From sequence record PP358550: 64,000 nucleotides of DNA; one strand, written 5' to 3'. The DNA comes from Escherichia phage FL04. The position numbers were made by a program, and so were the translations under genes. How positions within the stretch are numbered: the stretch's first letter is position 1; each line of letters begins with the position of its first letter. The notes beneath the pieces were generated by a model, which was not told the origin of the DNA, ran no database searches, and saw nothing but the letters and a program-made list of their open reading frames with translations. Shown here piece by piece: positions 1 through 64,000 of the stretch.

Positions 1-2
1 CT

Positions 3-629
3 AATGCTTTACCGCCAAAATGGATCGTAAGTCGCTTTTATACTCTCAAGGAAGGTAACGCACCTGATGGTCGTCCGATCCGAGATCTGTTTCTGGAGAT
101 GACTACAGCCGAAGCACAGTTTTATAATGATCTGACAGACGATAAGCCATTTCTCGTAAATTCGGTGGACCTTGATGGCAATGTCACATCAATCATCACA
201 CATGGTGGGGGAGTGAAAAATATTACTTCTCTGCGTGATCACGGTTGGGAAATTGCTTGTGTATTTCCTGCGGATGTACGCGGATTCTTTGATGAGGTAT
301 CTGATATTAAAGTAAATGCACTGGAACCATATGACGAGATCCCACCACTGAAAGAAGAAAAAGAGTTGACACCAGAAGATGTAGATAGTACACTACACCC
401 AGACCTATTTAAGAAGATTAGCGGTTTATGGACTGTTACCCTGTATCCAACCGCATTAGGTCTAGAATTGGGTATGCCAACTTATTCTGATATTGATAAC
501 TGGAATAAGAGCATTGATAAAGAGGTTACAAGAGAGCGAAATAATGCTAAAATGCAACTTAAAGAGAAACGCAAAAATCTTGAACGACAACTGAAAGAAA
601 CAAAACATTTGCTTTCTACATTCGATTGA
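3..629 (+). CDS. hypothetical protein, 5-prime partial (reading frame open to window start)
   Basis: No stop codon in this frame between position 3 and 629; internal Met at 99; same orientation as downstream primase gene. Identity not recognised. Confidence 0.5.
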   Translation, partial: NALPPKWIVSRFYTLKEGNAPDGRPIRDLFLEMTTAEAQFYNDLTDDKPFLVNSVDLDGNVTSIITHGGGVKNITSLRDHGWEIACVFPADVRGFFDEVSDIKVNALEPYDEIPPLKEEKELTPEDVDSTLHPDLFKKISGLWTVTLYPTALGLELGMPTYSDIDNWNKSIDKEVTRERNNAKMQLKEKRKNLERQLKETKHLLSTFD

Positions 630-659
630 TCTATAATGAAACTCTAAGGAGACTATATT

Positions 660-1037
660 ATGAAAAATATGATTACGCCGGAAGATGTAGCATTCAAAAC
701 CGCATTCAACGGAGATATTCTTATTTTTATCGACGGTAAACACGCCGGAATGATTGAACCGGAAGGTCGCTGGGGTGTTGCTGAACTATATAACGTGGCG
801 GGTGTAGAAGGTCATAAAACAGCACTTGTTTTCTTGTCAGATAAAGATCAAATGCGTCGAAAAATTGCTGCGCTCTATAATGAAGCAGTATATTTCTACG
901 AACCGTTTCATCGTATTAAAACGATCTCCCGCGTGACTCGAAAAGATGTTAATGCTTGTGTTATCAAGATTGTAGAGAATCAGGATAAACTGACGAAAGA
1001 CCAGATTGTTGACTTACTGAAAGAGATTATTCTATGA
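660..1037 (+). CDS. hypothetical protein (125 aa)
   Basis: ATG preceded by AGGAGA; stop overlaps next start (ATGA). Confidence 0.65.
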   Translation: MKNMITPEDVAFKTAFNGDILIFIDGKHAGMIEPEGRWGVAELYNVAGVEGHKTALVFLSDKDQMRRKIAALYNEAVYFYEPFHRIKTISRVTRKDVNACVIKIVENQDKLTKDQIVDLLKEIIL

Positions 1038-1210
1038 TTGGATTTAAACAGTTTGTTGAAGAAAATAAACTCAAAGAAGATATGACCGCTGGCGATGCTG
1101 GCGGCAATCCTGAGAAGATCGCAGCAGGGGAAACGAGCGGATCTATTACCAATCGTGGACCTAGTGTAGCGGGTAAAGAAAAACGCAAAAAGGAGAAAGA
1201 CGGTGCTTAG
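1034..1210 (+). CDS. hypothetical small protein (58 aa, Lys-rich C-terminus)
   Basis: ATG overlapping upstream stop (ATGA); not in the ORF track (under 60 aa); part of a chain of translationally coupled small ORFs. Confidence 0.4.
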   Translation: MIGFKQFVEENKLKEDMTAGDAGGNPEKIAAGETSGSITNRGPSVAGKEKRKKEKDGA

Positions 1211-1361
1211 TATCATCATGTTTATCGTTGGCTTGCTGTCCGCTATTGTCGGTGTTGTTGTTTTCGGATTATCTGGACACAAAACAAAAACAGAAAAGTT
1301 ATCCGAGATCACAATGTATGTTGGTGTAGTTCTCATTCTGTTGTCGGTGGCGCTTAAATGA
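1203..1361 (+). CDS. hypothetical small membrane protein (about 52 aa, GTG start; alternative ATG at 1218)
   Basis: AAGGAG 7 nt upstream of GTG 1203; hydrophobic segments; stop overlaps ATG of next ORF. Confidence 0.35.
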   Translation: MLSIIMFIVGLLSAIVGVVVFGLSGHKTKTEKLSEITMYVGVVLILLSVALK

Positions 1362-1561
1362 TTACGATGAAATGTCTTAAAAGCACATATGCACTTTTTG
1401 AAGCCGGAAAAGAATATGAATTTACAGAACTTGATTCGGTAGGCCGTTTTCGTGTATTCTCTTACACATCGCCAGATGGTAGTGTCTACAAATTTGGCTT
1501 AGATGAGAACGGAGAGAATGAAAATGAAAGTGTGGGAACTTTCATGAAATTTGAGCTATAA
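1358..1561 (+). CDS. hypothetical protein (67 aa)
   Basis: ATG overlapping upstream stop; ends 10 nt before primase start. Confidence 0.55.
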   Translation: MITMKCLKSTYALFEAGKEYEFTELDSVGRFRVFSYTSPDGSVYKFGLDENGENENESVGTFMKFEL

Positions 1562-1570
1562 GAGGTTAAT

Positions 1571-2599
1571 ATGATTTACTACGCAGATTATGAAATAGCG
1601 GAAAAAGCCATATACGGCGAACGAAATTTTAAACGGTTGCATACTAGCTCATTTACGCTGGTCTGTAGTTGTCCGATCTGCGGTGACTCAAAGAAAAATC
1701 ATACTCAAGCGCGATTCCGTATCTATACCTATAAGGATAGTTTGCGTTGCGGCTGTTTCAACTGTAACTACAATCAGCCGTTAGGTGAATTTCTCAAACA
1801 GTATAAGCCGGACCTATTCAGGGAATGGCTTATGGAACGACGGAAGGAACAAGGCGACCACAAGAACACCACGTTCAAGCCACTGAAAAAGGTAGAAAAG
1901 CCGGAGATTAAGAAAGTGCAAACATTGCCTTTCTGCGAGAGATTAGATACTCTTCCGGCTAATCATCCTATAATAAAGTATGTCAGTGATCGCTGTATTC
2001 CTCACGATAAATGGGATCTTCTGTATTTCACTAGAGAATGGCAAAAGGTAGCAAATCACATTAAGGCTGATACTTTCAAGAATCCACAACCTGAACCGCG
2101 TTTAGTGATTCCTATCTTTAACCGCGAGAACAAGATAGAATCCATTCAGGGGCGAGCATTGAGAAAGGATTACGGAAAGACCAAATATATGACGATTAAA
2201 ACTCATGAGTTAGCGAGTAAGGTCTATGGTCTTGAACGCGCCGATCCGAGTAAACCAGTGTATTTCTTAGAAGGTCCGATCGATTCATTGTTTATTGATA
2301 ACGGGTGTGCAATTACTGGCGGTACTTTGGGATTAGATGAAATCCCTTTCCCAGACCAGCGAGTGTTTGTACTTGATGCGGAACCACGGTCTGCCGATAC
2401 AATGCACCGACTGGAAAAGTTTATCAATGCAGGTGAAAAGATTGTATTGTGGGACCGTTGCCCGTGGCATTCTAAAGACGTTAACGCCATGATTCAGGAC
2501 GAGGGCGCTACACGCGACCAGATCATGGAATATATCAAAGAGAACACCGTACAAGGTCTGATGGCTAAAATGCGGTTTATGAAATATTGTAAATTTTAA
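1571..2599 (+). CDS. 61: DNA primase gp61
   Basis: 342 aa; N-terminal Zn-ribbon CPICGDSKK...CFNCNY, conserved PIIKYV, LEGPIDSLFI, KDVNAMI..GAT motifs matching T4 gp61 along its length. Confidence 0.93.
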   Translation: MIYYADYEIAEKAIYGERNFKRLHTSSFTLVCSCPICGDSKKNHTQARFRIYTYKDSLRCGCFNCNYNQPLGEFLKQYKPDLFREWLMERRKEQGDHKNTTFKPLKKVEKPEIKKVQTLPFCERLDTLPANHPIIKYVSDRCIPHDKWDLLYFTREWQKVANHIKADTFKNPQPEPRLVIPIFNRENKIESIQGRALRKDYGKTKYMTIKTHELASKVYGLERADPSKPVYFLEGPIDSLFIDNGCAITGGTLGLDEIPFPDQRVFVLDAEPRSADTMHRLEKFINAGEKIVLWDRCPWHSKDVNAMIQDEGATRDQIMEYIKENTVQGLMAKMRFMKYCKF

Positions 2600-2607
2600 T
2601 TAATGAG

Positions 2608-3132
2608 GTGAATATGTCAGAATTTAATTCTTGTGCTGGTCTGGTTAACGAAAAAGATATTAACGCGGCTATCGCCGCATATCATCACGCTATTGCAGAA
2701 GGTAAAGATCCGTTTCAGGTGATGCTAGAAATGCAAACTGGTTTGCAGGTTGCATTATCAGAAAAATTTGATTGGGTCCCAAATCCAACTAAGCTAGAGA
2801 CTTGCGGTGAAATGCTGGATTGGATGCAGCGGATGGATGACGCTATCGCAGACGAAACACGAGAGCTTTACACATCGCTGGGTGGAATGTCCAATGGTAA
2901 AGATGCAAGTGCAATCTGGAAAATGTGGAAAAAGAACCACGGGGAAGCGCGAGCGCGTAAATTCTCTGAACTGTCACCGGAAGATCAGCTTGAAGTGAAA
3001 TTTGAATTTGTGGATGCGATCCACTTCATTCTGTCAAAGATGATCCCGCTGGGTATTGACGCTCAAGAACTCTTTATTCTGTACTATCTGAAAAATGCTG
3101 AAAACTTCGCCCGTCAAGAACGCGGCTACTAA
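2608..3132 (+). CDS. hypothetical protein, possibly all-alpha NTP-pyrophosphatase-like (candidate dCTPase gp56 analogue)
   Basis: 174 aa; acidic ExxxE / ExxD patterns (ETCGEMLDWMQRMDDAIADETRE, EDQLEVKFEFVD); T4 gp56 is recalled as a similar length, but that match is from memory and unverified. Confidence 0.35.
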   Translation: MNMSEFNSCAGLVNEKDINAAIAAYHHAIAEGKDPFQVMLEMQTGLQVALSEKFDWVPNPTKLETCGEMLDWMQRMDDAIADETRELYTSLGGMSNGKDASAIWKMWKKNHGEARARKFSELSPEDQLEVKFEFVDAIHFILSKMIPLGIDAQELFILYYLKNAENFARQERGY

Positions 3133-3139
3133 AAATTAG

Positions 3140-3168
3140 TTGACACTACTCTATAATGGTTTTATTAT
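3140..3168 (+). promoter_or_regulatory. sigma70-type early promoter (TTGACA-17-TATTAT)
   Basis: -35 TTGACA 3140-3145, -10 TATTAT 3163-3168; immediately followed by hairpin plus T-run. Confidence 0.5.
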
Positions 3169-3198
3169 GCCTCCCGTCGAAAGATTGGAGGCTTTTTT
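3169..3198 (+). terminator. hairpin plus T-run (terminator/attenuator) whose 3-prime arm contains the GGAGG Shine-Dalgarno of the next gene
   Basis: GCCTCC...GGAGGC stem followed by TTTTTTATT, 4 nt before ATG 3202. Confidence 0.55.
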
Positions 3199-3201
3199 AT
3201 T

Positions 3202-3705
3202 ATGCAATTTACACCAGAAGAACTTAACATCATTGATGAATTGATGAACTCTAAAGAAAATATCGATATGTCGATCCTTAATGGATTGATCGAAAAGACT
3301 GAACGGTTAGTGCATCATGAAGCCTTGTATCGCGGTGTGAGCAAAAGAGAAGGCCGTAAGCTGGATACCTTAATTGTAGGTGATTCTTTCGTTGTAGATC
3401 GTCCTATGAGCTTTACGCCACTGCAATCAACAGCAGAGGACTTTGCAACCGATGTTTATGCAACAGGAAAGATTATTGCAATAAAACCTACCAAGCCTTG
3501 CATGAATTATTACGAACATGCTATTGACCGAGTGGTGTCTAAAGAGTATGACAATCCGACTACTCGACTGTCTTTGTATGCTATGTTGGCAGATGAGCGC
3601 GAGTGCATATACAAGACAGGGACGACCATGATCCTTGATGAGATCGAGGAAGTTTACGCGTGTAATGGCGATCTGATAGAGATTTACAAATTTTCTTTAA
3701 TTTAA
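3202..3705 (+). CDS. putative ADP-ribosyltransferase (ModA/ModB-like)
   Basis: 167 aa; R (LYRGVS), S-x-T (MSFTPLQST) and E-x-E (ADERECI) motifs in the order expected for R-S-E type ARTs. Confidence 0.4.
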   Translation: MQFTPEELNIIDELMNSKENIDMSILNGLIEKTERLVHHEALYRGVSKREGRKLDTLIVGDSFVVDRPMSFTPLQSTAEDFATDVYATGKIIAIKPTKPCMNYYEHAIDRVVSKEYDNPTTRLSLYAMLADERECIYKTGTTMILDEIEEVYACNGDLIEIYKFSLI

Positions 3706-3708
3706 GTG

Positions 3709-3738
3709 TTGACAGCACAAACCAGATAGACAATAATA
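3709..3738 (+). promoter_or_regulatory. sigma70-type early promoter
   Basis: TTGACA 3709-3714, 17-nt spacer, AATAAT-like -10 at 3732-3738. Confidence 0.55.
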
Positions 3739-3766
3739 CACACATACCAACTAAGGAGAATCAATT

Positions 3767-4522
3767 ATGAAACTGTTTGCTTTTAAATCTAACGAAGAAT
3801 TGGCGCTGGTTGTTTTCCGGCTGAACTCTATCATGGCTGGCGCTTCACGTCGCAACAAAGACTTCTCTATGAGCTTAGTCACTGTTCGTAACATTTACCG
3901 TCAGACTCATTGTGTCTATTCAGGTGAGGCTTTCGGTGAAGGTGATGACGGACTCTCCTTAGAGCGCATTGATTGCAATCTGGGATATGTTGATGGCAAT
4001 GTAATTCCGGTTAAACTGAAATACAATTCTTTCCGTGGCAATCACACTATCGAATCTCTTAAAGAGATCCAAGAACTAGGAACTAACGGTAAACTTTCTG
4101 ATGATGAAATTGCCCTACGTGCGAAGTACATCGAGTGGATCGAACTTAACGAGAATCGCATCAAAAATCAGGAAATGGCAATCGAAGAAAAGAAATTAGC
4201 AATCGAGCGCCACAAAAAGCACAACGAACCGGAGAAAGCAGAGGCAGCCGAGCGAGCGATTAAAAATACTCTCTTCCGTATGGAAGAACGTTATCAGAAA
4301 ATTGCAGATCTCAAGCAAGCCCTTAGCGAAATCAACAAGAAAGAAGAAAAACTTAAGGCTATTGCAAACAATACCGAAATCGTGCTAAAATATACCAGCG
4401 TTTTGATTGAATCTCTTTCTAAGTATGAGAACTTAACGCCAGCACAAAAAGAACGCGTGAAATACGGGCTTCCGATTGATGCGTCGTGGATTGAATTGAT
4501 GAAAGCGAAGGTAGGTTTATAA
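3767..4522 (+). CDS. hypothetical protein with C-terminal coiled coil
   Basis: 251 aa; RBS AAGGAGA; N-terminal region has a degenerate HNH-like stretch (SLERIDCNLGYVDGNV) without His; C-terminal half is K/E-rich. Confidence 0.6.
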   Translation: MKLFAFKSNEELALVVFRLNSIMAGASRRNKDFSMSLVTVRNIYRQTHCVYSGEAFGEGDDGLSLERIDCNLGYVDGNVIPVKLKYNSFRGNHTIESLKEIQELGTNGKLSDDEIALRAKYIEWIELNENRIKNQEMAIEEKKLAIERHKKHNEPEKAEAAERAIKNTLFRMEERYQKIADLKQALSEINKKEEKLKAIANNTEIVLKYTSVLIESLSKYENLTPAQKERVKYGLPIDASWIELMKAKVGL

Positions 4523-4836
4523 TGCATGTATTTGCTGTATGTTATCGTGATAAAGACGGATTCTTTCAATACTCAGTGGACGCGAAAGGTCGCGTCCTAA
4601 CTTGCGAAACACATGATGCTGCGTTAGCGTCAATGTGTGATCAGATAGATTATTGTGAGAGTCTATTGGCGGGTGAACCGAAATACAAGGTTGTACCTAA
4701 ACGAAAATTTGGCATAATCCGGTCTTCTGAAATTGTTCGGGATGGTATAGAATATAAAATTCCTGAATATGAAAAAGAACGGGTACGGCGAGAACTCAAT
4801 ACTATCTGTGTTCGCAAGGTGAGGATTTTAGGATAA
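4522..4836 (+). CDS. hypothetical protein (104 aa)
   Basis: Start overlaps upstream stop (TAATG); stop overlaps dda start. Confidence 0.55.
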   Translation: MHVFAVCYRDKDGFFQYSVDAKGRVLTCETHDAALASMCDQIDYCESLLAGEPKYKVVPKRKFGIIRSSEIVRDGIEYKIPEYEKERVRRELNTICVRKVRILG

Positions 4837-6227
4837 TGAGCAGAGTATTAACTTTCGATATGTTAACAGACGGGCAAAAACATGCTTTTGATGTTCTAAT
4901 GAAACGCATTGAACAAAAGAAGCATACAACTGTCCGGGGTGCGGCGGGTACTGGTAAAACCGCAATGATGAAATTCATTGTTCAGGAAATGGTCCGCCGT
5001 GGTGTAACTGGTGTGGTTTTGGCAACGCCTACCCACCAGGCTAAAAAAGTTTTGAGTAAAGCGGTAGGTCGTCAAGCATTTACTTTACATGCACTACTGC
5101 GACTAAACCCGACCAACTATGAAGATACTCAAGTATTTGAGCAAAAAGATACTCCTAAGCTAGATGATGTTCAGATCATCATTGTTGATGAAGCGAGTAT
5201 GGTCGATAAGAAACTATTTGATATTCTCATGAAGAGTATCAACGGTCGAATTGTTATTATTGCCGTGGGTGATCTGTACCAGTTACGACCAGTTGATCCG
5301 AGCGGTGCAACGTCGATCTCTCCTTTCTTCACCGATGAAAGGTTTCAGAATGTAGAACTTACAGAGATTAAACGATCTAATGCGCCAATAATTGATGTGG
5401 CGACCGCTGTCCGTAATGGTAAATGGGTATTCGAAAAGCAGTGCGGTAACGAGGGTGTATTCCATAGCTCAACTCTGCCGGAGTTTATGAAGCATTATTT
5501 CGAAACCGTTAAAACGCCGGAAGACCTTCTAGAAAACCGTATTCTGGCCTACACTAACAAGAGCGTCGAAAAACTCAATGAAATTGTGCGTAAGCGCGTT
5601 TATAACACCGATGAACCAGTGATTGTAGATGAAATTCTGGTTACTCAGGAACCATTGATCGAATATCTGCGAGATGAACGCGGGAAGAAGATTCCCAATG
5701 TTATTTTTAACAATGGTGAGATGATCCGAGTTAAAGAGGTCATCCCGCGTGAATTTACATTACGTTGCACGGGTGTAGATCCGCAACCAGTTTTAGGATA
5801 TACTCTGAAAGTGGAAAGCGTCGATGATGACGAAGACAAAGAAATCCTAAATCAGAAAGTCGGTTTAGATGCAGTCGGAATAACTACAGATAAACCAGAT
5901 TTAGTAGAAATCAACATTCTGACAGAACAACGTCAGAAGAACATTTTCTCTATCTATCTGAATACGGTCGCCGGACAATATCGCGAAATGAAGAAAGAGA
6001 ATCCGAATTTTAAACCGGATTGGGATTCTTTCTGGACGATGAAGCGTATGTTCTTGAATGTAAAAGCATTACCAGCTTGCACTATTCATAAGTCACAAGG
6101 AATCAGCGTAGACCGCGTGTTCCTGTATACCCCTTGCATGTGTACAGATAATGTTGACTTTGAATTGGCAATGCAGTTATTATATGTGGGTGTTACCCGT
6201 GCACGGTATCGTGTAGACTATATTTGA
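4836..6227 (+). CDS. dda: DNA helicase Dda (SF1B)
   Basis: 463 aa; Walker A GAAGTGKT, IIVDEASMVD, VGDLYQLRPV, RSNAPIIDVAT, LYVGVTRARY; collinear with T4 Dda. Confidence 0.93.
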   Translation: MSRVLTFDMLTDGQKHAFDVLMKRIEQKKHTTVRGAAGTGKTAMMKFIVQEMVRRGVTGVVLATPTHQAKKVLSKAVGRQAFTLHALLRLNPTNYEDTQVFEQKDTPKLDDVQIIIVDEASMVDKKLFDILMKSINGRIVIIAVGDLYQLRPVDPSGATSISPFFTDERFQNVELTEIKRSNAPIIDVATAVRNGKWVFEKQCGNEGVFHSSTLPEFMKHYFETVKTPEDLLENRILAYTNKSVEKLNEIVRKRVYNTDEPVIVDEILVTQEPLIEYLRDERGKKIPNVIFNNGEMIRVKEVIPREFTLRCTGVDPQPVLGYTLKVESVDDDEDKEILNQKVGLDAVGITTDKPDLVEINILTEQRQKNIFSIYLNTVAGQYREMKKENPNFKPDWDSFWTMKRMFLNVKALPACTIHKSQGISVDRVFLYTPCMCTDNVDFELAMQLLYVGVTRARYRVDYI

Positions 6228-6238
6228 GGAATATTATT

Positions 6239-6406
6239 ATGATTATGCGAAGTATCCCAGAATTTGACGAAGTGAAAGTATCGTATCATGGCGAATGTGT
6301 ATACATGCATTTCAGGTGGGGTAACTACGGATGGGGTATATCTGGAATCAGCGAGGCCGATTGTATTAATTCCATGATAGATCACTTCACTAAGCGGGGT
6401 TACTGA
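6239..6406 (+). CDS. hypothetical small protein (55 aa)
   Basis: ATG 6239 with GAGGA 8 nt upstream; track ORF begins at an upstream TTG. Confidence 0.45.
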   Translation: MIMRSIPEFDEVKVSYHGECVYMHFRWGNYGWGISGISEADCINSMIDHFTKRGY

Positions 6407-6407
6407 T

Positions 6408-6647
6408 ATGATGATTATTGATGAACTTGATAAACTGTTATGTTTAGATGCCATCGTAACATTCCATCGTGATAAAATTCACGCTGATTATGCACAACAT
6501 GTAATGTCTTTTCGACATAAAGTACAGTCGGTACAGGCGATGGAAAGTTTACTGATTAATGTTTGCAATTATCGGTCAACCAAATGCAATCTAGTGTTAG
6601 ATAAAAACGATCTGGAGTTATTCCGGCACATCGCGGAGGATATTTAA
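6408..6647 (+). CDS. hypothetical protein (79 aa)
   Basis: Tightly packed between upstream ORF and dexA. Confidence 0.5.
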   Translation: MMIIDELDKLLCLDAIVTFHRDKIHADYAQHVMSFRHKVQSVQAMESLLINVCNYRSTKCNLVLDKNDLELFRHIAEDI

Positions 6648-6648
6648 A

Positions 6649-7317
6649 ATGCTTCCAGTGGATTTAATGATTGACTTTGAAAGTTTAGGTTATCCGCCTG
6701 ATGGGGCGGTTATCAATATGGCGGCAATCGGATTTAAAGAAGATCCGCACAATCCACCTACATTTAAAGAACTGGTCGACAATTCCTTTCTGGTAAAATT
6801 TGATATTCCTTCCCAGAAAGGTGTAAGGGTGTTTGATCATGGTGTGGTTGAATGGTGGAAGAATACCGCCTCAGAAGGCATGAGAAAGCAATTAATCACA
6901 AATGGTACGGAAGTATCAACTAAAGAAGGTTTAGCGCGTTTTAACGCATTCTGTGAAGCCGTAGGAGTAGATCCGGTTAAATCCGTAATGTGGTCACGCG
7001 GTAATGCGTTTGATATTCCGTTACTAGTTGATATGATCCGCCGTGCACACAATACACGAGAGACGTTCAGCCTTGAACCTGTGCGATTCTGGAATATCCG
7101 AGATGTTCGCACCGCCATTGAGCGTACATTGATGCATCGCGGGATGTGTGAGTGTCCGTTACCAATGGGTACGCTAGATGGTTTTATCGCACATGATGCA
7201 ATTCATGATTGCGCTCGCGATATTCTTATGCTAATCTATGCACAACGTTATGCTATGGGTCTGGAAGACCTACCAGAAAATCCAGATCCAAATTCAGTTA
7301 AGAAACAAAGGGGATAA
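6649..7317 (+). CDS. dexA: exonuclease A (DexA, DnaQ-like 3-prime to 5-prime exonuclease)
   Basis: 222 aa; N-terminal DFESLG exonuclease motif, later HDAIHDC; T4 synteny (dda-dexA). Confidence 0.8.
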   Translation: MLPVDLMIDFESLGYPPDGAVINMAAIGFKEDPHNPPTFKELVDNSFLVKFDIPSQKGVRVFDHGVVEWWKNTASEGMRKQLITNGTEVSTKEGLARFNAFCEAVGVDPVKSVMWSRGNAFDIPLLVDMIRRAHNTRETFSLEPVRFWNIRDVRTAIERTLMHRGMCECPLPMGTLDGFIAHDAIHDCARDILMLIYAQRYAMGLEDLPENPDPNSVKKQRG

Positions 7318-7318
7318 T

Positions 7319-7492
7319 ATGCCATTATACGATTATTCTTGTGAAGAACACGGTCAATTTCAGAAAATCCGCAAAATTTCCGAACGTGAAAAGGCAGAAT
7401 GCCCTGAATGTGGTAAAGAATGCAAACAGGGATTAACTGCCCCGCGCGGTATTAATGGCGGGTACTATGATAAAAATGTGCGCGTGTCATGA
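7319..7492 (+). CDS. FmdB-like zinc-ribbon protein (57 aa)
   Basis: MPLYDYSCEEHGQF...CPECG pattern typical of FmdB-family Zn-ribbons; not in track at this start (track ORF starts further upstream). Confidence 0.5.
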   Translation: MPLYDYSCEEHGQFQKIRKISEREKAECPECGKECKQGLTAPRGINGGYYDKNVRVS

Positions 7493-7595
7493 GTCATATA
7501 CTTGACAATCACTCAATTTTTAATATGATTGTTGCAGCCGTCTTTGTGGCGGTTGCAGTAAGTTATGGTTATGTTATGTATTGGAGAGAGAAAAA

Positions 7596-8324
7596 GTGAA
7601 CATCAAAAAGTTTATTGTTGATGTTCTGGAGGCGAAAAGCGGAAATAGACTAAACTCAAATCTTTTTAAAGAAAATAAAATTCCAGAAATGGAAAAATTG
7701 TATCCTGCGGAATTTCAGATTATAAGGAATGAGTTTAAGTTCTGTAATGGAGGTCTCAGAAATCAACAACCATATAACGAGGCTGTTTATAGATTGCGCC
7801 ACGGAATAACAGGAAGAGTTAAATGTGCAAGATGCCCAAATCCTGTAAATTATCATACATACTCTAGAGGCTATCATAAATTTTGCTGTTCTCGTTGCGC
7901 ATCGTTGGACCAGGCACAAAACATAAAGATTGAACGAGAATGCGCTAAATGTGGTAAACCATTTGTTGCAATAAACGTATCTCAAAAGTATTGTTCTGAT
8001 GAGTGTCGATTGTTCGAGAAGCGAGAGCGAGAACTAGATAGGCCATATCATCATGCCGAAAATGGTATAAAAATATCAAAAAGAGAAGCGTTAGAAATTT
8101 TAGGCAGAGTTGACAATTGCGAGATATGCGGTGTAAAATTCATAAATGAACGATGCGGCGTGAGAAAACGCCAAAAGTGGAAACATCTTGACCATAATCA
8201 TAAGACTGGTAAGATAAGAGGTGTTCTTTGTGGAAAATGTAATGCCGGATTAGGGATGTTCAAAGACGATCCTCAAAGATTATATGCGGCATTGGAATAC
8301 CTGAAACGAACTGACGGAGAATGA
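7596..8324 (+). CDS. Endonuclease VII-domain (HNH-like) nuclease with N-terminal Cys-rich zinc-ribbon repeats; putative homing endonuclease
   Basis: C-terminal HLDHNHKTGKIRGVLCGKCNAGLG matches Endo VII catalytic motif; several CxxC pairs upstream; probable GTG start at 7596 after GGAGAGAG (track starts at TTG 7581). Confidence 0.7.
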   Translation: MNIKKFIVDVLEAKSGNRLNSNLFKENKIPEMEKLYPAEFQIIRNEFKFCNGGLRNQQPYNEAVYRLRHGITGRVKCARCPNPVNYHTYSRGYHKFCCSRCASLDQAQNIKIERECAKCGKPFVAINVSQKYCSDECRLFEKRERELDRPYHHAENGIKISKREALEILGRVDNCEICGVKFINERCGVRKRQKWKHLDHNHKTGKIRGVLCGKCNAGLGMFKDDPQRLYAALEYLKRTDGE

Positions 8325-8330
8325 TATAAT

Positions 8331-10154
8331 ATGTCTGAATTTTTGCTGTTAGATGATCGCGCTCACTGTCTTAAGAGACCTTCAATGTACATCGGGTCAA
8401 CGACTTATGAATCACACAATCGTTTCCTATTTGGAAAATGGACCAAAGTTTCATACGTTCCTGGTCTAGTTAAAATTATTGATGAAATTATCGACAATTC
8501 TGTAGACGAGGCGATCCGCACTAATTTTGAGTACGCTAATGTTATTAGTGTGGATATAAAAGATAACATTGTGTCAGTAACAGATAATGGTCGCGGTATT
8601 CCGCAACATATTGTTACGACGCCAGAAGGGAAACAGATTCCACAACCAGTTGCTGCATGGACACGAGCTAAAGCAGGGTCTAACTTTGATGATACAAATC
8701 GTGTTACTATGGGTATGAATGGGATCGGAAGCGCGCTCACATCATTTTTCTCGTCCTGGTTTACTGGTGTGACGTGTGACGGAGAGAATGAACTGACCGT
8801 TCAATGTACCAATGGTGCAGAAAATATTAGCTGGTCATCTAAGCCGTCAAAACTGAAAGGAACTAAGGTTACGTTCTGCCCCGATTTCGATCATTTTGAA
8901 GGTATGATCATGTCACAAGAAATTTCAGATGTAATTTGTGACCGTATGTATTCCTTAAGTGTAATCTTTCCTAAGATCACGTTTAAGTTTAATGGCAAAA
9001 AGATAACCAGCAAATTCAAGGATTATGCTAAACTATACAATGATGATCCGTTTGTCATTGAAGATAAAAACTTTTCACTTGCCCTAGTTCCTGCGGTTGA
9101 AGGTGAAGGTTTTAAATCAGTATCATTTGCTAATGGTCTGTTTACCAAAAACGGGGGAACACACGTTGATTATGTGACAGATGATCTTTGTGAAGAGATT
9201 GTAAAACGAATCAAGAAAGAATATAAGGTTGATGTTACTAAAGCTGCGGTTAAGTCTGGATTGACCTGTATTCTTATTGTTCGTGAATTGCCAAACCTCC
9301 GTTTTGATTCACAGACAAAAGAACGATTGACTAATCCAACTGGTGATATCAAGCGTCATATTGATCTTGATTTTAAAAAACTGGCTAAAGTCATTGCGAA
9401 GAAAGAAAACATTATCATGCCTATTATTGCTGTAGTCCTGGCACGCAAAGAGGCAGCAGATAAAGCGGCAGCGACTAAGGCAGCAAAGGCAGCGAAACGG
9501 GCTAAGGTGGCAAAACACGTTAAAGCTAACCTTATTGGAACTGACGCAGAAACTACCCTGTTTTTGACGGAAGGTGATTCCGCGATCAACTATCTGATCT
9601 CTGTACGTGATCAAGATTTACATGGCGGTTTCCCGTTGCGAGGCAAAACTCTTACAACGTGGGAACAACCGGAGGCAAAGATCGTTAAGAACGCCGAAAT
9701 TTTTAACATCATGGCGATCACTGGCTTGCAATTTGGTGTTGATGCATTGGAAGTTATGCAATACAAAAATATTGCGATTATGACAGACGCTGATACTGAC
9801 GGGATTGGGTCTATTAAGCCTAGTCTGATCTCTTTCTTTGCACGTTGGCCTGAATTGTTCGAAGATGGACGAATCCGGTTTATCAAAACACCTATTATCA
9901 TTGCGGAACCAAAGAAAGGTGATGATGTTCGATGGTATTATGACCTAGAAGATTTTGAGAACGACCGAGATAATATCAAAGGTTATAGCATTCGATATAT
10001 CAAAGGGTTAGCATCGCTTACAGAATCAGATTATCATCGCGTGATCAACGATCCTGTAATGGAAATCATCACGTTACCGGAAAACTATAAAGAGCTATTC
10101 GATTTGCTCTATAGTGAAGATGCAGATCAGCGCAAAATTTGGATGCAATCATAA
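8331..10154 (+). CDS. 39: DNA topoisomerase II large subunit gp39 (unsplit, GyrB-like ATPase)
   Basis: 607 aa; Bergerat ATPase motifs (IDEIIDNSVDEAIR, DNGRGIP), Toprim region (LTEGDSA, MTDADTDG); length matches a fused gp39+gp60 as in T2-type phages. Confidence 0.93.
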   Translation: MSEFLLLDDRAHCLKRPSMYIGSTTYESHNRFLFGKWTKVSYVPGLVKIIDEIIDNSVDEAIRTNFEYANVISVDIKDNIVSVTDNGRGIPQHIVTTPEGKQIPQPVAAWTRAKAGSNFDDTNRVTMGMNGIGSALTSFFSSWFTGVTCDGENELTVQCTNGAENISWSSKPSKLKGTKVTFCPDFDHFEGMIMSQEISDVICDRMYSLSVIFPKITFKFNGKKITSKFKDYAKLYNDDPFVIEDKNFSLALVPAVEGEGFKSVSFANGLFTKNGGTHVDYVTDDLCEEIVKRIKKEYKVDVTKAAVKSGLTCILIVRELPNLRFDSQTKERLTNPTGDIKRHIDLDFKKLAKVIAKKENIIMPIIAVVLARKEAADKAAATKAAKAAKRAKVAKHVKANLIGTDAETTLFLTEGDSAINYLISVRDQDLHGGFPLRGKTLTTWEQPEAKIVKNAEIFNIMAITGLQFGVDALEVMQYKNIAIMTDADTDGIGSIKPSLISFFARWPELFEDGRIRFIKTPIIIAEPKKGDDVRWYYDLEDFENDRDNIKGYSIRYIKGLASLTESDYHRVINDPVMEIITLPENYKELFDLLYSEDADQRKIWMQS

Positions 10155-10157
10155 CAC

Positions 10158-10185
10158 TTGACATACAAGGGAGATTCTCTATAAT
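10158..10185 (+). promoter_or_regulatory. early promoter cassette with hairpin (PeSL-like)
   Basis: TTGACA 10158-10163, TATAAT 10180-10185; inverted repeat AGGGAGA/TCTCCCT brackets the -10. Confidence 0.6.
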
Positions 10186-10219
10186 GGGAGTCTCCCTTTT
10201 CTTTTATGAGGATTTAATA

Positions 10220-10519
10220 ATGAGCAAAAAGAATAACATGATGATGAGTATGGCAAAGTTCATGGAAGCAGACCTGATCAAAAATACAGTACAGCATGAA
10301 CGCCAGAGAGAAGCCGCAGTGATTGCAGAACAAGGTTTTCAGGTTATCCACAATCCACCTAAAGACACGGTTAAATCGAAATACAGAGACGATCTGAAAG
10401 ACCATGAAGTACGGGAACTGGTTAATGATCTGCGTGACATTGCCATCAAATATCATGGTTATCAGTGCTTACGAGAACTGATCGCAGAGCGAGTAATGGA
10501 TGCATTGAAAAAAGATTAA
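10220..10519 (+). CDS. hypothetical protein (99 aa)
   Basis: ATG 10220 with GAGGA upstream, downstream of promoter cassette. Confidence 0.55.
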   Translation: MSKKNNMMMSMAKFMEADLIKNTVQHERQREAAVIAEQGFQVIHNPPKDTVKSKYRDDLKDHEVRELVNDLRDIAIKYHGYQCLRELIAERVMDALKKD

Positions 10520-10526
10520 AAATCTG

Positions 10527-10555
10527 TTGACACTGGATCGGGGATATATCATAAT
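10527..10555 (+). promoter_or_regulatory. early promoter cassette with hairpin (PeSL-like)
   Basis: TTGACA-17-CATAAT; GGGGA/TCCCC inverted repeat spanning the -10. Confidence 0.6.
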
Positions 10556-10585
10556 GTCCCCATCGAAAACAAAAGGTTGACTTAT

Positions 10586-10780
10586 ATGAAACCGTTTAAG
10601 AATGAAGAAACTCAAAAATTTTGTGAAAAAATTGCAGAAATCTACTTGACAGGGAATAAGGAAAAAGCTAATATTATGTTCAAAGAGTCGGTTTCCATGA
10701 TGAAAGTAGCACGCTGGGAACTGATCGCAATGCAAGACCAAATTCGTTATCTAGTAACAAAGGAGAATCAAAATGCGTAA
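10586..10780 (+). CDS. hypothetical protein (64 aa)
   Basis: ATG 10586 downstream of promoter cassette. Confidence 0.5.
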   Translation: MKPFKNEETQKFCEKIAEIYLTGNKEKANIMFKESVSMMKVARWELIAMQDQIRYLVTKENQNA

Positions 10781-10967
10781 CCATTACATCGAACTGGCAA
10801 GCCGTAAAGTTTCAGACCTGAAAGGCGTAATTGCTTACTATGAAGAAGTCCTGAAAAACAAAATTGCTGATTGGGAACGTAAAGAATACAGCAAGTGCTT
10901 AGAGAAAAGCCGCGCTGAACTGGTTGACGCAGAAGCCCATCTGCAATGGGTAATTGAAAATGTATAA
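10773..10967 (+). CDS. hypothetical protein (64 aa)
   Basis: AAGGAGAATCAAAATG initiation region. Confidence 0.55.
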   Translation: MRNHYIELASRKVSDLKGVIAYYEEVLKNKIADWERKEYSKCLEKSRAELVDAEAHLQWVIENV

Positions 10968-10978
10968 GGAGTAGAAAA

Positions 10979-11236
10979 ATGAGTCGAAGTTTTGATTTTA
11001 TGATCGCCAAGTGTCATCGAGAAAAGAAATCGATGGACCTGTTTATGAAATGTCTGAGGTATGAATATGCACACCTTCGTAAACACAAAATTGATCCGCA
11101 AGTTTCCTACGAAAACATCAAGAAATATGCGAAAGAAGTGATTGACAACGATTGCACCGTGACATATAATGCGTTTATTGATTTATGGGCGTGGGATGTA
11201 ATCTACGCAGAGATGGACAAAGAAGATTTTAATTAA
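10979..11236 (+). CDS. hypothetical protein (85 aa)
   Basis: RBS GGAG upstream; precedes rIIA. Confidence 0.55.
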   Translation: MSRSFDFMIAKCHREKKSMDLFMKCLRYEYAHLRKHKIDPQVSYENIKKYAKEVIDNDCTVTYNAFIDLWAWDVIYAEMDKEDFN

Positions 11237-11250
11237 GTGAGGATTATATT

Positions 11251-13359
11251 ATGAAAATGCATATTGATAATGAAGAAGTATTTGGCAGTGACTTGAGCGG
11301 TGCGGTTGATTTTTCTCTGAAAGCAAGTAGCAAGGCTTTTATGGTGCTTTCTAAAAACACTTATCAATATTGTGAACGTGCTTGTGTCCGTGAGTATTCA
11401 TGTAATGCCACCGACACCCACAAAGAAGCCGGAACCTTAGATCGTCCGTTTGACATTCATTTACCGACTGCAATCGAACCGTATTTTTCTGTGCGCGATT
11501 ATGGTACTGGTATTCCGTCTAAGAAAGAATTAGAACAACTGTTTACGGTTTACTTTGAATCAACAAAAGACCAGACTAATGATTATATCGGATCTTTTGG
11601 TTTAGGTGCGAAGTCTGCTTATAGCTATACCGACACCTTTACAATCGTAAACTATTACAATGGTCGCGCTTATGGCTTTACGGCATTTGTGCAAAACTCT
11701 ATGCCGAAAATGGTGCAGATTTTCGACGAACCGACCTGTGAAGACAATGGTCTGAAAATCACTATTCCGGTGAAAGAAAAAGACATTCAGACATGGCATC
11801 GAGAAGCGCAATTTGTACTGCGTCATTTTGGGGAACACAAACCGAATATCAATGCAATCGAAATTAATTATTTCCCTAGCTTTGATAATTATTATGTTTG
11901 TAATGGGCGTGATAACGATTCCTATGTAGTATATGCAATCATGGGTAAGATCCAGTATCCGATCCCGTATGAATATGTTCGCGGAACATGGTTAGAAGCT
12001 GTAAACCGCCAGCACCAGACCATTTACATTAATTTTGAGTTGGGTGATCTAGACCTTATGCCATCGCGTGAAGAAGTTCACTTGTCAATTGAGACTAAAG
12101 CGAACATCGAAAAACGCATTGCAGAAATCAATGAAATGATGTTGGAAAAGGTTAAAGAAAAGATCGCCAACATTAAAACAGAGCGTAAACTTGCGCAATT
12201 TATGAGCGAGTATTCATCGACTCAACGCAATATTATTAGCAAGATGGGTAAGATCGGACAATGGGATGATCCGGTAGCAATCTATAATAAGTTTGTGAAT
12301 GCGGGTAAAGATTCGCCTAATGACGTAGAAGGTCAGGTGTATACTCTGTATCGTACTCGTCACACAATCAGTAAATTGCGCCCTGCTTTCGTTAGCAGTC
12401 AATACAACATTACGCATTTTGTATGGATGCATAAAGAAGATATTCTGTGTGTAATTGATGATACCGATAAACCGAAACTGCGTGCACTGACTCTTAACGG
12501 CATGGTCCAGGAATACGGAATCAATAAAAAGGTACTGGTGTTCCGTCAGCGCAACGAAAAACATATGGAGACTTTCGAGTACATCAAACAGTATTATGAT
12601 GATTCTGAAATGACCGTGATTAAGGTATCAGAGGCCGATGATCTGCGTGCTAAAGCAGTTAAACCGGAGAAGACCGAGCGTACACAACGTGAAGCTACTC
12701 CCAAGCTGCCTAACGTGTATATTATGGAAAAGATTGGTGACAGTTGGCATAAAACCAGCCATCACATGAAAGCGGCAGAGATTCGCGAGTTATCAGGCTT
12801 GCACATGTTCCGCGTAGGTGATGCATTCGAAAGCCGTAGTCGTAAATCGATCTATAGTGAAAATACATTACATACGGCGCTTGACTACTTCGGGGTAACA
12901 AAGTATATTATTACTCGAAACGAGACACAAAAATATCTCGTTGACGAACAATTGGAATGTGCGCTAGAATTTGTTCGCGGTAAGCTGGCTGGTCTGGCTA
13001 AGAAGGTTAAGACCAATCATCTGGGGTATGGCGAATATCTGGGTGTGATCACTATGTTGTTTCATGACGATGAACTAGAACGCTGTGTTCCAGAATTTAT
13101 TGACAGACTGTACGGTCGTCATTATAATAAAGAGGTTTCCAAGTTACTCCTTCGTACTCGTTGGATTATGGACGAAGAAACTAAAAAGATCTGTGATGAA
13201 AAATTCACGGCAGCAAACGAACGAATTAAAGCAGTTTGTGCGAAGTTTAAAGAGAATAGCCCGTTACTGTATGATATTGTAGATAACTGGTATCGTATTC
13301 TGCACAACGACAAACGCGCACAAGACTTTATGAAACTGGTTAAGAATGTTAAATTTTAA
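11251..13359 (+). CDS. rIIA: rIIA protein (lysis inhibition / membrane integrity protector)
   Basis: 702 aa; N-terminal region and overall length similar to T4 rIIA; adjacent to rIIB in conserved order. Confidence 0.8.
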   Translation: MKMHIDNEEVFGSDLSGAVDFSLKASSKAFMVLSKNTYQYCERACVREYSCNATDTHKEAGTLDRPFDIHLPTAIEPYFSVRDYGTGIPSKKELEQLFTVYFESTKDQTNDYIGSFGLGAKSAYSYTDTFTIVNYYNGRAYGFTAFVQNSMPKMVQIFDEPTCEDNGLKITIPVKEKDIQTWHREAQFVLRHFGEHKPNINAIEINYFPSFDNYYVCNGRDNDSYVVYAIMGKIQYPIPYEYVRGTWLEAVNRQHQTIYINFELGDLDLMPSREEVHLSIETKANIEKRIAEINEMMLEKVKEKIANIKTERKLAQFMSEYSSTQRNIISKMGKIGQWDDPVAIYNKFVNAGKDSPNDVEGQVYTLYRTRHTISKLRPAFVSSQYNITHFVWMHKEDILCVIDDTDKPKLRALTLNGMVQEYGINKKVLVFRQRNEKHMETFEYIKQYYDDSEMTVIKVSEADDLRAKAVKPEKTERTQREATPKLPNVYIMEKIGDSWHKTSHHMKAAEIRELSGLHMFRVGDAFESRSRKSIYSENTLHTALDYFGVTKYIITRNETQKYLVDEQLECALEFVRGKLAGLAKKVKTNHLGYGEYLGVITMLFHDDELERCVPEFIDRLYGRHYNKEVSKLLLRTRWIMDEETKKICDEKFTAANERIKAVCAKFKENSPLLYDIVDNWYRILHNDKRAQDFMKLVKNVKF
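13100..13128 (+). promoter_or_regulatory. internal sigma70-type promoter near the 3-prime end of rIIA
   Basis: TTGACA 13100-13105, 17-nt spacer, TATAAT 13123-13128. Confidence 0.45.
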
Positions 13360-13370
13360 GAGGTGATATT

Positions 13371-13502
13371 ATGACTAAACTGACCGCTATCCAGAAAGAA
13401 ACCATCCGTAAACAATACGCTCGCGGCTTGACTAAAGGCGAACTGGCACGAATCTATAATGTATCAGACCGCACAATCCGCAAGGTTGTAGAAGCAAAAT
13501 AA
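13371..13502 (+). CDS. small helix-turn-helix protein (43 aa)
   Basis: ATG after GAGGTGA; HTH-like GLTKGELARIYNVSDRTIRKV; not in track (under 60 aa). Confidence 0.45.
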   Translation: MTKLTAIQKETIRKQYARGLTKGELARIYNVSDRTIRKVVEAK

Positions 13503-13514
13503 TTCTGGTATAAT
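13486..13514 (+). promoter_or_regulatory. promoter with extended -10 (TTGTAG-17-TGgTATAAT) followed by leader hairpin
   Basis: TGGTATAAT at 13506-13514; hairpin GGGCG...CGCCC at 13525-13542 in the rIIB leader. Confidence 0.5.
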
Positions 13515-13564
13515 GATGTGAATCGGGCGGCGATAGTCGCCCAACTAATAGAGGAATGAATACT

Positions 13565-14557
13565 ATGACTAAAGCAAAAATCACCGTCTCTGACCGTAAC
13601 GTTCAATGCCTGGATTCTGCGAAACAAATCAAACTGGCTAAACAGTGGGGCGAAGGTAAGTTTACTACCCGCGAAGCACTTGCGGCAGCATTTGGTGTAT
13701 CTCGTCGCACTGCCTCCCGTGTATTACTGATTCAGAAAGACGCAGTAGCGGAAGGTCGCCAGGCACTAGAAAAACGTAAAGCACGCCGTAAAACCAGTAA
13801 AGGAAAAGGCGGTGAACGCGCAAAAAAGCCCGTGACTACTTCCTCAAAAATCGTAGCAATAGCCTCAACTAAGTTTATTACTATTACATGCGGTGACATT
13901 GTTTATACTGCTGATCCGTCGCATGTTAACTTTAATGAAGCACTGGAAGCGATTAAACATAATGATTTCATCAAAGCTATTACGCTGATTGACATTAAGA
14001 AAGCGGTTGAAGTATATTATCACGGCGCTTTCCGTATCGAAAATGGTATTGTGTATTATCATAATATTGTTCTTGATAATAATCTGACTCGTCGAGTTGT
14101 GGAGTCGATTAAAGAGAATAAGCCATATACGCACTATCTGAACTTCTTTGAGAAGTGCAAGAAAAACCCTAGCCGTAAGGCCGTAGATCGTCTATTTGAC
14201 TTCTTAGAGCACAACGACATTGAGATCGTGGAAGATGGTTGTTTCTATGCATGGAAACGTGTTGATGTTGATTATAAAGATTTCTTTACGCATACGTTTG
14301 ATAATAGCCCAGGTCGCACGGTTAAAATGAAGCGTAAAGACGTGGACCCAGATGATGATCGCACTTGCTCTAATGGACTCCACGTTGCAGCGAAACACTA
14401 TATTCCGCACTATGGCGGTGGACGAGGCCGAATCATTAAATGTAAAGTTGATCCGCGTCACGTTGTAAGTATCCCGAAAGATTATGCGAATGCCAAAATG
14501 CGCTGTCATCGTTACTATGTGGTTGAAGATGTGACCGAAGGGTTTAGCCATTACTAA
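13565..14557 (+). CDS. rIIB: rIIB protein
   Basis: Conserved blocks SRLFDFLEHNDIEI, FYAWKRVD, FDNSPG, SNGLHV, PRHVVSIP, AKMRC..Y.VVEDVTE matching T4 rIIB; start 13565 preferred over 13556 (RBS spacing). Confidence 0.88.
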   Translation: MTKAKITVSDRNVQCLDSAKQIKLAKQWGEGKFTTREALAAAFGVSRRTASRVLLIQKDAVAEGRQALEKRKARRKTSKGKGGERAKKPVTTSSKIVAIASTKFITITCGDIVYTADPSHVNFNEALEAIKHNDFIKAITLIDIKKAVEVYYHGAFRIENGIVYYHNIVLDNNLTRRVVESIKENKPYTHYLNFFEKCKKNPSRKAVDRLFDFLEHNDIEIVEDGCFYAWKRVDVDYKDFFTHTFDNSPGRTVKMKRKDVDPDDDRTCSNGLHVAAKHYIPHYGGGRGRIIKCKVDPRHVVSIPKDYANAKMRCHRYYVVEDVTEGFSHY

Positions 14558-14571
14558 CAGAGGAATTAATT

Positions 14572-14898
14572 ATGATTGATATGAAAGTTACTTGCGAAAG
14601 TGCACATGTTGAAGTTGAAAGTAGCCAATATTCATTGCGTCCGTCCGGTCGCGTTACTGTGACTATGGATGATGTTGATTTGGTTAATAATGTTAGTGTT
14701 GAAGATATCGTTAATGAGTATGATCATAGCGAACTGCTAGACGCAATTCCTGAACATGTTGTGATCCAGCACGTAGTAAGCAATAATGATCCATCGACTT
14801 TCATTAAAGAATATGGCGCTGATGAAATGCTCGATGAAATTGGTGAAAAGATTGTTATTGCATGGCTTGAAAACAACGGTTATACTGTAGAACAATAA
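14572..14898 (+). CDS. hypothetical highly acidic protein (108 aa)
   Basis: About 20 percent Asp+Glu, few basic residues; followed by terminator. Confidence 0.6.
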   Translation: MIDMKVTCESAHVEVESSQYSLRPSGRVTVTMDDVDLVNNVSVEDIVNEYDHSELLDAIPEHVVIQHVVSNNDPSTFIKEYGADEMLDEIGEKIVIAWLENNGYTVEQ

Positions 14899-14906
14899 TC
14901 AACATA

Positions 14907-14930
14907 GGCCGCTTTGCGCGGCCTTTCTTA
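14907..14930 (+). terminator. rho-independent terminator
   Basis: GGCCGC-TTTGC-GCGGCC hairpin followed by TTTCTTA. Confidence 0.6.
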
Positions 14931-14943
14931 GAGGGAATACATT

Positions 14944-15237
14944 ATGACGGTCACGGTTATTACCAAATACGACGACGAAAATGTGATTTACGGTGATGTG
15001 GTTGTTGTTCACGGTCGTAGCATGAAAGTTACTGGTAATTGTAAAGATGGTGCTATTATTTGCGGTGAATTGGTGAGAACAGTCAATCCTATCACCGACG
15101 AACAAAAGCGAGTCATTATCAGAAAACTTAAAGACAGTGGATATTGTAACGTCGTGGTGATTCAAGAAAAAATTGAAGTAGGCCAGTTATACACAAATCA
15201 GAAAACAATTCCAGTATCAATGATGAAAGGCGGTTAA
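14944..15237 (+). CDS. hypothetical protein (97 aa)
   Basis: RBS GAGGGA upstream of ATG. Confidence 0.55.
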   Translation: MTVTVITKYDDENVIYGDVVVVHGRSMKVTGNCKDGAIICGELVRTVNPITDEQKRVIIRKLKDSGYCNVVVIQEKIEVGQLYTNQKTIPVSMMKGG

Positions 15238-15239
15238 TA

Positions 15240-15602
15240 ATGCTAGGTCATTCTAAAATAGAAGATTGCTCATTCAGAGCAATGAAAGATGATTTTTCGG
15301 TCCTGTACGCGTCTATCCGAGAGTTGTTTGTAGATTTTAAGCAATTCAGGGAATACAAAGGCGTTAAGATGCGGGAGTGGGTATTCTGGCCTTTCTATAT
15401 CATTACTCTGTTTTCTATGGTATTTTGTTTTGTCGGGATCACTATCGCTAGTTTTGTCACTTGCGTTTTCCTGATTATCAGGTGTATCATGTTTGCTTTG
15501 ATTGCTGCCCCGTTTATTGTGTCAATCCTTCCGTTAAAATGGCTATTGGATTGGGCTGATAAATCTGATAAAGTAAAGAATGTGATTTGTAAGCGTGTAT
15601 GA
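15240..15602 (+). CDS. hypothetical membrane protein (120 aa)
   Basis: Two long hydrophobic segments (WVFWPFYIITLFSMVFCFVGITIASFV, MFALIAAPFIVSILPL). Confidence 0.55.
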   Translation: MLGHSKIEDCSFRAMKDDFSVLYASIRELFVDFKQFREYKGVKMREWVFWPFYIITLFSMVFCFVGITIASFVTCVFLIIRCIMFALIAAPFIVSILPLKWLLDWADKSDKVKNVICKRV

Positions 15603-15609
15603 GGTGAAG

Positions 15610-16956
15610 ATGAATAAATCAGTTACTTACCGCAGCCTTGAAAGCATTGTACATAATGAAGCTAAGGAATATGCGATCTATTCTGCCGAGGAACGCGGGA
15701 TTCCTCAATTAGTAGATGGGCTTAAACCAGTGCAACGCTTTGTTATGGAATGTGCTTTGCAAAAGAGTAAAGGCGACCGTAAGAAATTCCGTAAGATGGC
15801 AGATATTGGATCTGGTGTTGCTGAATTGGGGTATCACCACGGCGAAACTAATGCCGTAGAAGCCGGATCACTCATGGCGAATACATGGAGCAATAATACT
15901 CCACTGCTTGACGGTCAAGGTAACTTCGGATCTCGTTTAGTCCAGAAAGCAGGTGCAGCACGTTATATCTTTGCTCGTGTGCATGAAAACTTCTTTAAAA
16001 TCTATAAAGATATGAATTGCGCACCTAAGCACGAAGATCTGGAACACATCCCGCCAGCGTTCTACTTGCCAGTTGTGCCAATGGTATTGGCTAATGGTAT
16101 TAGTGGTATTGCTACAGGGTATAAAACTGACATTTTACCGCATTCACTGGAAAGCCTCATTGAATGCACAGAGCTAGCACTTGCCGGAAAACTGGATAAA
16201 GAACCTAGTGTTCAATTCCCGAAATTCACGGGTAAAGTTATCCCGCGAGATGATCGCGATGGTGTGATTCTTGAGGGTACATATGAACTAAACGGAAAGA
16301 CTAAGCTGACAATATCAGAAGTTCCTTATAAGTTCGACCGTGAGGAATATGTAGCGGTACTGGATGCACTGGAAGAAAAAGATCTGATTGTCTCATATAA
16401 TGACCGTTGCTCTAAGGACGGATTCAGATTTGAAGTAACACTGAAACGCGATTATTTCAAAAGCGAAGATGAATCCGCTCGACATGAGCAAATCATGAAG
16501 GATTTTAAACTAACGCAGTTAGTAGCCCAGAATATCGTAGTGGTTAATGAACGTGGTTTAGTAGAAGTATTCGAGAAAGCGAGCGATCTGATCCGTCGAT
16601 TCGTCGAAATCCGATTAGGGTATGTCGATAAACGCATTGAATTGATGCAAGCGGAAACGCTGGAAGCATACAATTATGCAATGGCTAAAGCCGAATTTAT
16701 CGATCGCGTAATTAAGGGCGAAATCGAGCTACAGGGCAAGAAAAAGGCCGAGGTAATGCAATCCATCAATGGACATGAAAAACTGCGTCCATACGCCGAT
16801 AAGCTAGTTTCTATGCCATTGTATAGCGTTACTCAAGAAGAGTATGATCGACTGGTCAAAGATGCCGATAAACATCATAGTGAATATGAGTATTGGACAA
16901 AGACGACCGCAATGAAGGAATATAAGAAAGATCTTAAAGAACTTAAGAAGGGTTGA
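15610..16956 (+). CDS. 52: DNA topoisomerase II medium subunit gp52 (GyrA-like)
   Basis: N-terminal AIYSAEERGIPQLVDGLKPVQRFV matches gp52/GyrA N-terminus; ATG 15610 after GAGGTGAAG. Confidence 0.9.
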   Translation: MNKSVTYRSLESIVHNEAKEYAIYSAEERGIPQLVDGLKPVQRFVMECALQKSKGDRKKFRKMADIGSGVAELGYHHGETNAVEAGSLMANTWSNNTPLLDGQGNFGSRLVQKAGAARYIFARVHENFFKIYKDMNCAPKHEDLEHIPPAFYLPVVPMVLANGISGIATGYKTDILPHSLESLIECTELALAGKLDKEPSVQFPKFTGKVIPRDDRDGVILEGTYELNGKTKLTISEVPYKFDREEYVAVLDALEEKDLIVSYNDRCSKDGFRFEVTLKRDYFKSEDESARHEQIMKDFKLTQLVAQNIVVVNERGLVEVFEKASDLIRRFVEIRLGYVDKRIELMQAETLEAYNYAMAKAEFIDRVIKGEIELQGKKKAEVMQSINGHEKLRPYADKLVSMPLYSVTQEEYDRLVKDADKHHSEYEYWTKTTAMKEYKKDLKELKKG

Positions 16957-17156
16957 TTATGAAAGAATATCCAGAAGGCGGTTATATTGCATTTCTGTAC
17001 AACAATAAAAAGATTGTGCCAATTGTCGTTGAAACACTGGAAGAATCCAACCGGATCACCAGTGAATCTCTGAGCAAATTAGCAGAAATGACAAACACGC
17101 CAGAACACAGAGCAAAGATCGACAGCTTGATGAAAGAATTATCAGAGAGGAAATAA
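16953..17156 (+). CDS. hypothetical protein (67 aa)
   Basis: Start overlaps gp52 stop (ATGA). Confidence 0.5.
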   Translation: MIMKEYPEGGYIAFLYNNKKIVPIVVETLEESNRITSESLSKLAEMTNTPEHRAKIDSLMKELSERK

Positions 17157-17159
17157 ATT

Positions 17160-17555
17160 ATGACTGAACGACGCATCACTTCAAATGGTTTGGGTACTCA
17201 TCATGCATGGATGGTTGACCCAGACAAAAATCCTTATAAACTTTACGATACAACAATTAAACCGTGGAATAATGGTGTGTGGAAAACACCACCCACAACA
17301 GCACCTATTATGACTGATCCGAAACCGATTAGCCCGATGGCGGAACCAGTACAGATCAAGCCGTTACCTTACCAGATAACGACGAATAGCATCACCAACA
17401 AACAAGAAAATGATATTGATATGATCTACGAGATGATTAAACTTTGGCGTGATGTTTATCTGGGTGTTCTATGCAACACAGATAAAAGTGCACATGCGGC
17501 AGCGGTGCTGGCATCTCATGCAGTAGACGAAGCCAAAAAGAAATTTAGTAAGTAA
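17160..17555 (+). CDS. hypothetical protein (131 aa)
   Basis: Followed by strong terminator. Confidence 0.55.
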   Translation: MTERRITSNGLGTHHAWMVDPDKNPYKLYDTTIKPWNNGVWKTPPTTAPIMTDPKPISPMAEPVQIKPLPYQITTNSITNKQENDIDMIYEMIKLWRDVYLGVLCNTDKSAHAAAVLASHAVDEAKKKFSK

Positions 17556-17565
17556 CTGACTATTA

Positions 17566-17592
17566 AGCCGATCCTTGTGGTCGGCTTTTTTA
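17566..17592 (+). terminator. rho-independent terminator
   Basis: AGCCGATC-CTTGT-GGTCGGCT hairpin plus TTTTTT; near-identical hairpin in opposite orientation at 28821-28853. Confidence 0.75.
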
Positions 17593-17605
17593 TTTGAAAA
17601 GTTGT

Positions 17606-17634
17606 TTGACTTCCATAATCCAGCATTGCATAAT
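17606..17634 (+). promoter_or_regulatory. sigma70-type early promoter
   Basis: TTGACT-17-CATAAT. Confidence 0.55.
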
Positions 17635-17665
17635 ACACACAGTGAAACAAAAAGGAGATTCAAAA

Positions 17666-17872
17666 ATGAAAGTACGTTGCATTGAAACCGATCACATCAA
17701 TTATAGCTTTGGTGTCGGGTGTGATTATGATGTTGATGTATTCACGGACAATAGCGGAAACACATTTGATGTAGTTCATGGTGACTATATTTGGTTTTAC
17801 TTTGACAAACAACAACTTACTGCAACCAAACGAAACGGTGATCCGGTAGCAAAATTTGAAATAATCGAATAA
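17666..17872 (+). CDS. hypothetical small protein (68 aa); paralog family with 47020 and frameshifted 44474
   Basis: AAGGAGA-N7-ATG; MKVRC...FGVG..YD... KFEIIE pattern shared with 47020..47238. Confidence 0.6.
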   Translation: MKVRCIETDHINYSFGVGCDYDVDVFTDNSGNTFDVVHGDYIWFYFDKQQLTATKRNGDPVAKFEIIE

Positions 17873-17878
17873 AATCTA

Positions 17879-17913
17879 TTGACACTGAATAATGGGAGTA
17901 GTAATATACTCCC
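17879..17913 (+). promoter_or_regulatory. PeSL-type early promoter (hairpin GGGAGTA-N6-TACTCCC overlapping -10)
   Basis: TTGACA 17879-17884, 17-nt spacer, TAATAT 17902-17907 inside hairpin. Confidence 0.65.
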
Positions 17914-17938
17914 ATTCCAAACAAAAGGAGAATCAAAG

Positions 17939-18211
17939 ATGAGCAACGAAAACAGCAAAGTGTTAGCAATTGCAAATAAAGTAGGTTACTGGAAATGCTG
18001 GGATGATATGGAGAAATTAGGCGGTCGCTATCTCGATAACTTAGAGTTGCATTATTGCCAAGCGCGTAATGCAGAAGTTGCTGGAGTAGCAATTGAAGAT
18101 ATCCCGTCTAAGGTCTTCGGATTCTCTAAAGATGATACTCTAGAATATGTTTTCAAGGCTGTTATGGATCAAGCATGGGAAGACGCAGAGACACGCGCTC
18201 TTGATTGGTGA
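17939..18211 (+). CDS. hypothetical protein (90 aa)
   Basis: AAGGAGAATCAAAGATG initiation region. Confidence 0.6.
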   Translation: MSNENSKVLAIANKVGYWKCWDDMEKLGGRYLDNLELHYCQARNAEVAGVAIEDIPSKVFGFSKDDTLEYVFKAVMDQAWEDAETRALDW

Positions 18212-18215
18212 TAAT

Positions 18216-18386
18216 ATGAACTGGTATAAAATTTGGAAAAATCAGGTGGAGGCTTATCTAGGGTATAAGCCCACCGACAAAGAATTACTTGATGCAATGT
18301 ATGAAGACGGACTAAATCCGAAAGTAGCCGCGCAAGAATACGCGGAATGGGTGAAGGTCGAAGATAACCTAAAGAGGAAACTATGA
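18216..18386 (+). CDS. hypothetical small protein (56 aa)
   Basis: ATG 18216 just after upstream stop. Confidence 0.45.
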   Translation: MNWYKIWKNQVEAYLGYKPTDKELLDAMYEDGLNPKVAAQEYAEWVKVEDNLKRKL

Positions 18387-18607
18387 AGAAAATGATTGCG
18401 ATTGCTTTGTTGGCGAGCGCATGTACTGTAAATGCTAACACCGCAGCGATGGTCGCGGCTGTAACTGCCGCAAATGCTTCCGTTATGGCATCGCAAGAGG
18501 CAGCACGCCAGCAAGCACAACAAGAAGCCAAGCGAAAAGCACATGAGGCGACGAAAAATTTTCACGAAAATAACAAAAAACTAGTTGACGCCAAAGGTCA
18601 TCGGTAG
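18383..18607 (+). CDS. hypothetical secreted protein (74 aa)
   Basis: Signal-peptide-like N-terminus MKKMIAIALLASACTVNA; Ala/Gln-rich mature part. Confidence 0.55.
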   Translation: MKKMIAIALLASACTVNANTAAMVAAVTAANASVMASQEAARQQAQQEAKRKAHEATKNFHENNKKLVDAKGHR

Positions 18608-18613
18608 TATTAT
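18585..18613 (+). promoter_or_regulatory. PeSL-type early promoter (degenerate hairpin)
   Basis: TTGACG-17-TATTAT; imperfect GGTAGTA/TACTCCC repeat. Confidence 0.55.
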
Positions 18614-18647
18614 ACTCCCATACCGAAACGAACTGGAGGAAATAAAA

Positions 18648-18890
18648 ATGGTTAAAGTGAATGTTATCGAAGTTGCACTGTACGACGCTGGGATCTTCCT
18701 GAATGAAAAAGAAGCTGCCGTGCTCGATGAACTGAAAACTGTTTTTGTTCCTGTAGTCGAAGACGATGAAGCAATCAAAATCGCTTCTCGTAAACTGTCC
18801 CGCGAAGCATTCGACATGATTGATCCGGTTTTCAAAGTTATGCACGAATGCGCGGTTATGATGACCGAAGAAGAAGCGAAAAATTTCTAA
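18648..18890 (+). CDS. hypothetical protein (80 aa)
   Basis: GGAGGAAATAAAAATG initiation region. Confidence 0.6.
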   Translation: MVKVNVIEVALYDAGIFLNEKEAAVLDELKTVFVPVVEDDEAIKIASRKLSREAFDMIDPVFKVMHECAVMMTEEEAKNF

Positions 18891-18897
18891 AAACTAG

Positions 18898-18932
18898 TTG
18901 ACGTAAAGATAAGGGAGTAGTAATATACTCCC
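18898..18932 (+). promoter_or_regulatory. PeSL-type early promoter
   Basis: TTGACG-17-TAATAT with GGGAGTA/TACTCCC hairpin. Confidence 0.65.
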
Positions 18933-18955
18933 ATACCAAACGAAAGGAGAATCAC

Positions 18956-19168
18956 ATGAAATCTATTGAGCAAGTAGTGACTGAATTTATGAGCTACGAA
19001 GGAAACCGCATCTTTGGACGTTCTCAAGTTCGCGAGATCGTAGAAGAAGTTGCGGGAGAGTTTGCGGAATCTGGTCACGTTATCACGCAAGAACGTAAAG
19101 AAGAAGCAGTAAGCCAGATCATGGCTATGCAGAAAATGCGTATTAATGCACGAGCGGGTAAAAATTAA
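18956..19168 (+). CDS. hypothetical protein (70 aa)
   Basis: AAGGAGAATCACATG initiation region. Confidence 0.6.
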   Translation: MKSIEQVVTEFMSYEGNRIFGRSQVREIVEEVAGEFAESGHVITQERKEEAVSQIMAMQKMRINARAGKN

Positions 19169-19178
19169 AAAATAGTTG

Positions 19179-19207
19179 TTGACAGGGGATCGCCGATCCC
19201 CTATAAT
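19179..19207 (+). promoter_or_regulatory. PeSL-type early promoter with palindromic 17-nt spacer
   Basis: TTGACA-GGGGATCGCCGATCCCC-TATAAT. Confidence 0.7.
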
Positions 19208-19238
19208 GAACTCATCAAGACAACGAAGGAGAATCAAA

Positions 19239-19394
19239 ATGAAACATACTCACAAATTAATGGTTAAATTTGAAGGCGCTAAGGGATATGAACGTTACGG
19301 TGTATTCTTCTCTGAGGATGATGCATGGGATGCTGGTTTGGCGACGTTCGCCGAGCACAACAACATTGAAGACTTTACTGTAGAAGAAATTTAA
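19239..19394 (+). CDS. hypothetical small protein (51 aa)
   Basis: AAGGAGAATCAAAATG initiation region. Confidence 0.5.
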   Translation: MKHTHKLMVKFEGAKGYERYGVFFSEDDAWDAGLATFAEHNNIEDFTVEEI

Positions 19395-19401
19395 AAAGTA
19401 T

Positions 19402-19436
19402 TTGACATCGGATTAAGGGAGTAGTAAGATACTCCC
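19402..19436 (+). promoter_or_regulatory. PeSL-type early promoter
   Basis: TTGACA-17-TAAGAT with GGGAGTA/TACTCCC hairpin. Confidence 0.65.
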
Positions 19437-19464
19437 ATCAAGACAAAACACTGAGGAATATATT

Positions 19465-20211
19465 ATGAAAAACATTATCGCTGCTATCGTTCTTTCTGCT
19501 ACTGCTTTCGGTGCTAACGCTGCGTCCTTTGATTGCGCTAAAGCTACTACCAAATCAGAGAAGTTTATTTGTGCTAATGAGTCTATCTCCGCACTGGACT
19601 CTAAACTTCATGAGGTGTATGTTAAGGCTGTTAAGATTGATCCGTCTCTGAAACAAGAGCAACGAAACTGGAATAAAACTGTTCGTGATACAATGATCAA
19701 TATCGGGCAGATTCAGCCACTGGAGGCTGTATATAACGCTCAAATCCAAAACTTGATGAATGTATTACCTAAAGAAGAAAGCGATTCAGAGACTTCTGCG
19801 AAGGTTGAAGAAGAACAACCGAAACAGGAAGCAAAAGTGGTAGAAGAACCGAAGGTCGAAACTTTTACCTATCAATGCACCGTTCGTTATGAGTGGAGTA
19901 TGAAAGATGGAATTTCCACAAAAATTAAAGAGGCTCCACTGTATGCAAAATATGGAAACCAGCCAGGGGATCTTAAAGTAACCATTAAAAATGGGAAGAT
20001 GGTTGATTTTGTATACATTGATGAATACAACGTACACAAAGCAAACGTACAAGAAACCGTTATGACTAAAGGCGGGTTTTATAAGAATGTTGGCAAGAAA
20101 GATCTATATGAATACTCCGTTTTCGAACCAAACGACGGAACTATTCGATTTGAAAAACGTCATCCTACATTCGGTGGCGCAATTGATGTAGATCAATACG
20201 TTTGCAAGTAA
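19465..20211 (+). CDS. secreted DUF1311/LprI-like domain protein
   Basis: 248 aa; signal peptide MKNIIAAIVLSATAFGANA; FDCAKATTKSEKFICANESISALDSKLHEVY...QRNWNK pattern typical of DUF1311 (LprI-like); acidic linker; C-terminal Cys-containing domain. Confidence 0.6.
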   Translation: MKNIIAAIVLSATAFGANAASFDCAKATTKSEKFICANESISALDSKLHEVYVKAVKIDPSLKQEQRNWNKTVRDTMINIGQIQPLEAVYNAQIQNLMNVLPKEESDSETSAKVEEEQPKQEAKVVEEPKVETFTYQCTVRYEWSMKDGISTKIKEAPLYAKYGNQPGDLKVTIKNGKMVDFVYIDEYNVHKANVQETVMTKGGFYKNVGKKDLYEYSVFEPNDGTIRFEKRHPTFGGAIDVDQYVCK

Positions 20212-20222
20212 GAGGTTAAATT

Positions 20223-20495
20223 ATGCAATTCAATAACATGAAGATTACAAAAGATTGGTGGAAGGCGATGCAAGATACTCCAGAAACCAAATTAAGCGAG
20301 ACAACAACCACAATACAAGTTGATTACGAAGATCCGAAAGACATATACAGAGAGCTTATAAAAGCTGGAAACTATCAAACACCAGATGGCCTTATTGACA
20401 TGATGGTTAAAGGTCTGTATAGTGGTAAAAATCCAGATATTTTACCGTGGTACGAGGGATATTTTAAAACATATCGTGACCACAACCGAAAATAA
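20223..20495 (+). CDS. hypothetical protein (90 aa)
   Basis: GAGG RBS. Confidence 0.55.
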   Translation: MQFNNMKITKDWWKAMQDTPETKLSETTTTIQVDYEDPKDIYRELIKAGNYQTPDGLIDMMVKGLYSGKNPDILPWYEGYFKTYRDHNRK

Positions 20496-20518
20496 TTTGT
20501 TGACGTGAGGATTATATT

Positions 20519-20710
20519 ATGGTAATTTTTAATCGTGATGGTATTATAGTTCGACAGCATCCATTCCTTGAATACTATCAGGTTGAACAATGGGGATATG
20601 GAGATTGCAACCGCTCATACGGTCAAAGCTGGGGATACCGTACAGTTTTTGAATCAACTAATATTGACAAAGTACGACAGAAAGTTTTAGAACTTCTTAA
20701 CGATAAGTGA
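20519..20710 (+). CDS. hypothetical protein (63 aa)
   Basis: GTGAGGATTATATTATG initiation motif. Confidence 0.55.
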   Translation: MVIFNRDGIIVRQHPFLEYYQVEQWGYGDCNRSYGQSWGYRTVFESTNIDKVRQKVLELLNDK

Positions 20711-20720
20711 GGATTACATC

Positions 20721-21089
20721 ATGGAAATTCAAAACAATTACGAAAAATGTGTTATTATCAATGATCTGCAACGTCAATTGCATCATTACGAAACCGATTA
20801 TAAAACAGCAACCAAAACCGGAAAGCTGAAAGTGTGGGAAGTCTGGTATAACCGGAACTATCTGGGAAGCATCCACAAACTTGATCGCAGTGATGTTTAT
20901 ACAATGCATGTGGGCGCGTGTGGCGAATCGGATGTAGCATCTAATTTCATGGAAGCACTTGCATTCTATGTAGAATATCTGGTAGACTATATCGAGTTGG
21001 AAGAGGAAGTGGTAGAATTGCTTCCTCCACCGGAAGAAGCGCCGGAAGCAACGATCCTGAAAGCATTAAAGAAAATCTTTGTTAAGTGA
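20721..21089 (+). CDS. hypothetical protein (122 aa)
   Basis: GTGAGGATTACATCATG initiation motif. Confidence 0.55.
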   Translation: MEIQNNYEKCVIINDLQRQLHHYETDYKTATKTGKLKVWEVWYNRNYLGSIHKLDRSDVYTMHVGACGESDVASNFMEALAFYVEYLVDYIELEEEVVELLPPPEEAPEATILKALKKIFVK

Positions 21090-21097
21090 GGTGAACT

Positions 21098-21430
21098 ATG
21101 AAAAATGTACTGATTGTGTGGGAACTGATTCCAGAAACTACTGAATTATATATGGTACAGGTTGATAATAAAGAATTTGAAATTCTGAAACGCGTCAACT
21201 GCAAATATATTAACATTGATGACATGACCCCAGAAATGGACTATGTAAACTATGCTCTCATGCAGCCTAGTTGGATTATGGATGAAACCAAAGCAGACGC
21301 CGAATCGCTGGGTGTGCCGGAAGAAGTATTAGCGAAATGGCATCAATTCAAAGTTGAAATAAAAGAGGGTGAACCGTTTATTCCTAGCGGTATGATCGAT
21401 GCGGTGATTGTAACAGGTTTTCATCTGTAA
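21098..21430 (+). CDS. hypothetical protein (110 aa)
   Basis: GTGAGGTGAACTATG initiation motif. Confidence 0.55.
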   Translation: MKNVLIVWELIPETTELYMVQVDNKEFEILKRVNCKYINIDDMTPEMDYVNYALMQPSWIMDETKADAESLGVPEEVLAKWHQFKVEIKEGEPFIPSGMIDAVIVTGFHL

Positions 21431-21442
21431 GGACATTATACA

Positions 21443-21775
21443 ATGTTTAACTATGACAAATATGAATCATGGAAAGCGACCGAATTGAAAGAGGCAGCGC
21501 GGTTAATCACACCGCGTCTTTATCCGGTGTTGTTTAGCGCCGATAAAGTAACAAGGGAAGTAAACGAGGCTCTATCGGTTTTAGGCTATCTGATCGATAA
21601 AGTAGAGAAAACATCGGTATTCACAAATAGTGTAGAATATACCCGGTATCGAGTGTTTTTAGATTCCTTGCTCGTTGTCATTAAGGCACTAAATGATCAT
21701 AACTACACCATGAACATGACGAAAATAATCGACGAAGCAAGAATTATGACAGAGAATATTTTCGGTAAATTTTGA
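21443..21775 (+). CDS. hypothetical protein (110 aa), tandem paralog of 21890..22213
   Basis: C-terminal ...DEARIMTENIFGKF versus paralog ...NDARKLAENVYGKF. Confidence 0.55.
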   Translation: MFNYDKYESWKATELKEAARLITPRLYPVLFSADKVTREVNEALSVLGYLIDKVEKTSVFTNSVEYTRYRVFLDSLLVVIKALNDHNYTMNMTKIIDEARIMTENIFGKF

Positions 21776-21889
21776 TTATGAAAGATGATGAATCATTGAA
21801 AATTGCACTGGTTATGCTATTACAAGGTATAGAATTAGCAAACCACGAAAAAATGTTGACACAACAGCGTGAAATTATGAGAGGTGATT

Positions 21890-22213
21890 ATGATCGAGTT
21901 TGAAATTGACAACTTTCACGAAAAAGCAGAAGACCTAACCAAAATTTTGATTAGTCGAGGTGCATATAATACGAAAGATATTATAAAAGAAGTTAATGTA
22001 GCGATGGACGCGATCCGAAAGGAATTTAAACATATTTCAGCGATTGGAGAAAATGGTCATCTTGAAGATGTTGAGCTGGTAGCACTGCGACGCTATTACT
22101 TCTTTGTTGATTGCATCATTGATCTAGCTAAAAATTATAGTCATTACATGAAAGATATTGTAAACGATGCACGTAAGTTGGCAGAGAATGTTTACGGGAA
22201 GTTTCCAGAATGA
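21890..22213 (+). CDS. hypothetical protein (107 aa), tandem paralog of 21443..21775
   Basis: ATG 21890 after GAGGTGA; shared C-terminal motif. Confidence 0.55.
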   Translation: MIEFEIDNFHEKAEDLTKILISRGAYNTKDIIKEVNVAMDAIRKEFKHISAIGENGHLEDVELVALRRYYFFVDCIIDLAKNYSHYMKDIVNDARKLAENVYGKFPE

Positions 22214-22458
22214 AATTAGAACAAGCGATTGTATACTTTGAGATGGGCTATGATATTGCTCGTGTAGAGTGGGAAGATGGTGATTTTGTCCGATTGATTG
22301 ATCTTCCAGAAACAGCTATTGCACTGGTCAAAGTAGAAAACGGCATACAACGAAATTACGCGTTTTCTGACGAAGACAAACAAGCCGATGACTGGTACGC
22401 TACCTGTTTTCATCATACAGCGTCAAAATGTGATTCAGGGGCTTCTATGCGCCAATAA
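22210..22458 (+). CDS. hypothetical protein (82 aa)
   Basis: Start overlaps upstream stop; last + strand gene before convergent terminator. Confidence 0.5.
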   Translation: MKLEQAIVYFEMGYDIARVEWEDGDFVRLIDLPETAIALVKVENGIQRNYAFSDEDKQADDWYATCFHHTASKCDSGASMRQ

Positions 22459-22490
22459 AAAGAAGGGGAGGCCGAAAGGCTTCCCCTTTA
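22455..22490. terminator. bidirectional terminator between convergent early (+) and late (-) units
   Basis: GGGGAGGCC-GAAA-GGCTTCCCC hairpin; T-run on - strand side (TTCTTTTTAT), short T-run on + side. Confidence 0.65.
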
Positions 22491-22492
22491 AG

Positions 22493-23149
22493 TTATCTAA
22501 TCCTTCCGAGGATTCTGGCAGATTGATTGCAAAGAGTATCTAAATTCTCAATGTCAATATCCGGTTTATTCTTCCATGAAATGGCGATACTACCAGAATA
22601 GACATTATCGAGATTGAATATAGGACAAGAATACATGAAACCTATATCGATATTCTCTAATTTCTTTTCTCTTGATGGAATATACTGGAAATCTTTATCG
22701 GTAAAATAGGATTTACCTAAAAGATGCCTACGATATTCTTCACTCGTTTTATTGATAGGGAATCCGCCTAAATTTTTTTCATCGATTGTATGCGGTAGCT
22801 TTCCTTCATATGCCACCAAATCAACAAAATAGTTTAGGTTTTTCGGACGAAAACTAAAAACAGCAGAAAAATCGGCATCAGCCGACACATGAACTATCTG
22901 TAACTGCTCCTGTGCTGCATTATCAAAATTGCGGTCTTTCTCTACCTGGAGAACGTGAGCATAAGTCTCATAACGAGTCTCTTTATACAAGGCAAATAAC
23001 TCGTTTTTACTATAGACGACAAATGCTAATATGGACAACACGACGGCAGCAAAAACACGAAGTACGAGCAACTCCGTGCTTTTAGTTGTGAAAATAGCGC
23101 GCAGGACATTTGAGATAGCAAAGTCTTTCCCTTTTTCAGAAACTTGCAT
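22493..23149 (-). CDS. t: holin T
   Basis: 218 aa, same length as T4 holin; conserved blocks EQLQIVH.S..ADFSAV.SFRPKNLNYFVD..AYEGKLP, MYSCP.FNLDN.Y.G, ARILGR; single N-terminal TM. Confidence 0.9.
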   Translation of the reverse strand: MQVSEKGKDFAISNVLRAIFTTKSTELLVLRVFAAVVLSILAFVVYSKNELFALYKETRYETYAHVLQVEKDRNFDNAAQEQLQIVHVSADADFSAVFSFRPKNLNYFVDLVAYEGKLPHTIDEKNLGGFPINKTSEEYRRHLLGKSYFTDKDFQYIPSREKKLENIDIGFMYSCPIFNLDNVYSGSIAISWKNKPDIDIENLDTLCNQSARILGRIR

Positions 23150-23182
23150 ATAATGCCCTAAGATAACTATGACAGTGTACTC

Positions 23183-23422
23183 TTATTTAGGTACTTGACT
23201 ATCACTATTTTTATTTTGCTCGTTGCTATCTTCTGACTGATCTTTATTAAACTCCTTATAAAGTTCTTCCACAAAACGATCATCAATTGGCGTATTGGTA
23301 TAAGCCGCAAGACGACGAGCGCAATAGAAGAAAATTTTAGTGAGCATCTTTTCACTAATTAACTTTGACAATAATTTCATTCCGAAATTAGACAAAGCAC
23401 CAATGACGATATTATAGACCAT
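23183..23422 (-). CDS. hypothetical small protein (79 aa) between adhesin and holin genes
   Basis: AAGGAG 7 nt upstream of ATG on - strand; hydrophobic N-terminus, acidic C-terminus. Confidence 0.5.
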   Translation of the reverse strand: MVYNIVIGALSNFGMKLLSKLISEKMLTKIFFYCARRLAAYTNTPIDDRFVEELYKEFNKDQSEDSNEQNKNSDSQVPK

Positions 23423-23487
23423 AGCCGTTTCTCCTTAGTAGTTTCCCCTTCCGTGGGAGTTTTCCTTAATTCTTTTTATAATTGCGT

Positions 23488-24270
23488 CTAAACAGCCGGT
23501 CCGTAAATAGCTCCGCGATTTTGCCACGTTGGAGAAGACCCTATAACAGCATATCCAGAATCGCCGCCATTATATTCAGATCCTTGACCACGAATATTAC
23601 ATCTACCTCCTGCGGCGCCTACCTCACCACCGCTTCCACCATTATAGATACCGTTCACGGACCCCGAACCGGGCGCATAAAGAGTACCAGCAGTTGCGCC
23701 TGATTGCATATCAATAGATCCGCCCGGCGCACCAAACGGACGCCCACCGCCACCGCCAAAGGTTAATCTCATTTGTGAAAAAGGAGAATAATACCCACCA
23801 CCGCCACCGCCACCGCCACCTGCAATAGCTCCACCATTATTAATTCTTAGTCTCCCACCAATATCATTTTGAATACAATGCCCACCGGCTGATCCAGGAC
23901 CATTGCTACCGCCATTCCCGCCACGACCATACATCGTTACGCCATGTATATTCAACTGAACATATTCATTCGGTGTATCTCCGTACATAAAGAATAAAGG
24001 AACATCTTTAGAATATGATACTAAATCTCCAGTGATATTAAACACTATAGGTGTACTACCTGCTTCAAAGCATCTATCACGGAACCACTGACCGTTGAAG
24101 TTATGGTCTGCACCAAGTGTATGAATAATTTCTCGCGAGCGACCTGCAAATTGACTCATCCAGCAAGGAACACCCAATCTTAATTGACCAGCCGCTTGAC
24201 TCATCCATCTTTGTCCTGTTTCATTTGCGGCTGAACTTCCAATCCAACCAGGAACACCAACTACTGCCAT
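23488..24270 (-). CDS. 38: receptor-recognising tail fibre adhesin gp38 (T2-type, glycine-rich motifs)
   Basis: 260 aa; N-terminus [48 protein letters not shown] matches T2-type gp38 attachment domain; poly-Gly motifs ([11 protein letters not shown]). Confidence 0.88.
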
Positions 24271-24285
24271 AATTTATACTCCAAA

Positions 24286-24300
24286 GGGGGCGTTGCCCCC
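24286..24300 (-). other. GC hairpin (GGGGGC-N3-GCCCCC) in the 37-38 intercistronic region, no U-tract
   Basis: Perfect 6-bp G/C stem; member of a recurring hairpin family (also 30017, 42099, 54848). Confidence 0.5.
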
Positions 24301-24306
24301 TTGTTG

Positions 24307-27105
24307 TTAGAATTTAAAATATTTACTAATTTTGCGAGCAATTTTAGTAAAGAGAGGCGTTTTCAATTCTTTAATTTCTTCACTCATTTCCTGAATAGCC
24401 TTAATTAAAAGAGCATTCACAGCGGAGTTAGAAATTGTCAGAACATCAGATCCATCAACTTCAACTTTAGACACAGCTTCCGGTAATTCTTTTTCAAGAT
24501 CCTGAGCAATAATACCAACTTCGCGTTTAATCACGCTACGATCTTTAATAGACTTAACTTTATCGTAAGTATAAACTTTCAGTCGGCAAACTTTTTCGAC
24601 CGCTCCATATTCTAATTCTTCTTTATTAATCTTGAGACGGGAGTCAGAACGAATATACACATCGCTAAAGCTACCATTTCCTGGTGTATAAAAGAATCCA
24701 TCATGATGGAATTCAAATATAGCTTGTGGGTGTCCAGCATCAGGAGAAGCCTCCGTGGATCCGACGCGAATGATTGCTTGCCCCCACTGTGATGGAATAC
24801 GACGCATACCAAAGTCAACAGCGGTGCTATATCCTTGATTGGTTATAACGCTTCTTGCTTTAAGAATAGGATAATAACTATCTTGACCAACATAACCATG
24901 ATCAACGAATAATGGAGCTTCTACTCGCCATTGGTTGCCCCAATCACCCGGTTGTCTAGCAATCCATCCAGAACCGTTAATGTGTACACGGTCGCGGTTA
25001 ACGTTAACCATTAAGGTATTTTGCGGGTTTAACGCAATCTCACCATTGTTTGTTATATGTACTGCCGCCTGAGTAGCATAGCTATAAAATGCTAGCGAAT
25101 TATCAGCACCACCTTTACCAATATACCAGTTACCATTCCCGTCTACGTCACCGCGAATATGCAAAGCGTTGCTGGCTGTAGTCGATAATACAATAGCATC
25201 ACCCGGACGTTTAATAGTCAATCGACCAGTTGATTCAACTTCACCAAAGAATTTAGTTTTAATTGCACCAGTCGCTAAAGTACGTTCAGTGGAAAAATGA
25301 GCGCCTTTACTATCTTCTAACTGAATAATGTTATCACGAGCGTTATTGCTATCACCCCAATGATTAAACCGGAAATAATCGCGTGATTGCTTACCACCCG
25401 CTTCAAACGTCAGCGTACCTTTACTTAAATTAACATCACCGCTAAAGGTAGCAGCAAGAGAACCGCCTTTTAATACTAAAGCGTTAGCACCGCTAGTGCC
25501 ACCCAAAGTAACATCGCCAGTTTTTAATTGATAGCGGAAAGGTCTATTTGTATTAAAGTTTCCATCTTGATCATTTTCGTCGGTGGAAAGAATATAAAGA
25601 CTTTCACCATCATTACGGAAAATTGTGCCAAATTTACCGCCATACATACGGAATGCATTAGATGAGCGGAATTTAACTTCTGTTTTAAATGTGGTAGTGT
25701 TATTAAGGTTAACAGTAGAGTTAAAATTGGTAGGAGCACCGAAGTTAACAGCACCATTAAAATCTTGTTGAGCTGTCCATGTGTGGCGACCATCTTCAAG
25801 AACAACACGGCGGACTGTGTAAGTTCTATTTCCAGAATTACCGAACACACGAACGACAAAATAACGGTAGTTTGTCTGGGATACAGTACCGCGCCAAACC
25901 TGAACAGTACGCCCTGTGCTAGTGTGTTCACTAGGACCAACGGAAAACATAACCAGGTTTCCGTCAATCGTCCCCCAATCCATATTTGCTGGCATGTTCT
26001 TTATTTTGTTCAAAGGAACGCTAAACATACTACCAGGAACAAAATCAAAGGTTTGCCAATCTAACTCCGCTAATTGAGCTTTAATACCACCCATACCCAA
26101 AGTAATTGGAAGAGAATAAGATGTATATACTTCGTTCCATACACCCCACGCACCACCAGTATATGCACGCTCAAAAATACGATCGCGAGTAGTTGCACCC
26201 GTTCCGGCAGTAGTAAATTTTTGGAAAATAGCACCACCAGAAGCACGCTGTTTAACTTCCAGCAAACCAACAATAACGGCTGGTAAACCTTCACCAGTAG
26301 GACAGTTAATAACGGCATCAGTGCCTAAAATGTTATATAACCCAGGAGTTTTAAAATCATTCAGATCTCCATCATAGAAAGTCGCTGGTGTGCCATGACC
26401 AACCTGCTTCCATTCCTCCCACTTAGGTGCACTAGCATCCCATGCAGCAGCGAGACAACGAGTATAAACCATACCCATGCGGGTAGTATAACGCTGCGTT
26501 CTTGTGTAGAAACCACCTTCAAATATTTCTAAAAATCCTTGTGCGGCTGATCCTTCTTCTGGATAATGGCGATCAAATGATGCGATTGCGCTTGAACTGT
26601 TTCTCCATAAGCCACAATGTTCTAATTCTCCCAAGCTATCAAGGTCAATCGTTTGTGAAAGTGGACGAGTTGACGCTTGAACATTACGCCACACACCCCA
26701 TGGACCATCTACACCATTCCATTTCGCAGACAAAGAACGGATATAAACGTTACCAGACCGAACAGTATAACGCTGAGTGCCAGCAAATTGACCAGCCACA
26801 AATACTTCTAATACACCTACAGCATTCTCTTCTGGGAATTTATTTGCTGGCTGCGCATTTGTTGAAGTTGATTTAGACCAAACGCCAGTAAATTTACCAG
26901 TAGGTCCATAATTATCTAAATTTGCATCAGATGGCAACTCACCGCGAAAGTGTCCCAAAGTAATTACATTATTGCTGTCATCTTTTGTATATAGTTCTCG
27001 ATCCGCTAGGTTAATAGCAAGTTCACCCGGAGTTAGAATATTCGCATCCGGCTTGCGACCTGCCGTACTTGTTCTTTTAAATTGGATTCTCTGTAAATCT
27101 GCCAT
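24307..27105 (-). CDS. 37: long tail fibre distal subunit gp37 with C-terminal intramolecular chaperone (S74-like) domain
   Basis: 932 aa; N-terminus MADLQRIQFKRTSTAGRKPDANILTPGELAINLADRELYTKDD matches gp37; C-terminal SDVYIRS/DSRLKINKEE...AVNALLIKAIQEM resembles autoproteolytic chaperone domain. Confidence 0.88.
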   Translation of the reverse strand: MADLQRIQFKRTSTAGRKPDANILTPGELAINLADRELYTKDDSNNVITLGHFRGELPSDANLDNYGPTGKFTGVWSKSTSTNAQPANKFPEENAVGVLEVFVAGQFAGTQRYTVRSGNVYIRSLSAKWNGVDGPWGVWRNVQASTRPLSQTIDLDSLGELEHCGLWRNSSSAIASFDRHYPEEGSAAQGFLEIFEGGFYTRTQRYTTRMGMVYTRCLAAAWDASAPKWEEWKQVGHGTPATFYDGDLNDFKTPGLYNILGTDAVINCPTGEGLPAVIVGLLEVKQRASGGAIFQKFTTAGTGATTRDRIFERAYTGGAWGVWNEVYTSYSLPITLGMGGIKAQLAELDWQTFDFVPGSMFSVPLNKIKNMPANMDWGTIDGNLVMFSVGPSEHTSTGRTVQVWRGTVSQTNYRYFVVRVFGNSGNRTYTVRRVVLEDGRHTWTAQQDFNGAVNFGAPTNFNSTVNLNNTTTFKTEVKFRSSNAFRMYGGKFGTIFRNDGESLYILSTDENDQDGNFNTNRPFRYQLKTGDVTLGGTSGANALVLKGGSLAATFSGDVNLSKGTLTFEAGGKQSRDYFRFNHWGDSNNARDNIIQLEDSKGAHFSTERTLATGAIKTKFFGEVESTGRLTIKRPGDAIVLSTTASNALHIRGDVDGNGNWYIGKGGADNSLAFYSYATQAAVHITNNGEIALNPQNTLMVNVNRDRVHINGSGWIARQPGDWGNQWRVEAPLFVDHGYVGQDSYYPILKARSVITNQGYSTAVDFGMRRIPSQWGQAIIRVGSTEASPDAGHPQAIFEFHHDGFFYTPGNGSFSDVYIRSDSRLKINKEELEYGAVEKVCRLKVYTYDKVKSIKDRSVIKREVGIIAQDLEKELPEAVSKVEVDGSDVLTISNSAVNALLIKAIQEMSEEIKELKTPLFTKIARKISKYFKF

Positions 27106-27140
27106 TTTATAAAATCCTTAACGGTTGTTAGAATAATATT

Positions 27141-27167
27141 ATTTAGAAAAGCGGGGATAATCCCCGC
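27141..27167 (-). terminator. rho-independent terminator after gp36 (- strand)
   Basis: GCGGGGA-TTA-TCCCCGC hairpin followed on - strand by TTTTCTAAAT. Confidence 0.6.
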
Positions 27168-27172
27168 TAGAA

Positions 27173-28663
27173 TTAGAAAGTACCAAAATCAATTACCGCA
27201 TTAAGCGGAACAGCGCCAACATCATCAGGAGTTGGTTTGTGTCCTTCGTGGTATAATTCAAATGTATCGGTGTCCTGAGTATTGTTGCGTGATTTAACGA
27301 AAATAATTTTAGAATCATGTGTGATGCCTAGTTTCTCGTGCGCTTTAATATCACTAACACGATGAATCATTGCTGTGCCATCTAAGCTATTAAGTCCAGC
27401 GTAGCAATTATCACCATTATAGTTAGCTTTTGCGGTACGAACGCCGTTTGCCGCCGGAACAGTTAACGGTCCTGTCATGGTATCGCCAGTTACGTTAACA
27501 TAGCGAATATCAGCCAATTTACGGTGATCTACATAGTTCCATGCAGTCCATGATTCATTAGAACACGAACGCCAGCACATCGGATGGTCAATAGATTCAG
27601 GATAATACACCTGAACAATTCGACGAGTACCGACCGCATCTTCTGGGCGATATACCATCAAAACGCCGTTATAATAGCTATCAGACGGTTTATTAGTACC
27701 TGATCCAGCATTTTCCACACGATAGATACCGCGATTAATAAGAGTGTTCCAATCAACGTTTCCAATGATTGTTGGATTTGCTACCATTGATTTTTTCTCA
27801 AAGTAGCTCAAACGAACCAATTCATTCGGACCAGCAGGATCGTTTGTCGCCAACATTCTAGGCGCTTGCAAGTTACCTTCCATAATATCACCAGCACGTT
27901 TAACCTGTGCATCATTGGTGACATTACCTAGTCCAACATCGGCTTTAGTTGGTTTATTGTTGGTGTGATAAAAACGACCTTCTTTGCCATTAACAAAAAT
28001 GGTAGGCTCATCTTTGCTACGGAATACCAACGTATCAAGAACGTTACCATAATAGATCTTAGTCGCATCAAAATTAATTAAATCACGTTCCCTTGCAATT
28101 AATTTCGAATCAACCGATAGTTTAACAGTGACAGTGTTTAAATTATATGTTCCTGTGAGAGTATCACCGCGACGAGACACCAAATCTAAATCATTATTCG
28201 TTGGTTTATTAACAGGGCTATAGACGCGTTGACCTGTGTCTTTAATGGTTGTCCCTTCGATAGTCCCTTTAGACTTAAATTCGCCCGTTGTGGTGTCAAT
28301 ATACGCCATAATAACGCCATCACGGGCATTAACAAAGCCTATTGACTTCCATGAATGCAAACCCCAGCTTACGCCGTCAAAATTAGCAGCGTCGCTCTGA
28401 CCTTTAAAGATACCATTCTTTTTGGTTTCCCCAGCCGATGCGCTACCTACGCTTAAACCTTCCTCGAAATGAACTTGCTTTTGAAATGTGCCACCTTCGG
28501 ATGCACTAACAGCATCAAAATCGGTAGCCGAAGGTCTATCAAAAGCGGTATAGATTTTATGACCTTTGTAGAAAAGCTGATCCCCCGCTGGCTGGATCGT
28601 CAAGTTTCCTTGCGTCCAAATGGGAGATCCACCTACAGTAGATCCATATTTCAAATCTGCCAT
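27173..28663 (-). CDS. 36: long tail fibre hinge/distal connector gp36 (enlarged, 496 aa)
   Basis: N-terminus MADLKYGSTVGGSPIWTQGN...PAGD matches T4 gp36 N-terminus; C-terminal extension relative to T4 (221 aa). Confidence 0.8.
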   Translation of the reverse strand: MADLKYGSTVGGSPIWTQGNLTIQPAGDQLFYKGHKIYTAFDRPSATDFDAVSASEGGTFQKQVHFEEGLSVGSASAGETKKNGIFKGQSDAANFDGVSWGLHSWKSIGFVNARDGVIMAYIDTTTGEFKSKGTIEGTTIKDTGQRVYSPVNKPTNNDLDLVSRRGDTLTGTYNLNTVTVKLSVDSKLIARERDLINFDATKIYYGNVLDTLVFRSKDEPTIFVNGKEGRFYHTNNKPTKADVGLGNVTNDAQVKRAGDIMEGNLQAPRMLATNDPAGPNELVRLSYFEKKSMVANPTIIGNVDWNTLINRGIYRVENAGSGTNKPSDSYYNGVLMVYRPEDAVGTRRIVQVYYPESIDHPMCWRSCSNESWTAWNYVDHRKLADIRYVNVTGDTMTGPLTVPAANGVRTAKANYNGDNCYAGLNSLDGTAMIHRVSDIKAHEKLGITHDSKIIFVKSRNNTQDTDTFELYHEGHKPTPDDVGAVPLNAVIDFGTF

Positions 28664-28696
28664 AAAGTAACCTCAAAAATTAGTTATAGTTCCGAG

Positions 28697-28704
28697 TATT
28701 TATA
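28697..28704 (-). promoter_or_regulatory. T4-type late promoter TATAAATA (for gp36)
   Basis: Exact TATAAATA on - strand about 35 nt upstream of gp36 ATG. Confidence 0.6.
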
Positions 28705-28820
28705 GAATGTTAACAAAATATCGCTTCGCGACGTGCCGTAGGCACTGACTAATTTTTAACCGAAACAAATTTCTATTATTCTAAAGATCTTTCTTCGTTT
28801 TGGTTACATTTTAACCAACT

Positions 28821-28853
28821 GTATAAAAATAAAGCCGACCACATGGATCGGCT
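28821..28853 (-). terminator. rho-independent terminator after gp35 (- strand)
   Basis: Hairpin AGCCGACC-ACATG-GATCGGCT (reverse complement of the 17566 terminator) followed on - strand by TTATTTTTAT. Confidence 0.7.
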
Positions 28854-28864
28854 TGTTAAAAATG

Positions 28865-30004
28865 TTAATCAACATCGAACTCTTTAAAGTTGTTGGATGT
28901 GATGTGTTTATTATCTCTAGGCAGTTTAAGAAGACTCATTACAGGGTTAGTAAAATCACCGTTATCCTGAATATGAGTTGTTCTAACACCATTAACACCA
29001 AATGAAGTAGGACCAGTAGTTTTGACGACTCCACTGATCGGCGTTATTAGTATGTTTCTAATTTTAACAATACCTTCATTGGAGTTGGTTGGATATCTGA
29101 TACAACCAGTTACTACACTATCAACTCCTTCCGGTACGGTATAGACGGCTTCAAACTTTTCCCATTGGTCTTTTTTGCTGGCATTGTATCGAACACCAGT
29201 TTGATATTGTCCATCGGTGAAGTAGTTGTGATAGAAACGCGCTGTTACGTTGGCTGCGGCTGCGGCACTATCACGGAACAATTCAAAGGATATTGATAGT
29301 TTGTCACCTGCCTTTATGTTAAAATCCTCAAGTGGGGCGCTGGTCTCATCATGAGGCCATTGTATTAGCTCGAAATGTTCGGCATCTTCGCTAACATACT
29401 CAACCGGATAATCTAAAAATCGTTGTGGTGTTCCTGTTATAGCAAGATCATCTATAGTATCATAGACTTTCTCAATTTGTATAGATGAATCTTGTCCTTC
29501 CCCGTTGGTCGCTTGCATCCCTTCACACACAATTTTACCCATTTTAGTAGAATAAATTGCTGCATAGGATACACGAGGCATTTGCTGTAGCAAAATGTGA
29601 TTCGGGAATGATACAGATCCCATCTTAGAAAATACAACATCACTTATCGGATCTGCAAACAATTCTCCATGCGTTGCCATCGCAATGATATAGTCACCTT
29701 TCAGCAAAGAAAGATAATCACGCATTGCCAAAACAGCACCGCGACCATAGAATACCTTTTCTTCGTGTAGTTGTCCAGTTGGAGTAAGAACTTTAAAATT
29801 TAGGCCATTTTCATAGCCAGTGCCAACGATCTCCACTCCATTAAATCTAATCCTTGCTGGTTTGGTAGAATCCGCATTAGATCCGCGTACTTCCAGCTTA
29901 TACATCACAGAGTTATTTTCTGAAATGCTGGTAAATGTCGCAGAGTCTTCGTCGAAATGCGCAAACCTAATTCCAGTGTTGCGTAATTCTATATCTTGTG
30001 TCAT
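28865..30004 (-). CDS. 35: long tail fibre hinge protein gp35
   Basis: 379 aa (T4 gp35 372 aa); position between gp34 and gp36. Confidence 0.7.
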   Translation of the reverse strand: MTQDIELRNTGIRFAHFDEDSATFTSISENNSVMYKLEVRGSNADSTKPARIRFNGVEIVGTGYENGLNFKVLTPTGQLHEEKVFYGRGAVLAMRDYLSLLKGDYIIAMATHGELFADPISDVVFSKMGSVSFPNHILLQQMPRVSYAAIYSTKMGKIVCEGMQATNGEGQDSSIQIEKVYDTIDDLAITGTPQRFLDYPVEYVSEDAEHFELIQWPHDETSAPLEDFNIKAGDKLSISFELFRDSAAAAANVTARFYHNYFTDGQYQTGVRYNASKKDQWEKFEAVYTVPEGVDSVVTGCIRYPTNSNEGIVKIRNILITPISGVVKTTGPTSFGVNGVRTTHIQDNGDFTNPVMSLLKLPRDNKHITSNNFKEFDVD

Positions 30005-30016
30005 AATAACCCCATA

Positions 30017-30032
30017 GGGGGCTTTCGCCCCC
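30017..30032 (-). other. GC hairpin GGGGGC-GAAA-GCCCCC (GNRA loop on - strand) between gp34 and gp35, no U-tract
   Basis: Perfect stem; 12 nt upstream of gp35 ATG. Confidence 0.5.
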
Positions 30033-30038
30033 CTTTAA

Positions 30039-33000
30039 TTAGTCTTCCCAGATAAAGTCTACGGTACGAGTCAGATTATTGGCGATGATTTTAACATTAC
30101 CAACTTTGATCCAATCACGAACCGTCATAGAGTTCATTAAACCACCTTCTGCAACTACTGCCCCGATTTCCTGAGCGGTAGGCTTATTCTGTTTGGTGTA
30201 AATTTCACCCCATGCGGTCCATTGACCACCAGTACCGGAACGGATATAATGTTTATGAGTACCATCAGGGGACCAAAGCTGGGTAAGCCCGTCCTCGTCA
30301 GTACCCCATTGCATCAGAGTACCGTTTTTCTTCTCTGGATAAGTTTCTTTGATGTTCTGGGTAGTAACTCGCATATTCCAGAAACCGATGTTACCGATTG
30401 CCGGAGCGGTTGCCGCGCTAGCTTCATGCTTAACAGAAACAATAGGCGCATTATCCATAGTCAGCTTACCGACCATTGTATCGCCAGCATTCTTAACAAA
30501 CTGACGGTTAAGAACTTCGTCAGCGTTTCCTGCGTGTACGATCTGATATTTCTGTCCGGAGATCTCTGTAGTTAACGTTTGAGAACCTGCCTTGATGTTA
30601 ACACTTCCACCGTGACCGATATTCAGCATACCATCTGGGGAACGAGTCATTGCCGGATTAGACTGGTCAACAATGTATAAACCGCCTTGTTTCGCATACA
30701 GGTTACGACCTGCAATAAAGTCTCTATATGCTGTCGCGTCGCCATTGTGTTCCATAGCAAAGGCGTAATGCTCGACGACTCCACCATCATTGATTTTACC
30801 GAAAGCAATAGCATCACTATCAACAACTTGCGCTGTTCCAGTACCACCAACGATAATAGACCAAGAGTTTTTCATGCCTTCCGATGCGGTTGTGCCATGC
30901 AGAGTAATTCCGGTGTGACCGTCAACTCCACGCTCCCCCAACACCAGATGACCATTACTCGGAACATCGGTCGAGTTCTTAGTCACAGACAGAGTTTCAA
31001 AGGAACCTGATTTTAAGCACTCTAAATCGCCCTTCACGTTAACGTTTTTATTAAACGTGTAATTGCTCTCTATGATCTGGTCAATGTCTCTACGCGCCCA
31101 TTTAGCGGCCTCTACGTTACCCAATTTCAAACTATTCTGAGCGGTTGCCATCTTAGGTAAGAAATTAGCAAGTGCGTAGTTTAATCCTTTCGGAGTTACC
31201 GCAATCCCGTCATGCTGGTAGTTTCCTAGCTCTTGAGTAGAACCTTGCAGATTATCACCAACAAAACAGTTTTCCTGAGTAGCAACTTTCAAGAAACCAC
31301 GACGCGCTTCGGTTGCTTTCCATGTATCCTCTGTCTGAACAACATATTTGAAGTTCTTCGGAGAAATTGCTACATTAGCCAGTGCACCAGCCACGGTTTC
31401 GGCTTGAGTACCAACTCGGATAATACCTTCTTTACCTTCGGTGGCCTTTTTGCCTTGCAGCTTTTTAGGAGTGATGATTGTAGTATCATCTTGACCAGCA
31501 TCCGTAAGCTGAGTAGTAGCAACTTTAGCGACACCTTTTGTGTCTTCGGTTGCATCCAGACCGCTGATCATGATACCTTGCCACAAATCACCAGTAAGGT
31601 TAAGCCCCTGAGTCGGATCTACTTTCAAACGCTGTGCATTCTCAAAGAAGGTTTTAATCTTCAATGGGGTAGAAATGCGAGCATCGTCACGACCTGCGTC
31701 AAATTCCGACTGAGTTGCAATTTCTGCTAAACCGTGTAAAGTTTCCGTAGCACGGCGAGTATGCAGTTTTTTAGGTGTGATAATATGGTTATCACTTTGG
31801 CCTAAGTTAGTTTCTTCCTGCGTAGCAATTTCAGCGATACCAGTACGGGATTCGGTAGCAGTACGCTTGGTTAACGTGCGAGTAGTGATCAGCAATGCAT
31901 CTTGCGGGGTTGATTCAGTAGCCCCTTGCACTTCCGCGTCAGTTGCCAGATACCCAACACCACGAGAAGTTTCAGTAGCTTTAACTTCGTTGATGTTTTG
32001 CGGAGTAACGATTTTAGCGTGGTCGTCGATGTTATAGATCCCTGTACCAGCTTCACCCCTTCGAGCGGCAGCATTACCGCCTACCTGAACAATTTCAGCG
32101 ATACCAGCAAGATCCTCGGACGCGCGACGTTCTTCTAACTTCTTAGGAGTGATTGCGCGGGTATCGTCTAAACCTTCGTTTGTTTCATGTTGAGTTGCAA
32201 TTTCCATCACACCACGACGGTCTTCGGTAGCAACACAGTCATTTAACTTTTTAGGTGTAACGATAACATCATCCAGGAAGCTGGAACCAGTATCTTGATG
32301 CGTTTCCGCTTGAGTTGCAATGCGAGCAATACCGCGTCGAGTTTCGTTGGCTGTTTTATTAGCCAGAACCTTTGGGGTCACCGCAACTTCGTCGCTAGGA
32401 TTATCTTCATGGTTTTTGTTTGTTTCATCCTGGGTAGCCAGTGCAATTACACCAACACGATCTTTACGAGTCGGATCTACTCGTTCTACAATCGGGTGAG
32501 CATGTGCCACCAACCAGTATTTCTTACCATCATCACCTTCTGAATAAGAGAACTCCAGATAAGGTACATAATCATTTGCAGCGTTGAAAGACAATTCAGA
32601 CACTCCAGTCCATGTATCGGTCCCATTGAATGGGTACTCGCTACGCTTAGGAAACTGAACCATGTTTTTCTGCATAAGGATTTTTGTATCCTCTTCTGAG
32701 GTAATGATTCGGCAAGTCTGGTTTCCGTGCATATACTGCATAGAAACTTGGATACGATCACCCGGCTCGACATTGGTCGGTAAAGTCAAGGTAACATCAC
32801 GATCACCAAATACTGCAACATAGCTATTAGGGGATAAGCGAGTATCACTAATGATAGGATTCAAGCGAACAGACTGATCGCCATCCCACAAACGCCATAA
32901 GTTTTCCGGTTTGTCAAAGATGAATACACCATGACCGCTACGCTTACCAACAATTTCTTTTACCCCGAAAGTACCGATCGATTGTTCTTGCGCACCTTCA

Positions 33001-33779
33001 TGTACTTTTACTGTAACATGGTTGGTTGCAGTCAATCCGTCAAGATCGGTAGTCTGGATCATATCACCGTTATTAGCAAACTTAGGAAGCATCAAAACAA
33101 TGTTACCTAAAGAACTACGACGGAATACCTGATCACCGTTTTGCATCTGAATCGGATCAATAGATGGCTGTGCATATACCCCGCGCGGCTCCGTTCCCGT
33201 CTGGTAAACGTGCCAGCGATTGCGAACAAAAATGAAGTAGTTCATTGCATAAGGGGTAGTACAATACCATTTGCGGTTGTTTACCACACCGTTATGATAG
33301 AACTCATGACCAGCCGCAAGGAACGATAACTCATTAACACCGCACTTGCCACCGATATCTTTTACTGTTATAGTGTCGCCCTCTGCCGGATTAGTAGGCA
33401 TTGAGAATGTCAAGTTTGCAAACTGACAGTCCGCTGCGATATAATCACCGGACTTTAAAGGAGTATCGCCGGAAGTTGCTGCAACATAATCCCAACGTGG
33501 GTCCGTGCGCAGTGCTTGCCATTTAGTCGGGTCAAAGTCACCTGCTGGTTTTGCGATATCTTCTTTTGCATAATACGGACGGTTTTGATAGATTGTAGTT
33601 CCGTATTGATCATAACCGCGAGTTGTGTCATACTGAGTAATACCATTATGGTAATTGAAAAATTCAACGTTGACCGCATCCGTTGATGTGTTTTTATCTG
33701 CGTATGCTACATTGACGACCTTTTCATTACCAGCGTCAAAGCCAAATGTGGCCTTGAAATGTTGAGAAAAATCTGCCAT
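30039..33779 (-). CDS. 34: long tail fibre proximal subunit gp34
   Basis: 1246 aa; N-terminus MADFSQHFKATFGFDAGNEKVVNVAYADKNTSTDAVNVEF resembles T4 gp34; internal repeats of type G(I/V)AxIATQxET. Confidence 0.88.
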   Translation of the reverse strand: MADFSQHFKATFGFDAGNEKVVNVAYADKNTSTDAVNVEFFNYHNGITQYDTTRGYDQYGTTIYQNRPYYAKEDIAKPAGDFDPTKWQALRTDPRWDYVAATSGDTPLKSGDYIAADCQFANLTFSMPTNPAEGDTITVKDIGGKCGVNELSFLAAGHEFYHNGVVNNRKWYCTTPYAMNYFIFVRNRWHVYQTGTEPRGVYAQPSIDPIQMQNGDQVFRRSSLGNIVLMLPKFANNGDMIQTTDLDGLTATNHVTVKVHEGAQEQSIGTFGVKEIVGKRSGHGVFIFDKPENLWRLWDGDQSVRLNPIISDTRLSPNSYVAVFGDRDVTLTLPTNVEPGDRIQVSMQYMHGNQTCRIITSEEDTKILMQKNMVQFPKRSEYPFNGTDTWTGVSELSFNAANDYVPYLEFSYSEGDDGKKYWLVAHAHPIVERVDPTRKDRVGVIALATQDETNKNHEDNPSDEVAVTPKVLANKTANETRRGIARIATQAETHQDTGSSFLDDVIVTPKKLNDCVATEDRRGVMEIATQHETNEGLDDTRAITPKKLEERRASEDLAGIAEIVQVGGNAAARRGEAGTGIYNIDDHAKIVTPQNINEVKATETSRGVGYLATDAEVQGATESTPQDALLITTRTLTKRTATESRTGIAEIATQEETNLGQSDNHIITPKKLHTRRATETLHGLAEIATQSEFDAGRDDARISTPLKIKTFFENAQRLKVDPTQGLNLTGDLWQGIMISGLDATEDTKGVAKVATTQLTDAGQDDTTIITPKKLQGKKATEGKEGIIRVGTQAETVAGALANVAISPKNFKYVVQTEDTWKATEARRGFLKVATQENCFVGDNLQGSTQELGNYQHDGIAVTPKGLNYALANFLPKMATAQNSLKLGNVEAAKWARRDIDQIIESNYTFNKNVNVKGDLECLKSGSFETLSVTKNSTDVPSNGHLVLGERGVDGHTGITLHGTTASEGMKNSWSIIVGGTGTAQVVDSDAIAFGKINDGGVVEHYAFAMEHNGDATAYRDFIAGRNLYAKQGGLYIVDQSNPAMTRSPDGMLNIGHGGSVNIKAGSQTLTTEISGQKYQIVHAGNADEVLNRQFVKNAGDTMVGKLTMDNAPIVSVKHEASAATAPAIGNIGFWNMRVTTQNIKETYPEKKNGTLMQWGTDEDGLTQLWSPDGTHKHYIRSGTGGQWTAWGEIYTKQNKPTAQEIGAVVAEGGLMNSMTVRDWIKVGNVKIIANNLTRTVDFIWED

Positions 33780-33807
33780 TATTGGGTCTCCTTTTATAGT
33801 ATGTTCA

Positions 33808-33815
33808 TATTTATA
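33808..33815 (-). promoter_or_regulatory. T4-type late promoter TATAAATA (for gp34)
   Basis: Exact TATAAATA on - strand about 30 nt upstream of gp34 ATG. Confidence 0.6.
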
Positions 33816-33853
33816 AAATAAGGCTTGATAGAAACAAAAGAGGATGATATATT

Positions 33854-34039
33854 ATGGTTAAAGTTGATTTGTCAGACGGTGCAAAATGGGTAGTTGACCG
33901 AATCCCTGATAAGGATTACAATTATTTTCGCGCAGAACTAAACAATGCAATTCTGCGAGTTATGGAGAAATACGGGTATGATCGTGAAGTATCTAGCTCG
34001 TTTGATGAGTCTGTTGTTGTGAGAGTGGAGAGAACTTAA
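33854..34039 (+). CDS. hypothetical protein (61 aa)
   Basis: Immediately upstream of rnh, same strand. Confidence 0.45.
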   Translation: MVKVDLSDGAKWVVDRIPDKDYNYFRAELNNAILRVMEKYGYDREVSSSFDESVVVRVERT

Positions 34040-34041
34040 TT

Positions 34042-34989
34042 ATGACGTATAACCCGTTTACAAAAACTACCGCTACACTTAATGATTTCTTTGATGATCC
34101 AGAAGATAAACTGCCGGAAGGTGTGCATTTGATTGATATGTCGCAGCTTATGATTGCTACTATCTCGCATACCTTTAAACCGGAAGATCCTATTAATGAA
34201 GGCATGATCCGTCATCTTATTCTTGACACCATGCGTTATAATATGACAAAATTCAAAGATCAATACCCAATCACGGTACTTGCTTTTGATTCAAGCAAAG
34301 GTTACTGGCGACGTGATATCGCACCTTACTATAAACGCAACCGTAAGGAAAAACGAGACGCAGATCCTCGTGATTGGGAGATGATCTTTGCTGCGATCAA
34401 TAAGATCACCGAAGAGTTTAAAGAGAACATGCCTTATCACGTTATTAAGGTTGACAAAGTTGAAGCAGATGATATAATCGCTGTGTTAACTAAAAAGTTT
34501 TCTGTAGAAGGTCGTCAGGTGCTAATCAACTCCGGCGATGGTGACTACACACAGTTGCACAAATACAAAAATGTGAAACAGTGGGCGCCAGTACAGAAAG
34601 CATGGAAGAAATGCAAATATGGTAGCCCTTACAAAGACCTTATGGTAAAATGTGTTAAGGGTGACGCAAAAGACGGTGTGGCTTCTGTCAAGTGTCGTAG
34701 TGATTTCATTATCTCTCGACTGGAAGGGGAACGAGCTAAACCAGTTCCAACCAAATGGTTGGAGCAAATTTTCGATGCCGAAGATCCAAAGTCTTTGATG
34801 ACAGAGGAAGAAGCACGACGATTTGACGAAAACCGCGAACTTATTGATTTCGATTACATCCCAGATGATATTCAGAATCAGATTCTGGAGTCATGGGAAA
34901 AATCTAAACCAGCACCACGCGGTAAAATTTATAACTATTTTGTAACAAATGCGTTAGTTAAAATGTTGCAGAAAATTGGTGAGTTCTAA
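34042..34989 (+). CDS. rnh: RNase H (5-prime to 3-prime exonuclease, FEN family)
   Basis: 315 aa; GYWRRD, MPY.V.K.DK.EADD.IAVL.KKFS.EG, DGD.TQLHKY.NVKQW, KDNVASVK.RSDF, LIDFDYIPD, PRGKIY.YFV matching T4 RNase H. Confidence 0.93.
   Translation: MTYNPFTKTTATLNDFFDDPEDKLPEGVHLIDMSQLMIATISHTFKPEDPINEGMIRHLILDTMRYNMTKFKDQYPITVLAFDSSKGYWRRDIAPYYKRNRKEKRDADPRDWEMIFAAINKITEEFKENMPYHVIKVDKVEADDIIAVLTKKFSVEGRQVLINSGDGDYTQLHKYKNVKQWAPVQKAWKKCKYGSPYKDLMVKCVKGDAKDGVASVKCRSDFIISRLEGERAKPVPTKWLEQIFDAEDPKSLMTEEEARRFDENRELIDFDYIPDDIQNQILESWEKSKPAPRGKIYNYFVTNALVKMLQKIGEF
34451..34478 (+). promoter_or_regulatory. internal sigma70-type promoter within rnh
   Basis: TTGACA 34451-34456, 16-nt spacer, TATAAT 34473-34478. 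Confidence 0.4.
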
Positions 34990-34999
34990 GGGTTGACAT

Positions 35000-35599
35000 A
35001 TGAAAGAACTTGAATTAAAATGCTATGCACACTCACAAATTGGCGTCGAAACCATCTGTGATTTGTGGGTGGCAATGTATGACGGATACAATCTCTTAGA
35101 CCGAGATAACATTCTAAAACACGAATTTTATTATGATACCGAAGATCATGCGCTACGTCAAAAAGGAATTTATGCACGACTTGACTGTCGAAAATCAGAG
35201 ATCATGGTCAAAATGGGTGATAATGAATCTGGACTATTCAACCGCGAGGAAATTACATTTTCAAATTGGGATGAGTTTGTCCATTTTATTGATAGTATAG
35301 GGGTAAACTCAGACTATATCACTACAACAATGCAAGTAATGACATATCGCAAGTCATTGACTATAGATATGGGTTGTGGTATAGTGGAAATGTGCAAAGA
35401 CACTTTCTATTATGGCAAAGTAGGCGAAGGATTGGGCGACACTGCTCATTATGAACTTGAGTTCGAGTTAAAATCAGGTGATGAAAAAGCACTTGACATT
35501 ATCCGAGAAATGATGCTAGAATATGTGGGTGACGATTTACGTCCTAGCGAAATCTCAAAAGCTGAACGTGGTTTTCAATTAATGACGAAAGAGGGTTAA
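35000..35599 (+). CDS. CYTH-like domain protein (triphosphate tunnel metalloenzyme family)
   Basis: 199 aa; N-terminal ExExK (KELELK), HEFYYDTEDHALRQKGIYARLD, REEITF, C-terminal HYELEFELK acidic strand motifs in the order typical of CYTH domains. Confidence 0.65.
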   Translation: MKELELKCYAHSQIGVETICDLWVAMYDGYNLLDRDNILKHEFYYDTEDHALRQKGIYARLDCRKSEIMVKMGDNESGLFNREEITFSNWDEFVHFIDSIGVNSDYITTTMQVMTYRKSLTIDMGCGIVEMCKDTFYYGKVGEGLGDTAHYELEFELKSGDEKALDIIREMMLEYVGDDLRPSEISKAERGFQLMTKEG

Positions 35600-35603
35600 T
35601 ATT

Positions 35604-36128
35604 ATGACTGAACAGAAAAAAGAAAAAGTAGTATTTGACGAAAATGTACACGGAAATACCCTGGCACAACTGATTAAAGAAGCCAGCGATCAGAAAACCA
35701 TTCAAGAAGCATACGGCGATAAGATCAAAGAGATCAAACAGCGTGCTAAAGAAGAATTAGGCGTAGACGGTAAAATGTGGGGCATTCTGTTTAAACTGTG
35801 TATCACCAGCAACAGCGCGAAACCTTCGAAGCAGAACGCGATGAAGCGGCAGAACTCTATGATCGGGTGTTCAATGCTTAATGAACATGCGGTAAAAGCC
35901 GCGAATAAAACAGCAAACGGTCTTGCAATCGAAAAACTGGTTGTTGAAGAGGGATTGACTTATCTTGAAGCGACCACTCAGTTTGTAGAGGAAAACTCTA
36001 TCGAATATGGTCACTATCAGAAATATATTCCGGTGTCCATTATTGACAAGATCACACAAGAATGTATAGTAAATAGAACGCTCAGGAAGGGAGTGATCGA
36101 CGAACCGACCAACACTCTCGATATTTAA
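35604..36128 (+). CDS. hypothetical protein (174 aa); positional equivalent of T4 gene 33
   Basis: Located between rnh-proximal gene and gp59; C-terminus ...TNTLDI; function not verifiable from sequence. Confidence 0.5.
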   Translation: MTEQKKEKVVFDENVHGNTLAQLIKEASDQKTIQEAYGDKIKEIKQRAKEELGVDGKMWGILFKLCITSNSAKPSKQNAMKRQNSMIGCSMLNEHAVKAANKTANGLAIEKLVVEEGLTYLEATTQFVEENSIEYGHYQKYIPVSIIDKITQECIVNRTLRKGVIDEPTNTLDI

Positions 36129-36137
36129 GGGGTATGT

Positions 36138-36818
36138 ATGATCAGAAACCGTCTTCCTCCAGATCCAGATATGCGAATTAATGCTAAATCTGTGTATATG
36201 TTATATTGCATGATGAAAGCTCACATGAACGGGCGTTATGATTGCGTAAAATATAATTGGAGGATGCGGTTGTCTGATGCCGCATTCAATAAACGCAGAG
36301 ATAAGTATTATTTCGCAAAATTAGCGGAAAAGTACAATCTAAGAGAATTATACTTCCTATTCCTAAGCAATCTGGTAGCTAATACCGATGCATGGGTAGG
36401 TGAAATCACCGATGTTGACGCATACGGGTTTTACATGGAGTACATCGGTAAAATCACTGATGCGGCAACACGATTTGACGATGACATTAAAAGTCTTGTA
36501 TACTTCTCAGAGAAACGCGGGGTTACTCTTAAAGAGCTAATTACATATAATCCCGCAACCGAAACTAGCGGTATCTTTAAACTACTGCAAAATCGGATTA
36601 TATCGTTTGAGTCGTTTATGTTGTTAGATAGCTTTCTAAATATAATCGACGAACACGACAAGGTAGCCAAAGACTTGATTTGGCAAACTTATAGTGTTAA
36701 AATGAAGGCGTACAAGAAACTACTTGTTATTGACGTCGCAAAAGCAAGAGCATTATTTGTTAAAGTAGTTAAAGAGTGTAAAGAAATATCTCAATTAAAA
36801 GCCGAAACAAATAGTTGA
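36138..36818 (+). CDS. 59: helicase loader gp59
   Basis: 226 aa; KSVYMLYCMMKAHMNGRYD.VKYNW.MR.SDAA..KRRDKY.F.KL.EKY.L.EL, LSNLVAN.DAW.G.I.D.DA matching T4 gp59. Confidence 0.92.
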   Translation: MIRNRLPPDPDMRINAKSVYMLYCMMKAHMNGRYDCVKYNWRMRLSDAAFNKRRDKYYFAKLAEKYNLRELYFLFLSNLVANTDAWVGEITDVDAYGFYMEYIGKITDAATRFDDDIKSLVYFSEKRGVTLKELITYNPATETSGIFKLLQNRIISFESFMLLDSFLNIIDEHDKVAKDLIWQTYSVKMKAYKKLLVIDVAKARALFVKVVKECKEISQLKAETNS

Positions 36819-36842
36819 CAAGTAAATTTAAATCTGTATAAT
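36815..36842 (+). promoter_or_regulatory. sigma70-type promoter upstream of gene 32
   Basis: TTGACA 36815-36820, 16-nt spacer, TATAAT 36837-36842. Confidence 0.55.
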
Positions 36843-36872
36843 AGTCTAGTAAATTAATCAAAAGAAGGAATA

Positions 36873-37847
36873 GTGAATATGTTTAAACGCCAAGATTCTT
36901 CCAAACTGCAAGCTCAACTGGCCGCACTGAAAGGTGGCAACGGTTTCTCCAAAGAAGATCCGAAAGAGTGGAAGATTAAGACTGATGCAGCAGGTAACGG
37001 TGAAGCCCTGATTCGCTTCCTGCCGTCTAAGACAGAAGACGGTCTGCCGATTGTGAAACTGGTAAACCATTCCTTCAAAGTTAATGGCAAATGGTATTGG
37101 GAAAACTGCTCCAGCACCCACGGTGATTTTGATTCTTGCCCTGTGTGCAAATATATTAACGAAAAAGACTTGTACAATACCGATAAAACCGAATGGCAAC
37201 TGATTAAGCGTAAAGCGTCTTACTACGCAAACATTCTGGTACTGAAAGATCCTCAAGCACCAGAAAATGAAGGTAAGGTATTCAAATTCCGCTTCGGTCA
37301 GAAAATTTATGATAAGATCGTTGCAATGGTGAACGTGAATACCGATATGGGCGAAGTTCCGGTAGATGTAACTTGTGTGTTCTCTGGTGCTAACTTCCTC
37401 CTGAAAGCTAAGAAGGTTGATAAACACCAGAACTATGATGATTCTCGTTTCATGCAGCAATCACAGCTTCCGAAAATTGAAGACGAAGCATATCAGAAAT
37501 ATCTGATGGAAAACATGGTTGATCTGAGTGAGATTGTAGCGCCTAGCCAGTTTAAACCGTTCGATGAACTGGAAACCAAATTTAAGAAAACTATGGGCGT
37601 TTCTATGGTAGCTGGTGCTGCGGCTTCCAGTGCTGCGGCAGCGATTAACAGCCAGCTTGACGATTTTGACGCACAGATGAATGCATTCGATTCTGGTATG
37701 ACCGCAGCTAGCACTGTAGTTGGTATTAACGCAGCTAGCACGGCGTTAGATTCTTCCGCTGATGACCTGATGGCATCTCTGGACCTGGGTGGCGGTACTT
37801 CCTCCGCTTCTGATCTGGATGATCTTGACGCTCTGTTAGGGATGTAA
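36873..37847 (+). CDS. 32: single-stranded DNA-binding protein gp32
   Basis: 324 aa; MFKR...EWK.K.D.AGNG.A.IRFLPSK, NHSFK.NGKWY.E.CSSTHGD.DSCPVC.YI...[19 protein letters not shown], acidic C-terminus (DLDDLDALL). Confidence 0.95.
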
Positions 37848-37858
37848 TGAATTTTACA

Positions 37859-37882
37859 GCCTCCCTCCGGGGAGGCTTTTTT
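37859..37882 (+). terminator. rho-independent terminator after gene 32
   Basis: GCCTCCC-TCCG-GGGAGGC hairpin plus TTTTTT. Confidence 0.75.
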
Positions 37883-37908
37883 ATTGCCTAAAATTTTATG
37901 AAAAGGTG

Positions 37909-37936
37909 TTGACATGCTTATGTGGTAATGTATAAT
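37909..37936 (+). promoter_or_regulatory. early promoter cassette (TTGACA-16-TATAAT, type TGTATAATGCACA)
   Basis: Followed by conserved CATCGAAACAA-GGAGGA initiation region; same cassette repeated at 39170 and 39553. Confidence 0.6.
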
Positions 37937-37966
37937 GCACACATCGAAACAATGGAGGATAAAAAT

Positions 37967-39181
37967 ATGTTAGTACGTCAAGCGCATGAAATTGAATGGA
38001 CTAAGGAGAAACATAATTGTAGAGCGAAAAGCCCAACAGATTTTTATGGTAAAATTTTAGAAATATGTAAAACAGAAAATTTAGTTTTTGTCGGCTTTGT
38101 TGGGGAATGGGAAGGAAACAAAACAAAAATAAAACTTATCTGCGAACATGGTCATGAATGGATATGTTCGATAGATAAATTTGTAAGTAAAGGAACAAGA
38201 TGTTCTCATAAACAATGTAAAGGTAAACGAATATCTAAAAAATTGTCTATATCCGAAACGGAATACAAAACGAGAATTTTAGAAATATGTGAAACTGAAA
38301 ATCTAATTTTCTTAGGTTTTGTTGGTGAATGGAAAGGGTGTGATACTAAAATTCGCATAAAATGCAAATACGGTCATGAATGGGATGTATCTATATATAG
38401 CTTCACAAAAATGAATACCAGATGCCCTACATGCGCAGGAAAGAACAAGACAAAAGACGAATACAAAACGAGAATTTTAGAAATATGTGAAACTGAAAAT
38501 CTAATTTTCTTAGGTTTTGTTGGTGAATGGAAAGGATGCCGCACAAAAATAAAACTTAGCTGCAAACACGGTCATGAATGGATATCTTCCATATTACATT
38601 TTGTGTATCAAAATACTCGCTGTCCTGTATGTGTTGGTAGATTGTCTATCGACGATAGAATGATACAGATTAATCAAGTTTGCAATTCTTTAGGTTATGT
38701 AATAATTAAGATCCACGAAGAATGGAAAAACACAGAAACTAAAATTGATGTTAAATGTTTATGTGATTATATATGGACAACAACAATACATAGAGTCATA
38801 CATGGGACTACAGGTTGCAGAAAGTGTGCTACATATGGATACAATACAAAAAAATCGGGGACTCTTTATATACAGAAATTAACCAACGATGATTCCTTTG
38901 TTGGTGTGAAATTTGGAATAACAAACAGAGACACGAATGAACGAATGAAAAACCAATCATCAAAGTCTAAATTCGACCATGAGATCTTTTATGAATTGAC
39001 TTTACAAGACGGTCAAAAGATCTTAGAATTAGAGAACAAGATCAAGGAAGCGATGAAAGGTAAAACTTCCTATATCTCAAAAGAAGATATGCCGGATGGC
39101 TGGACCGAAACAGTAGCGCCGTCTGAATTGAGCACTATCATGTATATCGTAAAAACTTTTGAAAAAGAGTTGACAGCGTAA
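37967..39181 (+). CDS. T5orf172 (GIY-YIG-like) domain protein with four N-terminal zinc-ribbon repeats; putative nuclease/homing endonuclease-like
   Basis: 404 aa; four ~70-aa repeats each with C..HGHEW ... RC..C; C-terminal GTLYIQKL...VGVKFGITNRDTNERMK pattern. Confidence 0.65.
   Translation: MLVRQAHEIEWTKEKHNCRAKSPTDFYGKILEICKTENLVFVGFVGEWEGNKTKIKLICEHGHEWICSIDKFVSKGTRCSHKQCKGKRISKKLSISETEYKTRILEICETENLIFLGFVGEWKGCDTKIRIKCKYGHEWDVSIYSFTKMNTRCPTCAGKNKTKDEYKTRILEICETENLIFLGFVGEWKGCRTKIKLSCKHGHEWISSILHFVYQNTRCPVCVGRLSIDDRMIQINQVCNSLGYVIIKIHEEWKNTETKIDVKCLCDYIWTTTIHRVIHGTTGCRKCATYGYNTKKSGTLYIQKLTNDDSFVGVKFGITNRDTNERMKNQSSKSKFDHEIFYELTLQDGQKILELENKIKEAMKGKTSYISKEDMPDGWTETVAPSELSTIMYIVKTFEKELTA
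38261..38547 (+). repeat. intragenic tandem direct repeat (two near-identical ~78-bp copies 210 bp apart, 38261-38337 and 38471-38547)
   Basis: GAATACAAAACGAGAATTTTAGAAATATGTGAAACTGAAAATCTAATTTTCTTAGGTTTTGTTGGTGAATGGAAAGG present twice; more diverged copy upstream. Confidence 0.8.
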
Positions 39182-39197
39182 CGCAATAGTGTATAAT
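39170..39197 (+). promoter_or_regulatory. early promoter cassette (TTGACA-16-TATAAT)
   Basis: Overlaps 3-prime end of upstream CDS; followed by CATATCGAAACAACGGAGGA. Confidence 0.6.
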
Positions 39198-39226
39198 GCA
39201 CATATCGAAACAACGGAGGATTAACA

Positions 39227-39556
39227 ATGTTTTTGAATGCCACCCTTTCCCAGAAAAGTGATAAAATCGAACTTCTGTATGTCATTGCTGATGTGGACGT
39301 ACAACGAAGAAATATAGATTTAAAAATTCACAAATATTATACTATGAGCGAATATCATGAAATAGAGATCCCACATAGTGTGTATCCTGCATTATTGTTA
39401 GGAAAAGGAAATCTAAGTGAATATTCTTTGAAAGTCATCAAAGATTCTAAATCAATGCTTGCTCATATGGAAAAAGATTTTCTTGATGAAGTTTCCGCGC
39501 TAGTTATTAAACTGAAAGAAGAAACAGCACCGCTTTTCATGGAACAAAAAGGTTGA
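39227..39556 (+). CDS. hypothetical protein (109 aa)
   Basis: GGAGGA RBS. Confidence 0.55.
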   Translation: MFLNATLSQKSDKIELLYVIADVDVQRRNIDLKIHKYYTMSEYHEIEIPHSVYPALLLGKGNLSEYSLKVIKDSKSMLAHMEKDFLDEVSALVIKLKEETAPLFMEQKG

Positions 39557-39580
39557 CGCCGAACACAGATGATGTATAAT
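39553..39580 (+). promoter_or_regulatory. early promoter cassette (TTGACG-16-TATAAT)
   Basis: Followed by ACATCGAAACAAAGAGAGGA initiation region. Confidence 0.6.
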
Positions 39581-39611
39581 ACAAACATCGAAACAAAGAG
39601 AGGACTATATT

Positions 39612-39941
39612 ATGTGGACAGTAGAAAAAATCGTTGACGAATCAACCGAAATTGTCTCGTGTGGCACTATTGAAGAATGTCTTAAAGCCGCTAACCGTGA
39701 ATGTATTACGGTTTATGAATCCCGTCGCGGTGATGGTAGCTTGATTCAAAGTGATTATCGTTACACCGCACATAAAATTGTATTCCGTTTCTGGGAAAAC
39801 GGTGTCAATGTCGGTGTCAGCTTACTGAAAATGTGGCGTGATTATTCCGAACGCTACTATGTTTCTCCTGATGATGGTAATGAATTTAAGACAGCAATCA
39901 CAGAAGAAAATGTAAACGAAAACTATTTCAAACTGATTTGA
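39612..39941 (+). CDS. hypothetical protein (109 aa)
   Basis: AGAGAGGA RBS. Confidence 0.55.
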   Translation: MWTVEKIVDESTEIVSCGTIEECLKAANRECITVYESRRGDGSLIQSDYRYTAHKIVFRFWENGVNVGVSLLKMWRDYSERYYVSPDDGNEFKTAITEENVNENYFKLI

Positions 39942-39956
39942 TGGGAGATTTATATT

Positions 39957-40526
39957 ATGATTCAATGTGTATTTGCTATTGGTGACACTAAAATGTCAGA
40001 TGAAAATTGGGCTTTTGGTTTTAAAGGCGGTTTACCGTGGGGGCGTCCAATTAAAAAGGACATGGAAAACTTTAAAATGCGCACTATGGGAGATGTTGAT
40101 CTTGCGGCGGTTGTAATGGGACGTAATACCTTTGAAAGTCTGCCTAAAGCACTGGAAGGTCGTCTTAATGTGGTTATTAGTACCGATGCCAGCAAGCCGA
40201 CACCGAAAGCCAAAAACGGCGACCAGCCTAATGTGTATACTGGAATTGAATTAAAGGATCTGTTAAAAGTCCTGGAGAAAACGCAAGGTTTGGTAAGTGT
40301 TATCGGTGGACCTTCCCTGATTGAAAAAGCGGTTGACTTTGCGGATCGTATTGTGTTAACATATGTTCAACGAGCAGGAATTAATGATCCGTTCGAATAT
40401 GATGTTGGTATCTCTAAGGAAATGATTCAGGAATTATATTTTGACTTTGCAACAAAAGAAGAACATAATTACTTCCTTGATGATTACCTGATCAGCGAAC
40501 AAATTTTAGAACGTAAGAAGGCGTAA
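39957..40526 (+). CDS. frd: dihydrofolate reductase
   Basis: 189 aa; FGFKGGLPWGRPIKKDMENFK, VVMGRNTFESLP, VIGGPSLIEKA matching DHFR motifs; T4 synteny (frd-td). Confidence 0.88.
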   Translation: MIQCVFAIGDTKMSDENWAFGFKGGLPWGRPIKKDMENFKMRTMGDVDLAAVVMGRNTFESLPKALEGRLNVVISTDASKPTPKAKNGDQPNVYTGIELKDLLKVLEKTQGLVSVIGGPSLIEKAVDFADRIVLTYVQRAGINDPFEYDVGISKEMIQELYFDFATKEEHNYFLDDYLISEQILERKKA

Positions 40527-40527
40527 C

Positions 40528-40620
40528 ATGAAAATTCTGACAGATTATGAGTGCAAACATTGTGGTGAATCTTTGATGTTTGCTGGTAGTCGGTGCTTAC
40601 ATTGCGGACGGGAACAATAA
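40528..40620 (+). CDS. small zinc-ribbon protein (30 aa)
   Basis: MKILTDYECKHCGESLMFAGSRCLHCGREQ; start overlaps frd stop; not in track. Confidence 0.35.
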   Translation: MKILTDYECKHCGESLMFAGSRCLHCGREQ

Positions 40621-40889
40621 TGAAAGTCGGTATTATTCAATTATGGACGGCTACCAGTGAAAACTACGCAGTAGCCGTAGATTATTACGGTTTACAATAT
40701 CTCTATGATGAAGCGAGCGCATCATGGCTTCCTGTGCAAGAAAATAGCGATATCTCAAGACCTGCTACTATATTCGACCGTGGCGTTGTCTTTATCGATA
40801 TTGACGAGACAGTAGCAAAACTGCGTAAGAAAGCAATCAATAAGAAAAAGGTGATGTGGGATGAAAGAATATTTGAAACTATTGCGTGA
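40620..40889 (+). CDS. hypothetical protein (89 aa)
   Basis: ATG 40620 overlapping upstream stop; 3-prime end overlaps td start by 29 nt. Confidence 0.45.
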   Translation: MKVGIIQLWTATSENYAVAVDYYGLQYLYDEASASWLPVQENSDISRPATIFDRGVVFIDIDETVAKLRKKAINKKKVMWDERIFETIA

Positions 40890-42093
40890 TGTTCTTGATA
40901 ATGGATGGCCTCGTGAAGACCGAACTGGGGTAGGTACGCTATCTAAATTCGGCGCAGAGATGCGAATTGATTTAAGCAAGGGTTTCCCATTACTGACCAC
41001 TAAAAAGATGGCTACAGCCTCTGTAATTGGCGAATTGCTATGGTTTATGGAGGGATCACTTGACCGCCGTCGCTTACAGGAAATTACACGCGGTAAGTTT
41101 GACGAAGAAGCCTTCGACATTTGGCGCGGCAACTGTCTTGATATGAAAGAAAAGAATCCTTTGCGATTCAATGGTTATAATGTCGGCAATATGTATGGTA
41201 TGGCATGGCGACGCAAACCGATTCATCCACACGGTGAAATCAAAATTAAGCGCGTTAAGAGCAAATATGCACATACATTTAAGCACCCGTGGGTAGAAGA
41301 CTTTACGCCAACCAATGAAACAGAAGACCGTTTATGTGCTATCTGGCGTGGTATGCGTTATGAAGAGTTTGATTCTGAATATAATCAATTCTTAGTAGCA
41401 GACCACTGGAAGACTCAATCTAATTTTGTTAATGATGCATATTGCTTGTGGGGATTCCAGGAATGGGTAGATGATGGTTATTTCGGTTATCTGCTTGATA
41501 GTGATTATCTGGGCGGGGATATTTTAGCGCCAGATACCACGATCTTTGCTAGTATGGACGTAGACACATCGAGCACTAAAGACGATGAAGAATATGTCTA
41601 TCGACCGAAGATTTGGGAAGACCAGTTACAAAACGTGATTGAACAAATTAAAAACAATCCAACGGATCGACGTATCATCATTGACTCATGGAACGTACAA
41701 GGAACACATAATGCTGTATTAGGTGTATGTCATCCTTTCGTGCAATTCTACGTCAATGAAGGTAAACTGTCTTGTATGTGGTTTCAGCGAAGCGTAGACA
41801 GCTTTTTAGGCTTGCCCTTTAACGTCGCCAGCTATGCGCTGTTAACTCACATCATAGCGAAAATGTGTGATCTTGAGGTAGGAGAACTGATTTTCTCTGG
41901 TGGAGATACTCACATTTACAAAAACCATTTTGATCAAGTTATGGAACAGTTAAGCCGTGTTCCGTTTGATAAACCAACGATTGAGTTGCCGGAATTTGAA
42001 TCTTTAGATGAGGTATTGACAAAGACTCCGAAAGACTTTAAAATTCACAACTATCAAAGCCATCCAGCAATCACCGCTCAAATGGCAGTATAA
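40861..42093 (+). CDS. td: thymidylate synthase with large internal in-frame insertion
   Basis: 410 aa; TS motifs DRTG.GT, LLWF, YG.AWR, DRRIII.SWN, active-site CHPFVQFYV, RSVDSFLGLPFN.ASYALLTHIIA, GGDTHIY; residues about 119-254 have no counterpart in canonical TS. Confidence 0.88.
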   Translation: MKEYLKLLRDVLDNGWPREDRTGVGTLSKFGAEMRIDLSKGFPLLTTKKMATASVIGELLWFMEGSLDRRRLQEITRGKFDEEAFDIWRGNCLDMKEKNPLRFNGYNVGNMYGMAWRRKPIHPHGEIKIKRVKSKYAHTFKHPWVEDFTPTNETEDRLCAIWRGMRYEEFDSEYNQFLVADHWKTQSNFVNDAYCLWGFQEWVDDGYFGYLLDSDYLGGDILAPDTTIFASMDVDTSSTKDDEEYVYRPKIWEDQLQNVIEQIKNNPTDRRIIIDSWNVQGTHNAVLGVCHPFVQFYVNEGKLSCMWFQRSVDSFLGLPFNVASYALLTHIIAKMCDLEVGELIFSGGDTHIYKNHFDQVMEQLSRVPFDKPTIELPEFESLDEVLTKTPKDFKIHNYQSHPAITAQMAV

Positions 42094-42098
42094 ACAAA

Positions 42099-42114
42099 GG
42101 GGGCGAAAGCCCCC
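42099..42114 (+). other. GC hairpin GGGGGC-GAAA-GCCCCC between td and nrdA, no U-tract
   Basis: Perfect 6-bp stem with GNRA tetraloop 6 nt after td stop. Confidence 0.5.
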
Positions 42115-42161
42115 AATATGGAGGATAAACTTGTTCCTGCTAAAATATGAAGTGAGGTAAT

Positions 42162-44405
42162 ATGATTAAAAATGTTGTTAAGTCTTCCGGTCTGACTGTT
42201 CCGTTTGAAAAAGAAAAAGTAATGAAAATTCTGGAAGCGGCAGCCGAAGGTCATAACGTTGATCCATATGAATTGTTTGATATGGTTGAACCACTTCTGA
42301 CAGAAGGTATGTCTACCAATGATATCCAGAAAGTATTGATTAAGGTCGCAGCAGATAACATTACTGTCGAAACACCCGATTATCAATATGTAGCAAGTAA
42401 CCTTGCAATGTTCGCGCTTCGCAAATCAGTATACGGTCAATTCCAACCTATTGATTTTTATAGCCATATTGAGCGTAATATTGCAACCGGAAAATATGAT
42501 CGCGAAATTCTGCAAAAGTATTCCCGTGAAGAAGTGGAATATCTGGAGAAATTCATCGACCATAAACTTGATTTTAAAATGACCTATGCTGGTGCGATGC
42601 AGTTAAAAGAGAAATATCTTGTTCAGGATCGCAGCACTAAGAAAATCATCGAAACACCGCAATTTGCGTATATGCTGATCGGTATGTGCTTGCATCAAGA
42701 AGAGACCGAAAATCGACTTGAACATGTGATTGATTTTTATAATGCGGTTGCGAATAAGCAAATCTCTCTGCCTACTCCGATTATGGCAGGTGTGCGTACC
42801 CCAACACGCCAATTTAGTTCGTGTGTGGTGATCGAAAGTGATGACTCATTGCAGGGTATTAATGAAACCGCAAATGCAATCATTAAGTATATTAGCAAGC
42901 GTGCTGGTATCGGTATCAACGCTGGCATGATTCGCGCGGAAGGATCTAAGATCGGGCATGGTGAAGTTCGTCATACTGGCGTTATCCCATTCTGGAAACA
43001 TTTTCAGACTGCCGTTAAGTCATGCTCACAAGGCGGTATTCGTGGCGGGGCAGCGACACTCTATTACCCAATGTGGCATTTAGAGTTTGAAAGTCTGATT
43101 GTGTTAAAGAACAATAAGGGCGTGGAAGATAACCGCATTCGCCATCTTGACTACGGCGTACAGATTAATAACCTGATGGTAGAGCGATTCCTTAAACGGG
43201 ATTACATTACTCTGTTTAGTCCAGATGTTGCGGGTGGCTTGTTGTGGGATCTATACTTCCGAGATGAGGAAGGTTTCCGCCAACTTTACGAAAAACTGGA
43301 AAAAGATCCGAGTGTTCGTAAAACTCGTGTTAAAGCCGAAGACCTGTTTTTAGCGGTGGCAATTGAACGTTTTAACACTGGTCGAATCTACCCAACGTTC
43401 ACAGACAACATGAACAATCACGGGGCGTTTATTCGTAATGTAGCACCGATTAAACAATCTAACCTGTGTTGTGAAATTGCACTGCCTACTAAACCGATGG
43501 GTCGTGATGATTCAGAAATTAGCCTATGTACTTTGGCAGCATATGTTTTAGGTAATTTCGATATCGAAAATATGGAAGAAGTAGAACGCATTGCTATGGT
43601 TATGGTGCGTGCACTTGACAACCTGTTAGATTATCAGGATTATCCTGTAGAACAAGCTCTGACAGCCAAAAAACGTCGCTCTCTGGGTGTTGGTGTTACT
43701 AACTTTGCATCATATCTAGCAGATAATTTCTTCACATATGAAGACGCTAACGAGTTTACGCATAAAACGTTTGAACGCTTGCAATATGCTCTGATTAAGG
43801 CTAGTGTGCGACTGGCTAAAGAGAAGGGTGCTTGCGAACTGATGCACGAAACACGCTATGGTCGCGGTGAACTGCCTATCGACTGGTACAAAAAGACAGT
43901 AGATGAACTGGTTGATCCGGTGTATGAGATGGATTGGGAAGAACTGCGCGAAGACCTGAAAAAATATGGCATTCGTAACAGTACACTGTCGGCGCTGATG
44001 CCTTGTGAGTCGTCTTCTCAGGTATCTAACAGCACAAACGGTATTGAACCGCCTCGCGGGATTGTATCGGTTAAAGGATCGAAAGAAGGACAATTTAATC
44101 AGGTTATTCCGAACGTAGAGAATAATGCTGATGTTATTGACCTGCTTTGGACACTGATCAAGAAAGGTAACAAGCCTTATCTGACACTGGCAGCAATCAT
44201 GCAGAAGTTTGTGGATCAGGCGATTAGTTCCAATACATCCTATGATCCAAGCACTTATAAGACTGGTAAAGTCGATATTGCTGATGTATTAGATGATATG
44301 TTGTTTGCTCAATATTACGGTCTGAAAACCCTGTATTATGCGAACGTTCGCGACGGTGCAGATGGTACGGAAGACGCTAGCGAGTGCTCATCTTGCAAGC
44401 TGTAA
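42162..44405 (+). CDS. nrdA: ribonucleotide reductase large subunit (class Ia)
   Basis: 747 aa; N-terminal ATP-cone region, catalytic region with SNLCCEI, C-terminal CSSCKL redox pair. Confidence 0.92.
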   Translation: MIKNVVKSSGLTVPFEKEKVMKILEAAAEGHNVDPYELFDMVEPLLTEGMSTNDIQKVLIKVAADNITVETPDYQYVASNLAMFALRKSVYGQFQPIDFYSHIERNIATGKYDREILQKYSREEVEYLEKFIDHKLDFKMTYAGAMQLKEKYLVQDRSTKKIIETPQFAYMLIGMCLHQEETENRLEHVIDFYNAVANKQISLPTPIMAGVRTPTRQFSSCVVIESDDSLQGINETANAIIKYISKRAGIGINAGMIRAEGSKIGHGEVRHTGVIPFWKHFQTAVKSCSQGGIRGGAATLYYPMWHLEFESLIVLKNNKGVEDNRIRHLDYGVQINNLMVERFLKRDYITLFSPDVAGGLLWDLYFRDEEGFRQLYEKLEKDPSVRKTRVKAEDLFLAVAIERFNTGRIYPTFTDNMNNHGAFIRNVAPIKQSNLCCEIALPTKPMGRDDSEISLCTLAAYVLGNFDIENMEEVERIAMVMVRALDNLLDYQDYPVEQALTAKKRRSLGVGVTNFASYLADNFFTYEDANEFTHKTFERLQYALIKASVRLAKEKGACELMHETRYGRGELPIDWYKKTVDELVDPVYEMDWEELREDLKKYGIRNSTLSALMPCESSSQVSNSTNGIEPPRGIVSVKGSKEGQFNQVIPNVENNADVIDLLWTLIKKGNKPYLTLAAIMQKFVDQAISSNTSYDPSTYKTGKVDIADVLDDMLFAQYYGLKTLYYANVRDGADGTEDASECSSCKL

Positions 44406-44413
44406 AATAAGTG

Positions 44414-44442
44414 TTGACGCGGGGAGAAATCCCCGCTATAAT
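44414..44442 (+). promoter_or_regulatory. PeSL-type early promoter with hairpin spacer
   Basis: TTGACG-GCGGGGA-GAAA-TCCCCGC-TATAAT. Confidence 0.65.
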
Positions 44443-44473
44443 ACAACCATCAAAAACAAGTGAGGATTTTATT

Positions 44474-44642
44474 ATGACCAAATTAAAATGTGTTGCTGTA
44501 GATTTTTGAACTAGCTGATAGCTTTGTTGTTGGTGATGAATATGATGCTCGACATGATGGGACTTGCTACTACGTCGAGGATGAATATGGTGTAGAATGG
44601 GCGATTCTTCCTGATGATAAATGTTTTGAGGTTGTCGGATAA
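44474..44642 (+). pseudogene. small ORF disrupted by +1 frameshift at a T5 run (or programmed frameshift / sequence error)
   Basis: MTKLKCVAVDF-stop at 44507; continuing in +1 frame from 44508 gives ELADSFVVGDEYDARHDGTCYYVEDEYGVEWAILPDDKCFEVVG; joined product resembles paralogs at 17666 and 47020. Confidence 0.45.
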
Positions 44643-44815
44643 TGGCTACTGTATGGTTATTGATTGCAATCAGCAATTCAATGTATAATTACGGAAATAT
44701 GTCAAGCATTGAATTTGCAACAAAGCAGGATTGCGTTAAAGCTCGCGAGATTATCCGCGAAGACAATAAACGATTTATGAATCTATATTGCGTTGAAAAA
44801 CAAAAGGTGAACTAA
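44642..44815 (+). CDS. hypothetical small protein (57 aa), tandem paralog A
   Basis: MATVWLLIAISNS... ; ATG overlaps upstream stop; not in track. Confidence 0.45.
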   Translation: MATVWLLIAISNSMYNYGNMSSIEFATKQDCVKAREIIREDNKRFMNLYCVEKQKVN

Positions 44816-44982
44816 TGGCTACATTATGGTTATTGCTTTCCGTTAGCGTAGGAGTATATAATAAAGGAACTGTTACCAGCGTAGAGTTTTCATCATATCA
44901 AAATTGTTTTGAAGCTGTGCAGGAATTGCAGCAGGATAGCGAAATAAACAGAAATACTAAGTTCTTTTGTGTTAAAAAGTGA
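44815..44982 (+). CDS. hypothetical small protein (55 aa), tandem paralog B
   Basis: MATLWLLLSVSVG... similar to preceding ORF throughout; not in track. Confidence 0.45.
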   Translation: MATLWLLLSVSVGVYNKGTVTSVEFSSYQNCFEAVQELQQDSEINRNTKFFCVKK

Positions 44983-44997
44983 TAGTGAGGTGAATTA

Positions 44998-46158
44998 ATG
45001 AGCGTATTTAACCGCGAACATGTTGATATTATGAACGAACCGATGTTTCTGGGTAGTGGGTTGGGTATCGCTCGCTATGATATTCAGCGTCATCAAGTAT
45101 TTGAAGAACTGATCGAAAAGCAATTGTCATTTTTCTGGCGTCCAGAAGAAATTTCACTTGCAACCGACCGCATTCAATATCTTAATATGGGTGACGTTGA
45201 AAAGCGTTTCTTTACTGAAAACTTGAAGTATCAGACATTACTTGATTCTATTCAAGGTCGCGCACCGTCCGCAGCATTTGGTCCAATTGTATCTGATCCA
45301 ACTCTCGATACATGGTTGCAAACATGGACATTCAGCGAAACGATTCATAGCCGAAGCTATACACACATTATGCGTAACTGTTTCATTGATCCGGCTAGTG
45401 AGTTCGACCAGATCATCGATAACCCTGCTATCATGAAGCGAGCGGAATCTATCGGGAAATATTATGATGATGTTCTTTATTGGATTCGTAAGTATGAGAA
45501 TGCAAAAGAAGATCTCCGCTATTGGGAAGAACGAGACGACCAGACAGCATTAGATGATGCAAGAAGATTTTTTGAAGATACAAAACGAGATCTGATGGCT
45601 TCGATTTATCTGTGTGCACACTGCGTAAATGCACTGGAAGCAATCCGTTTTTATGTGTCCTTTGCATGTACTTTCAGCTTTGCCGAACGTGGTTTACTGG
45701 AAGGTAACGCGAAGATCATGAAATTTATTGCGCGTGATGAACAACTTCACTTAAAAGGAACACAATACATTATTCGTCAATGGCAAACGGGGGTTGATGG
45801 TGATGAGTGGAAACAGATTGCGGAAGAACTTGAAGGCGAAGCAACGAAAATCTTTCTGGATGTTGTCGAGCAAGAAAAAGAATGGGTAGACCACCTATTC
45901 GCAATGGGGGCAATTCCTAACCTGTCACCGGAAATTCTGAAAACCTATGTAGAATACCTGGCAGATTCCCGTATGCGTGCTGCCGGACTGAAAAGCCCGT
46001 TTAGTGTTCGTCGTCATCCGTTACCGTGGATGCGTAAATGGTTGAACTCTGACGAAGTACAGAATGCAGCGCAGGAAGTAGAGATTATGTATCTGGTATC
46101 TCAGGTTAATACCGATTTAACAGATGACGACTACAACCGATTCGGGAAATATCTATGA
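44998..46158 (+). CDS. nrdB: ribonucleotide reductase small subunit (class Ia), uninterrupted
   Basis: 386 aa; di-iron ligand region (SETIHSRSYTHI, EAIRFYVSFA, LHLKGTQYI); no intron-like interruption. Confidence 0.92.
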   Translation: MSVFNREHVDIMNEPMFLGSGLGIARYDIQRHQVFEELIEKQLSFFWRPEEISLATDRIQYLNMGDVEKRFFTENLKYQTLLDSIQGRAPSAAFGPIVSDPTLDTWLQTWTFSETIHSRSYTHIMRNCFIDPASEFDQIIDNPAIMKRAESIGKYYDDVLYWIRKYENAKEDLRYWEERDDQTALDDARRFFEDTKRDLMASIYLCAHCVNALEAIRFYVSFACTFSFAERGLLEGNAKIMKFIARDEQLHLKGTQYIIRQWQTGVDGDEWKQIAEELEGEATKIFLDVVEQEKEWVDHLFAMGAIPNLSPEILKTYVEYLADSRMRAAGLKSPFSVRRHPLPWMRKWLNSDEVQNAAQEVEIMYLVSQVNTDLTDDDYNRFGKYL

Positions 46159-46631
46159 TATATTTTGTCGATTTAGATTTTACGATCACAGATCCAACAC
46201 ATCGACTAGCAAAGATGCCAACCGAAAATCTTGATAAAGTCGAGTCATGGATCGAATATAACAAAGCATGTGGGGGAGATTCCCCCATTTACGATGTAAT
46301 TCGTGTTATTAATGCTCTTTCCGACAACGGGCATTTGATTTACATCCTCACCGGACGAAGTTCACATGCTTACATGGAAACAATTGATTGGTTAATTTCT
46401 AACGGGGTGTGTTTTGATAAAATCTTTATGAGAGGCCGTACCGATTCCCGTAAAGATTATCACATCAAATTAGAGGTAATTAAATCCTTTGATAAAGATG
46501 AAGTTGTCGGAGTCTTTGAGGATAACCCAGAAGTGATTAAAGTTTTGCGTGAAAATGGTTATCGTGTCTTTGACGTAGGAAATCACAAAGATAAGACGCG
46601 AGCGGATATTGCAAATCACGGTCATGATTAA
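46155..46631 (+). CDS. HAD-superfamily phosphatase-like protein
   Basis: 158 aa; N-terminal DLDFT (DxDxT-like motif I), later ILTGRS, GVFEDNP; start overlaps nrdB stop. Confidence 0.5.
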   Translation: MIYFVDLDFTITDPTHRLAKMPTENLDKVESWIEYNKACGGDSPIYDVIRVINALSDNGHLIYILTGRSSHAYMETIDWLISNGVCFDKIFMRGRTDSRKDYHIKLEVIKSFDKDEVVGVFEDNPEVIKVLRENGYRVFDVGNHKDKTRADIANHGHD

Positions 46632-46643
46632 TGTTTGTTCAAA

Positions 46644-46667
46644 GTCGCCCATAGTGGCGACTTTTTT
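46644..46667 (+). terminator. rho-independent terminator
   Basis: GTCGCC-CATAGT-GGCGAC hairpin plus TTTTTT. Confidence 0.7.
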
Positions 46668-46678
46668 GTTATTGGGTG

Positions 46679-46707
46679 TTGACAATCTGATCTTGCCATA
46701 GCATAAT
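46679..46707 (+). promoter_or_regulatory. sigma70-type early promoter
   Basis: TTGACA-17-CATAAT followed by ACGCACATCGAAACGGAGGA. Confidence 0.6.
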
Positions 46708-46731
46708 ACGCACATCGAAACGGAGGAACAT

Positions 46732-46950
46732 ATGGAAACAGAAGAACAAGTCATTGCACATTTTCATCGTAAAAAGATGAAACTTAGAATTGAAAAGCAG
46801 TACATCAATCACTACATTGACCGAGTTCACTTAACAAGTACACCTTACCTATTCCGGTTGATAAACCCTAGAAAACGGTGGGAGAAGTTGGATAGAAACA
46901 CAAAAATAATTGATAAGCTCACCCAGTGGTGGAATGAATACAACAAGTAA
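46732..46950 (+). CDS. hypothetical protein (72 aa)
   Basis: GGAGGA RBS. Confidence 0.55.
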   Translation: METEEQVIAHFHRKKMKLRIEKQYINHYIDRVHLTSTPYLFRLINPRKRWEKLDRNTKIIDKLTQWWNEYNK

Positions 46951-46957
46951 AAAGTAG

Positions 46958-46992
46958 TTGACACTGAATAACGGGGGTAGTAAGATACTCCC
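46958..46992 (+). promoter_or_regulatory. PeSL-type early promoter
   Basis: TTGACA-17-TAAGAT with GGGGGTA/TACTCCC hairpin. Confidence 0.65.
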
Positions 46993-47019
46993 ATCGAAAC
47001 GAAACAAAGGAGAATCAAA

Positions 47020-47238
47020 ATGAAATTTACTTGCACCGACTCTATCAGCAAACACTTTGTAGTAGGCGAAGTATACGAATCTACTACCATTCGCCAGCGT
47101 GACCTGATGGGTCGCCTTTACAATCAGCCAGTATTCATTATTGGCGAAGAATTGTTCTACATTGAAAACCGTCCGTGGGTTGCTTTCAATAAACGAGGAC
47201 GCAAGGTAGCAAAATTCGAACTTGTCATTAAAAAGTAG
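47020..47238 (+). CDS. hypothetical small protein (72 aa), paralog of 17666..17872
   Basis: MKFTC...FVVGEVYE...VAKFELVIKK. Confidence 0.6.
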   Translation: MKFTCTDSISKHFVVGEVYESTTIRQRDLMGRLYNQPVFIIGEELFYIENRPWVAFNKRGRKVAKFELVIKK

Positions 47239-47273
47239 TTGACAGCATGAAACGGGGGTAGTAATATACCCCC
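47239..47273 (+). promoter_or_regulatory. PeSL-type early promoter
   Basis: TTGACA-17-TAATAT with GGGGGTA/TACCCCC hairpin. Confidence 0.65.
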
Positions 47274-47296
47274 ATCGAAACGAAATACACTTTAAG

Positions 47297-47455
47297 GAGA
47301 ATCAAATGAACAACTTTGACGCGGTACTGAAAATGGCAATCGAAACTTACGCGGAGATCTCCGGCGAGAAAGTAGAGGACATTATCAAAGAATGTCAGAA
47401 CTTTGAAAGCCAGACAGCCAAGAATGTTCAAATGTTGATGTTTGCGGTTGCATAA
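47297..47455 (+). CDS. hypothetical small protein (52 aa)
   Basis: AAGGAGAATCAAATG; not in track. Confidence 0.45.
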   Translation, partial: ENQMNNFDAVLKMAIETYAEISGEKVEDIIKECQNFESQTAKNVQMLMFAVA

Positions 47456-47464
47456 AAAAAGCAG

Positions 47465-47499
47465 TTGACAGCATATCACGGGAGTAGTAAGATACTCCC
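47465..47499 (+). promoter_or_regulatory. PeSL-type early promoter
   Basis: TTGACA-17-TAAGAT with GGGAGTA/TACTCCC hairpin. Confidence 0.65.
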
Positions 47500-47526
47500 A
47501 TACCAAAACAACTAAGGAGTATCAAG

Positions 47527-47925
47527 ATGATTAAATTTCAAACTCGCAAAGACGTTCTGGACTTCGTTAAAGTTTTCGGTTACGCTGCATTGCAACATGC
47601 AATGGACAAAATGACCATCTCCCCAGATCAGACTATGCTGATCCGTATGGTTAAAGCAACCGCCTACAAAAACGACATTACCCTCTCAGAAATCAACGAC
47701 GGTAATACTGTTCGCGAGGTAATTGTTTCTTTCGAATCACCGAAAATTGGCGGTTTTCATACCACGATGTTAGGTGAAATCACTGTCACTGTATACGGGC
47801 AAGGTGGCGGAGTGTTTACCGTCAAAGAAGCAATGGAAAATGGAACGCTGAACAAAGAAAAACTGGAATTTGTCCTGAAAATCATCAAGGAGCGTAACGA
47901 AGCTCGCGATATTCTGGAAAGTTAA
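47527..47925 (+). CDS. hypothetical protein (132 aa)
   Basis: AAGGAGTATCAAGATG. Confidence 0.6.
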   Translation: MIKFQTRKDVLDFVKVFGYAALQHAMDKMTISPDQTMLIRMVKATAYKNDITLSEINDGNTVREVIVSFESPKIGGFHTTMLGEITVTVYGQGGGVFTVKEAMENGTLNKEKLEFVLKIIKERNEARDILES

Positions 47926-47932
47926 TAAGGTG

Positions 47933-47957
47933 GGCGGGAGAAATCCCGCCTTTGTTG
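47933..47957 (+). terminator. rho-independent terminator
   Basis: GGCGGGA-GAAA-TCCCGCC hairpin plus TTTGTTG. Confidence 0.6.
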
Positions 47958-47975
47958 TGACGTGAGGAAAGGATA

Positions 47976-48437
47976 ATGATTAATGAGCTAATAGAAAACT
48001 ATGGATTCGTTAAATATTCATGTTTAGAGTGTAAAGATGGTGATGTGATTCTGCCGCCTCAGAAGAACCGTTTAAATGTTCTTTACGCTATTGTTGTTGA
48101 TGATGAACTGGTATACATTGGTCAGACTGTCAATCTCAGAAAGCGGATCAATTATTACCGGACTAGCATTAACAGACAAACACCAACAGCGGATACTCGC
48201 AAGAGTAAGAATATTCATAAGGCGCTAGAGGAAGGTAAGACAGTAACATTCTATTACCGACAGTGCTTTGAGTTGTACATCGAGAATCCAACGGGTAAGG
48301 ATATTATAAGCACTGCCGATATCGAAGAACCTGTTTTGATCACCAAATTTAAACCAGAATGGAACACAAATTATGTCAACAAAAGAAAACAACAAAAAAG
48401 TTTTAGCATTGTTCAAAAATCTGATGACACTATGTGA
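47976..48437 (+). CDS. GIY-YIG-like endonuclease domain protein
   Basis: 153 aa; NVLYAIVVDDELVYIGQTVNLRKRINYY resembles GIY-(N10)-YIG...R motif; 3-prime end overlaps rnlA. Confidence 0.55.
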   Translation: MINELIENYGFVKYSCLECKDGDVILPPQKNRLNVLYAIVVDDELVYIGQTVNLRKRINYYRTSINRQTPTADTRKSKNIHKALEEGKTVTFYYRQCFELYIENPTGKDIISTADIEEPVLITKFKPEWNTNYVNKRKQQKSFSIVQKSDDTM

Positions 48438-49542
48438 CGGATCTGATACGTTCTATTACAAAGATGAAATTACGGCGATGCAAACCCGTATGCGCATTTT
48501 TAGTTATCTGTACTTGAGCAAACCGGAAATGTGGAATAAACCAGATGCGTTAGAGTGTCGCGGGATCATGTTTGAAATTGACGATAAAGGTCGTCCGGTC
48601 CGCATCGCATCTCGTCCTATGGAGAAGTTTTTTAATTTGGGTGAGAATGATCGCGCTCGCTTTAAGCCGGAAGATGTGGAAATGGTCATGGACAAAATGG
48701 ACGGTAGTCTAGTAAGCACATACATTGATAACGGCTATGTTCAGTTGAAGTCTAAAGCGGCCTTGTACTCAAGCCAGGCAGAGAGAGCAAACGGTCTTCT
48801 GTATTCAGAGAAGTATGCGGATCTACGCGCTAAGATTGCTGATATTGGGTCTGATTATACTTTCAACTTTGAATATACAGCGCCCAGCAACCGAATTGTT
48901 GTAGAATATTCTGAACCGTCGCTAACACTTCTGAATGTACGCCATAACGTCACAGGAGAGTACGTACCGCATCAAATGCTATTTTCTGACGCAATCCTAC
49001 GTCCTCATCTGGTAAATGCGTTACAGGTTGATTCAGCGCGTTTTAGCAATATTCTTGATGAAGTTCGGACCGCAGAAGGTATCGAAGGAATTGTTGCACG
49101 CACTAAAGACGGTCAAATGTTCAAAGTGAAGAGTGAATGGTATATTGGTGTGCATAACATTAAAAACACATCGATGTTTCCTAATAACCTGATCTACTAT
49201 GTCGTAGAAAGCGAAACCGATGATTTGCGTGCTGCATATGAAGGCGAACCGGAAGCACTGGAACGAATCGAGCTATTCGAGGAAGCATTCAGGTCTATTC
49301 TTCGCAATGCCTTCACGACAGCAACAGAATTTTATAACGCACACGCGGGAGAAGACAGAAAGACATATGCATCAAATGCGACTATCGAATCACGTAAACA
49401 TGGTGATGCACAAGCATATATTTTCATGTGTCTGATGATTGCATTTGATGGTCTTGATTATGACCGTATTCTGGATTCAATGAAAACTTACTATCTACGG
49501 AATTATAAGAAACTTATTCCGGCTGATAAGATTGATTGGTAA
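48373..49542 (+). CDS. rnlA: RNA ligase 1
   Basis: 389 aa; conserved blocks ALECRGIMFE, PVRIASRPMEKFFNL, active-site DKMDGSLVSTY, NFE.TAP.NRIV, LLNVR.N.TGEY, KDRKTYA, FLKNYKKFIP-like C-terminus, matching T4 Rnl1. Confidence 0.92.
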   Translation: MSTKENNKKVLALFKNLMTLCDGSDTFYYKDEITAMQTRMRIFSYLYLSKPEMWNKPDALECRGIMFEIDDKGRPVRIASRPMEKFFNLGENDRARFKPEDVEMVMDKMDGSLVSTYIDNGYVQLKSKAALYSSQAERANGLLYSEKYADLRAKIADIGSDYTFNFEYTAPSNRIVVEYSEPSLTLLNVRHNVTGEYVPHQMLFSDAILRPHLVNALQVDSARFSNILDEVRTAEGIEGIVARTKDGQMFKVKSEWYIGVHNIKNTSMFPNNLIYYVVESETDDLRAAYEGEPEALERIELFEEAFRSILRNAFTTATEFYNAHAGEDRKTYASNATIESRKHGDAQAYIFMCLMIAFDGLDYDRILDSMKTYYLRNYKKLIPADKIDW

Positions 49543-49548
49543 TAATAA

Positions 49549-49572
49549 GCGGGGCTAGTTCCCCGCCTTTTG
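49549..49572 (+). terminator. rho-independent terminator
   Basis: GCGGGG-CTAGTT-CCCCGC hairpin plus CTTTTGT. Confidence 0.6.
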
Positions 49573-49586
49573 TCGTTGGGGGTAAT

Positions 49587-49910
49587 ATGTCAAAGCTGAT
49601 ATACATTGTTATCATCTCTGTGTTGCTAGGGGTAGGTGGTAATATGTGGTGGGAAAATAAAAAGGAGGTAGATCGACTGAATCAGGAATTTACAGAGTAT
49701 AAGAAAAAGACAGATGAAAAGATGAAGGTCGTAGACTCACTACAAAAGGAGATGTACGGAATAAGAACTAAGTTTGCAGAAGAACAAAACAAAGCAATGA
49801 AAGACGCTACACGAGGCTATGTAGTAGCACAAAAACCAAAGTTGGTAGAGAAACAGCTTAATGATTCATTTAAGGAGTTTACCGAAGAATTAAAGGAGGC
49901 TACTAAATGA
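49587..49910 (+). CDS. putative i-spanin (membrane-anchored coiled-coil protein)
   Basis: 107 aa; N-terminal TM (LIYIVIISVLLGVGG), charged helical remainder; position upstream of pseT as for T4 spanins. Confidence 0.5.
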   Translation: MSKLIYIVIISVLLGVGGNMWWENKKEVDRLNQEFTEYKKKTDEKMKVVDSLQKEMYGIRTKFAEEQNKAMKDATRGYVVAQKPKLVEKQLNDSFKEFTEELKEATK

Positions 49911-50026
49911 GCATAGAAATATTGCCTACACAAGAGCAGATAAGCAATTTTAATCTGGTTGATTATCTGTGGATAGGTGCAAGCATTATTATCCTGATGG
50001 TGTTTTCAATTTTCGTGATACACTGG

Positions 50027-50359
50027 ATGTTTAAGAAAGCACATAAGAATTTTCAGACCTCCATAATCCATGTCTTCGCTTTGCCTATTGTATTTGCGCT
50101 TTCTTCGTGTACAATGGACCATTATTCACAGGAACCGAAATTACATCCTCCACTACCAGCACCAATAGAAAAAGTTGACATTGACCTGAAAGTGGATACA
50201 ATAGACGGTAAACCTAGAGTTTCTATGTCGTGGGAGGACTCCCAAAAATTCAGAGTCTGGCTTGCGGATATTAAGAGATATACACTTGAAAGTAAGTTGA
50301 TCATGTGTTATTATCGAAAAGAACTTAATGAGGAACGGTGCAAACCGAAGGAGAAATAA
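50027..50359 (+). CDS. putative o-spanin (lipoprotein); alternative upstream start at 49907
   Basis: Signal peptide with lipobox ALSSC, Pro-rich mature region (PKLHPPLPAPIEK); start overlaps i-spanin frame. Confidence 0.45.
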   Translation: MFKKAHKNFQTSIIHVFALPIVFALSSCTMDHYSQEPKLHPPLPAPIEKVDIDLKVDTIDGKPRVSMSWEDSQKFRVWLADIKRYTLESKLIMCYYRKELNEERCKPKEK

Positions 50360-51237
50360 TGCCGAAATGTGAAGTGATTTTAACCGTTGGTTGTTCTGGG
50401 TCCGGTAAAACTACATGGGCGATGGAAACATGTAAACGGTTTAGTAATTATCGTAATGTGAATCGTGATGATCTTCGTCTTATGTTGTTTGGTGTTGACT
50501 CACATTTGAAATACAAGTATACTAAGGAAAAAGAAAAGCTGGTAGAGTCTATTCAGAGAATGATTGCTCGTGAGACTCTATCACGCGGATTGAGTATCAT
50601 TATCTCCGATACCAACCTGAAAGAAAAACATCGTGTATTCTACAAAGAACTTGCAAAAGAATTTAACGCGGTGTATACTGAACAAGTGTTCAATGAATCA
50701 TTTGAGACACTAAAGAAACGTAATTTATATCGCGGTGAGAAAGCAATTCCACTTTCTCATTTGCGCAACCAATTTTATCTGATGCAGGAATATATGGGTC
50801 AAGAAGTATACAAACCGAATACCATGCTGCCAAAGGCAGTGATCTTTGATATTGATGGGACATTAGCGGATAAGGGCGGTCGTCATCCGTTTGACTGGAC
50901 AAAGGTCAAAGAAGATAAACCTCGTCCGCAAGTGGTCGAAATGCTTAAACTGTATCGTGATAATGGTTATCGTATCATTACATGCTCAGGGCGTGAGGAT
51001 GTTTGCGAAGAAGATACTCTGCAATGGTTGCGTGAACAGGGTATTGAACCGAGTGATCACTTTCAACGTGAAACTAATGATCGTCGTCCTGATCATGAAG
51101 TGAAGAAAGAGATCTTCTTCTCTGAAATTGCACCGCGTTATCATGTTGTTTTGGCGGTAGATGACCGTGATCAAGTGGTTGACATGTACCGCTCAATTGG
51201 TGTAGAATGTTTTCAGGTTAACTACGGAGAATTTTAA
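50359..51237 (+). CDS. pseT: polynucleotide 5-prime kinase / 3-prime phosphatase
   Basis: Walker A GCSGSGKTTWA, NRDD.R, IISDTNL, phosphatase DIDGTLA, SGRE, KEEIF, AVDDRDQVVDMYRSIGVEC.QV matching T4 Pnk. Confidence 0.92.
   Translation: MPKCEVILTVGCSGSGKTTWAMETCKRFSNYRNVNRDDLRLMLFGVDSHLKYKYTKEKEKLVESIQRMIARETLSRGLSIIISDTNLKEKHRVFYKELAKEFNAVYTEQVFNESFETLKKRNLYRGEKAIPLSHLRNQFYLMQEYMGQEVYKPNTMLPKAVIFDIDGTLADKGGRHPFDWTKVKEDKPRPQVVEMLKLYRDNGYRIITCSGREDVCEEDTLQWLREQGIEPSDHFQRETNDRRPDHEVKKEIFFSEIAPRYHVVLAVDDRDQVVDMYRSIGVECFQVNYGEF
51179..51208 (+). promoter_or_regulatory. internal promoter-like element at the 3-prime end of pseT
   Basis: TTGACA-18-TAGAAT. Confidence 0.3.
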
Positions 51238-51440
51238 TGTTTACCGATAAACTCAAGCAATTAGGCGAAGCACTTGCTAAACGTGGTTTTAGTGTTGATA
51301 TTGAACCAGCGCCAGTTATGCCGTTTAGCGATGAACGTCGCAGTGTATATGTCATCATGAGAAATAATCATGGTGTGAATACATTCAATGTAAAACAGTA
51401 TAGCGACGGATCAGTAGAATACTTTCGCGTATACGGTTAA
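51237..51440 (+). CDS. hypothetical protein (67 aa)
   Basis: Start overlaps pseT stop (TAATG). Confidence 0.5.
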   Translation: MFTDKLKQLGEALAKRGFSVDIEPAPVMPFSDERRSVYVIMRNNHGVNTFNVKQYSDGSVEYFRVYG

Positions 51441-51461
51441 TTACTATGTGAGGATTATATT

Positions 51462-51968
51462 ATGTTGTCACAAACTTACATGCAGATCGCCTATCTAATC
51501 GCAAAGAACTCTAAATGCGTTTCGTGGAAGGTAGGCGCACTGATCGAAAAAGACGGGCGAATCATTTCTACTGGATTTAACGGAACTCCAGCAGGGCAAG
51601 TAAATTGTAGCTGTCATGCACATAAAAACGGTTGGCTGGATGATGACGGCAAAATGATCCCAGAAAAACGACCAGAGCATAGTGCATGGTCACAGAAAAA
51701 CGAGATCCATGCTGAATTAAATGCTATTTTGTTTGCTGCCCGTAGCGGTGTATCGATTGAAGGCGCTAGTATGTGGTGTACTGCTTCACCGTGTCCAGAT
51801 TGCGCTAAAGCAATTGCAAACAGTGGTATTAAACATCTATACTATTGCGACACATATGATCGAAATGGTGGGCGTGATTGGGCTGATATTCTGAATAATG
51901 CAGATATTACAATCACGCGTATTCCAAAAGCATTATTGACTGATTTGAAGGGTATTGATAATGACTGA
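51462..51968 (+). CDS. cd: deoxycytidylate (dCMP) deaminase
   Basis: 168 aa; zinc-binding HAELNAI and SPCPDCAK motifs. Confidence 0.88.
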   Translation: MLSQTYMQIAYLIAKNSKCVSWKVGALIEKDGRIISTGFNGTPAGQVNCSCHAHKNGWLDDDGKMIPEKRPEHSAWSQKNEIHAELNAILFAARSGVSIEGASMWCTASPCPDCAKAIANSGIKHLYYCDTYDRNGGRDWADILNNADITITRIPKALLTDLKGIDND

Positions 51969-52275
51969 ACAAGTTGATAATATCGCACTTCGTGAAGCAC
52001 TAAAGAAAATGTTTTCGGTCGGTACTCACTCTTTGCAGTTTACTAAGAAAGATGGTACTGTCCGTGAGATGATCGCCACGCGAGATCCGGCACTGATGCC
52101 GTTTGAAACATACGAAAAGTGGTTAGTTCCGAATGTTGAAAAACCGCGTAAAGAATCAGAAACATCTTTGCCAGTATATGAAATTGCAGTTGAAGGTTTC
52201 CGTAGTTTTGGGCTTGATAGTCTGATTAATGTAGACGGGCTGACTCCAGCGCAGATCGTCGAAATTTATAAATAA
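51961..52275 (+). CDS. hypothetical protein (104 aa)
   Basis: ATG 51961 overlapping cd stop. Confidence 0.5.
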   Translation: MTEQVDNIALREALKKMFSVGTHSLQFTKKDGTVREMIATRDPALMPFETYEKWLVPNVEKPRKESETSLPVYEIAVEGFRSFGLDSLINVDGLTPAQIVEIYK

Positions 52276-52316
52276 TTCATCATTAAACTGTATTGATTTG
52301 AAGAGGTAATAAAATT

Positions 52317-52640
52317 ATGACCGTTAAAACTCCTAAAGCACTTGGTGACTATGTGATCATTGAAGCTAAAGCAGAAAGCGCAGGGACAGAAGTAAAAAGC
52401 TCTATGGGGATCATTATTGAGCAAAAGCGCACTATGGGCGAGATTCCGCTGGTAGGTAAGATTATTGATATCGGTGAAACGGTAGATAAAGAATTGCTGG
52501 GTAAAACTGTTTTACTGCCACATGGCAAGATGAATAAAGTTCCTCATCCAGACGTTATTAACGGCGTTAAGAAGGAAGAAGAGATCGACCTGAAATGGAC
52601 TGTAACACACAAACAGAATATTGTGGTAGTTTACGGTTAA
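52317..52640 (+). CDS. 31: co-chaperonin gp31 (GroES-like)
   Basis: 107 aa; GroES-like pattern (GDYVIIEAKAES..., IIDIGETVDKELLGKTVLLP, NKVPHPDVINGV); T4 synteny (cd-31). Confidence 0.75.
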   Translation: MTVKTPKALGDYVIIEAKAESAGTEVKSSMGIIIEQKRTMGEIPLVGKIIDIGETVDKELLGKTVLLPHGKMNKVPHPDVINGVKKEEEIDLKWTVTHKQNIVVVYG

Positions 52641-52651
52641 TGATTTTAAAC

Positions 52652-52678
52652 GGCGGGAAATAATCCCGCCTATATTTT
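52652..52678 (+). terminator. rho-independent terminator
   Basis: GGCGGGA-AATAA-TCCCGCC hairpin followed by TATATTTTGG. Confidence 0.55.
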
Positions 52679-52723
52679 GGCTATATGATTTTGTAAGTTA
52701 TTGATTATTAAGGAAATTTTATT

Positions 52724-52888
52724 ATGAAAACTATGAATGTAAACATCCACGAAATCCATACCGAAGTATTCACCGAAGAAGACCAGTTTGGTGTATGGGT
52801 AAATCCTCATTCGATTACTATCGATATTCCTAATGACGATTATGATCCGTTCTCTCTGATTAGCGAGATTAGTTTCAATGACTTCTGA
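52724..52888 (+). CDS. hypothetical small acidic protein (54 aa)
   Basis: AAGGAAATTTTATTATG; not in track. Confidence 0.4.
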   Translation: MKTMNVNIHEIHTEVFTEEDQFGVWVNPHSITIDIPNDDYDPFSLISEISFNDF

Positions 52889-53357
52889 AATTGATATCTA
52901 TGCGGGTGGACCTTATCCATCGGGTGAATTGAGTAATTTCAATAAAAGACCATTCCGTTTATTTGGCTGCGATATTAACAGCACAGAAGGATTTTTACAG
53001 GGGCTAAGATTTAAGAACCCTCAGAGACAAAGAGAAATCTTTTTGATGCACGGTGGCAAAGCAAAAAGAACCGGAAGAACTGAAAAGATTGAGAATCACA
53101 TGTTATATTTTCAGGGTCGCCCGATTCATCGAATGAGTGAGCATTATTACAGACTGGTACATCTGGCATTTGTTACGATGGCACGGAATAACCCAGAATT
53201 TTGTAAAGCATTACTTGCTACCGGAAATAAGAAATTACGTCATAGCATAGGTGGAACTGATCCGTTAAAGACTATATTGACTGAATCGGAATTTTGTAGT
53301 ATCCTCAATGATATTCGTGAACGTTTAACAAAACGAGGTGAAAATGTCAATTCTTAA
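52878..53357 (+). CDS. NADAR-family (YbiA/DUF1768-like) protein
   Basis: 159 aa; GELSNFNKRPFRLFGCDINSTEGFLQGLRF and CKALLATGNKKLRHSIGGTDPL align with NADAR signature blocks. Confidence 0.65.
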   Translation: MTSEIDIYAGGPYPSGELSNFNKRPFRLFGCDINSTEGFLQGLRFKNPQRQREIFLMHGGKAKRTGRTEKIENHMLYFQGRPIHRMSEHYYRLVHLAFVTMARNNPEFCKALLATGNKKLRHSIGGTDPLKTILTESEFCSILNDIRERLTKRGENVNS

Positions 53358-54840
53358 TATCATTAATCAGCTTGCAGCAACAGACAAAACATCGCTGAAA
53401 GAAAAGATTCTGAAAGAATCCGCGAGCAATGAAACGCTGAAAGAATGCTTTTATCTGGCATATTGCAAACAGGTTACGTTTGGCGTAAAGAAATACGATA
53501 AACCGTCTCGCTATTCGTCTGTATTGTCTTTATCCGGTGCATTACAGGTCTTTAAAAATAAACTTGCCACGCGTCAAGTAACTGGTAATGCAGCATTACA
53601 GCTAGTTACCGATACTCTGACTTGCTTGTCAGAGGATGATGCTAAAGTTGCAATGATGGTCCTGAATCGTGATCTGGAATGCGGCTGTTCCGCTACCACT
53701 GCAAACAAGGTATGGAAGAAACTGATCCCCCAGCAACCGTGCCACCTTGCATCGTCATGTTCTGATAAGACTATTGCTAATATCAAGTATCCGGCGTATG
53801 CACAACTTAAAAGCGATGGCGCTCGTGGTATGGCTGATATTGACGGGGAAACATTAGCAATCTATACCCGCTCAGGTAATACCTATCAAGGGCTTGATGA
53901 TTTGTTTGCGGTTTTAGAGCGTCTACGAGGCCGTGGAATTGTTCTAGATGGCGAATTGGTATATATGCCTACCCTTTCGCAAACACCAGCGCAGAACTTC
54001 GTTGAAAGCGTTTATGATGGTACTCTGTCATGGATATTTGAAGAAGAGGAAATGCCATTAACGCCAGTAGCGGAAGCAGTGAAAGAATCCGTTGTTGCAG
54101 ATCGTCAGACCGGAAATGGTATCCTCAACAAATCACTTAAAGGAACTATTCCAAAAGAAGAAGCCCAATGTATTGTTTACACTGTCTGGGATGTTATCGA
54201 CCGTGATGTGTATTACGGAAACGAGAAAGCAACGAAGAAATATAAAGATCGATTCGAAGAACTAAAACAGATTGTTGAAGAACTTAACGATCCTCGTGTT
54301 CAGATCATAGAAAACACTGTAGTTAACAATATCGATGAAGCTCGCGAAGTATATCATCGTTATGTCAACATGGGCTTAGAAGGTATTATCCTTAAAAATT
54401 TACATGGTGTATTTGAAGATCGCCGTAGTAAAGATCAGGTTAAATTTAAAGAAGTGATTGACTTCGACGCGGAAATTGTTGATGTATATCCGCATAGTAA
54501 AGACCCCAATAAGGTAGGCGGTTTTACTGTCCGTAGTGCGTGCGGACGAATGATGACTAACACCGGATCGGGATTAACCGACACTACAACCGAAAAAGGT
54601 GATGATGGTACTGAACGTGTAATTCCGTTCGATCGTCGAAATGAACTCGACCGAGAAATGTTATGGGCTGACCGTCATAACCTGATTGGAAAAGTCATTG
54701 AGATGACATGCAACGGGTACATTCGCAGCAAATCACGTAAAGAAGATGAACCGGAGTTCTCTTTATTTCTCCCAATCATCAAACGTATTCGCTACGACAA
54801 GACCACTGCAAATACAGTAAAAGAGGTATTCGATGTGTGA
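53338..54840 (+). CDS. 30: ATP-dependent DNA ligase gp30
   Basis: 500 aa; adenylation motif I lysine in AQLKSDGARG, downstream nucleotidyltransferase motifs; N-terminus similar to T4 ligase. Confidence 0.92.
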   Translation: MKMSILNIINQLAATDKTSLKEKILKESASNETLKECFYLAYCKQVTFGVKKYDKPSRYSSVLSLSGALQVFKNKLATRQVTGNAALQLVTDTLTCLSEDDAKVAMMVLNRDLECGCSATTANKVWKKLIPQQPCHLASSCSDKTIANIKYPAYAQLKSDGARGMADIDGETLAIYTRSGNTYQGLDDLFAVLERLRGRGIVLDGELVYMPTLSQTPAQNFVESVYDGTLSWIFEEEEMPLTPVAEAVKESVVADRQTGNGILNKSLKGTIPKEEAQCIVYTVWDVIDRDVYYGNEKATKKYKDRFEELKQIVEELNDPRVQIIENTVVNNIDEAREVYHRYVNMGLEGIILKNLHGVFEDRRSKDQVKFKEVIDFDAEIVDVYPHSKDPNKVGGFTVRSACGRMMTNTGSGLTDTTTEKGDDGTERVIPFDRRNELDREMLWADRHNLIGKVIEMTCNGYIRSKSRKEDEPEFSLFLPIIKRIRYDKTTANTVKEVFDV

Positions 54841-55309
54841 TAATGAAGGGGCGAAAGCCCCTAAACCTAAAAAATTGTCAAAGAAAGAGCAACGCCAGAT
54901 CCTGAAAATGAAATATGGTGGACGTTGTGCCTATTGTGGTGAGGAATTAGGGGATCGCTGGCACGCAGACCACATCAAACCAGTATTGCGACGCTCAAAG
55001 GTAGTCTATGATGAAAATGGACGAATTGTCCGTAATGATGATGGATCGTGGAAGTATAAGGTTGTAGGAATGCATAAACCGGAGCATGATATACTTGATA
55101 ACATGAATCCGGCATGTGTGCAATGCAATCTTTATAAAAGCTGCATGGGCTTAGAATCCTGGCGTAAGTGTATACGCGAGAACTTCCAGAAGTACATTCA
55201 GCGCAATATGGGATTGCGAGCGGCTAAACGCTTTGGCTTGCTGTCAATCCACGACCAGCCAGTAGAATTTTATTTCGAAAAGTACGATCGCGAGCATCAA
55301 GAAAAATAA
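54833..55309 (+). CDS. HNH endonuclease
   Basis: 158 aa; CAYCGEEL...WHADHIKP...NMNPACVQCN HNH motif; start overlaps ligase stop. Confidence 0.7.
   Translation: MCDNEGAKAPKPKKLSKKEQRQILKMKYGGRCAYCGEELGDRWHADHIKPVLRRSKVVYDENGRIVRNDDGSWKYKVVGMHKPEHDILDNMNPACVQCNLYKSCMGLESWRKCIRENFQKYIQRNMGLRAAKRFGLLSIHDQPVEFYFEKYDREHQEK
54848..54861 (+). other. GC hairpin GGGGC-GAAA-GCCCC within the first codons of the HNH gene
   Basis: Same core as hairpins at 30017 and 42099. Confidence 0.45.
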
Positions 55310-55321
55310 TTCAAAAAGTTG

Positions 55322-55350
55322 TTGACAGGGGATCACGTATCCCCTATACT
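55322..55350 (+). promoter_or_regulatory. PeSL-type early promoter with palindromic spacer
   Basis: TTGACA-GGGGATCACGTATCCCC-TATACT. Confidence 0.65.
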
Positions 55351-55395
55351 ACACACATCAAAACGAAACACACTTTCTTAAACGGAGAATCAAAA

Positions 55396-55707
55396 ATGAA
55401 ATACATCGTAACGCTGCCAATGATTGACTTCGACGGAACCATGAACACTCAGAAGACCATGAGCGCGGAGAACCAACTGAAAAACGCTATCCTGATTCGT
55501 GAAGTTCGCAAGGCACTGGCAAAAGAATTTAACACCAAAATTCATTCTGTAACTGGCGAACGTTTCGCGGATCATCTTGATATCAATATCAAACCAGTGC
55601 GCAACGGTGTTATCTCTGTAACAACCAACCGCCCACATGCTGACGCTGATAATCTGACCGCTCGCGCAGAAGATGTAATTATGACCGTTATCATGGAAAA
55701 ACTTTAA
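55396..55707 (+). CDS. hypothetical protein (103 aa)
   Basis: ACGGAGAATCAAAAATG. Confidence 0.6.
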   Translation: MKYIVTLPMIDFDGTMNTQKTMSAENQLKNAILIREVRKALAKEFNTKIHSVTGERFADHLDINIKPVRNGVISVTTNRPHADADNLTARAEDVIMTVIMEKL

Positions 55708-55715
55708 AAAAGTTG

Positions 55716-55745
55716 TTGACAGGGGAGGTTAAACTCCCCTATAAT
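55716..55745 (+). promoter_or_regulatory. PeSL-type early promoter with palindromic spacer
   Basis: TTGACA-GGGGAGGTTAAACTCCCC-TATAAT. Confidence 0.65.
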
Positions 55746-55779
55746 ACACACATACCGAAACGAACTAGGAGAATCAATT

Positions 55780-55959
55780 ATGAACTTCAACGAAATCATC
55801 GCTAAAATCCGCTACAACGAAGAAACCATTGAACTGATGCAAAACAATATCACCAATGGCTATATGATTGCAGCGTCACAAGAAATCATTGATTTGACAG
55901 TAGCAGAAAATGCTCAGTTGAAACATCAACTTTCAACGGCTGGCGTAATTGTTATGTAA
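55780..55959 (+). CDS. hypothetical small protein (59 aa)
   Basis: AGGAGAATCAATTATG; not in track. Confidence 0.45.
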   Translation: MNFNEIIAKIRYNEETIELMQNNITNGYMIAASQEIIDLTVAENAQLKHQLSTAGVIVM

Positions 55960-55976
55960 TAAAGAGAGGTGACTAA

Positions 55977-56297
55977 ATGGCAAAAGTTCAGGTAGGCGAG
56001 GTCTTCAAAATGGAAGACCACACCGTGGAAGATATGAAAGGCGCAGTATTGAAAGTAATTAATTCAATGTGGCGTAGTGTGCTTTACATCAACTTTATCG
56101 ACGGTGATGTGTGGTGGGCTAGCGATAGCGTTAAATGGGATGAGGAAGGTAGTCTGATTATCAAGTTCTACAAAGGTCATACTCACTGGTTAGGATCAGA
56201 GGATGTTGTAGAAGTTCTGGCGGTTGATGTTATGCCAGGAGAGATAGAGAATCTTAGCGGAACAGCAAAAGAAGCATTGACACGCCATTTTGCGTAA
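55977..56297 (+). CDS. hypothetical protein (106 aa)
   Basis: AGAGAGGTGACTAAATG. Confidence 0.55.
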   Translation: MAKVQVGEVFKMEDHTVEDMKGAVLKVINSMWRSVLYINFIDGDVWWASDSVKWDEEGSLIIKFYKGHTHWLGSEDVVEVLAVDVMPGEIENLSGTAKEALTRHFA

Positions 56298-56353
56298 TGT
56301 AGTATAACAATAATCGGGAGGGTAATACTCTCCCACAAATTGAGGATAATATT

Positions 56354-56872
56354 ATGTGTGGTCTTAAAATGGTTGCTGAATACAAGCGGTCTGGTAATGT
56401 TATGATGTATCGACGCAATACCAACGAAGACTGGAAACCTTCCAAACGAATTAAATCCATCCAGACGTTTATGAATAACATAAAAGAAAACCTTTTCGTT
56501 AAGCGTGCTCTGGTGTTGGACATTGGGAAGTTTACGAAGCTGTATAATTTTGAGGAAAATACTATGGAACATACTAATTTGTTTGTAGCCGAACCTTTCG
56601 TTGAAGGCAATAAAAATCTTGCTAAAACAATCATTTTGTATTCGGATTGGATCTTTTATATCGATGGGAATTTAGACGTATATTGTCGCACAACTCCAAA
56701 TGATTCGTTTTATATCGAAGAAAACGACACTCATAATCATTGGTATGATGGAAACGACAAAACAGAACTAGCTGTTGTCCTAGCGTCAGACGTAGAACCT
56801 GAAAACGCGGACAAAGTAGCAGACAAATTTATGACGTACGCATATCAAGATAAAGATGAAGATGAAGAATAA
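56354..56872 (+). CDS. hypothetical protein (172 aa)
   Basis: TGAGGATAATATTATG. Confidence 0.55.
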   Translation: MCGLKMVAEYKRSGNVMMYRRNTNEDWKPSKRIKSIQTFMNNIKENLFVKRALVLDIGKFTKLYNFEENTMEHTNLFVAEPFVEGNKNLAKTIILYSDWIFYIDGNLDVYCRTTPNDSFYIEENDTHNHWYDGNDKTELAVVLASDVEPENADKVADKFMTYAYQDKDEDEE

Positions 56873-56879
56873 AAAGTTG

Positions 56880-56909
56880 TTGACAGGGGATCGGGAGATC
56901 CCCTATAAT
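56880..56909 (+). promoter_or_regulatory. PeSL-type early promoter with palindromic spacer
   Basis: TTGACA-GGGGATCGGGAGATCCCC-TATAAT. Confidence 0.65.
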
Positions 56910-56942
56910 ACACACATACCGAAACGAAATAGGAGAATCAAA

Positions 56943-57110
56943 ATGTTCGAGACTAAAGCAGCATGTGAAGCATATATCATTGAAACCCACGGCGAAGATT
57001 ATCTGAAATTTGACATTGTAGTAGCACAGAAGATTGTAGGGATGGTTGCGAAATACCTCGGAGTTAAAGAAGGTTACTATCCTAGCAACGCACCAGAAAT
57101 TAACAAATAA
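56943..57110 (+). CDS. hypothetical small protein (55 aa)
   Basis: AGGAGAATCAAAATG. Confidence 0.5.
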   Translation: MFETKAACEAYIIETHGEDYLKFDIVVAQKIVGMVAKYLGVKEGYYPSNAPEINK

Positions 57111-57124
57111 TTTTATAAAAAGTG

Positions 57125-57153
57125 TTGACAGGGGAGGATAACTCCCCTACAAT
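57125..57153 (+). promoter_or_regulatory. PeSL-type early promoter with palindromic spacer
   Basis: TTGACA-GGGGAGGATAACTCCCC-TACAAT; heads a six-gene operon. Confidence 0.65.
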
Positions 57154-57193
57154 ACAACCATCAAGACTAGATACCACTTAGGAGAATCAAACA

Positions 57194-57445
57194 ATGGCTA
57201 ACATCGAAACCGCAAAGAAAATCGCTAAAGACCTGAACGTTAAAGGCTTCCGTAAACTGAAATTACAGCGTGTACGCTACACCATCGGCAAACAGTGCTC
57301 TTTCATGAGCGAAGAAGTTGCTAACAGCCTCATTGATAACCTGATTGCGGCTGGCTGGGAAGTTGCGGATCTGAAAACTTGCCGCGAACTGGCTAACAAA
57401 GGTCTTTTAGATTCTGTTACTATCAAACCAATGGGGGCAGCGTGA
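57194..57445 (+). CDS. hypothetical protein (83 aa)
   Basis: First 16 nt of the ORF (ATGGCTAACATCGAAA) identical to ORF at 59748. Confidence 0.6.
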   Translation: MANIETAKKIAKDLNVKGFRKLKLQRVRYTIGKQCSFMSEEVANSLIDNLIAAGWEVADLKTCRELANKGLLDSVTIKPMGAA

Positions 57446-57687
57446 AAAGAAAATTAATTAAACGCAATAAGGAATTTCTTAATAACTGCATTAAGGCCGC
57501 TAATGGTTGGCCTTTGTGCCTCTTCCTTTATGATTGGTATTCTAAACAATCGGCTGAGGAAGCACGACACTATAAGAAGATCAGAAAAGAATCATATACA
57601 AAACAAGGCCGCATTAATGGACTTTACTTAATGTGGCACGGCAAAGAACCTTCTAAAATCTGTGTTGGATTAAAGGGGCGTATATGA
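57442..57687 (+). CDS. hypothetical protein (81 aa, GTG start)
   Basis: GTG overlapping upstream stop; stop overlaps next ATG. Confidence 0.5.
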   Translation: MKRKLIKRNKEFLNNCIKAANGWPLCLFLYDWYSKQSAEEARHYKKIRKESYTKQGRINGLYLMWHGKEPSKICVGLKGRI

Positions 57688-58400
57688 AACAAAAATTAAT
57701 ATTCTGTAACTTTGACGGATCGGGGATAATGGGGCTAGAATGGGCTAAAGCAGGTCATAAGGTAGTCTGCTTTAATGCGGATGACGCCGACCACGGTACA
57801 TACAAAAAGTATAATACCAGATTTGAACACCCAAACATTACCTATGTAAACACATGGATTGATTTGAACTGGCTAGAAAGAGCAATGGACCTTGAATGGG
57901 GGAAACCGGATATTATCTTTGCATTCCCACCGTGCACCAATTTAGCTGTTAGTGGCGCTGCACACTTTGAACGAAAGAAACGAGAACAAGGACCATTGAT
58001 TCAAGTTCATGATGTAAGGGCAGCTAAAATAACCGCTTATTTGGGTGAATGGCTAGGAGTTCCCTACATGATAGAGAATCCTGTAAGCGTTATCTCTAGC
58101 ATGTGGCGTAAGCCTGATTACATGTTCCACCCGTGGGAATATGGCGGTTATTTGCCGGAAGATGATAAACATCCTACTTTTCCTGAGTATATCGCCGCCC
58201 GTGATATGTACCCGAAAAAGACTTGCTTATGGACCGGACAAGGCTTTATAATGCCAGAAAAGAAACCGTTGCAGATTAATAAAGGGTACAGTAAACAGCA
58301 TTCTAAGCTAGGCGGGAAAGGAACGAAAACAAAGACTATCAGGTCACTTACCCCGCGAGGATTCGCAAAGGCAGTATTTGAAGCAAATAAGGATCTATGA
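57684..58400 (+). CDS. C5-cytosine methyltransferase-like protein (minimal catalytic core, no obvious target-recognition domain)
   Basis: 238 aa; motif I-like FCNFDGSGIMGLEWAKAGHKVVCFNADD, motif IV-like IIFAFPPCTNLAVSGAA (Pro-Cys), motif VI-like YMIENPVS; no recognisable motif VIII/TRD. Confidence 0.6.
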   Translation: MKQKLIFCNFDGSGIMGLEWAKAGHKVVCFNADDADHGTYKKYNTRFEHPNITYVNTWIDLNWLERAMDLEWGKPDIIFAFPPCTNLAVSGAAHFERKKREQGPLIQVHDVRAAKITAYLGEWLGVPYMIENPVSVISSMWRKPDYMFHPWEYGGYLPEDDKHPTFPEYIAARDMYPKKTCLWTGQGFIMPEKKPLQINKGYSKQHSKLGGKGTKTKTIRSLTPRGFAKAVFEANKDL

Positions 58401-58735
58401 TGAGATTGTTTAAGTATTCGCTAACGTCAAATTACGATAAACAAGGTCATTGCATCCGTTGCCCTGATTGTCATAGCCATAACATCGAAAGCAAGATCAC
58501 CGATCATATTGATGGACTTTGGTCGCCAGCAAGTGAAATAGAATACTATTGCGCTGATTGTGGAATTGTAGTAGCATATTGGGCATACGGATCATATGAT
58601 CCATACTTCCAGATGGGAGAACGTTCAATCCCTGCGCTTATCTGGAGAATTAAGAACAATATCCGCTATTCATGGGATGAGTTCTTAAAAGATATTGATT
58701 TACGTGATGATCCATTCAGGAGAACTATATTATGA
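58397..58735 (+). CDS. zinc-ribbon protein (112 aa)
   Basis: CIRCPDCHSH ... CADCG; start overlaps upstream stop (ATGA). Confidence 0.55.
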   Translation: MMRLFKYSLTSNYDKQGHCIRCPDCHSHNIESKITDHIDGLWSPASEIEYYCADCGIVVAYWAYGSYDPYFQMGERSIPALIWRIKNNIRYSWDEFLKDIDLRDDPFRRTIL

Positions 58736-58910
58736 TAACACCACAACTACACGGTAAAGAGATTTGCGATCTTACTTGGGAAGAGTTGGTCATGTATCGC
58801 GACACCTACAAATGGTTTGAATCCATGAAAGAATTTGTAGCAGCAGTACGAGAAGAAATGAGCATTCGCCAGTATGCGGACGCATATATTGAAAAGGTAA
58901 GCACACTATG
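58731..58910 (+). CDS. hypothetical small protein (59 aa)
   Basis: Overlapping start/stop with neighbours; not in track. Confidence 0.4.
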
Positions 58911-59426
58911 AACCGTTTAACGCCTAAACGCCGTTACTATACCAATACTAAAAACTTTGTCATCTCTGTTTATGAGGCGTGGTTAGAAGATGGCTTTATC
59001 AACATGAACCCAGATTATCAGCGTCCTTTGGTATGGGACACCGAAAACAAACGTATGTTTATCGAAAACCTGATTAATGATTTTCCGGTTGGTGCTATCG
59101 CAATGGCTAAGATTGATGATGGCTCTCGCTATGAGATCGAAATCGTGGACGGTAAACAGCGTTTAAACGCAATATTCTCCTTCATGAAGGATGAGTTTAG
59201 CATTGCTGGTAATGATGATTCTATGTTGTATTACAGTGATTTTACGCCAGCAGAAAAGCGACGTTTCCGAAATCTCGGACTACCCGCGATCATGATGGAA
59301 GAGAGCACACGAGAAGACCGATTAGAGTATTTCTACAAAACAAACTTTTTCGGTGTGCCTCAATCGGAAGAACATCGCCAGCATGTGATTGCCCTATTGC
59401 AAGATGAGCAATTAAAAAATAACTAA
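58908..59426 (+). CDS. stand-alone DUF262 / ParB-like (GmrS N-terminal type) domain protein
   Basis: 172 aa; DYQRPLVW and VDGKQRLNAIF (DGQQR-like) motifs; start overlaps upstream stop. Confidence 0.6.
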   Translation: MNRLTPKRRYYTNTKNFVISVYEAWLEDGFINMNPDYQRPLVWDTENKRMFIENLINDFPVGAIAMAKIDDGSRYEIEIVDGKQRLNAIFSFMKDEFSIAGNDDSMLYYSDFTPAEKRRFRNLGLPAIMMEESTREDRLEYFYKTNFFGVPQSEEHRQHVIALLQDEQLKNN

Positions 59427-59433
59427 AAAGTTG

Positions 59434-59462
59434 TTGACAGGGGATCATCGATCCCCTATAAT
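59434..59462 (+). promoter_or_regulatory. PeSL-type early promoter with palindromic spacer
   Basis: TTGACA-GGGGATCATCGATCCCC-TATAAT. Confidence 0.65.
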
Positions 59463-59496
59463 ACACACATACCGAAACGAACTAGGAGAATCAAAC

Positions 59497-59676
59497 ATGA
59501 AACACTTAACCATCGAATCGGCAATCATCGCAATCGCTAAAGTTCAAGCGGCTTATAATTGCACTGACATTGAAGCCATTTCAAAAATGCAAGCAGAAGC
59601 AGCAAAAGCGGGTGACGAGAAATCTTTAGATGTTCTCTGCGAAATCAAAGCAGAATTGATTTCAAAAATGTTCTAA
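59497..59676 (+). CDS. hypothetical small protein (59 aa)
   Basis: AGGAGAATCAAACATG. Confidence 0.5.
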   Translation: MKHLTIESAIIAIAKVQAAYNCTDIEAISKMQAEAAKAGDEKSLDVLCEIKAELISKMF

Positions 59677-59682
59677 AAGTTG

Positions 59683-59717
59683 TTGACATAACAGAGGGTG
59701 TATATCATAATACACCC
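59683..59717 (+). promoter_or_regulatory. PeSL-type early promoter (hairpin GGGTGTA/TACACCC around -10)
   Basis: TTGACA-17-CATAAT. Confidence 0.65.
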
Positions 59718-59747
59718 ATACCGAAACGAACTACTAAGGAGTATCAA

Positions 59748-59960
59748 ATGGCTAACATCGAAATCATCATTACCGACGTAACTTATGACCGCATTAACGA
59801 AATCGGTACTGCATTACTGGAAGATGGAACAACTCGTACCATCAACTACGCAGAATACGTTGAAATGCGCGGTTGTATTAAACGAGTAGGAAAATATATC
59901 CTGATTGAAAAAGACTATTCAGGATACACCTTAGAGCAATTGCTCGATGGTGCATTATAA
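59748..59960 (+). CDS. hypothetical protein (70 aa)
   Basis: Starts MANIE like ORF 57194; followed by terminator. Confidence 0.6.
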   Translation: MANIEIIITDVTYDRINEIGTALLEDGTTRTINYAEYVEMRGCIKRVGKYILIEKDYSGYTLEQLLDGAL

Positions 59961-59965
59961 TAAAT

Positions 59966-59987
59966 GGGGGCGTTAAGCCCCTTTTTC
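59966..59987 (+). terminator. rho-independent terminator
   Basis: GGGGC-GTTAA-GCCCC hairpin plus TTTTT. Confidence 0.7.
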
Positions 59988-60027
59988 ATAAATATAGGTT
60001 TATAGGTTATCAACTAGAGGATATAAA

Positions 60028-62079
60028 ATGTTTAACTTAGAAATCGACGATCTAATGATTGAATCTTTCGAGAAATGGCTGTTGACGGAAGAGGAAGAAA
60101 ACTTTGGCAGTATTGCTCCGGTACAGTGCTTAAAGCCTAAGCAGAATCCTAAACAGCTTTTTGCAGTACAGACACGCGATAAAGATGTGATTGTCCGTCT
60201 TTGTAACTTCACCAACAAAACACCTAAAATCATTCGTATGGGTGACAAGACCGCACATGTTGTACTGTGCGAAATGAACAAAAGCGGTCGTATTGTACAG
60301 CTTAAAAATGGTCTAGGCGATAACCCGATTGCAGTTATGTCAAGTGCTTTTGATGTGGTTATGGAAACAGCCCGTAAAGCGCAATTAGACGCTGTTATGT
60401 TCCGTTTTAACGTATCCCGCATGAAAGGTAAGACCGAACTGGTTAAGCGCGTTATAGAGCGTTTGGTGCGTCGTACACCGAAGTTTGAAGTATTCCAGCA
60501 GGAAGTAATGACCAGCAAAAAGATCGCTTTAGTTGTTGTCAAGCGTCGCGGGATGGCGATTGATAAGATTAAAGGGATTAAACTTGATGAATCCTTGTTC
60601 ACTAAAGTAGAAAGTGATTTAGGTGATCGCTGGGTATCTAAGGCTACTGGTGAATCTCTGACTAAAGATGAGGCATATGCGGCTAGTCTTGTGTCAGAAG
60701 AAGAACGAAACGCGGAAGCAGAACAACGAGTAGCGGCTAAATCTCGTTTGACTAAAGAAGAAATGCTGAAAACTCAAGCGACCTATAACAGCGACTATGT
60801 GAATCATCCAGAAAAAATTAATCTTAAACCGGAAGAAGATATCACCGAAGCAGAACCTAAGAAACAGTTTAATACTCTGATTGACCGTCAAGCCTTAGAA
60901 CGTTCAACCGCTCGTTCTCTGAATGACTGGACAAGTGATATTATCACTCGCTATGGTTTCATGCGTACTATTTTTGAAAGCGAAGCCGATGCAAAATACG
61001 CAGTAAGCGAACTGGTAAAAGTTCAGGATCAATATGATCCATTGTCTGCGGAAGTTATCGCAGCATCAATCAAACGCTTAAAAGAAATCATGAGCGAGGA
61101 AGTATTCGAAAACAAGATCACCGCCCTGGCAATGGATCGAGTAGACCAGTCTATGCCAGCAGATGTAAAAGCTGAAATGCTGCGTAGTCACATCACCCAG
61201 ATTAAAACCGATGCCCTACGTAATGTTGCTTCCGGTATGTTTGAAGCAATTGCTAGCAACATGGGTGAAATGATGGCAGATATTGATCTTGATCTGCCGG
61301 GCGCGGAAGGTTTTGTGTTGAGCGAATATGCCGATGCAGCATACATCAATATGAACAACTTCCTAACCGACCGTAAGCTGGAAGAGTTTGAAGGCATCGC
61401 AGATCCAGAAGAATTGGTCAAGATGTGCGATGCATTGGATAATGCCTTCTCCAACTATGGCGTTAAACTTGATCCGGGTACTATTCTGTATCGTGGTATG
61501 GACTTCCGGTCGCAAATGTGGGAAACTGCACGTAAGCAAAAAGCGTTTTACTTTAAAAACTATGTGAGCACTTCCCTTGCACCTAACATTTTTGGCGGCT
61601 GGAATGCAAACGTGGCTAGTGCCGTTGCTGGTGTTGATTCTATGGCTGGCTCTCGCGGTGAAGGTGGCGCTAATGTTGCTTTCTCCATTGCTGGCGCGGA
61701 AAACATCCCTGTATTGCCAGTAGGTAACAAAGCATTTGCTTACAAAGAATGCGAGATTTTACTTCCTCGCGGTGTTGTGTTATCCTTTGATACGGTAACT
61801 CGTGCTACGGCATCGACGGATTCACAAGAAACTTATTACATTGAGGCACATATTATGAACAAAAATGAACTGGCAGCATTACAAGAATCTGGCGAGATGA
61901 TCGCGGACGGTGATGCATTCATCCGTGAAGGTGTTATTAAACCTGCTTCTGACCTGTCTTTCTCCAGCTTCATTAGCGAAGCTAAAACCGAACGTAAGAA
62001 AGCAGATAAGGCAACTCTACGTCAGCTTATCGCTGATCTGGTATCTGTAGACGCAATGCCAGATAAATTTAAAATGTAA
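60028..62079 (+). CDS. alt: ADP-ribosyltransferase Alt
   Basis: 683 aa (T4 Alt 682 aa); C-terminal catalytic region with R (LYRGM), STS (YVSTSL) and ExE (KECEILLPRG) motifs. Confidence 0.8.
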   Translation: MFNLEIDDLMIESFEKWLLTEEEENFGSIAPVQCLKPKQNPKQLFAVQTRDKDVIVRLCNFTNKTPKIIRMGDKTAHVVLCEMNKSGRIVQLKNGLGDNPIAVMSSAFDVVMETARKAQLDAVMFRFNVSRMKGKTELVKRVIERLVRRTPKFEVFQQEVMTSKKIALVVVKRRGMAIDKIKGIKLDESLFTKVESDLGDRWVSKATGESLTKDEAYAASLVSEEERNAEAEQRVAAKSRLTKEEMLKTQATYNSDYVNHPEKINLKPEEDITEAEPKKQFNTLIDRQALERSTARSLNDWTSDIITRYGFMRTIFESEADAKYAVSELVKVQDQYDPLSAEVIAASIKRLKEIMSEEVFENKITALAMDRVDQSMPADVKAEMLRSHITQIKTDALRNVASGMFEAIASNMGEMMADIDLDLPGAEGFVLSEYADAAYINMNNFLTDRKLEEFEGIADPEELVKMCDALDNAFSNYGVKLDPGTILYRGMDFRSQMWETARKQKAFYFKNYVSTSLAPNIFGGWNANVASAVAGVDSMAGSRGEGGANVAFSIAGAENIPVLPVGNKAFAYKECEILLPRGVVLSFDTVTRATASTDSQETYYIEAHIMNKNELAALQESGEMIADGDAFIREGVIKPASDLSFSSFISEAKTERKKADKATLRQLIADLVSVDAMPDKFKM

Positions 62080-62096
62080 TTTTTAAGAAATAATGG

Positions 62097-62125
62097 TTGA
62101 CTCAAACGGGGACTAGTTTTATACT
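62097..62125 (+). promoter_or_regulatory. early promoter overlapping a hairpin/terminator after alt
   Basis: TTGACT-17-TATACT; imperfect inverted repeat CGGGGACTAGT/ACTAGCCCCG followed by TTTTCTG. Confidence 0.55.
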
Positions 62126-62157
62126 AGCCCCGTTTTCTGTTATATGGGAGGTTTAAA

Positions 62158-62982
62158 ATGTTCAAGAAATTACAGGATTTTCGTCTTTCAGAAGAATCAC
62201 GCGAATCAATGATGGAACGTATGGATAATTACATCGAAACATATGACATTGAGGGGATTAATGGTTACATGATCACTGAGATGATCAGCGATCAGATTAA
62301 CTTTGATGATTATGTGAAGGTTATCCGCTTCCTTGAGCGCGAGACACAAGATTATGGATTTGTCAAGAAAATCATTAATGTGATGTATGAAGTACACTCC
62401 GAAGACTTTGGAGATAATGTATTCAAACATTACAAACATAACAACATAACCCCAGCAGAATATAATGCAATCTGTGATTATGTGTCTGAACAATACGAAT
62501 GGGTAAATGGTGCTCTCTTAGGGGAAGAAGACATGACCGATGAGATATCAGAGATTGTTGATTTGATGGATTGTGTCATGGATAAAACCGAAAAGTTAAA
62601 CGGTACTCTTTATCGAGGTCAACATCTTGACATTCAGACAATAGAGCGTATCATTGAAGATAAGGAGTTTACCTTTAAAAACTTTGTATCTACCAGCATG
62701 ACACCGATCATCTTTGGAGGATGGCTATCAAACAGCACTAGCCTTTATTGTGAGAATCGATATGAATCAATGACCGGAAAGATGCAACATTCTTGTAATG
62801 TATCATGGGTAATTGACGTAAAAGATCATAAAGGTTTTGTTGTTGGGTCAATTGCATGGAACCCTTGCGAATGTGAAGTAATTTTACCGCGAGGGACTTG
62901 CGTCAAGGTAAACGACGTAGTAGAATCTTTCGGCGATGAGAATCGTAGACAATTTACAATTTTCGGTGAGGTGACTAAATGA
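62158..62982 (+). CDS. Alt-like ADP-ribosyltransferase paralog (274 aa)
   Basis: LYRGQ, FVSTSMTPIIFGGW, CECEVILPRGT mirror the Alt catalytic motifs. Confidence 0.65.
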   Translation: MFKKLQDFRLSEESRESMMERMDNYIETYDIEGINGYMITEMISDQINFDDYVKVIRFLERETQDYGFVKKIINVMYEVHSEDFGDNVFKHYKHNNITPAEYNAICDYVSEQYEWVNGALLGEEDMTDEISEIVDLMDCVMDKTEKLNGTLYRGQHLDIQTIERIIEDKEFTFKNFVSTSMTPIIFGGWLSNSTSLYCENRYESMTGKMQHSCNVSWVIDVKDHKGFVVGSIAWNPCECEVILPRGTCVKVNDVVESFGDENRRQFTIFGEVTK

Positions 62983-63464
62983 AAATGATTAAACTGATTG
63001 GTCTTGCGGCTGCATTCATGCTTACTGGTTGTGCCAACATGGAAGCTATGATGAATGCTAAATCAGATCCGGTTTTCTTGCTTCGTGAATGTAAAGCAGC
63101 ATATGCAAGTGATGATCAGATCGAATCATGCTTTATTTCTAAAATGGAACGTCGAGACGTGGATCGCGTTAAAGTTGGTTTAGCACCACAAACGCAGATG
63201 TTCAAGGATGCAATCAAAGAAGCGCGGGAAGAGAAAGCACAAGAAGAAAAGAAGCGTCAAGAAGAATTGCGCAAGCAGAAAGAAGAGTCTATACAACTTG
63301 AGAAGATGAAAGCGCGGGATCGCTGTATTATCATGTCTGACATGCAGATAGAGCAAGAAGCAAGAAAGGCAGCATTAAACGGTGATTATGACCGTTATGA
63401 AGAACTTAACAGCGCAGAATTTCAAACTAAGGCACTAAAATATTGCAATGATTTAGCAAAATAA
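62979..63464 (+). CDS. putative lipoprotein with coiled-coil region
   Basis: 161 aa; signal peptide with lipobox LTGC; K/E-rich central region. Confidence 0.6.
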   Translation: MKMIKLIGLAAAFMLTGCANMEAMMNAKSDPVFLLRECKAAYASDDQIESCFISKMERRDVDRVKVGLAPQTQMFKDAIKEAREEKAQEEKKRQEELRKQKEESIQLEKMKARDRCIIMSDMQIEQEARKAALNGDYDRYEELNSAEFQTKALKYCNDLAK

Positions 63465-63467
63465 AAA

Positions 63468-63486
63468 GGCGGGGATAATCCCCGCC
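63468..63486. terminator. bidirectional terminator between convergent genes
   Basis: GGCGGGGA-TAA-TCCCCGCC hairpin flanked by AAAAA and TTTCGTTT. Confidence 0.65.
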
Positions 63487-63495
63487 TTTCGTTTA

Positions 63496-64000
63496 TCAGA
63501 ACCAGTTAGTGACAGTATTCACCACACGTCCACCAACGCCATTTAGACGCGATAAAGCATTACCAGCAGCAGATAACCCACTATCAAGTAAATTATTGCC
63601 GAAAGTGTTTGTTATTGCGTTTATTGCCTTATCCTCAATCCATTCTCGCGCGGCTTGCTCTCCTACAGCACCAGTTTGCATAGTCCTATACGCAAAAGTA
63701 ACATCGAATGTTGTAATTTCGTTGTTGTTTTCATAGGTTAATTCCGGTGCACTCACACCAACAGGAACACAACCATTAAACATCATGATCGTGTGAGGAA
63801 CTCCCATTCGGTTATGTAAGTTAACCTGAATATCTGCTTCAACGTCAACAGGAAGCGCACGAAGCCCTGTAACTGGGTCTTCTACTGAGTTAACCCAATC
63901 CTGCATTGCTCTATAGTTTGATGCGCTAGAGTCCATTCTAAAGCTCAATACAAGCGGATCAAAATCACGTCCGGTAATTCGAATGTTTGGCGCATTGTGG
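63496..64000 (-). CDS. late structural protein, 3-prime part only (gene continues past window end); possibly tail-tube/baseplate family gp54 by synteny with alt
   Basis: Frame open on - strand from 64000 down to stop at 63496; convergent with alt operon; identity not verified. Confidence 0.4.
   Translation of the reverse strand, partial: HNAPNIRITGRDFDPLVLSFRMDSSASNYRAMQDWVNSVEDPVTGLRALPVDVEADIQVNLHNRMGVPHTIMMFNGCVPVGVSAPELTYENNNEITTFDVTFAYRTMQTGAVGEQAAREWIEDKAINAITNTFGNNLLDSGLSAAGNALSRLNGVGGRVVNTVTNWF

What the first reader, a model, noticed from the sequence alone, without database searches (positions are those of the whole stretch)
44474..44642. Small cassette ORF interrupted by a +1 frameshift at a T5 homopolymer
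The reading frame opened by ATG 44474 (MTKLKCVAVDF) hits TGA at 44507 inside a TTTTT run; the +1 frame continues for 44 more codons to 44642. The joined product resembles the intact paralogs at 17666 and 47020 (MK.(K/R)C...VG(D/E)(E/V)Y...). This is either a recent pseudogenisation, a sequencing or assembly indel, or a programmed frameshift.
Basis: seen in the sequence. Interest (0 to 1): 0.5.

Follow-up and report, generated by a model that had tools for sequence, protein, structure and literature searches.

The report
Broken small phage gene, one extra T
A 55-codon early gene of unknown function in an RB49-like (T4-type) coliphage is broken here by one extra T in a TTTT run; this is an ordinary recent gene inactivation, although the same small gene has been knocked out at least nine separate times in related phages.

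Summary
ATG 44474 opens 11 codons that stop at TGA 44507-44509 inside T5 (44503-44507), and the +1 frame then runs 44 codons to TAA 44640-44642. The window is a Krischvirus (RB49-like). The ORF is the ortholog of RB49 ORF233 (NP_891804, phrog_16302), which lies between nrdA and nrdB behind a PeSL-type early promoter. Most relatives have T4 and one intact 55-codon ORF, so the window carries a 1-nt insertion.

The same T5 allele occurs in two other distinct genomes, FL38 and kaaroe (the latter Illumina, high coverage). A private assembly error is therefore unlikely.

It is not a programmed frameshift. The configuration is not conserved, there is no stimulatory SD-like element or RNA structure, and eight other independent lesions (frameshifts and nonsense mutations) break the same gene elsewhere. 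Intact copies show purifying selection (pN/pS about 0.2). Two comparable small ORFs show almost no broken variants.

The sequence UUU_UGA is a classic "shifty stop". A low percentage of +1 slippage would recreate the exact wild-type protein, but this is inferred, not shown.

The claimed paralogy with the ORFs at 17666 and 47020 is not supported by sequence; the proteins share at most a broad small beta-barrel fold class.

Verdict: recent pseudogenisation, low interest. Recurrent loss of this gene is a modest lead.

The parts
44414..44442 (+). PeSL-type early promoter. The -35 box TTGACG is at 44414-44419 and the -10 box TATAAT at 44437-44442, with a 17-nt spacer. A 7-bp G/C hairpin, GCGGGGA-GAAA-TCCCCGC (44419-44436), lies inside the spacer, immediately after the nrdA stop (44403-44405).
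   Evidence: The promoter scan gives 11 of 12 matches. The hairpin was read from the sequence. The element is invariant in all 13 aligned phages. The architecture matches the PeSL description in PMC2839356. A promoter is annotated at the same place in GEC-3S.
44462..44466 (+). Shine-Dalgarno sequence GAGGA, 7 nt upstream of ATG 44474.
   Evidence: Read from the sequence; conserved in the alignment.
44474..44509 (+). 5' remnant of the ORF233 ortholog: 11 codons (MTKLKCVAVDF) followed by a premature TGA.
44503..44507 (+). T5 run. This is the ancestral T4 run plus one inserted T, which is the lesion. On the mRNA it reads GAU UUU UGA A, a potential 'shifty stop'.
   Evidence: The alignments show T4 in 10 of 13 and 5 of 6 relatives, and the anchored comparison shows the same. 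All four metagenomic and IMG/VR copies have T4.
44508..44642 (+). 3' remnant of the ORF233 ortholog in the +1 frame: 44 codons plus TAA. This frame contains no ATG, GTG or TTG, so it cannot be translated on its own.
   Evidence: Translation. No ORF ending at 44642 is listed. The joined product is 100% identical to RB49 NP_891804.
44642..44982 (+). Two intact tandem paralogous small ORFs (44642-44815 and 44815-44982), orthologs of RB49 ORF232 and ORF231 (phrog_5579). They lie in the same early transcription unit upstream of nrdB (44998-46158). The first start codon overlaps the stop codon of the broken gene.

Best explanation
This is a recent loss-of-function allele (a pseudogene) of a small, genus-restricted early gene: the Krischvirus ortholog of RB49 ORF233, a 55-aa predicted SH3-like beta-barrel protein of unknown function. 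Replication slippage added one T to a TTTT run at codons 11/12. Translation from ATG 44474 therefore stops after 11 residues, and the remaining 44 codons lie in the +1 frame without a start codon of their own. The allele is real and circulates among related phages. It is one of at least nine independent knock-outs of this gene, which shows that the gene is dispensable for growth and is repeatedly lost, although it is under purifying selection where intact. Shown here: the ancestral state, the lesion, its presence in other genomes, the recurrent lesions, and the selection signature. Inferred: the slippage origin; that the 11-aa peptide is inert; and that a small fraction of ribosomes (probably a few per cent or less) slip +1 at UUU_UGA and make the exact wild-type protein, so the allele may be a leaky hypomorph rather than a null.
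For: 1. Identity of the locus. The window is a Krischvirus, and the locus lies between nrdA and nrdB as in RB49.
2. Ancestral state. T4 and an intact 168-nt ORF are found in RB49, Phi1, G2494, Whisky, UPWr_E1, JK32, TB34 and others. At least 44 of 52 distinct phage records appear intact: 21 give a 100%-identical, single-piece tblastn hit, and the rest were judged from tblastn coverage and annotation, which could hide a nonsense codon. All four metagenome/IMG-VR copies are intact.
3. The T5 allele is shared. Only FL38 and kaaroe carry it. The window is distinct from every record (best 97% identity over 24 kb). Kaaroe comes from Illumina data at high coverage.
4. Assembly quality. Against about 50 kb of RB49, the only uncompensated non-3n indels in the window that fall inside conserved genes are this one and one non-homopolymer TG insertion. 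The assembly is therefore not riddled with homopolymer errors.
5. Eight further independent lesions:
   - deletion of CT at codon 31 (FL37, FL20)
   - +T at codon 39/40 (AV108)
   - deletion of A at codon 4/5 (pEJ01)
   - GAG>TAG at codon 12 (ELT3, G37-3)
   - TGC>TGA at codon 31 (three assemblies)
   - deletion of A at codon 30
   - +AT at codon 24
   - deletion of T at codon 50/51
.
6. Controls. The neighbouring ORF232 and the ORF at 47020 give 3 full-length clusters plus 1 short one, and 1 full-length cluster, respectively, in the same database. ORF233 gives 5 intact and 6 truncated or frameshifted clusters (Fisher p 2e-4 on member counts, not corrected for relatedness).
7. It is a real gene. 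There are 12 synonymous and 10 non-synonymous variants, giving pN/pS 0.21. The AF2 model is confident (pLDDT 89).
8. No independent translation of the 3' part. The +1 frame has no start codon.
Against: The reads for the window are not available, so a consensus error at the T run in this particular assembly cannot be formally excluded. The window carries a second private frameshift (TG insertion in dsbA), which could mean either a mutation-tolerant isolate or imperfect polishing. No expression data exist for the gene in any phage. The number of intact records is a lower-confidence count, because about 21 records were judged intact only from tblastn and annotation. Leaky +1 decoding is untested, and no efficiency for UUU_UGA was found in the papers read.
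Confidence: 0.85

Rival explanations
1. Sequencing or assembly artefact: the true genome has T4, and the extra T is a homopolymer miscall in the consensus.
For: The lesion lies in a homopolymer, which is the commonest site of consensus errors. The window has another private frameshift, in dsbA.
Against: The identical allele is present in two other independently sequenced and clearly different genomes (97% identity over 24 kb). One of them comes from high-coverage Illumina data. A run of five T is short for systematic errors. Other homopolymer differences from RB49 and kaaroe fall in intergenic DNA.
Confidence: 0.07
2. Programmed +1 ribosomal frameshift of the RF2 'shifty stop' type: the phage makes the full protein by regulated slippage of tRNA-Phe from UUU to the overlapping UUU when UGA is in the A site.
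For: The sequence GAU UUU UGA A allows perfect re-pairing in +1 next to a UGA. It would yield exactly the ancestral protein. Shifty stops are known to be shift-prone, and K-12 RF2 terminates poorly at UGA (PMC3082878).
Against: The configuration is not conserved: 3 genomes have it, against at least 44 records that appear to have a single ORF. There is no SD-like stimulator upstream. The downstream RNA folds no better than shuffled sequence (z 0.32), and there is no Rfam match. Other lineages break the same gene with nonsense codons and 2-nt indels that no slippage at this site could rescue. Even CCC_UGA, described as especially shift-prone, generally gives no more than 2% without stimulators.
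Confidence: 0.03
3. Adaptive knock-out: the ORF233 protein is costly or is sensed by some hosts (for example as a trigger of an abortive-infection system). Loss-of-function alleles, including T5, are then positively selected on those hosts, and UUU_UGA slippage leaves a trace of product.
For: Nine independent lesions occur in a 165-nt gene that is otherwise under purifying selection. Control ORFs are almost never broken. Five of 7 phages isolated on MG1655 carry a broken copy, against 3 of 45 for other hosts (Fisher p 4e-4, uncorrected for shared ancestry and laboratory or country).
Against: The alleles are shared between isolates, so the number of independent events is small. Host is confounded with geography, since most broken isolates are Danish. 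Intact copies are found in phages grown on K-12 (kvi, FL15, JSE, Phi1, JK32). Nothing is known about the protein's function. Simple dispensability with mildly deleterious, short-lived null alleles explains the same data.
Confidence: 0.12

Closest known systems
RB49 ORF233 (RB49p233, NP_891804.1) and its Krischvirus orthologs; PHROG phrog_16302
   Same: Same locus between nrdA and nrdB and the same PeSL promoter. The joined product is 100% identical to the RB49 protein.
   Different: The window copy has one extra T and is split into an 11-codon piece and a 44-codon piece. No function is known for any member of the family.
PeSL + ORFan cassettes of RB49/phi1 (Arbiol et al. 2010, PMC2839356; Comeau et al. 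2014, PMC4122927)
   Same: A strong sigma-70-like early promoter with a G/C hairpin between the -35 and -10 boxes, followed by an SD and the start codon of a small ORFan.
   Different: Only one PeSL was found, upstream. The ORF is followed directly by two more small ORFs and nrdB without a second PeSL, so it is not a PeSL-flanked excisable cassette. The locus lies in the nucleotide-metabolism block.
RF2 (prfB) +1 programmed frameshift / 'shifty stop' sites (Weiss et al. 1987, cited in PMC5009743; Gurvich et al. 2011, PMC3082878)
   Same: A short zero-frame ORF ends at UGA, and the P-site codon can re-pair perfectly in +1, so slippage would restore the full protein.
   Different: There is no upstream SD-like stimulator. 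The base after UGA is A, not C. The configuration is not conserved among orthologs, and there is no regulatory logic. Here the site is an accident of an insertion in a T run.
'Savior' indel with low-level compensatory frameshifting (herpes simplex thymidine kinase G-run mutants; reviewed in PMC5009743)
   Same: A homopolymer indel inactivates a viral gene, while rare ribosomal slippage in the run could still give a trace of wild-type product.
   Different: No selective agent is known here and no product has been measured. The run is only 5 nt long.
Loss-of-function escape mutations in small T4 early genes such as stp (the peptide that activates the host PrrC anticodon nuclease); from my own knowledge, not tested here
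   Same: A small, non-essential early phage gene is recurrently found with null mutations.
   Different: No host system is known that responds to ORF233. The resemblance is only in the pattern of recurrent knock-outs.

Membership tests
Ortholog of RB49 ORF233 / phrog_16302 | Full-length sequence match to the family profile | tested here: met
   The joined product matches phrog_16302 over residues 1-55 of 55, E 9e-42. It is 100% identical to RB49 NP_891804.
Ortholog of RB49 ORF233 / phrog_16302 | Conserved position: first ORF after nrdA, before ORF232, ORF231 and nrdB | tested here: met
   Same gene order in RB49, Phi1, JK32, TB34 and others.
Frameshift pseudogene | Relatives carry an uninterrupted ORF, and the lesion is derived | tested here: met
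   T4 and an intact ORF in the large majority of relatives and in the metagenomic copies.
Frameshift pseudogene | No way to translate the downstream part independently | tested here: met
   No ATG, GTG or TTG in the frame 44508-44642; no ORF ending at 44642 is listed.
Frameshift pseudogene | Relaxed constraint after the lesion | tested here: inconclusive
   The allele is very young. The window copy has no further change. Kaaroe has one extra non-synonymous change, R26Q. This is too few events to judge.
Programmed +1 frameshift (RF2 / shifty-stop type) | P-site codon that can re-pair in +1, next to an in-frame stop | tested here: met
   GAU UUU UGA: UUU at 44504-44506 overlaps UUU at 44505-44507, and UGA is at 44507-44509.
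Programmed +1 frameshift (RF2 / shifty-stop type) | Stimulatory element (upstream SD-like sequence or downstream RNA structure) | tested here: not met
   The upstream sequence GUUGCUGUAGAU has no SD-like motif. The downstream fold has z-score 0.32 against shuffles. No Rfam hit.
Programmed +1 frameshift (RF2 / shifty-stop type) | Conservation of the two-frame arrangement among orthologs | tested here: not met
   Only the window, FL38 and kaaroe have T5. All other records have one frame or a different lesion.
Programmed +1 frameshift (RF2 / shifty-stop type) | Detected trans-frame protein product | not testable with these tools
   Needs a reporter assay, a western blot or mass spectrometry.
PeSL cassette (Arbiol 2010) | Sigma-70-like early promoter with a G/C-rich stem-loop between or overlapping the boxes, then an SD and a start codon | tested here: met
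   TTGACG, 17-nt spacer, TATAAT: 11 of 12 matches. Hairpin at 44419-44436 and SD at 44462-44466. Definition taken from PMC2839356.
PeSL cassette (Arbiol 2010) | ORFan flanked by PeSLs on both sides (excisable module) | tested here: not met
   No second strong promoter-plus-hairpin was found between 44509 and nrdB. The next ORFs abut with overlapping stop and start codons.
Paralog of the window ORFs at 17666 and 47020 | Significant sequence similarity | tested here: not met
   BLASTP E 0.11 and no hit. phmmer E 0.81 and 2.7 among 447 ORFs. Different PHROGs.
Paralog of the window ORFs at 17666 and 47020 | Shared fold | tested here: inconclusive
   Both AF2 models are small all-beta proteins (pLDDT 89 and 92). 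They share a few weak BFVD neighbours, including a DUF7244 protein. The 47020 model does not retrieve the ORF233 ortholog among its top 50 hits.

The most novel reading that the evidence does not exclude
ORF233 is a conditionally harmful early gene, for example one whose product is sensed by a defence system or is costly on some hosts such as K-12 MG1655. Under this reading its repeated knock-outs are adaptive. The T5 allele would be a leaky hypomorph that keeps a trace of wild-type protein through unprogrammed +1 slippage at the UUU_UGA shifty stop, favoured by the weak RF2 of K-12.
Probability: 0.12. Interest if true: 0.55.

Novelty: already known. Interest (0 to 1): 0.2.

Why it matters
For annotation, 44474-44642 should be marked as a frameshifted pseudogene of the RB49 ORF233 family. 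It should not be called as a 32-aa ORF, as in FL38, or left blank, as in kaaroe. It should not be reported as recoding.

More broadly, at least nine independent null alleles occur in a 165-nt gene that otherwise evolves under purifying selection, while comparable small ORFs stay intact. That marks this ORFan as dispensable and possibly under host-dependent selection. Such genes are candidates for host-interaction functions, and isogenic phages would give a cheap experimental test. This is a modest lead, not a discovery.

Tried and rejected
- **Antisense gene.** The 99-aa ORF at 44377-44676 on the minus strand is only 67 aa in RB49 and has no PHROG hit. Rejected.
- **Reinitiation inside the +1 frame.** That frame has no start codon.
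- **Known RNA element or frameshift stimulator.** Rfam returned only a chance snoRNA hit at E 0.44 elsewhere in the region. The fold is no better than shuffled sequence.
- **Transcriptional slippage.** A run of five T is far shorter than the runs known to cause it (established knowledge; examples in PMC5009743). Not pursued.
- **Paralogy with 17666 and 47020.** Tested by BLASTP, phmmer, PHROG and Pfam and not supported. A fold comparison was inconclusive.
- **Function from structure.** The model has an SH3-like small beta-barrel fold. It matches many uncharacterised small phage proteins and N-terminal domains of some phage enzymes. No informative PDB match was found: best E 0.15, to eukaryotic SH3 domains.
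- **T5 allele outside isolates.** Pattern scans of IMG/VR and JGI metagenomes found only four copies, all T4. An exact look-up of the 32-aa GTG-started product found only FL38.
- **Coincident stop positions.** The amber allele of ELT3 and G37-3 also stops at codon 12. With nine lesions over 55 codons, such a coincidence is expected by chance, so it was not interpreted.
- **Host association.** The excess of broken copies among MG1655 isolates is significant on a naive count. It is confounded by shared ancestry and geography, so it is kept only as a lead.

Full report
**What is in the sequence.** ATG 44474 is preceded by a GAGGA Shine-Dalgarno sequence (44462-44466). It opens ATG ACC AAA TTA AAA TGT GTT GCT GTA GAT TTT TGA, so T5 occupies 44503-44507 and TGA 44507-44509. 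From 44508 the +1 frame reads ELADSFVVGDEYDARHDGTCYYVEDEYGVEWAILPDDKCFEVVG and ends at TAA 44640-44642, which overlaps the ATG of the next ORF. That frame has no ATG, GTG or TTG, so it cannot be translated on its own. By composition alone, 44 open codons have a chance of about 0.05. The comparison with relatives is what makes the case.

**Where the window comes from.**
- The region matches 58 phage records of the genus Krischvirus (RB49-like T4-type coliphages) at 90-99.8% identity.
- The ORF lies between nrdA (42162-44405) and nrdB (44998-46158). It is followed by two tandem paralogous small ORFs (44642-44815 and 44815-44982; phrog_5579).
- In RB49 the same position holds an intact 168-nt gene, RB49p233 (NP_891804.1, 55 aa).
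- The joined window product is 100% identical to the RB49 protein and matches phrog_16302 end to end (E 9e-42).
- The window is not any record in the collection. The best match over 24 kb is 97%.

**The lesion.**
- An alignment of 13 phages shows TTTT in RB49, G2494, Phi1, Whisky, UPWr_E1, JK32 and TB34. It shows TTTTT in the window, FL38 and kaaroe.
- A 47-nt query centred on the run cannot seed on a T4 allele. It retrieved only FL38 and kaaroe from 50,697 phage records.
- All four copies found in IMG/VR and JGI metagenomes are T4.
- The window therefore carries a derived 1-nt insertion in a homopolymer.
- Apart from the inserted T, it differs from RB49 within the gene only by one synonymous TAC>TAT, so the allele is young.

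**Is it an artefact?** Three points argue against it.
- The identical allele sits in two other genomes that differ from the window by about 3% over the surrounding 24 kb.
- Kaaroe was assembled from Illumina NextSeq reads with high coverage (PMC7552041).
- I listed every non-3n indel between the window and about 50 kb of RB49 and about 62 kb of kaaroe. Nearly all fall in intergenic DNA next to GTTGAC promoters or are compensated pairs in divergent tail-fibre DNA.
- The uncompensated indels inside genes are this one, a TG insertion in dsbA, and a homopolymer difference from kaaroe that changes the C-terminal tail of the small ORF at 18383-18607.

The assembly is therefore not riddled with homopolymer errors. 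Without the reads I still leave about 7% for an artefact.

**Is it programmed recoding?** The mRNA reads GAU UUU UGA A. Peptidyl-tRNA-Phe on UUU (44504-44506) could re-pair perfectly with UUU (44505-44507) while UGA waits in the A site. This is the 'shifty stop' situation described in PMC3082878, and the product would be exactly the ancestral protein. Every other defining feature of a programmed site fails.
- There is no SD-like stimulator upstream.
- The downstream RNA folds no better than shuffled sequence (z 0.32).
- There is no Rfam match.
- The arrangement is confined to three genomes, whereas at least 44 of 52 distinct records appear to have a single frame.

CCC_UGA, a site described as especially shift-prone, generally gives no more than 2% without stimulators. 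I therefore infer at most low-percentage leakiness here. It may be somewhat higher in K-12, whose RF2 terminates poorly. This step is inference. No value for UUU_UGA was found in the papers read.

**Recurrent loss.** The same gene is broken by eight other independent lesions:
- deletion of CT at codon 31 (FL37, FL20)
- +T at codon 39/40 (AV108)
- deletion of A in an A4 run at codon 4/5 (pEJ01)
- GAG>TAG at codon 12 (ELT3, G37-3)
- TGC>TGA at codon 31 (ERZ10407628, GCA_019973215, SRR15057925)
- deletion of A at codon 30 (SRR15275265)
- +AT at codon 24 (ERZ28586303)
- deletion of T at codon 50/51 (SRR4051861)

At least 8 of 52 distinct phage records are broken. In all of these loci where they are present, the neighbouring ORF232 and ORF231 are intact.

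Searched in the same protein database, ORF233 gives 5 intact and 6 truncated or frameshifted clusters. ORF232 gives 3 intact clusters and one short one. The 47020 ORF gives a single intact cluster of 78 members. On member counts Fisher p is 2e-4, not corrected for relatedness.

Intact copies nevertheless evolve under purifying selection. There are 12 synonymous and 10 non-synonymous variants, giving pN/pS 0.21. Three of the ten non-synonymous variants are a nonsense codon or lie on already broken alleles.

The simplest reading is a real but dispensable gene whose null alleles arise often and survive for a while. A more interesting reading is host-dependent selection for loss. Its only support is an excess of broken copies among phages isolated on MG1655 (5 of 7 against 3 of 45). 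That excess is confounded by shared alleles and by Danish origin. It is also contradicted in part by intact copies in other phages grown on K-12.

**What the gene is.**
- The family is confined to Krischvirus: 11 clusters among 5.8 billion proteins, all at least 85% identical.
- It has no Pfam assignment above threshold. The best hit is DUF7244 at E 0.023.
- AlphaFold gives a confident five-strand small beta protein (pLDDT 89).
- The model resembles SH3-like barrels (TM about 0.6, no significant PDB hit).
- It also resembles many uncharacterised small phage proteins, including a DUF7244 protein and the N-terminal domains of some phage nucleotide enzymes (TM 0.7-0.84).
- The function remains unknown.

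**Promoter context.** Upstream lies a promoter with 11 of 12 consensus matches (TTGACG, 17-nt spacer, TATAAT; 44414-44442). A GCGGGGA-GAAA-TCCCCGC hairpin sits in its spacer. This is the PeSL architecture described for RB49 and phi1 (PMC2839356). It is invariant across the aligned phages. There is no second PeSL before nrdB, so the ORF is not a PeSL-flanked cassette in the strict sense.

**The paralog claim.** The ORFs at 17666 and 47020 are related to each other (31% identity, E 9e-6). The joined product is not significantly similar to either of them, and it falls in different PHROGs. The predicted structures are both small all-beta proteins with a few weak neighbours in common.

**Verdict.** This is a real, recent, single-base frameshift that inactivates a small accessory gene. 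It is shared with two published genomes, where it went unremarked. It is not recoding and very probably not an artefact. It is ordinary as a phenomenon. The only point of wider interest is that this ORFan is knocked out unusually often.

Noticed in passing
window 35797-35798 (ORF 35604..36128): A 2-nt TG insertion relative to RB49 and kaaroe lies inside dsbA. It shifts the frame so that dsbA (91 aa in RB49) runs into the overlapping gp33-like late-transcription gene (89 aa), giving one 174-aa ORF. No record in the phage collection shares the insertion. It is either a private mutation in a gene that is non-essential in T4, or an assembly error.
   Followed up: partly
window 18559 (ORF 18383..18607): A T4 versus T3 homopolymer difference from kaaroe changes the C-terminal tail of a small signal-peptide-like ORF. 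It is 74 aa in the window and 66 aa in kaaroe. Which state is ancestral was not determined.
   Followed up: partly
window 44642-44982; loci L013, L014, L015, L005: The two ORFs after the broken gene are tandem paralogs (phrog_5579). FL20 and G37-3 keep only one copy. AV108, G2494 and G37-3 carry homing or HNH endonuclease genes between nrdA and nrdB. The nrdA-nrdB interval is therefore a hotspot of rearrangement in this genus.
   Followed up: no
locus L016 (GEC-3S) 301-489: The GEC-3S ortholog of the gene carries an in-frame 21-nt tandem duplication (7 aa, DVYDARR/DEYDARH), giving a 62-aa protein.
   Followed up: no
window 17860-17915, 46950-47000, 47235-47290: The ORFs at 17666 and 47020 are mutually related (E 9e-6). 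Each is bracketed by PeSLs of a second type, TTGACA followed by a GGGAGTAGTAATATACTCCC-like hairpin that contains the -10 box. These are true PeSL-flanked cassettes, unlike the ORF in question.
   Followed up: partly
window 44411-44509: FL38 annotates a 32-aa GTG-started ORF here. Its start codon lies upstream of the -35 box of the gene's own promoter, so it is most likely a gene-caller artefact created by the frameshift.
   Followed up: yes

What the first reader, a model, noticed from the sequence alone, without database searches (positions are those of the whole stretch)
44642..44982. Tandem paralog pair of ~56-aa proteins between nrdA and nrdB
Two back-to-back small ORFs (MATVWLLIAISNS... 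and MATLWLLLSVSVG...) with a hydrophobic N-terminus and similar downstream sequence, translationally coupled (overlapping stop/start), sit immediately after the frameshifted cassette ORF. None is in the ORF track because of size.
Basis: seen in the sequence. Interest (0 to 1): 0.35.

Follow-up and report, generated by a model that had tools for sequence, protein, structure and literature searches.

The report
Two small paralogous phage accessory genes
Two real, conserved ~55-residue genes of unknown function sit between the ribonucleotide reductase genes of an RB49-like coliphage; relatives already annotate them as hypothetical proteins, and they look like soluble mini-proteins, not membrane proteins.

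Summary
ORF A (44642-44815, 57 aa) and ORF B (44815-44982, 55 aa) are back to back with TAATG stop/start overlaps. They are 38% identical (E 6e-16), and both match PHROG family phrog_5579 (unknown function) over its full length. The window is a Krischvirus (RB49-like T4-type phage), and RB49 annotates the same genes as hypothetical proteins RB49p232 and RB49p231. Both genes are under purifying selection (dN/dS 0.04 and 0.13).

They form an early cassette with the upstream ORF1, which is frameshifted here by one extra T. The cassette follows a "PeSL" element, a strong sigma-70 promoter with a stem-loop in its spacer. The pair is dispensable: JSE, AV108 and FL15 carry a homing endonuclease in its place, and FL20 has lost copy A.

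The membrane reading is not supported. The hydrophobic stretch has a median length of 7 residues, usually has no positive charge before it, and no member reaches the transmembrane threshold. AlphaFold (pLDDT 88) places it as a strand of a three-stranded strand-strand-helix-strand fold. The family has two invariant cysteines and occurs in T4-, T7- and T1-like phages, beside replication or nucleotide-metabolism genes in seven of the ten genomic settings examined. A second tandem pair exists in an unrelated phage.

Function remains unknown. My best guess is a dimeric cytoplasmic binder of a host or phage protein.

The parts
44414..44442 (+). PeSL element: sigma-70-type early promoter (TTGACG, 17 nt, TATAAT) with the stem-loop GCGGGGA-GAAA-TCCCCGC (44419-44436) in its spacer, 9 nt after the nrdA stop
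   Evidence: The promoter matches 11 of 12 consensus positions. The hairpin folds at -19 kcal/mol, z = -5.35. The same architecture recurs at 19179, 55322, 55716, 56880, 57125 and 59434. It matches the promoter-early stem-loop elements described for RB49 and phi1 (PMC2839356). It is invariant in RB49, kvi, FL20 and KMB43.
44474..44642 (+). ORF1 of the cassette (phrog_16302, 55 aa in relatives). In this window it is frameshifted by an extra T in the run 44503-44507: frame 1 stops at TGA 44507-44509, and the rest reads in the +1 frame to TAA 44640-44642.
   Evidence: Sequence; alignment with RB49, kvi, KMB43 and FL20; the corrected translation matches phrog_16302 at E 9e-42; dN/dS 0.10.
44642..44815 (+). 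ORF A, 57 aa, phrog_5579 member (identical to RB49p232). Predicted strand 5-11, strand 20-25, helix 28-42, strand 46-52. Invariant Cys31 and Cys50.
44815..44982 (+). ORF B, 55 aa, phrog_5579 member (identical to RB49p231). Its start overlaps the stop of A (TAATG), and it has its own AAGGTG Shine-Dalgarno at 44804-44809.
42162..44405 (+). nrdA (ribonucleotide reductase large subunit), the upstream flank of the cassette
   Evidence: annotation of relatives.
44998..46158 (+). nrdB (ribonucleotide reductase small subunit), the downstream flank, 15 nt after the stop of B
   Evidence: annotation of relatives.

Best explanation
Shown:
- ORF A and ORF B are two genuine, divergent members of a widespread small phage protein family (phrog_5579, about 50-65 aa).
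- With ORF1 they form a dispensable three-gene ORFan cassette inserted between nrdA and nrdB of a Krischvirus.
- The cassette sits behind a PeSL element. Its stem-loop is expected to stop nrdA transcripts, and its strong sigma-70 promoter to restart early transcription through ORF1, A, B and nrdB.

Predicted: each protein is a soluble strand-strand-helix-strand mini-domain. The all-hydrophobic N-terminal strand is most likely the central strand of the sheet (strand order inferred, not read from coordinates).

Inferred:
- The two invariant cysteines (helix N-terminus and strand 3) lie next to each other.
- Because strand 1 is hydrophobic on both faces and only one helix covers the sheet, the proteins probably pair up. 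They would form homodimers where the gene is single and A-B heterodimers here.
- They most likely act early in the cytoplasm by stoichiometric binding to a host or phage protein of DNA or nucleotide metabolism, as a host-takeover or counter-defence accessory factor.
For: Real genes:
- dN/dS is 0.036 for A and 0.13 for B, against 0.036 for nrdB.
- Both give full-length phrog_5579 matches.
- An exhaustive profile search lists 49 cluster representatives at E<1e-3. Two of them (P0020, P0033) are long repeat-driven proteins that look spurious; the other 47 are mostly 50-76 aa, plus one 44-aa and one 113-aa member.
- C31 and C50 are invariant. W5, L7, G18 and F25 are invariant or nearly so.

Early cassette:
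- The promoter and hairpin are described.
- PeSL promoters and terminators were shown to be functional in RB49 and phi1 (PMC2839356).

Dispensable:
- Of 58 Krischvirus records, 52 carry A and B.
- FL20 carries a single A/B chimera after an exact 174-bp deletion between the near-identical 5' ends. G37-3 also has one copy.
- JSE (two records), AV108 and FL15 carry a homing endonuclease in place of the pair.

Soluble fold:
- AF2 gives pLDDT 80, rising to 88 with a deeper alignment, with the same secondary structure.
- Related BFVD models superpose with query-normalised TM-scores of 0.78-0.85 for the three best matches.
- The N-terminus has no transmembrane or Sec-like features.

Genomic setting:
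- Family members lie beside replication or nucleotide-metabolism genes in unrelated phages. Examples are between nrdA and nrdB (Krischvirus, L013), upstream of nrdB/nrdA (L006, L007), between helicase and DNA polymerase (L004, L012), and between ligase and primase-helicase (L008).

Pairing:
- A second translationally coupled tandem pair of divergent members exists in an unrelated GC-rich phage contig (L010 2046-2437).
Against: - No experimental data exist for any member: no literature hit and no Pfam, NCBIfam or PDB relative.
- Dimerisation and the binder role are inference only.
- Foldseek against the PDB gave nothing below E 0.27.
- Two invariant cysteines are unusual for a simple cytoplasmic binder. 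They fit a redox, metal or disulfide role better.
- The very low dN/dS of A does not look like an arms-race gene.
- Genomic settings are heterogeneous, so there is no constant partner gene.
Confidence: 0.4

Rival explanations
1. Exported mini-proteins. The N-terminus would be a very short signal peptide cleaved after the conserved S-x-G. The roughly 42-aa mature peptide would carry a structural Cys31-Cys50 disulfide made in the periplasm, and would act on the envelope (for example superinfection exclusion).
For: - Exactly two invariant cysteines in an otherwise variable small protein is the classic signature of a disulfide.
- S-x-G or S-N-S after the hydrophobic run fits the -3/-1 rule for signal peptidase.
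- One structural neighbour in BFVD is annotated 'putative secreted protein' (Rhizobium phage Paso).
Against: - The putative signal would be only 13-15 residues long.
- The hydrophobic run has a median of 7 residues, and only 10 of 73 members have Lys or Arg before it.
- W5 and L7 inside it are nearly invariant, which is unlike signal peptides.
- AF2 builds the segment confidently into the sheet. Removing it would take one of the three strands out of the fold.
Confidence: 0.12
2. Redox or metal cofactor proteins of nucleotide metabolism. The Cys pair at the helix N-terminus and strand 3 would be either a dithiol-disulfide couple or half of a dimer-bridging Zn, Cu or Fe-S site, serving ribonucleotide reductase or a neighbouring enzyme.
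For: - The cysteines are invariant.
- Two phage lineages place the gene directly next to nrdA or nrdB: Krischvirus with L013, and L006/L007.
- The weak best PDB profile hits fall on the metal-binding strand-helix junction of copper-chaperone (HMA) domains, but at E 0.25, which is not significant.
Against: - There is no CxxC motif and no match to thioredoxin, glutaredoxin, NrdH or ferredoxin models.
- Krischviruses JSE, AV108 and FL15 keep nrdA and nrdB but lack the pair.
- Six of the ten genomic settings examined are not next to a reductase.
Confidence: 0.12
3. Spurious or decaying ORFs: non-functional remnants in a recombination hotspot.
For: - The spacer is highly plastic, with methylase, HNH and homing-endonuclease insertions and a deletion.
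- The neighbouring ORF1 is frameshifted in this window.
Against: - Purifying selection on A equals that on nrdB, and selection on B (dN/dS 0.13) is still strongly purifying.
- Family-wide conservation spans T4-, T7- and T1-like phages with invariant residues.
- The predicted fold is confident.
Confidence: 0.02

Closest known systems
PHROG family phrog_5579 (unknown function), including RB49p232 and RB49p231, Escherichia phage Stevie_ev116 VUF55078.1, and an unannotated ORF of Enterobacter phage SDFMU_EhYP
   Same: Both ORFs give full-length HMM matches (E about 1e-24). They share the length, the N-terminal W-L-L motif and the two cysteines. A is 100% identical to RB49p232.
   Different: Nothing differs; these are members. 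The family itself has no assigned function, no Pfam or NCBIfam model and no solved structure.
PeSL (promoter-early stem-loop) ORFan cassettes of RB49 and phi1 (Arbiol et al. 2010, PMC2839356)
   Same: [quoted passage not shown] Close relatives differ here by insertion, deletion and replacement.
   Different: The paper does not mention this nrdA-nrdB cassette. This cassette lies inside a conserved metabolic operon rather than in a hyperplastic region.
Small phage-encoded protein inhibitors with a three-strand, one-helix fold (T4 Dmd antitoxin, 5hy3_B; phi29/PZA p56 uracil-DNA-glycosylase inhibitor, 4l5n_C)
   Same: Similar size (50-60 aa), phage origin and the same general alpha/beta class. Foldseek TM-scores are 0.52-0.56. 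p56 acts as a dimer (title of PDB entry 2le2).
   Different: The Foldseek E-values (2.1-2.4) are not significant. The profile comparison with Dmd gives probability 0.07. Neither protein shows sequence similarity to the family: 4% identity for p56 and 18% for Dmd in the Foldseek alignments.
Sec signal-peptide-bearing small periplasmic phage proteins (for example T4 Sp, annotated 'spackle periplasmic')
   Same: A hydrophobic N-terminus followed by small residues, in a small early protein.
   Different: The hydrophobic run is too short, the n-region is uncharged, and the segment is conserved and predicted as a core strand.

Membership tests
phrog_5579 | Full-length match to the family HMM | tested here: met
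   A: E 6.8e-24 over profile positions 1-52 of 52. B: E 5.7e-24 over 1-52 of 52. 42 of 49 remote homologues hit the same family.
phrog_5579 | About 50-65 aa, an N-terminal W/Y-[LIM]-L strand, and two cysteines about 19-22 residues apart | tested here: met
   Alignments A3 and A6: C31 and C50 are invariant; W5, L7, G18 and F25 are invariant or nearly so.
PeSL ORFan cassette (Arbiol et al. 2010) | Sigma-70 consensus promoter combined with a stable stem-loop, upstream of ORFs of unknown function | tested here: met
   TTGACG, 17 nt, TATAAT matches 11/12 positions. The hairpin folds at -19 kcal/mol, z = -5.35.
PeSL ORFan cassette (Arbiol et al. 2010) | Insertion, deletion or replacement polymorphism between close relatives at the element | tested here: met
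   A methylase is inserted in KMB43 and L017. An HNH gene is inserted in L021 and L022. A+B are replaced by a homing endonuclease in JSE, AV108 and FL15. A is deleted in FL20.
PeSL ORFan cassette (Arbiol et al. 2010) | Promoter and terminator activity of this particular copy | not testable with these tools
   This needs a reporter assay or transcription-start mapping.
Membrane or Sec-exported protein | A transmembrane helix of about 19 hydrophobic residues | tested here: not met
   The best 19-residue Kyte-Doolittle window is 0.61 for A and 1.07 for B, with a family maximum of 1.43, below 1.6.
Membrane or Sec-exported protein | A signal peptide with a positively charged n-region, an h-region of about 10 residues or more, and a total length of about 18 or more | tested here: not met
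   10 of 73 members have Lys or Arg before the Trp. The hydrophobic run has a median of 7 and a maximum of 10. The putative cleavage site would fall at residues 13-15. No SignalP-type predictor was available.
Membrane or Sec-exported protein | Small residues at -3 and -1 of a cleavage site | tested here: inconclusive
   S-x-G or S-N-S follows the hydrophobic run in most members. The same motif is part of a conserved S-x-G-x-Y-N-x-G loop between strands 1 and 2.
Thioredoxin / glutaredoxin / NrdH redoxins | A CxxC active site and the thioredoxin fold | tested here: not met
   The cysteines are 19-21 residues apart. There are no Pfam or NCBIfam hits. The predicted fold has only three strands and one helix.
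T4 Dmd antitoxin | Sequence or profile homology to Dmd | tested here: not met
   hhalign probability 0.07. Foldseek TM 0.55 at E 2.4.
Pfam DUF1482 | A match to PF07358 above its threshold | tested here: not met
   One of 49 members matches, at E 0.11; A and B give none. The lead came from one BFVD neighbour so named.

The most novel reading that the evidence does not exclude
phrog_5579 would be a widespread but unrecognised class of roughly 55-residue cytoplasmic two-cysteine mini-proteins. They would assemble as dimers, and as heterodimers where two divergent copies are translationally coupled, as here and in L010. The four cysteines would form a shared redox or metal centre. Phages of several families would then carry a previously undescribed small cofactor or regulator for their DNA or nucleotide-metabolism machinery.
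Probability: 0.12. Interest if true: 0.55.

Novelty: already known. Interest (0 to 1): 0.27.

Why it matters
The pair itself is ordinary. The genes are annotated as hypothetical proteins in dozens of RB49-like genomes and belong to an existing PHROG family.

What may be worth a follow-up is the family. It occurs in T4-, T7- and T1-like phages, has a confident mini-fold and two invariant cysteines, and tends to sit beside replication or nucleotide-metabolism genes. It has arisen as a coupled pair of divergent copies at least twice, and no function is known.

Natural knock-outs already exist (JSE, AV108, FL15 and FL20), so testing what the genes do would be cheap.

Tried and rejected
- Pfam, NCBIfam and PDB sequence searches gave nothing significant.
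- Foldseek against the PDB with both models gave a best E of 0.27, to PII-like SbtB. I treat this as a generic split strand-helix-strand resemblance.
- The T4 Dmd lead from Foldseek (TM 0.55) was rejected by profile comparison.
- The DUF1482 lead from BFVD was rejected.
- The search for related loci with alignments A3, A4 and A5 failed for lack of a conserved 7-10-column stretch.
- tblastn with two remote homologues against cultured phages returned only Krischvirus, one Koutsourovirus and one Tlsvirus.
- The multi-repeat proteins P0020 (775 aa) and P0033 (351 aa) from the exhaustive search look like repeat-driven false positives and were excluded.
- Literature searches for the family, the RB49 locus tags, DUF1482 and Krischvirus small proteins found nothing relevant.
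- The RB49 genome paper (PMC135041) is not held.
- A recent tandem duplication was rejected, because A and B are not each other's closest relatives. The tree rests on about 55 residues and is weak.

Full report
**Identity of the window**

The 801 bases around the finding are 98-99% identical to Escherichia phages kvi, MIZ2/3/6, GoldenSnicker and RB49 (genus Krischvirus, Straboviridae). The local gene order is frd, td, nrdA, three small ORFs, nrdB and a polynucleotide kinase/phosphatase.

**The observation**

- The ORF1/A and A/B junctions both read TAATG, so stop and start overlap.
- B has an AAGGTG Shine-Dalgarno 5 nt upstream. A has GAGG 10 nt upstream.
- The two proteins are 38% identical and 75% similar, E 6e-16.
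- Each matches PHROG family phrog_5579 ("unknown function") end to end at E about 6e-24.
- RB49 annotates the same three ORFs as the hypothetical proteins RB49p233, RB49p232 and RB49p231.

**They are real genes**

I compared ten Krischvirus loci: the window, RB49, kvi, KMB43 and six metagenomic contigs. Nei-Gojobori dN/dS is 0.036 for A, 0.13 for B and 0.10 for ORF1. The same loci give 0.036 for nrdB and 0.008 for nrdA. The amino-acid changes in B concentrate in the predicted helix (dN/dS 0.17 there, against 0.07 in the strands), while A is almost invariant.

**The upstream ORF and the regulatory element**

- ORF1 starts at 44474 behind a GAGG Shine-Dalgarno.
- In this window it hits TGA at 44507-44509 because the T-run 44503-44507 has five T. 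RB49, kvi, KMB43 and FL20 have four.
- With one T removed it matches phrog_16302 over 55 of 55 positions (E 9e-42).
- The same-length allele appears in kaaroe, FL38 and AV108. FL20 and FL37 carry an independent 2-bp deletion.
- Nine bases after the nrdA stop lies TTGACG, 17 nt, TATAAT (11/12 consensus positions).
- The hairpin GCGGGGA-GAAA-TCCCCGC sits in the promoter spacer (-19 kcal/mol, z = -5.35).
- The same promoter-plus-G/C-hairpin design recurs at least six more times in the window.
- This is the "PeSL" (promoter-early stem-loop) element described for RB49 and phi1. There it is a strong sigma-70 promoter plus an effective terminator, usually sits in front of ORFans, and mediates modular shuffling (PMC2839356).
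- That paper does not discuss this particular cassette.

**The cassette is accessory**

- Of 58 Krischvirus records that hold ORF1, 52 hold both A and B.
- FL20 has an exact 174-bp deletion between the near-identical first 25 nt of A and B, leaving one chimeric copy. G37-3 also has a single copy abutting ORF1.
- JSE (two records), AV108 and FL15 have a homing endonuclease gene in place of A and B.
- Other relatives carry a DNA methylase between nrdA and the PeSL (KMB43, L017), or an HNH gene between B and nrdB (L021, L022).
- The nrdA-nrdB spacer is therefore a swap hotspot. T4 carries mobE at the same place (PMC2988022).

**The family**

- Word-indexed searches found only near-identical proteins.
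- An exhaustive profile search of 1.8 billion representatives listed 49 at E<1e-3. Two multi-repeat proteins among them look spurious. The other 47 are mostly 50-76 aa, plus one 44-aa and one 113-aa member.
- Alignments show C31 and C50 invariant, and W5, L7, G18 and F25 invariant or nearly so. Most members share an S-x-G-x-Y-N-x-G loop.
- No Pfam, NCBIfam or PDB sequence relative exists. 42 of 49 members fall in phrog_5579.
- Among cultured phages the family occurs in three places: Krischvirus, an unannotated ORF of the T7-like Enterobacter phage SDFMU_EhYP, and the T1-like Escherichia phage Stevie_ev116.

**Genomic settings**

| Locus | Position of the family gene |
|---|---|
| L013 (another T4-like phage) | single copy directly between a split nrdA and nrdB, behind the same PeSL |
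| L006, L007 | between thyX and nrdB/nrdA, two genes from the reductase |
| L004, L012 | between the DnaB-like helicase and DNA polymerase A |
| L008 | between a ligase-like gene and the primase-helicase |
| L010 | after an RNA ligase |
| L014, L015, L016, L023 | among rIIB, radical-SAM or unknown small genes |

The common denominator is the early to middle DNA and nucleotide-metabolism region, not one constant partner gene. An HMM scan of all fetched DNA found only A and B in the 64-kb window. It also found one further tandem, overlapping pair of divergent members, in the GC-rich contigs L010 and L011. In a neighbour-joining tree B groups with the single-copy L013 gene, and A groups with other lineages. 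The pair is therefore old or assembled by transfer rather than a recent duplication, although a tree on 55 residues is weak.

**Structure and localisation**

- AlphaFold2 gives the same model with a shallow alignment (pLDDT 80) and a deeper one (pLDDT 88, pTM 0.69): strand 5-11, strand 20-25, helix 28-42, strand 46-52.
- The hydrophobic N-terminus is strand 1, with pLDDT about 85.
- Across 73 members, only 10 have Lys or Arg before the conserved Trp.
- The strictly hydrophobic run has a median of 7 residues and a maximum of 10.
- The best 19-residue Kyte-Doolittle window reaches 1.43, below 1.6.
- A cleavage after S-x-G would imply a 13-15-residue signal peptide.

I therefore regard membrane insertion as excluded and Sec export as unlikely, though no dedicated predictor was available.

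Foldseek finds many small uncharacterised phage proteins in BFVD, with query-normalised TM-scores of 0.78-0.85 for the three best matches. It finds nothing significant in the PDB. The best match is PII-like SbtB at E 0.27. T4 Dmd and phi29/PZA p56 appear at TM about 0.55 and E above 2. Profile comparison with Dmd is negative.

**Mechanism**

Shown:
- The two genes are real and conserved.
- The cassette sits behind a PeSL-type promoter and hairpin.
- Stop and start codons overlap.
- The pair is dispensable in nature.

Predicted: a soluble strand-strand-helix-strand fold.

Inferred from geometry:
- Strand 1 is hydrophobic on both faces, and only one helix covers the sheet. The open face therefore needs a partner, which suggests dimers: A-B heterodimers here, consistent with the second independent coupled pair in L010.
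- Cys31 (first helical turn) and Cys50 (near the end of strand 3, which runs back along the helix) should be neighbours.

Inferred from analogy with other small early phage proteins: stoichiometric binding to a host or phage protein of DNA or nucleotide metabolism. I hold this at about 0.4.

The invariant cysteine pair keeps two rivals alive at about 0.12 each: a redox or metal centre, and a periplasmic disulfide.

**Verdict**

The membrane hint is not borne out. Interest is modest. It lies in the family-wide features and in the ready-made natural knock-outs.

Noticed in passing
window 44474-44642 (T-run 44503-44507): ORF1 of the cassette is frameshifted by a fifth T. The same-length allele occurs in phages kaaroe, FL38 and AV108, and FL20 and FL37 carry an independent 2-bp deletion. 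The site reads GAU UUU UGA A, formally a +1 slippery site next to a stop codon. A null allele, a homopolymer sequencing error or low-level +1 frameshifting are all possible.
   Followed up: partly
window 19179, 44414, 55322, 55716, 56880, 57125, 59434 (+ strand): There are repeated PeSL elements: TTGAC(A/G), a GGGG...CCCC hairpin, then TATAAT. A looser promoter pattern gives 25 matches against 2.65 expected by chance.
   Followed up: partly
L003, L017, L021, L022, L026, L027, L028 (nrdA-nrdB spacer of relatives): The spacer is a swap hotspot. A DNA cytosine methylase is inserted upstream of the PeSL, an HNH gene is inserted before nrdB, or the A+B pair is replaced by a homing endonuclease.
   Followed up: yes
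L010 2046-2243 and 2240-2437 (also L011): An independent, overlapping tandem pair of two divergent phrog_5579 members lies in a GC-rich phage contig, downstream of an RNA ligase gene.
   Followed up: partly
window 40861-42093: The thymidylate synthase ORF is 410 aa, which from memory is roughly 120 aa longer than typical ThyA. Relatives have it at 406-412 aa (L013, L020, L022). It appears to carry a large internal insertion.
   Followed up: no
L007 6586-9432; L013 1753-4940: Reductase large-subunit genes in unrelated phages that carry the family are invaded by mobile elements: an intein with a LAGLIDADG domain in L007, and a split nrdA with an I-HmuI-like endonuclease in L013.
   Followed up: no
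P0020 (775 aa), P0033 (351 aa): Two long repeat proteins scored as multi-copy hits to the family profile (10 and 5 stretches). Their sequences look like low-complexity tandem repeats and are probably false positives.
   Followed up: partly

Follow-up and report, generated by a model that had tools for sequence, protein, structure and literature searches.

The 159-aa protein encoded directly upstream of the DNA ligase gene in this DNA is most likely the Krischvirus (RB49-type) orthologue of T4 AdfN, a predicted guanine-N2-ADP-ribose hydrolase that would defeat the DarT1 toxin. This reading is carried by the ORF itself, its family, the modelled NADAR fold, the catalytic Glu and His, the C-terminal helix, the T4-type synteny and the signs of purifying selection. 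The identity is already known in substance: the function of the family was published in 2024–2025, the assignment to NADAR is older, and this very protein has stood in the databases for a long time as RB49 gp30.3.

The features of the window, which is the whole 64-kb stretch that was analysed out of a genome of ~164 kb, are collected in Table 1. The ORF runs from ATG to TAA exactly where the preliminary description had placed it, and its translation contains both of the signature blocks named there (SGELSNFNKRPFRLFGCDINSTEGFLQGLRFKN and KALLATGNKKLRHSIGGTDPL). The start of adfN overlaps the stop of the upstream 54-aa ORF by 11 nt, and the two are probably co-translated. A divergent relative (L005, 4847–5011) has the same 11-nt overlap, and its 54-aa product shows 37% identity to the one encoded here. 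An IPNDDYDPxSLI motif is conserved between these two short products. A reading of the 54-aa ORF as a divergent version of T4 30.4 was rejected, because its product has no similarity to gp30.4, the occupant of the same slot in T4. At the other end, the ligase ATG (the start as annotated in RB49) lies within adfN, so that the two genes overlap by the final 14 nt of adfN, and GAGG at 53335–53338 is read from the sequence as the ribosome-binding site of the ligase gene. The T4 record annotates a further out-of-frame ORF, 30.3′, inside gene 30.3 (L001, 4403–4630); no + strand alternative-frame ORF of at least 40 aa occurs within the RB49-type gene, and 30.3′ is not conserved there.

Table 1. Positions in the 64-kb window of adfN, its neighbours, the codons of its active-site residues and other genes discussed in the text.
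Feature	Position	Strand	Remarks
ModB-like ORF	3202–3705	+	33% identity to T4 ModB, E=3e-8
GC-rich hairpin and T-run	52652–52670	+	Terminator-like site directly 3′ of gene 31
54-aa ORF (RB49ORF215c, 'gp31.-1')	52724–52888	+	ORF call; PHROG 15277, E=3.7e-42
adfN (gene 30.3 orthologue)	52878–53357, stop codon included	+	159-aa single-domain phage-type NADAR
Glu37, codon GAA	52986–52988	+	Ribose-coordinating catalytic Glu, role from PMC11543638 and PMC11825919
Arg44, codon AGA	53007–53009	+	Site of the phosphate-coordinating catalytic Lys
His122, codon CAT	53241–53243	+	Residue defining phage (gp30.3-type) NADARs
C-terminal α-helix, residues 136–155	53283–53342	+	AlphaFold2 model, intact
Gene 30, ATP-dependent DNA ligase	53344–54840	+	PF01068; PHROG 114; 41% identity to T4 gp30
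HNH endonuclease ORF	54833–55309	+	PF01844; PHROG 2118
172-aa ORF	58908–59426	+	GmrSD_N (DUF262) domain, 72.9 bits
Alt homologue, 683 aa	60028–62079	+	PF03496; E=1e-41 to T4 Alt
Alt catalytic-domain paralogue, 274 aa	62158–62982	+	PF03496, 59 bits

The upstream limit of the block formed by the 54-aa ORF, adfN and the ligase gene is marked by a hairpin with the sequence GGCGGGA-aataa-TCCCGCC, followed by a T-run. This hairpin is similar to the G(n)-loop-C(n) stem-loop found in PeSL elements of the RB49 type (PMC4122927). A search 3′ of the hairpin for an early/sigma-70 promoter, which would complete a PeSL element, found no convincing one, and promoter- and terminator-like sites are no more numerous than expected from shuffled sequence.

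The 3.4 kb surrounding the gene share 98–99.9% identity with 59 phage records, and the window comes from an RB49-like coliphage, a member of Krischvirus. By tblastn, the adfN product is 100% identical to RB49 gp30.3 (AJ550428), and every close Krischvirus genome carries an intact copy of the gene. The cytosine of RB49 DNA is unmodified (PMC4041780). The genes are arranged in the order cd, 31.1, 31, 54-aa ORF, 30.3, 30, and the same order with the same overlapping junctions is found in the contig of a 69%-identical relative (P0002). T4 carries 30.2 and 30.1 between 30.3 and gene 30, whereas both are missing here and adfN directly abuts the ligase gene. Contact with a DNA ligase gene, to which the preliminary description drew attention, is thus real, and since the order is of the T4 type with 30.1 and 30.2 missing, it is to be regarded as inherited synteny plus deletion, not as a functional pair. 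When the 64-kb window was searched by tblastn with T4 30.1, 30.2, 30.4–30.9, rIII, AdfA (61.2) and AdfM (tk.4), none was detected at E<1e-3. The genes pseT (polynucleotide kinase/phosphatase) and rnlA (RNA ligase 1) lie ~1.6–4.5 kb upstream of adfN.

Downstream, the HNH endonuclease ORF begins within the ligase gene, with which it shares 8 nt. RB49 has ~350 bp of additional sequence (ORF211c) just 3′ of this ORF that is absent from the window, which makes the site an indel hotspot. Farther downstream, the 172-aa ORF carries GmrSD_N, the domain found at the N-terminus of a family of type IV restriction enzymes; the phage that encodes it has unmodified DNA.

The adfN product belongs to the Pfam family PF08010 (Phage_30_3, 'Bacteriophage protein GP30.3'), which it matches over positions 2–138 of the 138 in the model, above the gathering threshold (132.5 bits against a cutoff of 36, E=1.2e-38) and far beyond chance. 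It also matches PHROG 652, a group of unknown function (E=2.5e-45); NCBIfam has no model either for it or for the ADP-ribosyltransferase (ART)-like proteins of the window. The Pfam NADAR model PF08719 scores 15.5 bits against a gathering cutoff of 35.1 (E=0.021), the gp30.3 clade being too divergent for that model, and a profile of 12 homologues searched against the PDB reached only YbiA (2b3w, E=0.12). Sequence methods therefore hint at NADAR for a gp30.3-type protein and fall short of proof, for which structure prediction is needed. With PF08719 below its threshold, membership in NADAR rests on fold, motifs and homology to T4 gp30.3.

An AlphaFold2 model built from an alignment of 12 sequences is confident (pLDDT 94.2, pTM 0.89) and displays the YbiA fold, a helical core flanked by two small β-sheets. 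The only meaningful matches of this model in the PDB, as compared with Foldseek, are YbiA (2b3w; E=2.5e-6, TM 0.65) and the Phytophthora NADAR with ADP-ribose (8bau; E=1e-3, TM 0.61), the next match having E=3.2. A comparison with predicted viral structures places phage proteins of the gp30.3 type first (TM ~0.9) and, after them, dozens that carry a NADAR annotation. As judged from the predicted structure, the NADAR fold of the adfN product is established, which agrees with the family named in the preliminary description. A nominally significant phmmer match against PDB sequences (7vhv, a D-alanyl carrier protein ligase; E=3.8e-4) received no support from the fold comparison and was discarded as a false positive.

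Homologues were found by tblastn in 1509 phage records, all but eight of which (1501/1509) cover at least 80% of the query, and these records come mostly from T4-like phages of enterobacteria, Aeromonas, Acinetobacter and Vibrio. An exhaustive profile search gathered 1665 clusters (50% identity) at E≤1e-3. Many metagenomic members of the gp30.3 family are multidomain proteins of up to 559 aa (representatives P0014, P0022, P0031, P0058 and P0087), and several have more than one gp30.3-type domain match each; the catalytic Glu is lost in the aligned domain of P0031 (Q) and of P0058 (A).

The function of the T4 orthologue is well documented. T4 gene 30.3 was mapped with chimeric phages as the determinant of DarTG1 resistance and renamed adfN, for anti-DarT factor NADAR, a guanine-specific DNA ADP-ribosylglycohydrolase (PMC11825919). 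The gene is necessary, since T4 and T2 phages that lack it fail on hosts with DarTG1, and supplying it in trans is sufficient for RB69; purified T4 AdfN takes ADP-ribose off DarT1-modified DNA (PMC11825919); hydrolysis of guanosine-ADPr in vitro by the T4 protein was independently reported (PMC11125620). In a transposon screen, 30.3/adfN was conditionally essential only on DarTG1 hosts and non-essential on plain K-12. E36A impairs T4 AdfN and K43A is partly defective, thymidine-modifying DarTG2 is not countered by the protein, and RB69 is sensitive to DarTG1 owing to a frameshift that cuts off the last 15 residues of AdfN, which form a terminal helix; truncated T4 AdfN has reduced activity (PMC11825919). 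T4 AdfN is fully effective only during T-even infection and by itself does not rescue uninfected E. coli (PMC11825919), which suggests a T-even cofactor.

A structural study of NADARs had already listed 'phage NADARs' as a clade (PMC11543638). G-ADPr is reported to be removed from RNA as well by members of each NADAR family, that of phage T4 among them, and the tested phage NADAR, which acts on guanine-ADPr in nucleic acid and not on thymidine-ADPr, is not listed among the erasers of cytidine-ADPr (PMC12945103). The alleles tested against DarTG were those of T4 and T2 and two unrelated phage NADARs, and the accompanying Tevenvirinae panel names no RB49-like phage (PMC11825919). A literature search found no DarTG test on a Krischvirus/RB49-like phage or allele, and RB49 was not found in the supplements that list published NADAR sets. 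The chemistry, the guanine specificity and the anti-DarTG1 role of the RB49-type protein would be those reported for its T4 orthologue, and the proposal of the preliminary description that the gene encodes a candidate anti-DarT remover of ADP-ribose is well matched by what is now known of AdfN (PMC11825919; PMC11125620).

T4 gp30.3 and the adfN product align end to end, up to the last residue of T4 AdfN, with 38% identity (E=2e-30). Family columns were counted in 170 aligned domains, made up of 150 cluster representatives and close homologues. Glu37 aligns with T4 E36, PnNADAR E43 and E88 of the E. coli C7 DarG1, and also with the YbiA Glu in the profile match to 2b3w, and its column holds E in 162 of the 170 domains. 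His122 aligns with T4 H123, is H in 158/170 domains, and directly follows the last β-strand (119–121) of the AlphaFold2 model; in phage NADARs, His at this position of the last strand replaces the YbiA Glu or the DarG1 Asp (PMC11125620, PMC11543638). The protein consists of the bare core NADAR domain without an N-terminal extension. T135 and E138, at the C-terminal helix, are near-invariant in the family alignment.

The remaining catalytic position departs from the family. A Lys stands seven residues after the Glu in every reference (T4 K43, PnNADAR K50, DarG1 K95), where it coordinates the ADP-ribose phosphates (PMC11543638), and its place is taken here by Arg44. The catalytic-residue check attached to the preliminary description is therefore passed for the most part, with E37 and H122 in place and a conservative substitution at the Lys. 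Across the family this column holds K in 159 domains and R in six, and in the family alignment only the RB49 group, the 69%-identical P0002 and the unrelated P0144 combine Arg with unaltered Glu and His. The change from Lys to Arg is a lineage-specific, conservative replacement, and since the equivalent DarG1 mutant remains active in vitro, it weakens the functional resemblance to NADAR only slightly. In the DarG1 of E. coli C7, however, K95R retained hydrolysis in vitro and lost in vivo rescue from DarT1 toxicity (PMC11543638), so that full anti-DarTG1 potency of the RB49-type allele cannot be assumed. Compared with the gene of the P0002 relative, adfN has diverged by ~31% at the protein level with a dN/dS of ~0.12, a rough value since dS (~1.7) is near saturation, and Arg44 and every other invariant residue have been kept. 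This low ratio indicates that the Arg-bearing enzyme is maintained under purifying selection and is not decaying. That the RB49 allele, with Arg for the catalytic Lys, works efficiently in vivo is something we infer.

In the proposed mechanism, the host DarT1 toxin would ADP-ribosylate N2 of guanines in the replicating phage DNA. The adfN product would bind the ADP-ribose, with Arg44 holding the pyrophosphate and Glu37 and His122 flanking the distal ribose, and, as a minimal single-domain NADAR N-glycosidase, would hydrolyse the bond between ribose and guanine, so that ADP-ribose is released and replicable DNA is restored. The expected outcome would be growth of the phage on DarTG1-carrying E. 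coli.

Several points count against a plain AdfN reading, namely the replacement of the catalytic Lys, in view of the DarG1 K95R result; the full effect of T4 AdfN only during T-even infection, with the T-even cofactor that this suggests; the position of RB49 outside the Tevenvirinae, with unmodified cytosine and without 30.1, 30.2 and 30.4–30.9 in the region; and the score below the PF08719 threshold. The Arg in place of a near-universal Lys, the plain-cytosine DNA and the lack of 30.1 and 30.2 as neighbours give rise to the idea, to which a rather low probability is assigned, that RB49-type AdfN is a naturally re-tuned variant, suited to ordinary DNA without a T-even helper or to another DarT1 variant or substrate, for example RNA-G-ADPr. 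If this were true, a comparison of the RB49 and T4 alleles would reveal what sets NADAR specificity in vivo. It is also conceivable, and on balance unlikely, that the protein is an active NADAR hydrolase whose main substrate is something other than DarT1-modified DNA, such as RNA ADP-ribosylated at guanine, the products of further ART toxins that target guanine, or soluble derivatives of ADP-ribose linked to host NAD+-based immunity or RNA repair. The reported removal of G-ADPr from RNA by representatives of all NADAR families (PMC12945103) and the location of pseT and rnlA fit such a role, and the rare Lys-to-Arg change could reflect a shifted substrate; yet the only demonstrated in vivo phenotype of the T4 orthologue, reached by two independent genetic approaches, is DarTG1 counter-defence, pseT and rnlA lie nearby as part of the usual T4-type arrangement and not in a dedicated operon, and no soluble substrate is reported for any gp30.3-type protein in the cited literature. 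An allele that is active in vitro and contributes little to counter-defence, whether through the Lys-to-Arg change, a missing T-even helper or both, is distinctly improbable; it would leave the phage sensitive to DarTG1 or dependent on other factors. The behaviour of DarG1 K95R and T4 K43A, the failure of T4 AdfN alone to rescue uninfected E. coli, and the absence of detectable homologues of 30.2, AdfA (61.2) and AdfM (tk.4) from the window would be consistent with attenuation, but Arg44 has been kept across the divergence from P0002 under a low dN/dS, the independent member P0144 likewise combines R with an intact E and H, Arg preserves the positive charge for phosphate binding, and the gene is intact throughout the close Krischvirus genomes, unlike the frameshifted RB69 allele.

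The window also encodes three ART-like genes, as the preliminary description had noted in suggesting that the phage may both write and erase ADP-ribosylation: an Alt homologue, a 274-aa protein that matches the catalytic domain of Alt only and shares 34–37% identity with its Alt paralogue in the window, and a ModB-like ORF. The suggestion stands as far as transferases and an ADP-ribose hydrolase are both encoded, but no evidence couples them. It is very improbable that the adfN product removes marks set by the Alt/Mod-type transferases of the phage itself and so tunes or resets the ADP-ribosylation of proteins in the infected cell. Large phages do tend to carry macro, NADAR and ART genes together (PMC9503650); Alt, ModA and ModB, however, are described in the T4 record notes as enzymes that modify proteins, RNA polymerase among them, while the characterised NADARs act on nucleic acids, where they cut the N-glycosidic bond to guanine or, in some cases, to cytosine. 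Because Alt and Mod modify proteins and the phage NADAR is guanine-specific on nucleic acid, a coupled write-and-erase circuit is not supported. Moreover, the ART genes are at least 6.7 kb away and are not co-transcribed with adfN, and the phenotype of the T4 deletion is specific to DarTG1 hosts, the gene being dispensable on plain K-12. Scarcely credible is a YbiA-like housekeeping N-glycosidase that acts on reactive intermediates of the riboflavin pathway: the defining last-strand Glu is His here, such an enzyme would be of no evident use to a lytic phage, and the phenotype of the T4 orthologue is clearly related to defence.

The AdfN reading adds little new biology, and its main lesson is that a sequence-only reader was able to recognise a phage counter-defence enzyme. 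The label 'hypothetical protein' of Krischvirus gene 30.3 can be replaced by 'AdfN-like NADAR, predicted DNA ADP-ribosylglycohydrolase', and several of the Krischvirus records that bear the old label stem from phage-therapy studies. The reading predicts that RB49-like phages resist DarTG1-type defence. The sole feature that deserves follow-up is the rare, selectively maintained Lys-to-Arg change in a phage with unmodified DNA, since this natural variant offers a comparison for the question of why NADARs that are equal in vitro differ so greatly in vivo.

Among known systems, T4 AdfN is the closest counterpart. Both proteins belong to PF08010, are of similar length (159 aa here, 152 aa in T4) and consist of a single core NADAR domain without an N-terminal extension, and they share the catalytic Glu, the clade-specific His, an intact C-terminal helix and the slot between gene 31 and gene 30. 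They differ in that identity is only 38%, that Arg44 stands for T4 Lys43, and that T4 DNA contains glucosyl-hmC whereas Krischvirus DNA contains unmodified cytosine. DarG1, the NADAR antitoxin of DarTG1 (E. coli C7 NADAR; G. lovleyi NADAR, PDB 8BAT), is set apart by several features: no ART gene is adjacent to adfN, whose neighbours are the 54-aa ORF and the ligase gene, the N-terminal extension is lacking, and His replaces Asp. The adfN product is therefore an orphan antitoxin-like enzyme and not a DarG1. PnNADAR of Phytophthora nicotianae (PDB 8BAU, complex with ADP-ribose) and E. coli YbiA (2B3W) share 21–22% identity with the protein; both carry the YbiA-type last-strand Glu (E125 in PnNADAR) where the adfN product has His, the role of YbiA is metabolic, and neither is a phage counter-defence protein. 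AdfN-Bas32 and AdfN-Bas60, finally, resemble it as guanine-specific orphan NADARs of phages that neutralise DarT1 (PMC11825919), but they belong to other NADAR clades, were independently acquired and work without the phage context, whereas the protein described here is a member of the gp30.3 clade.
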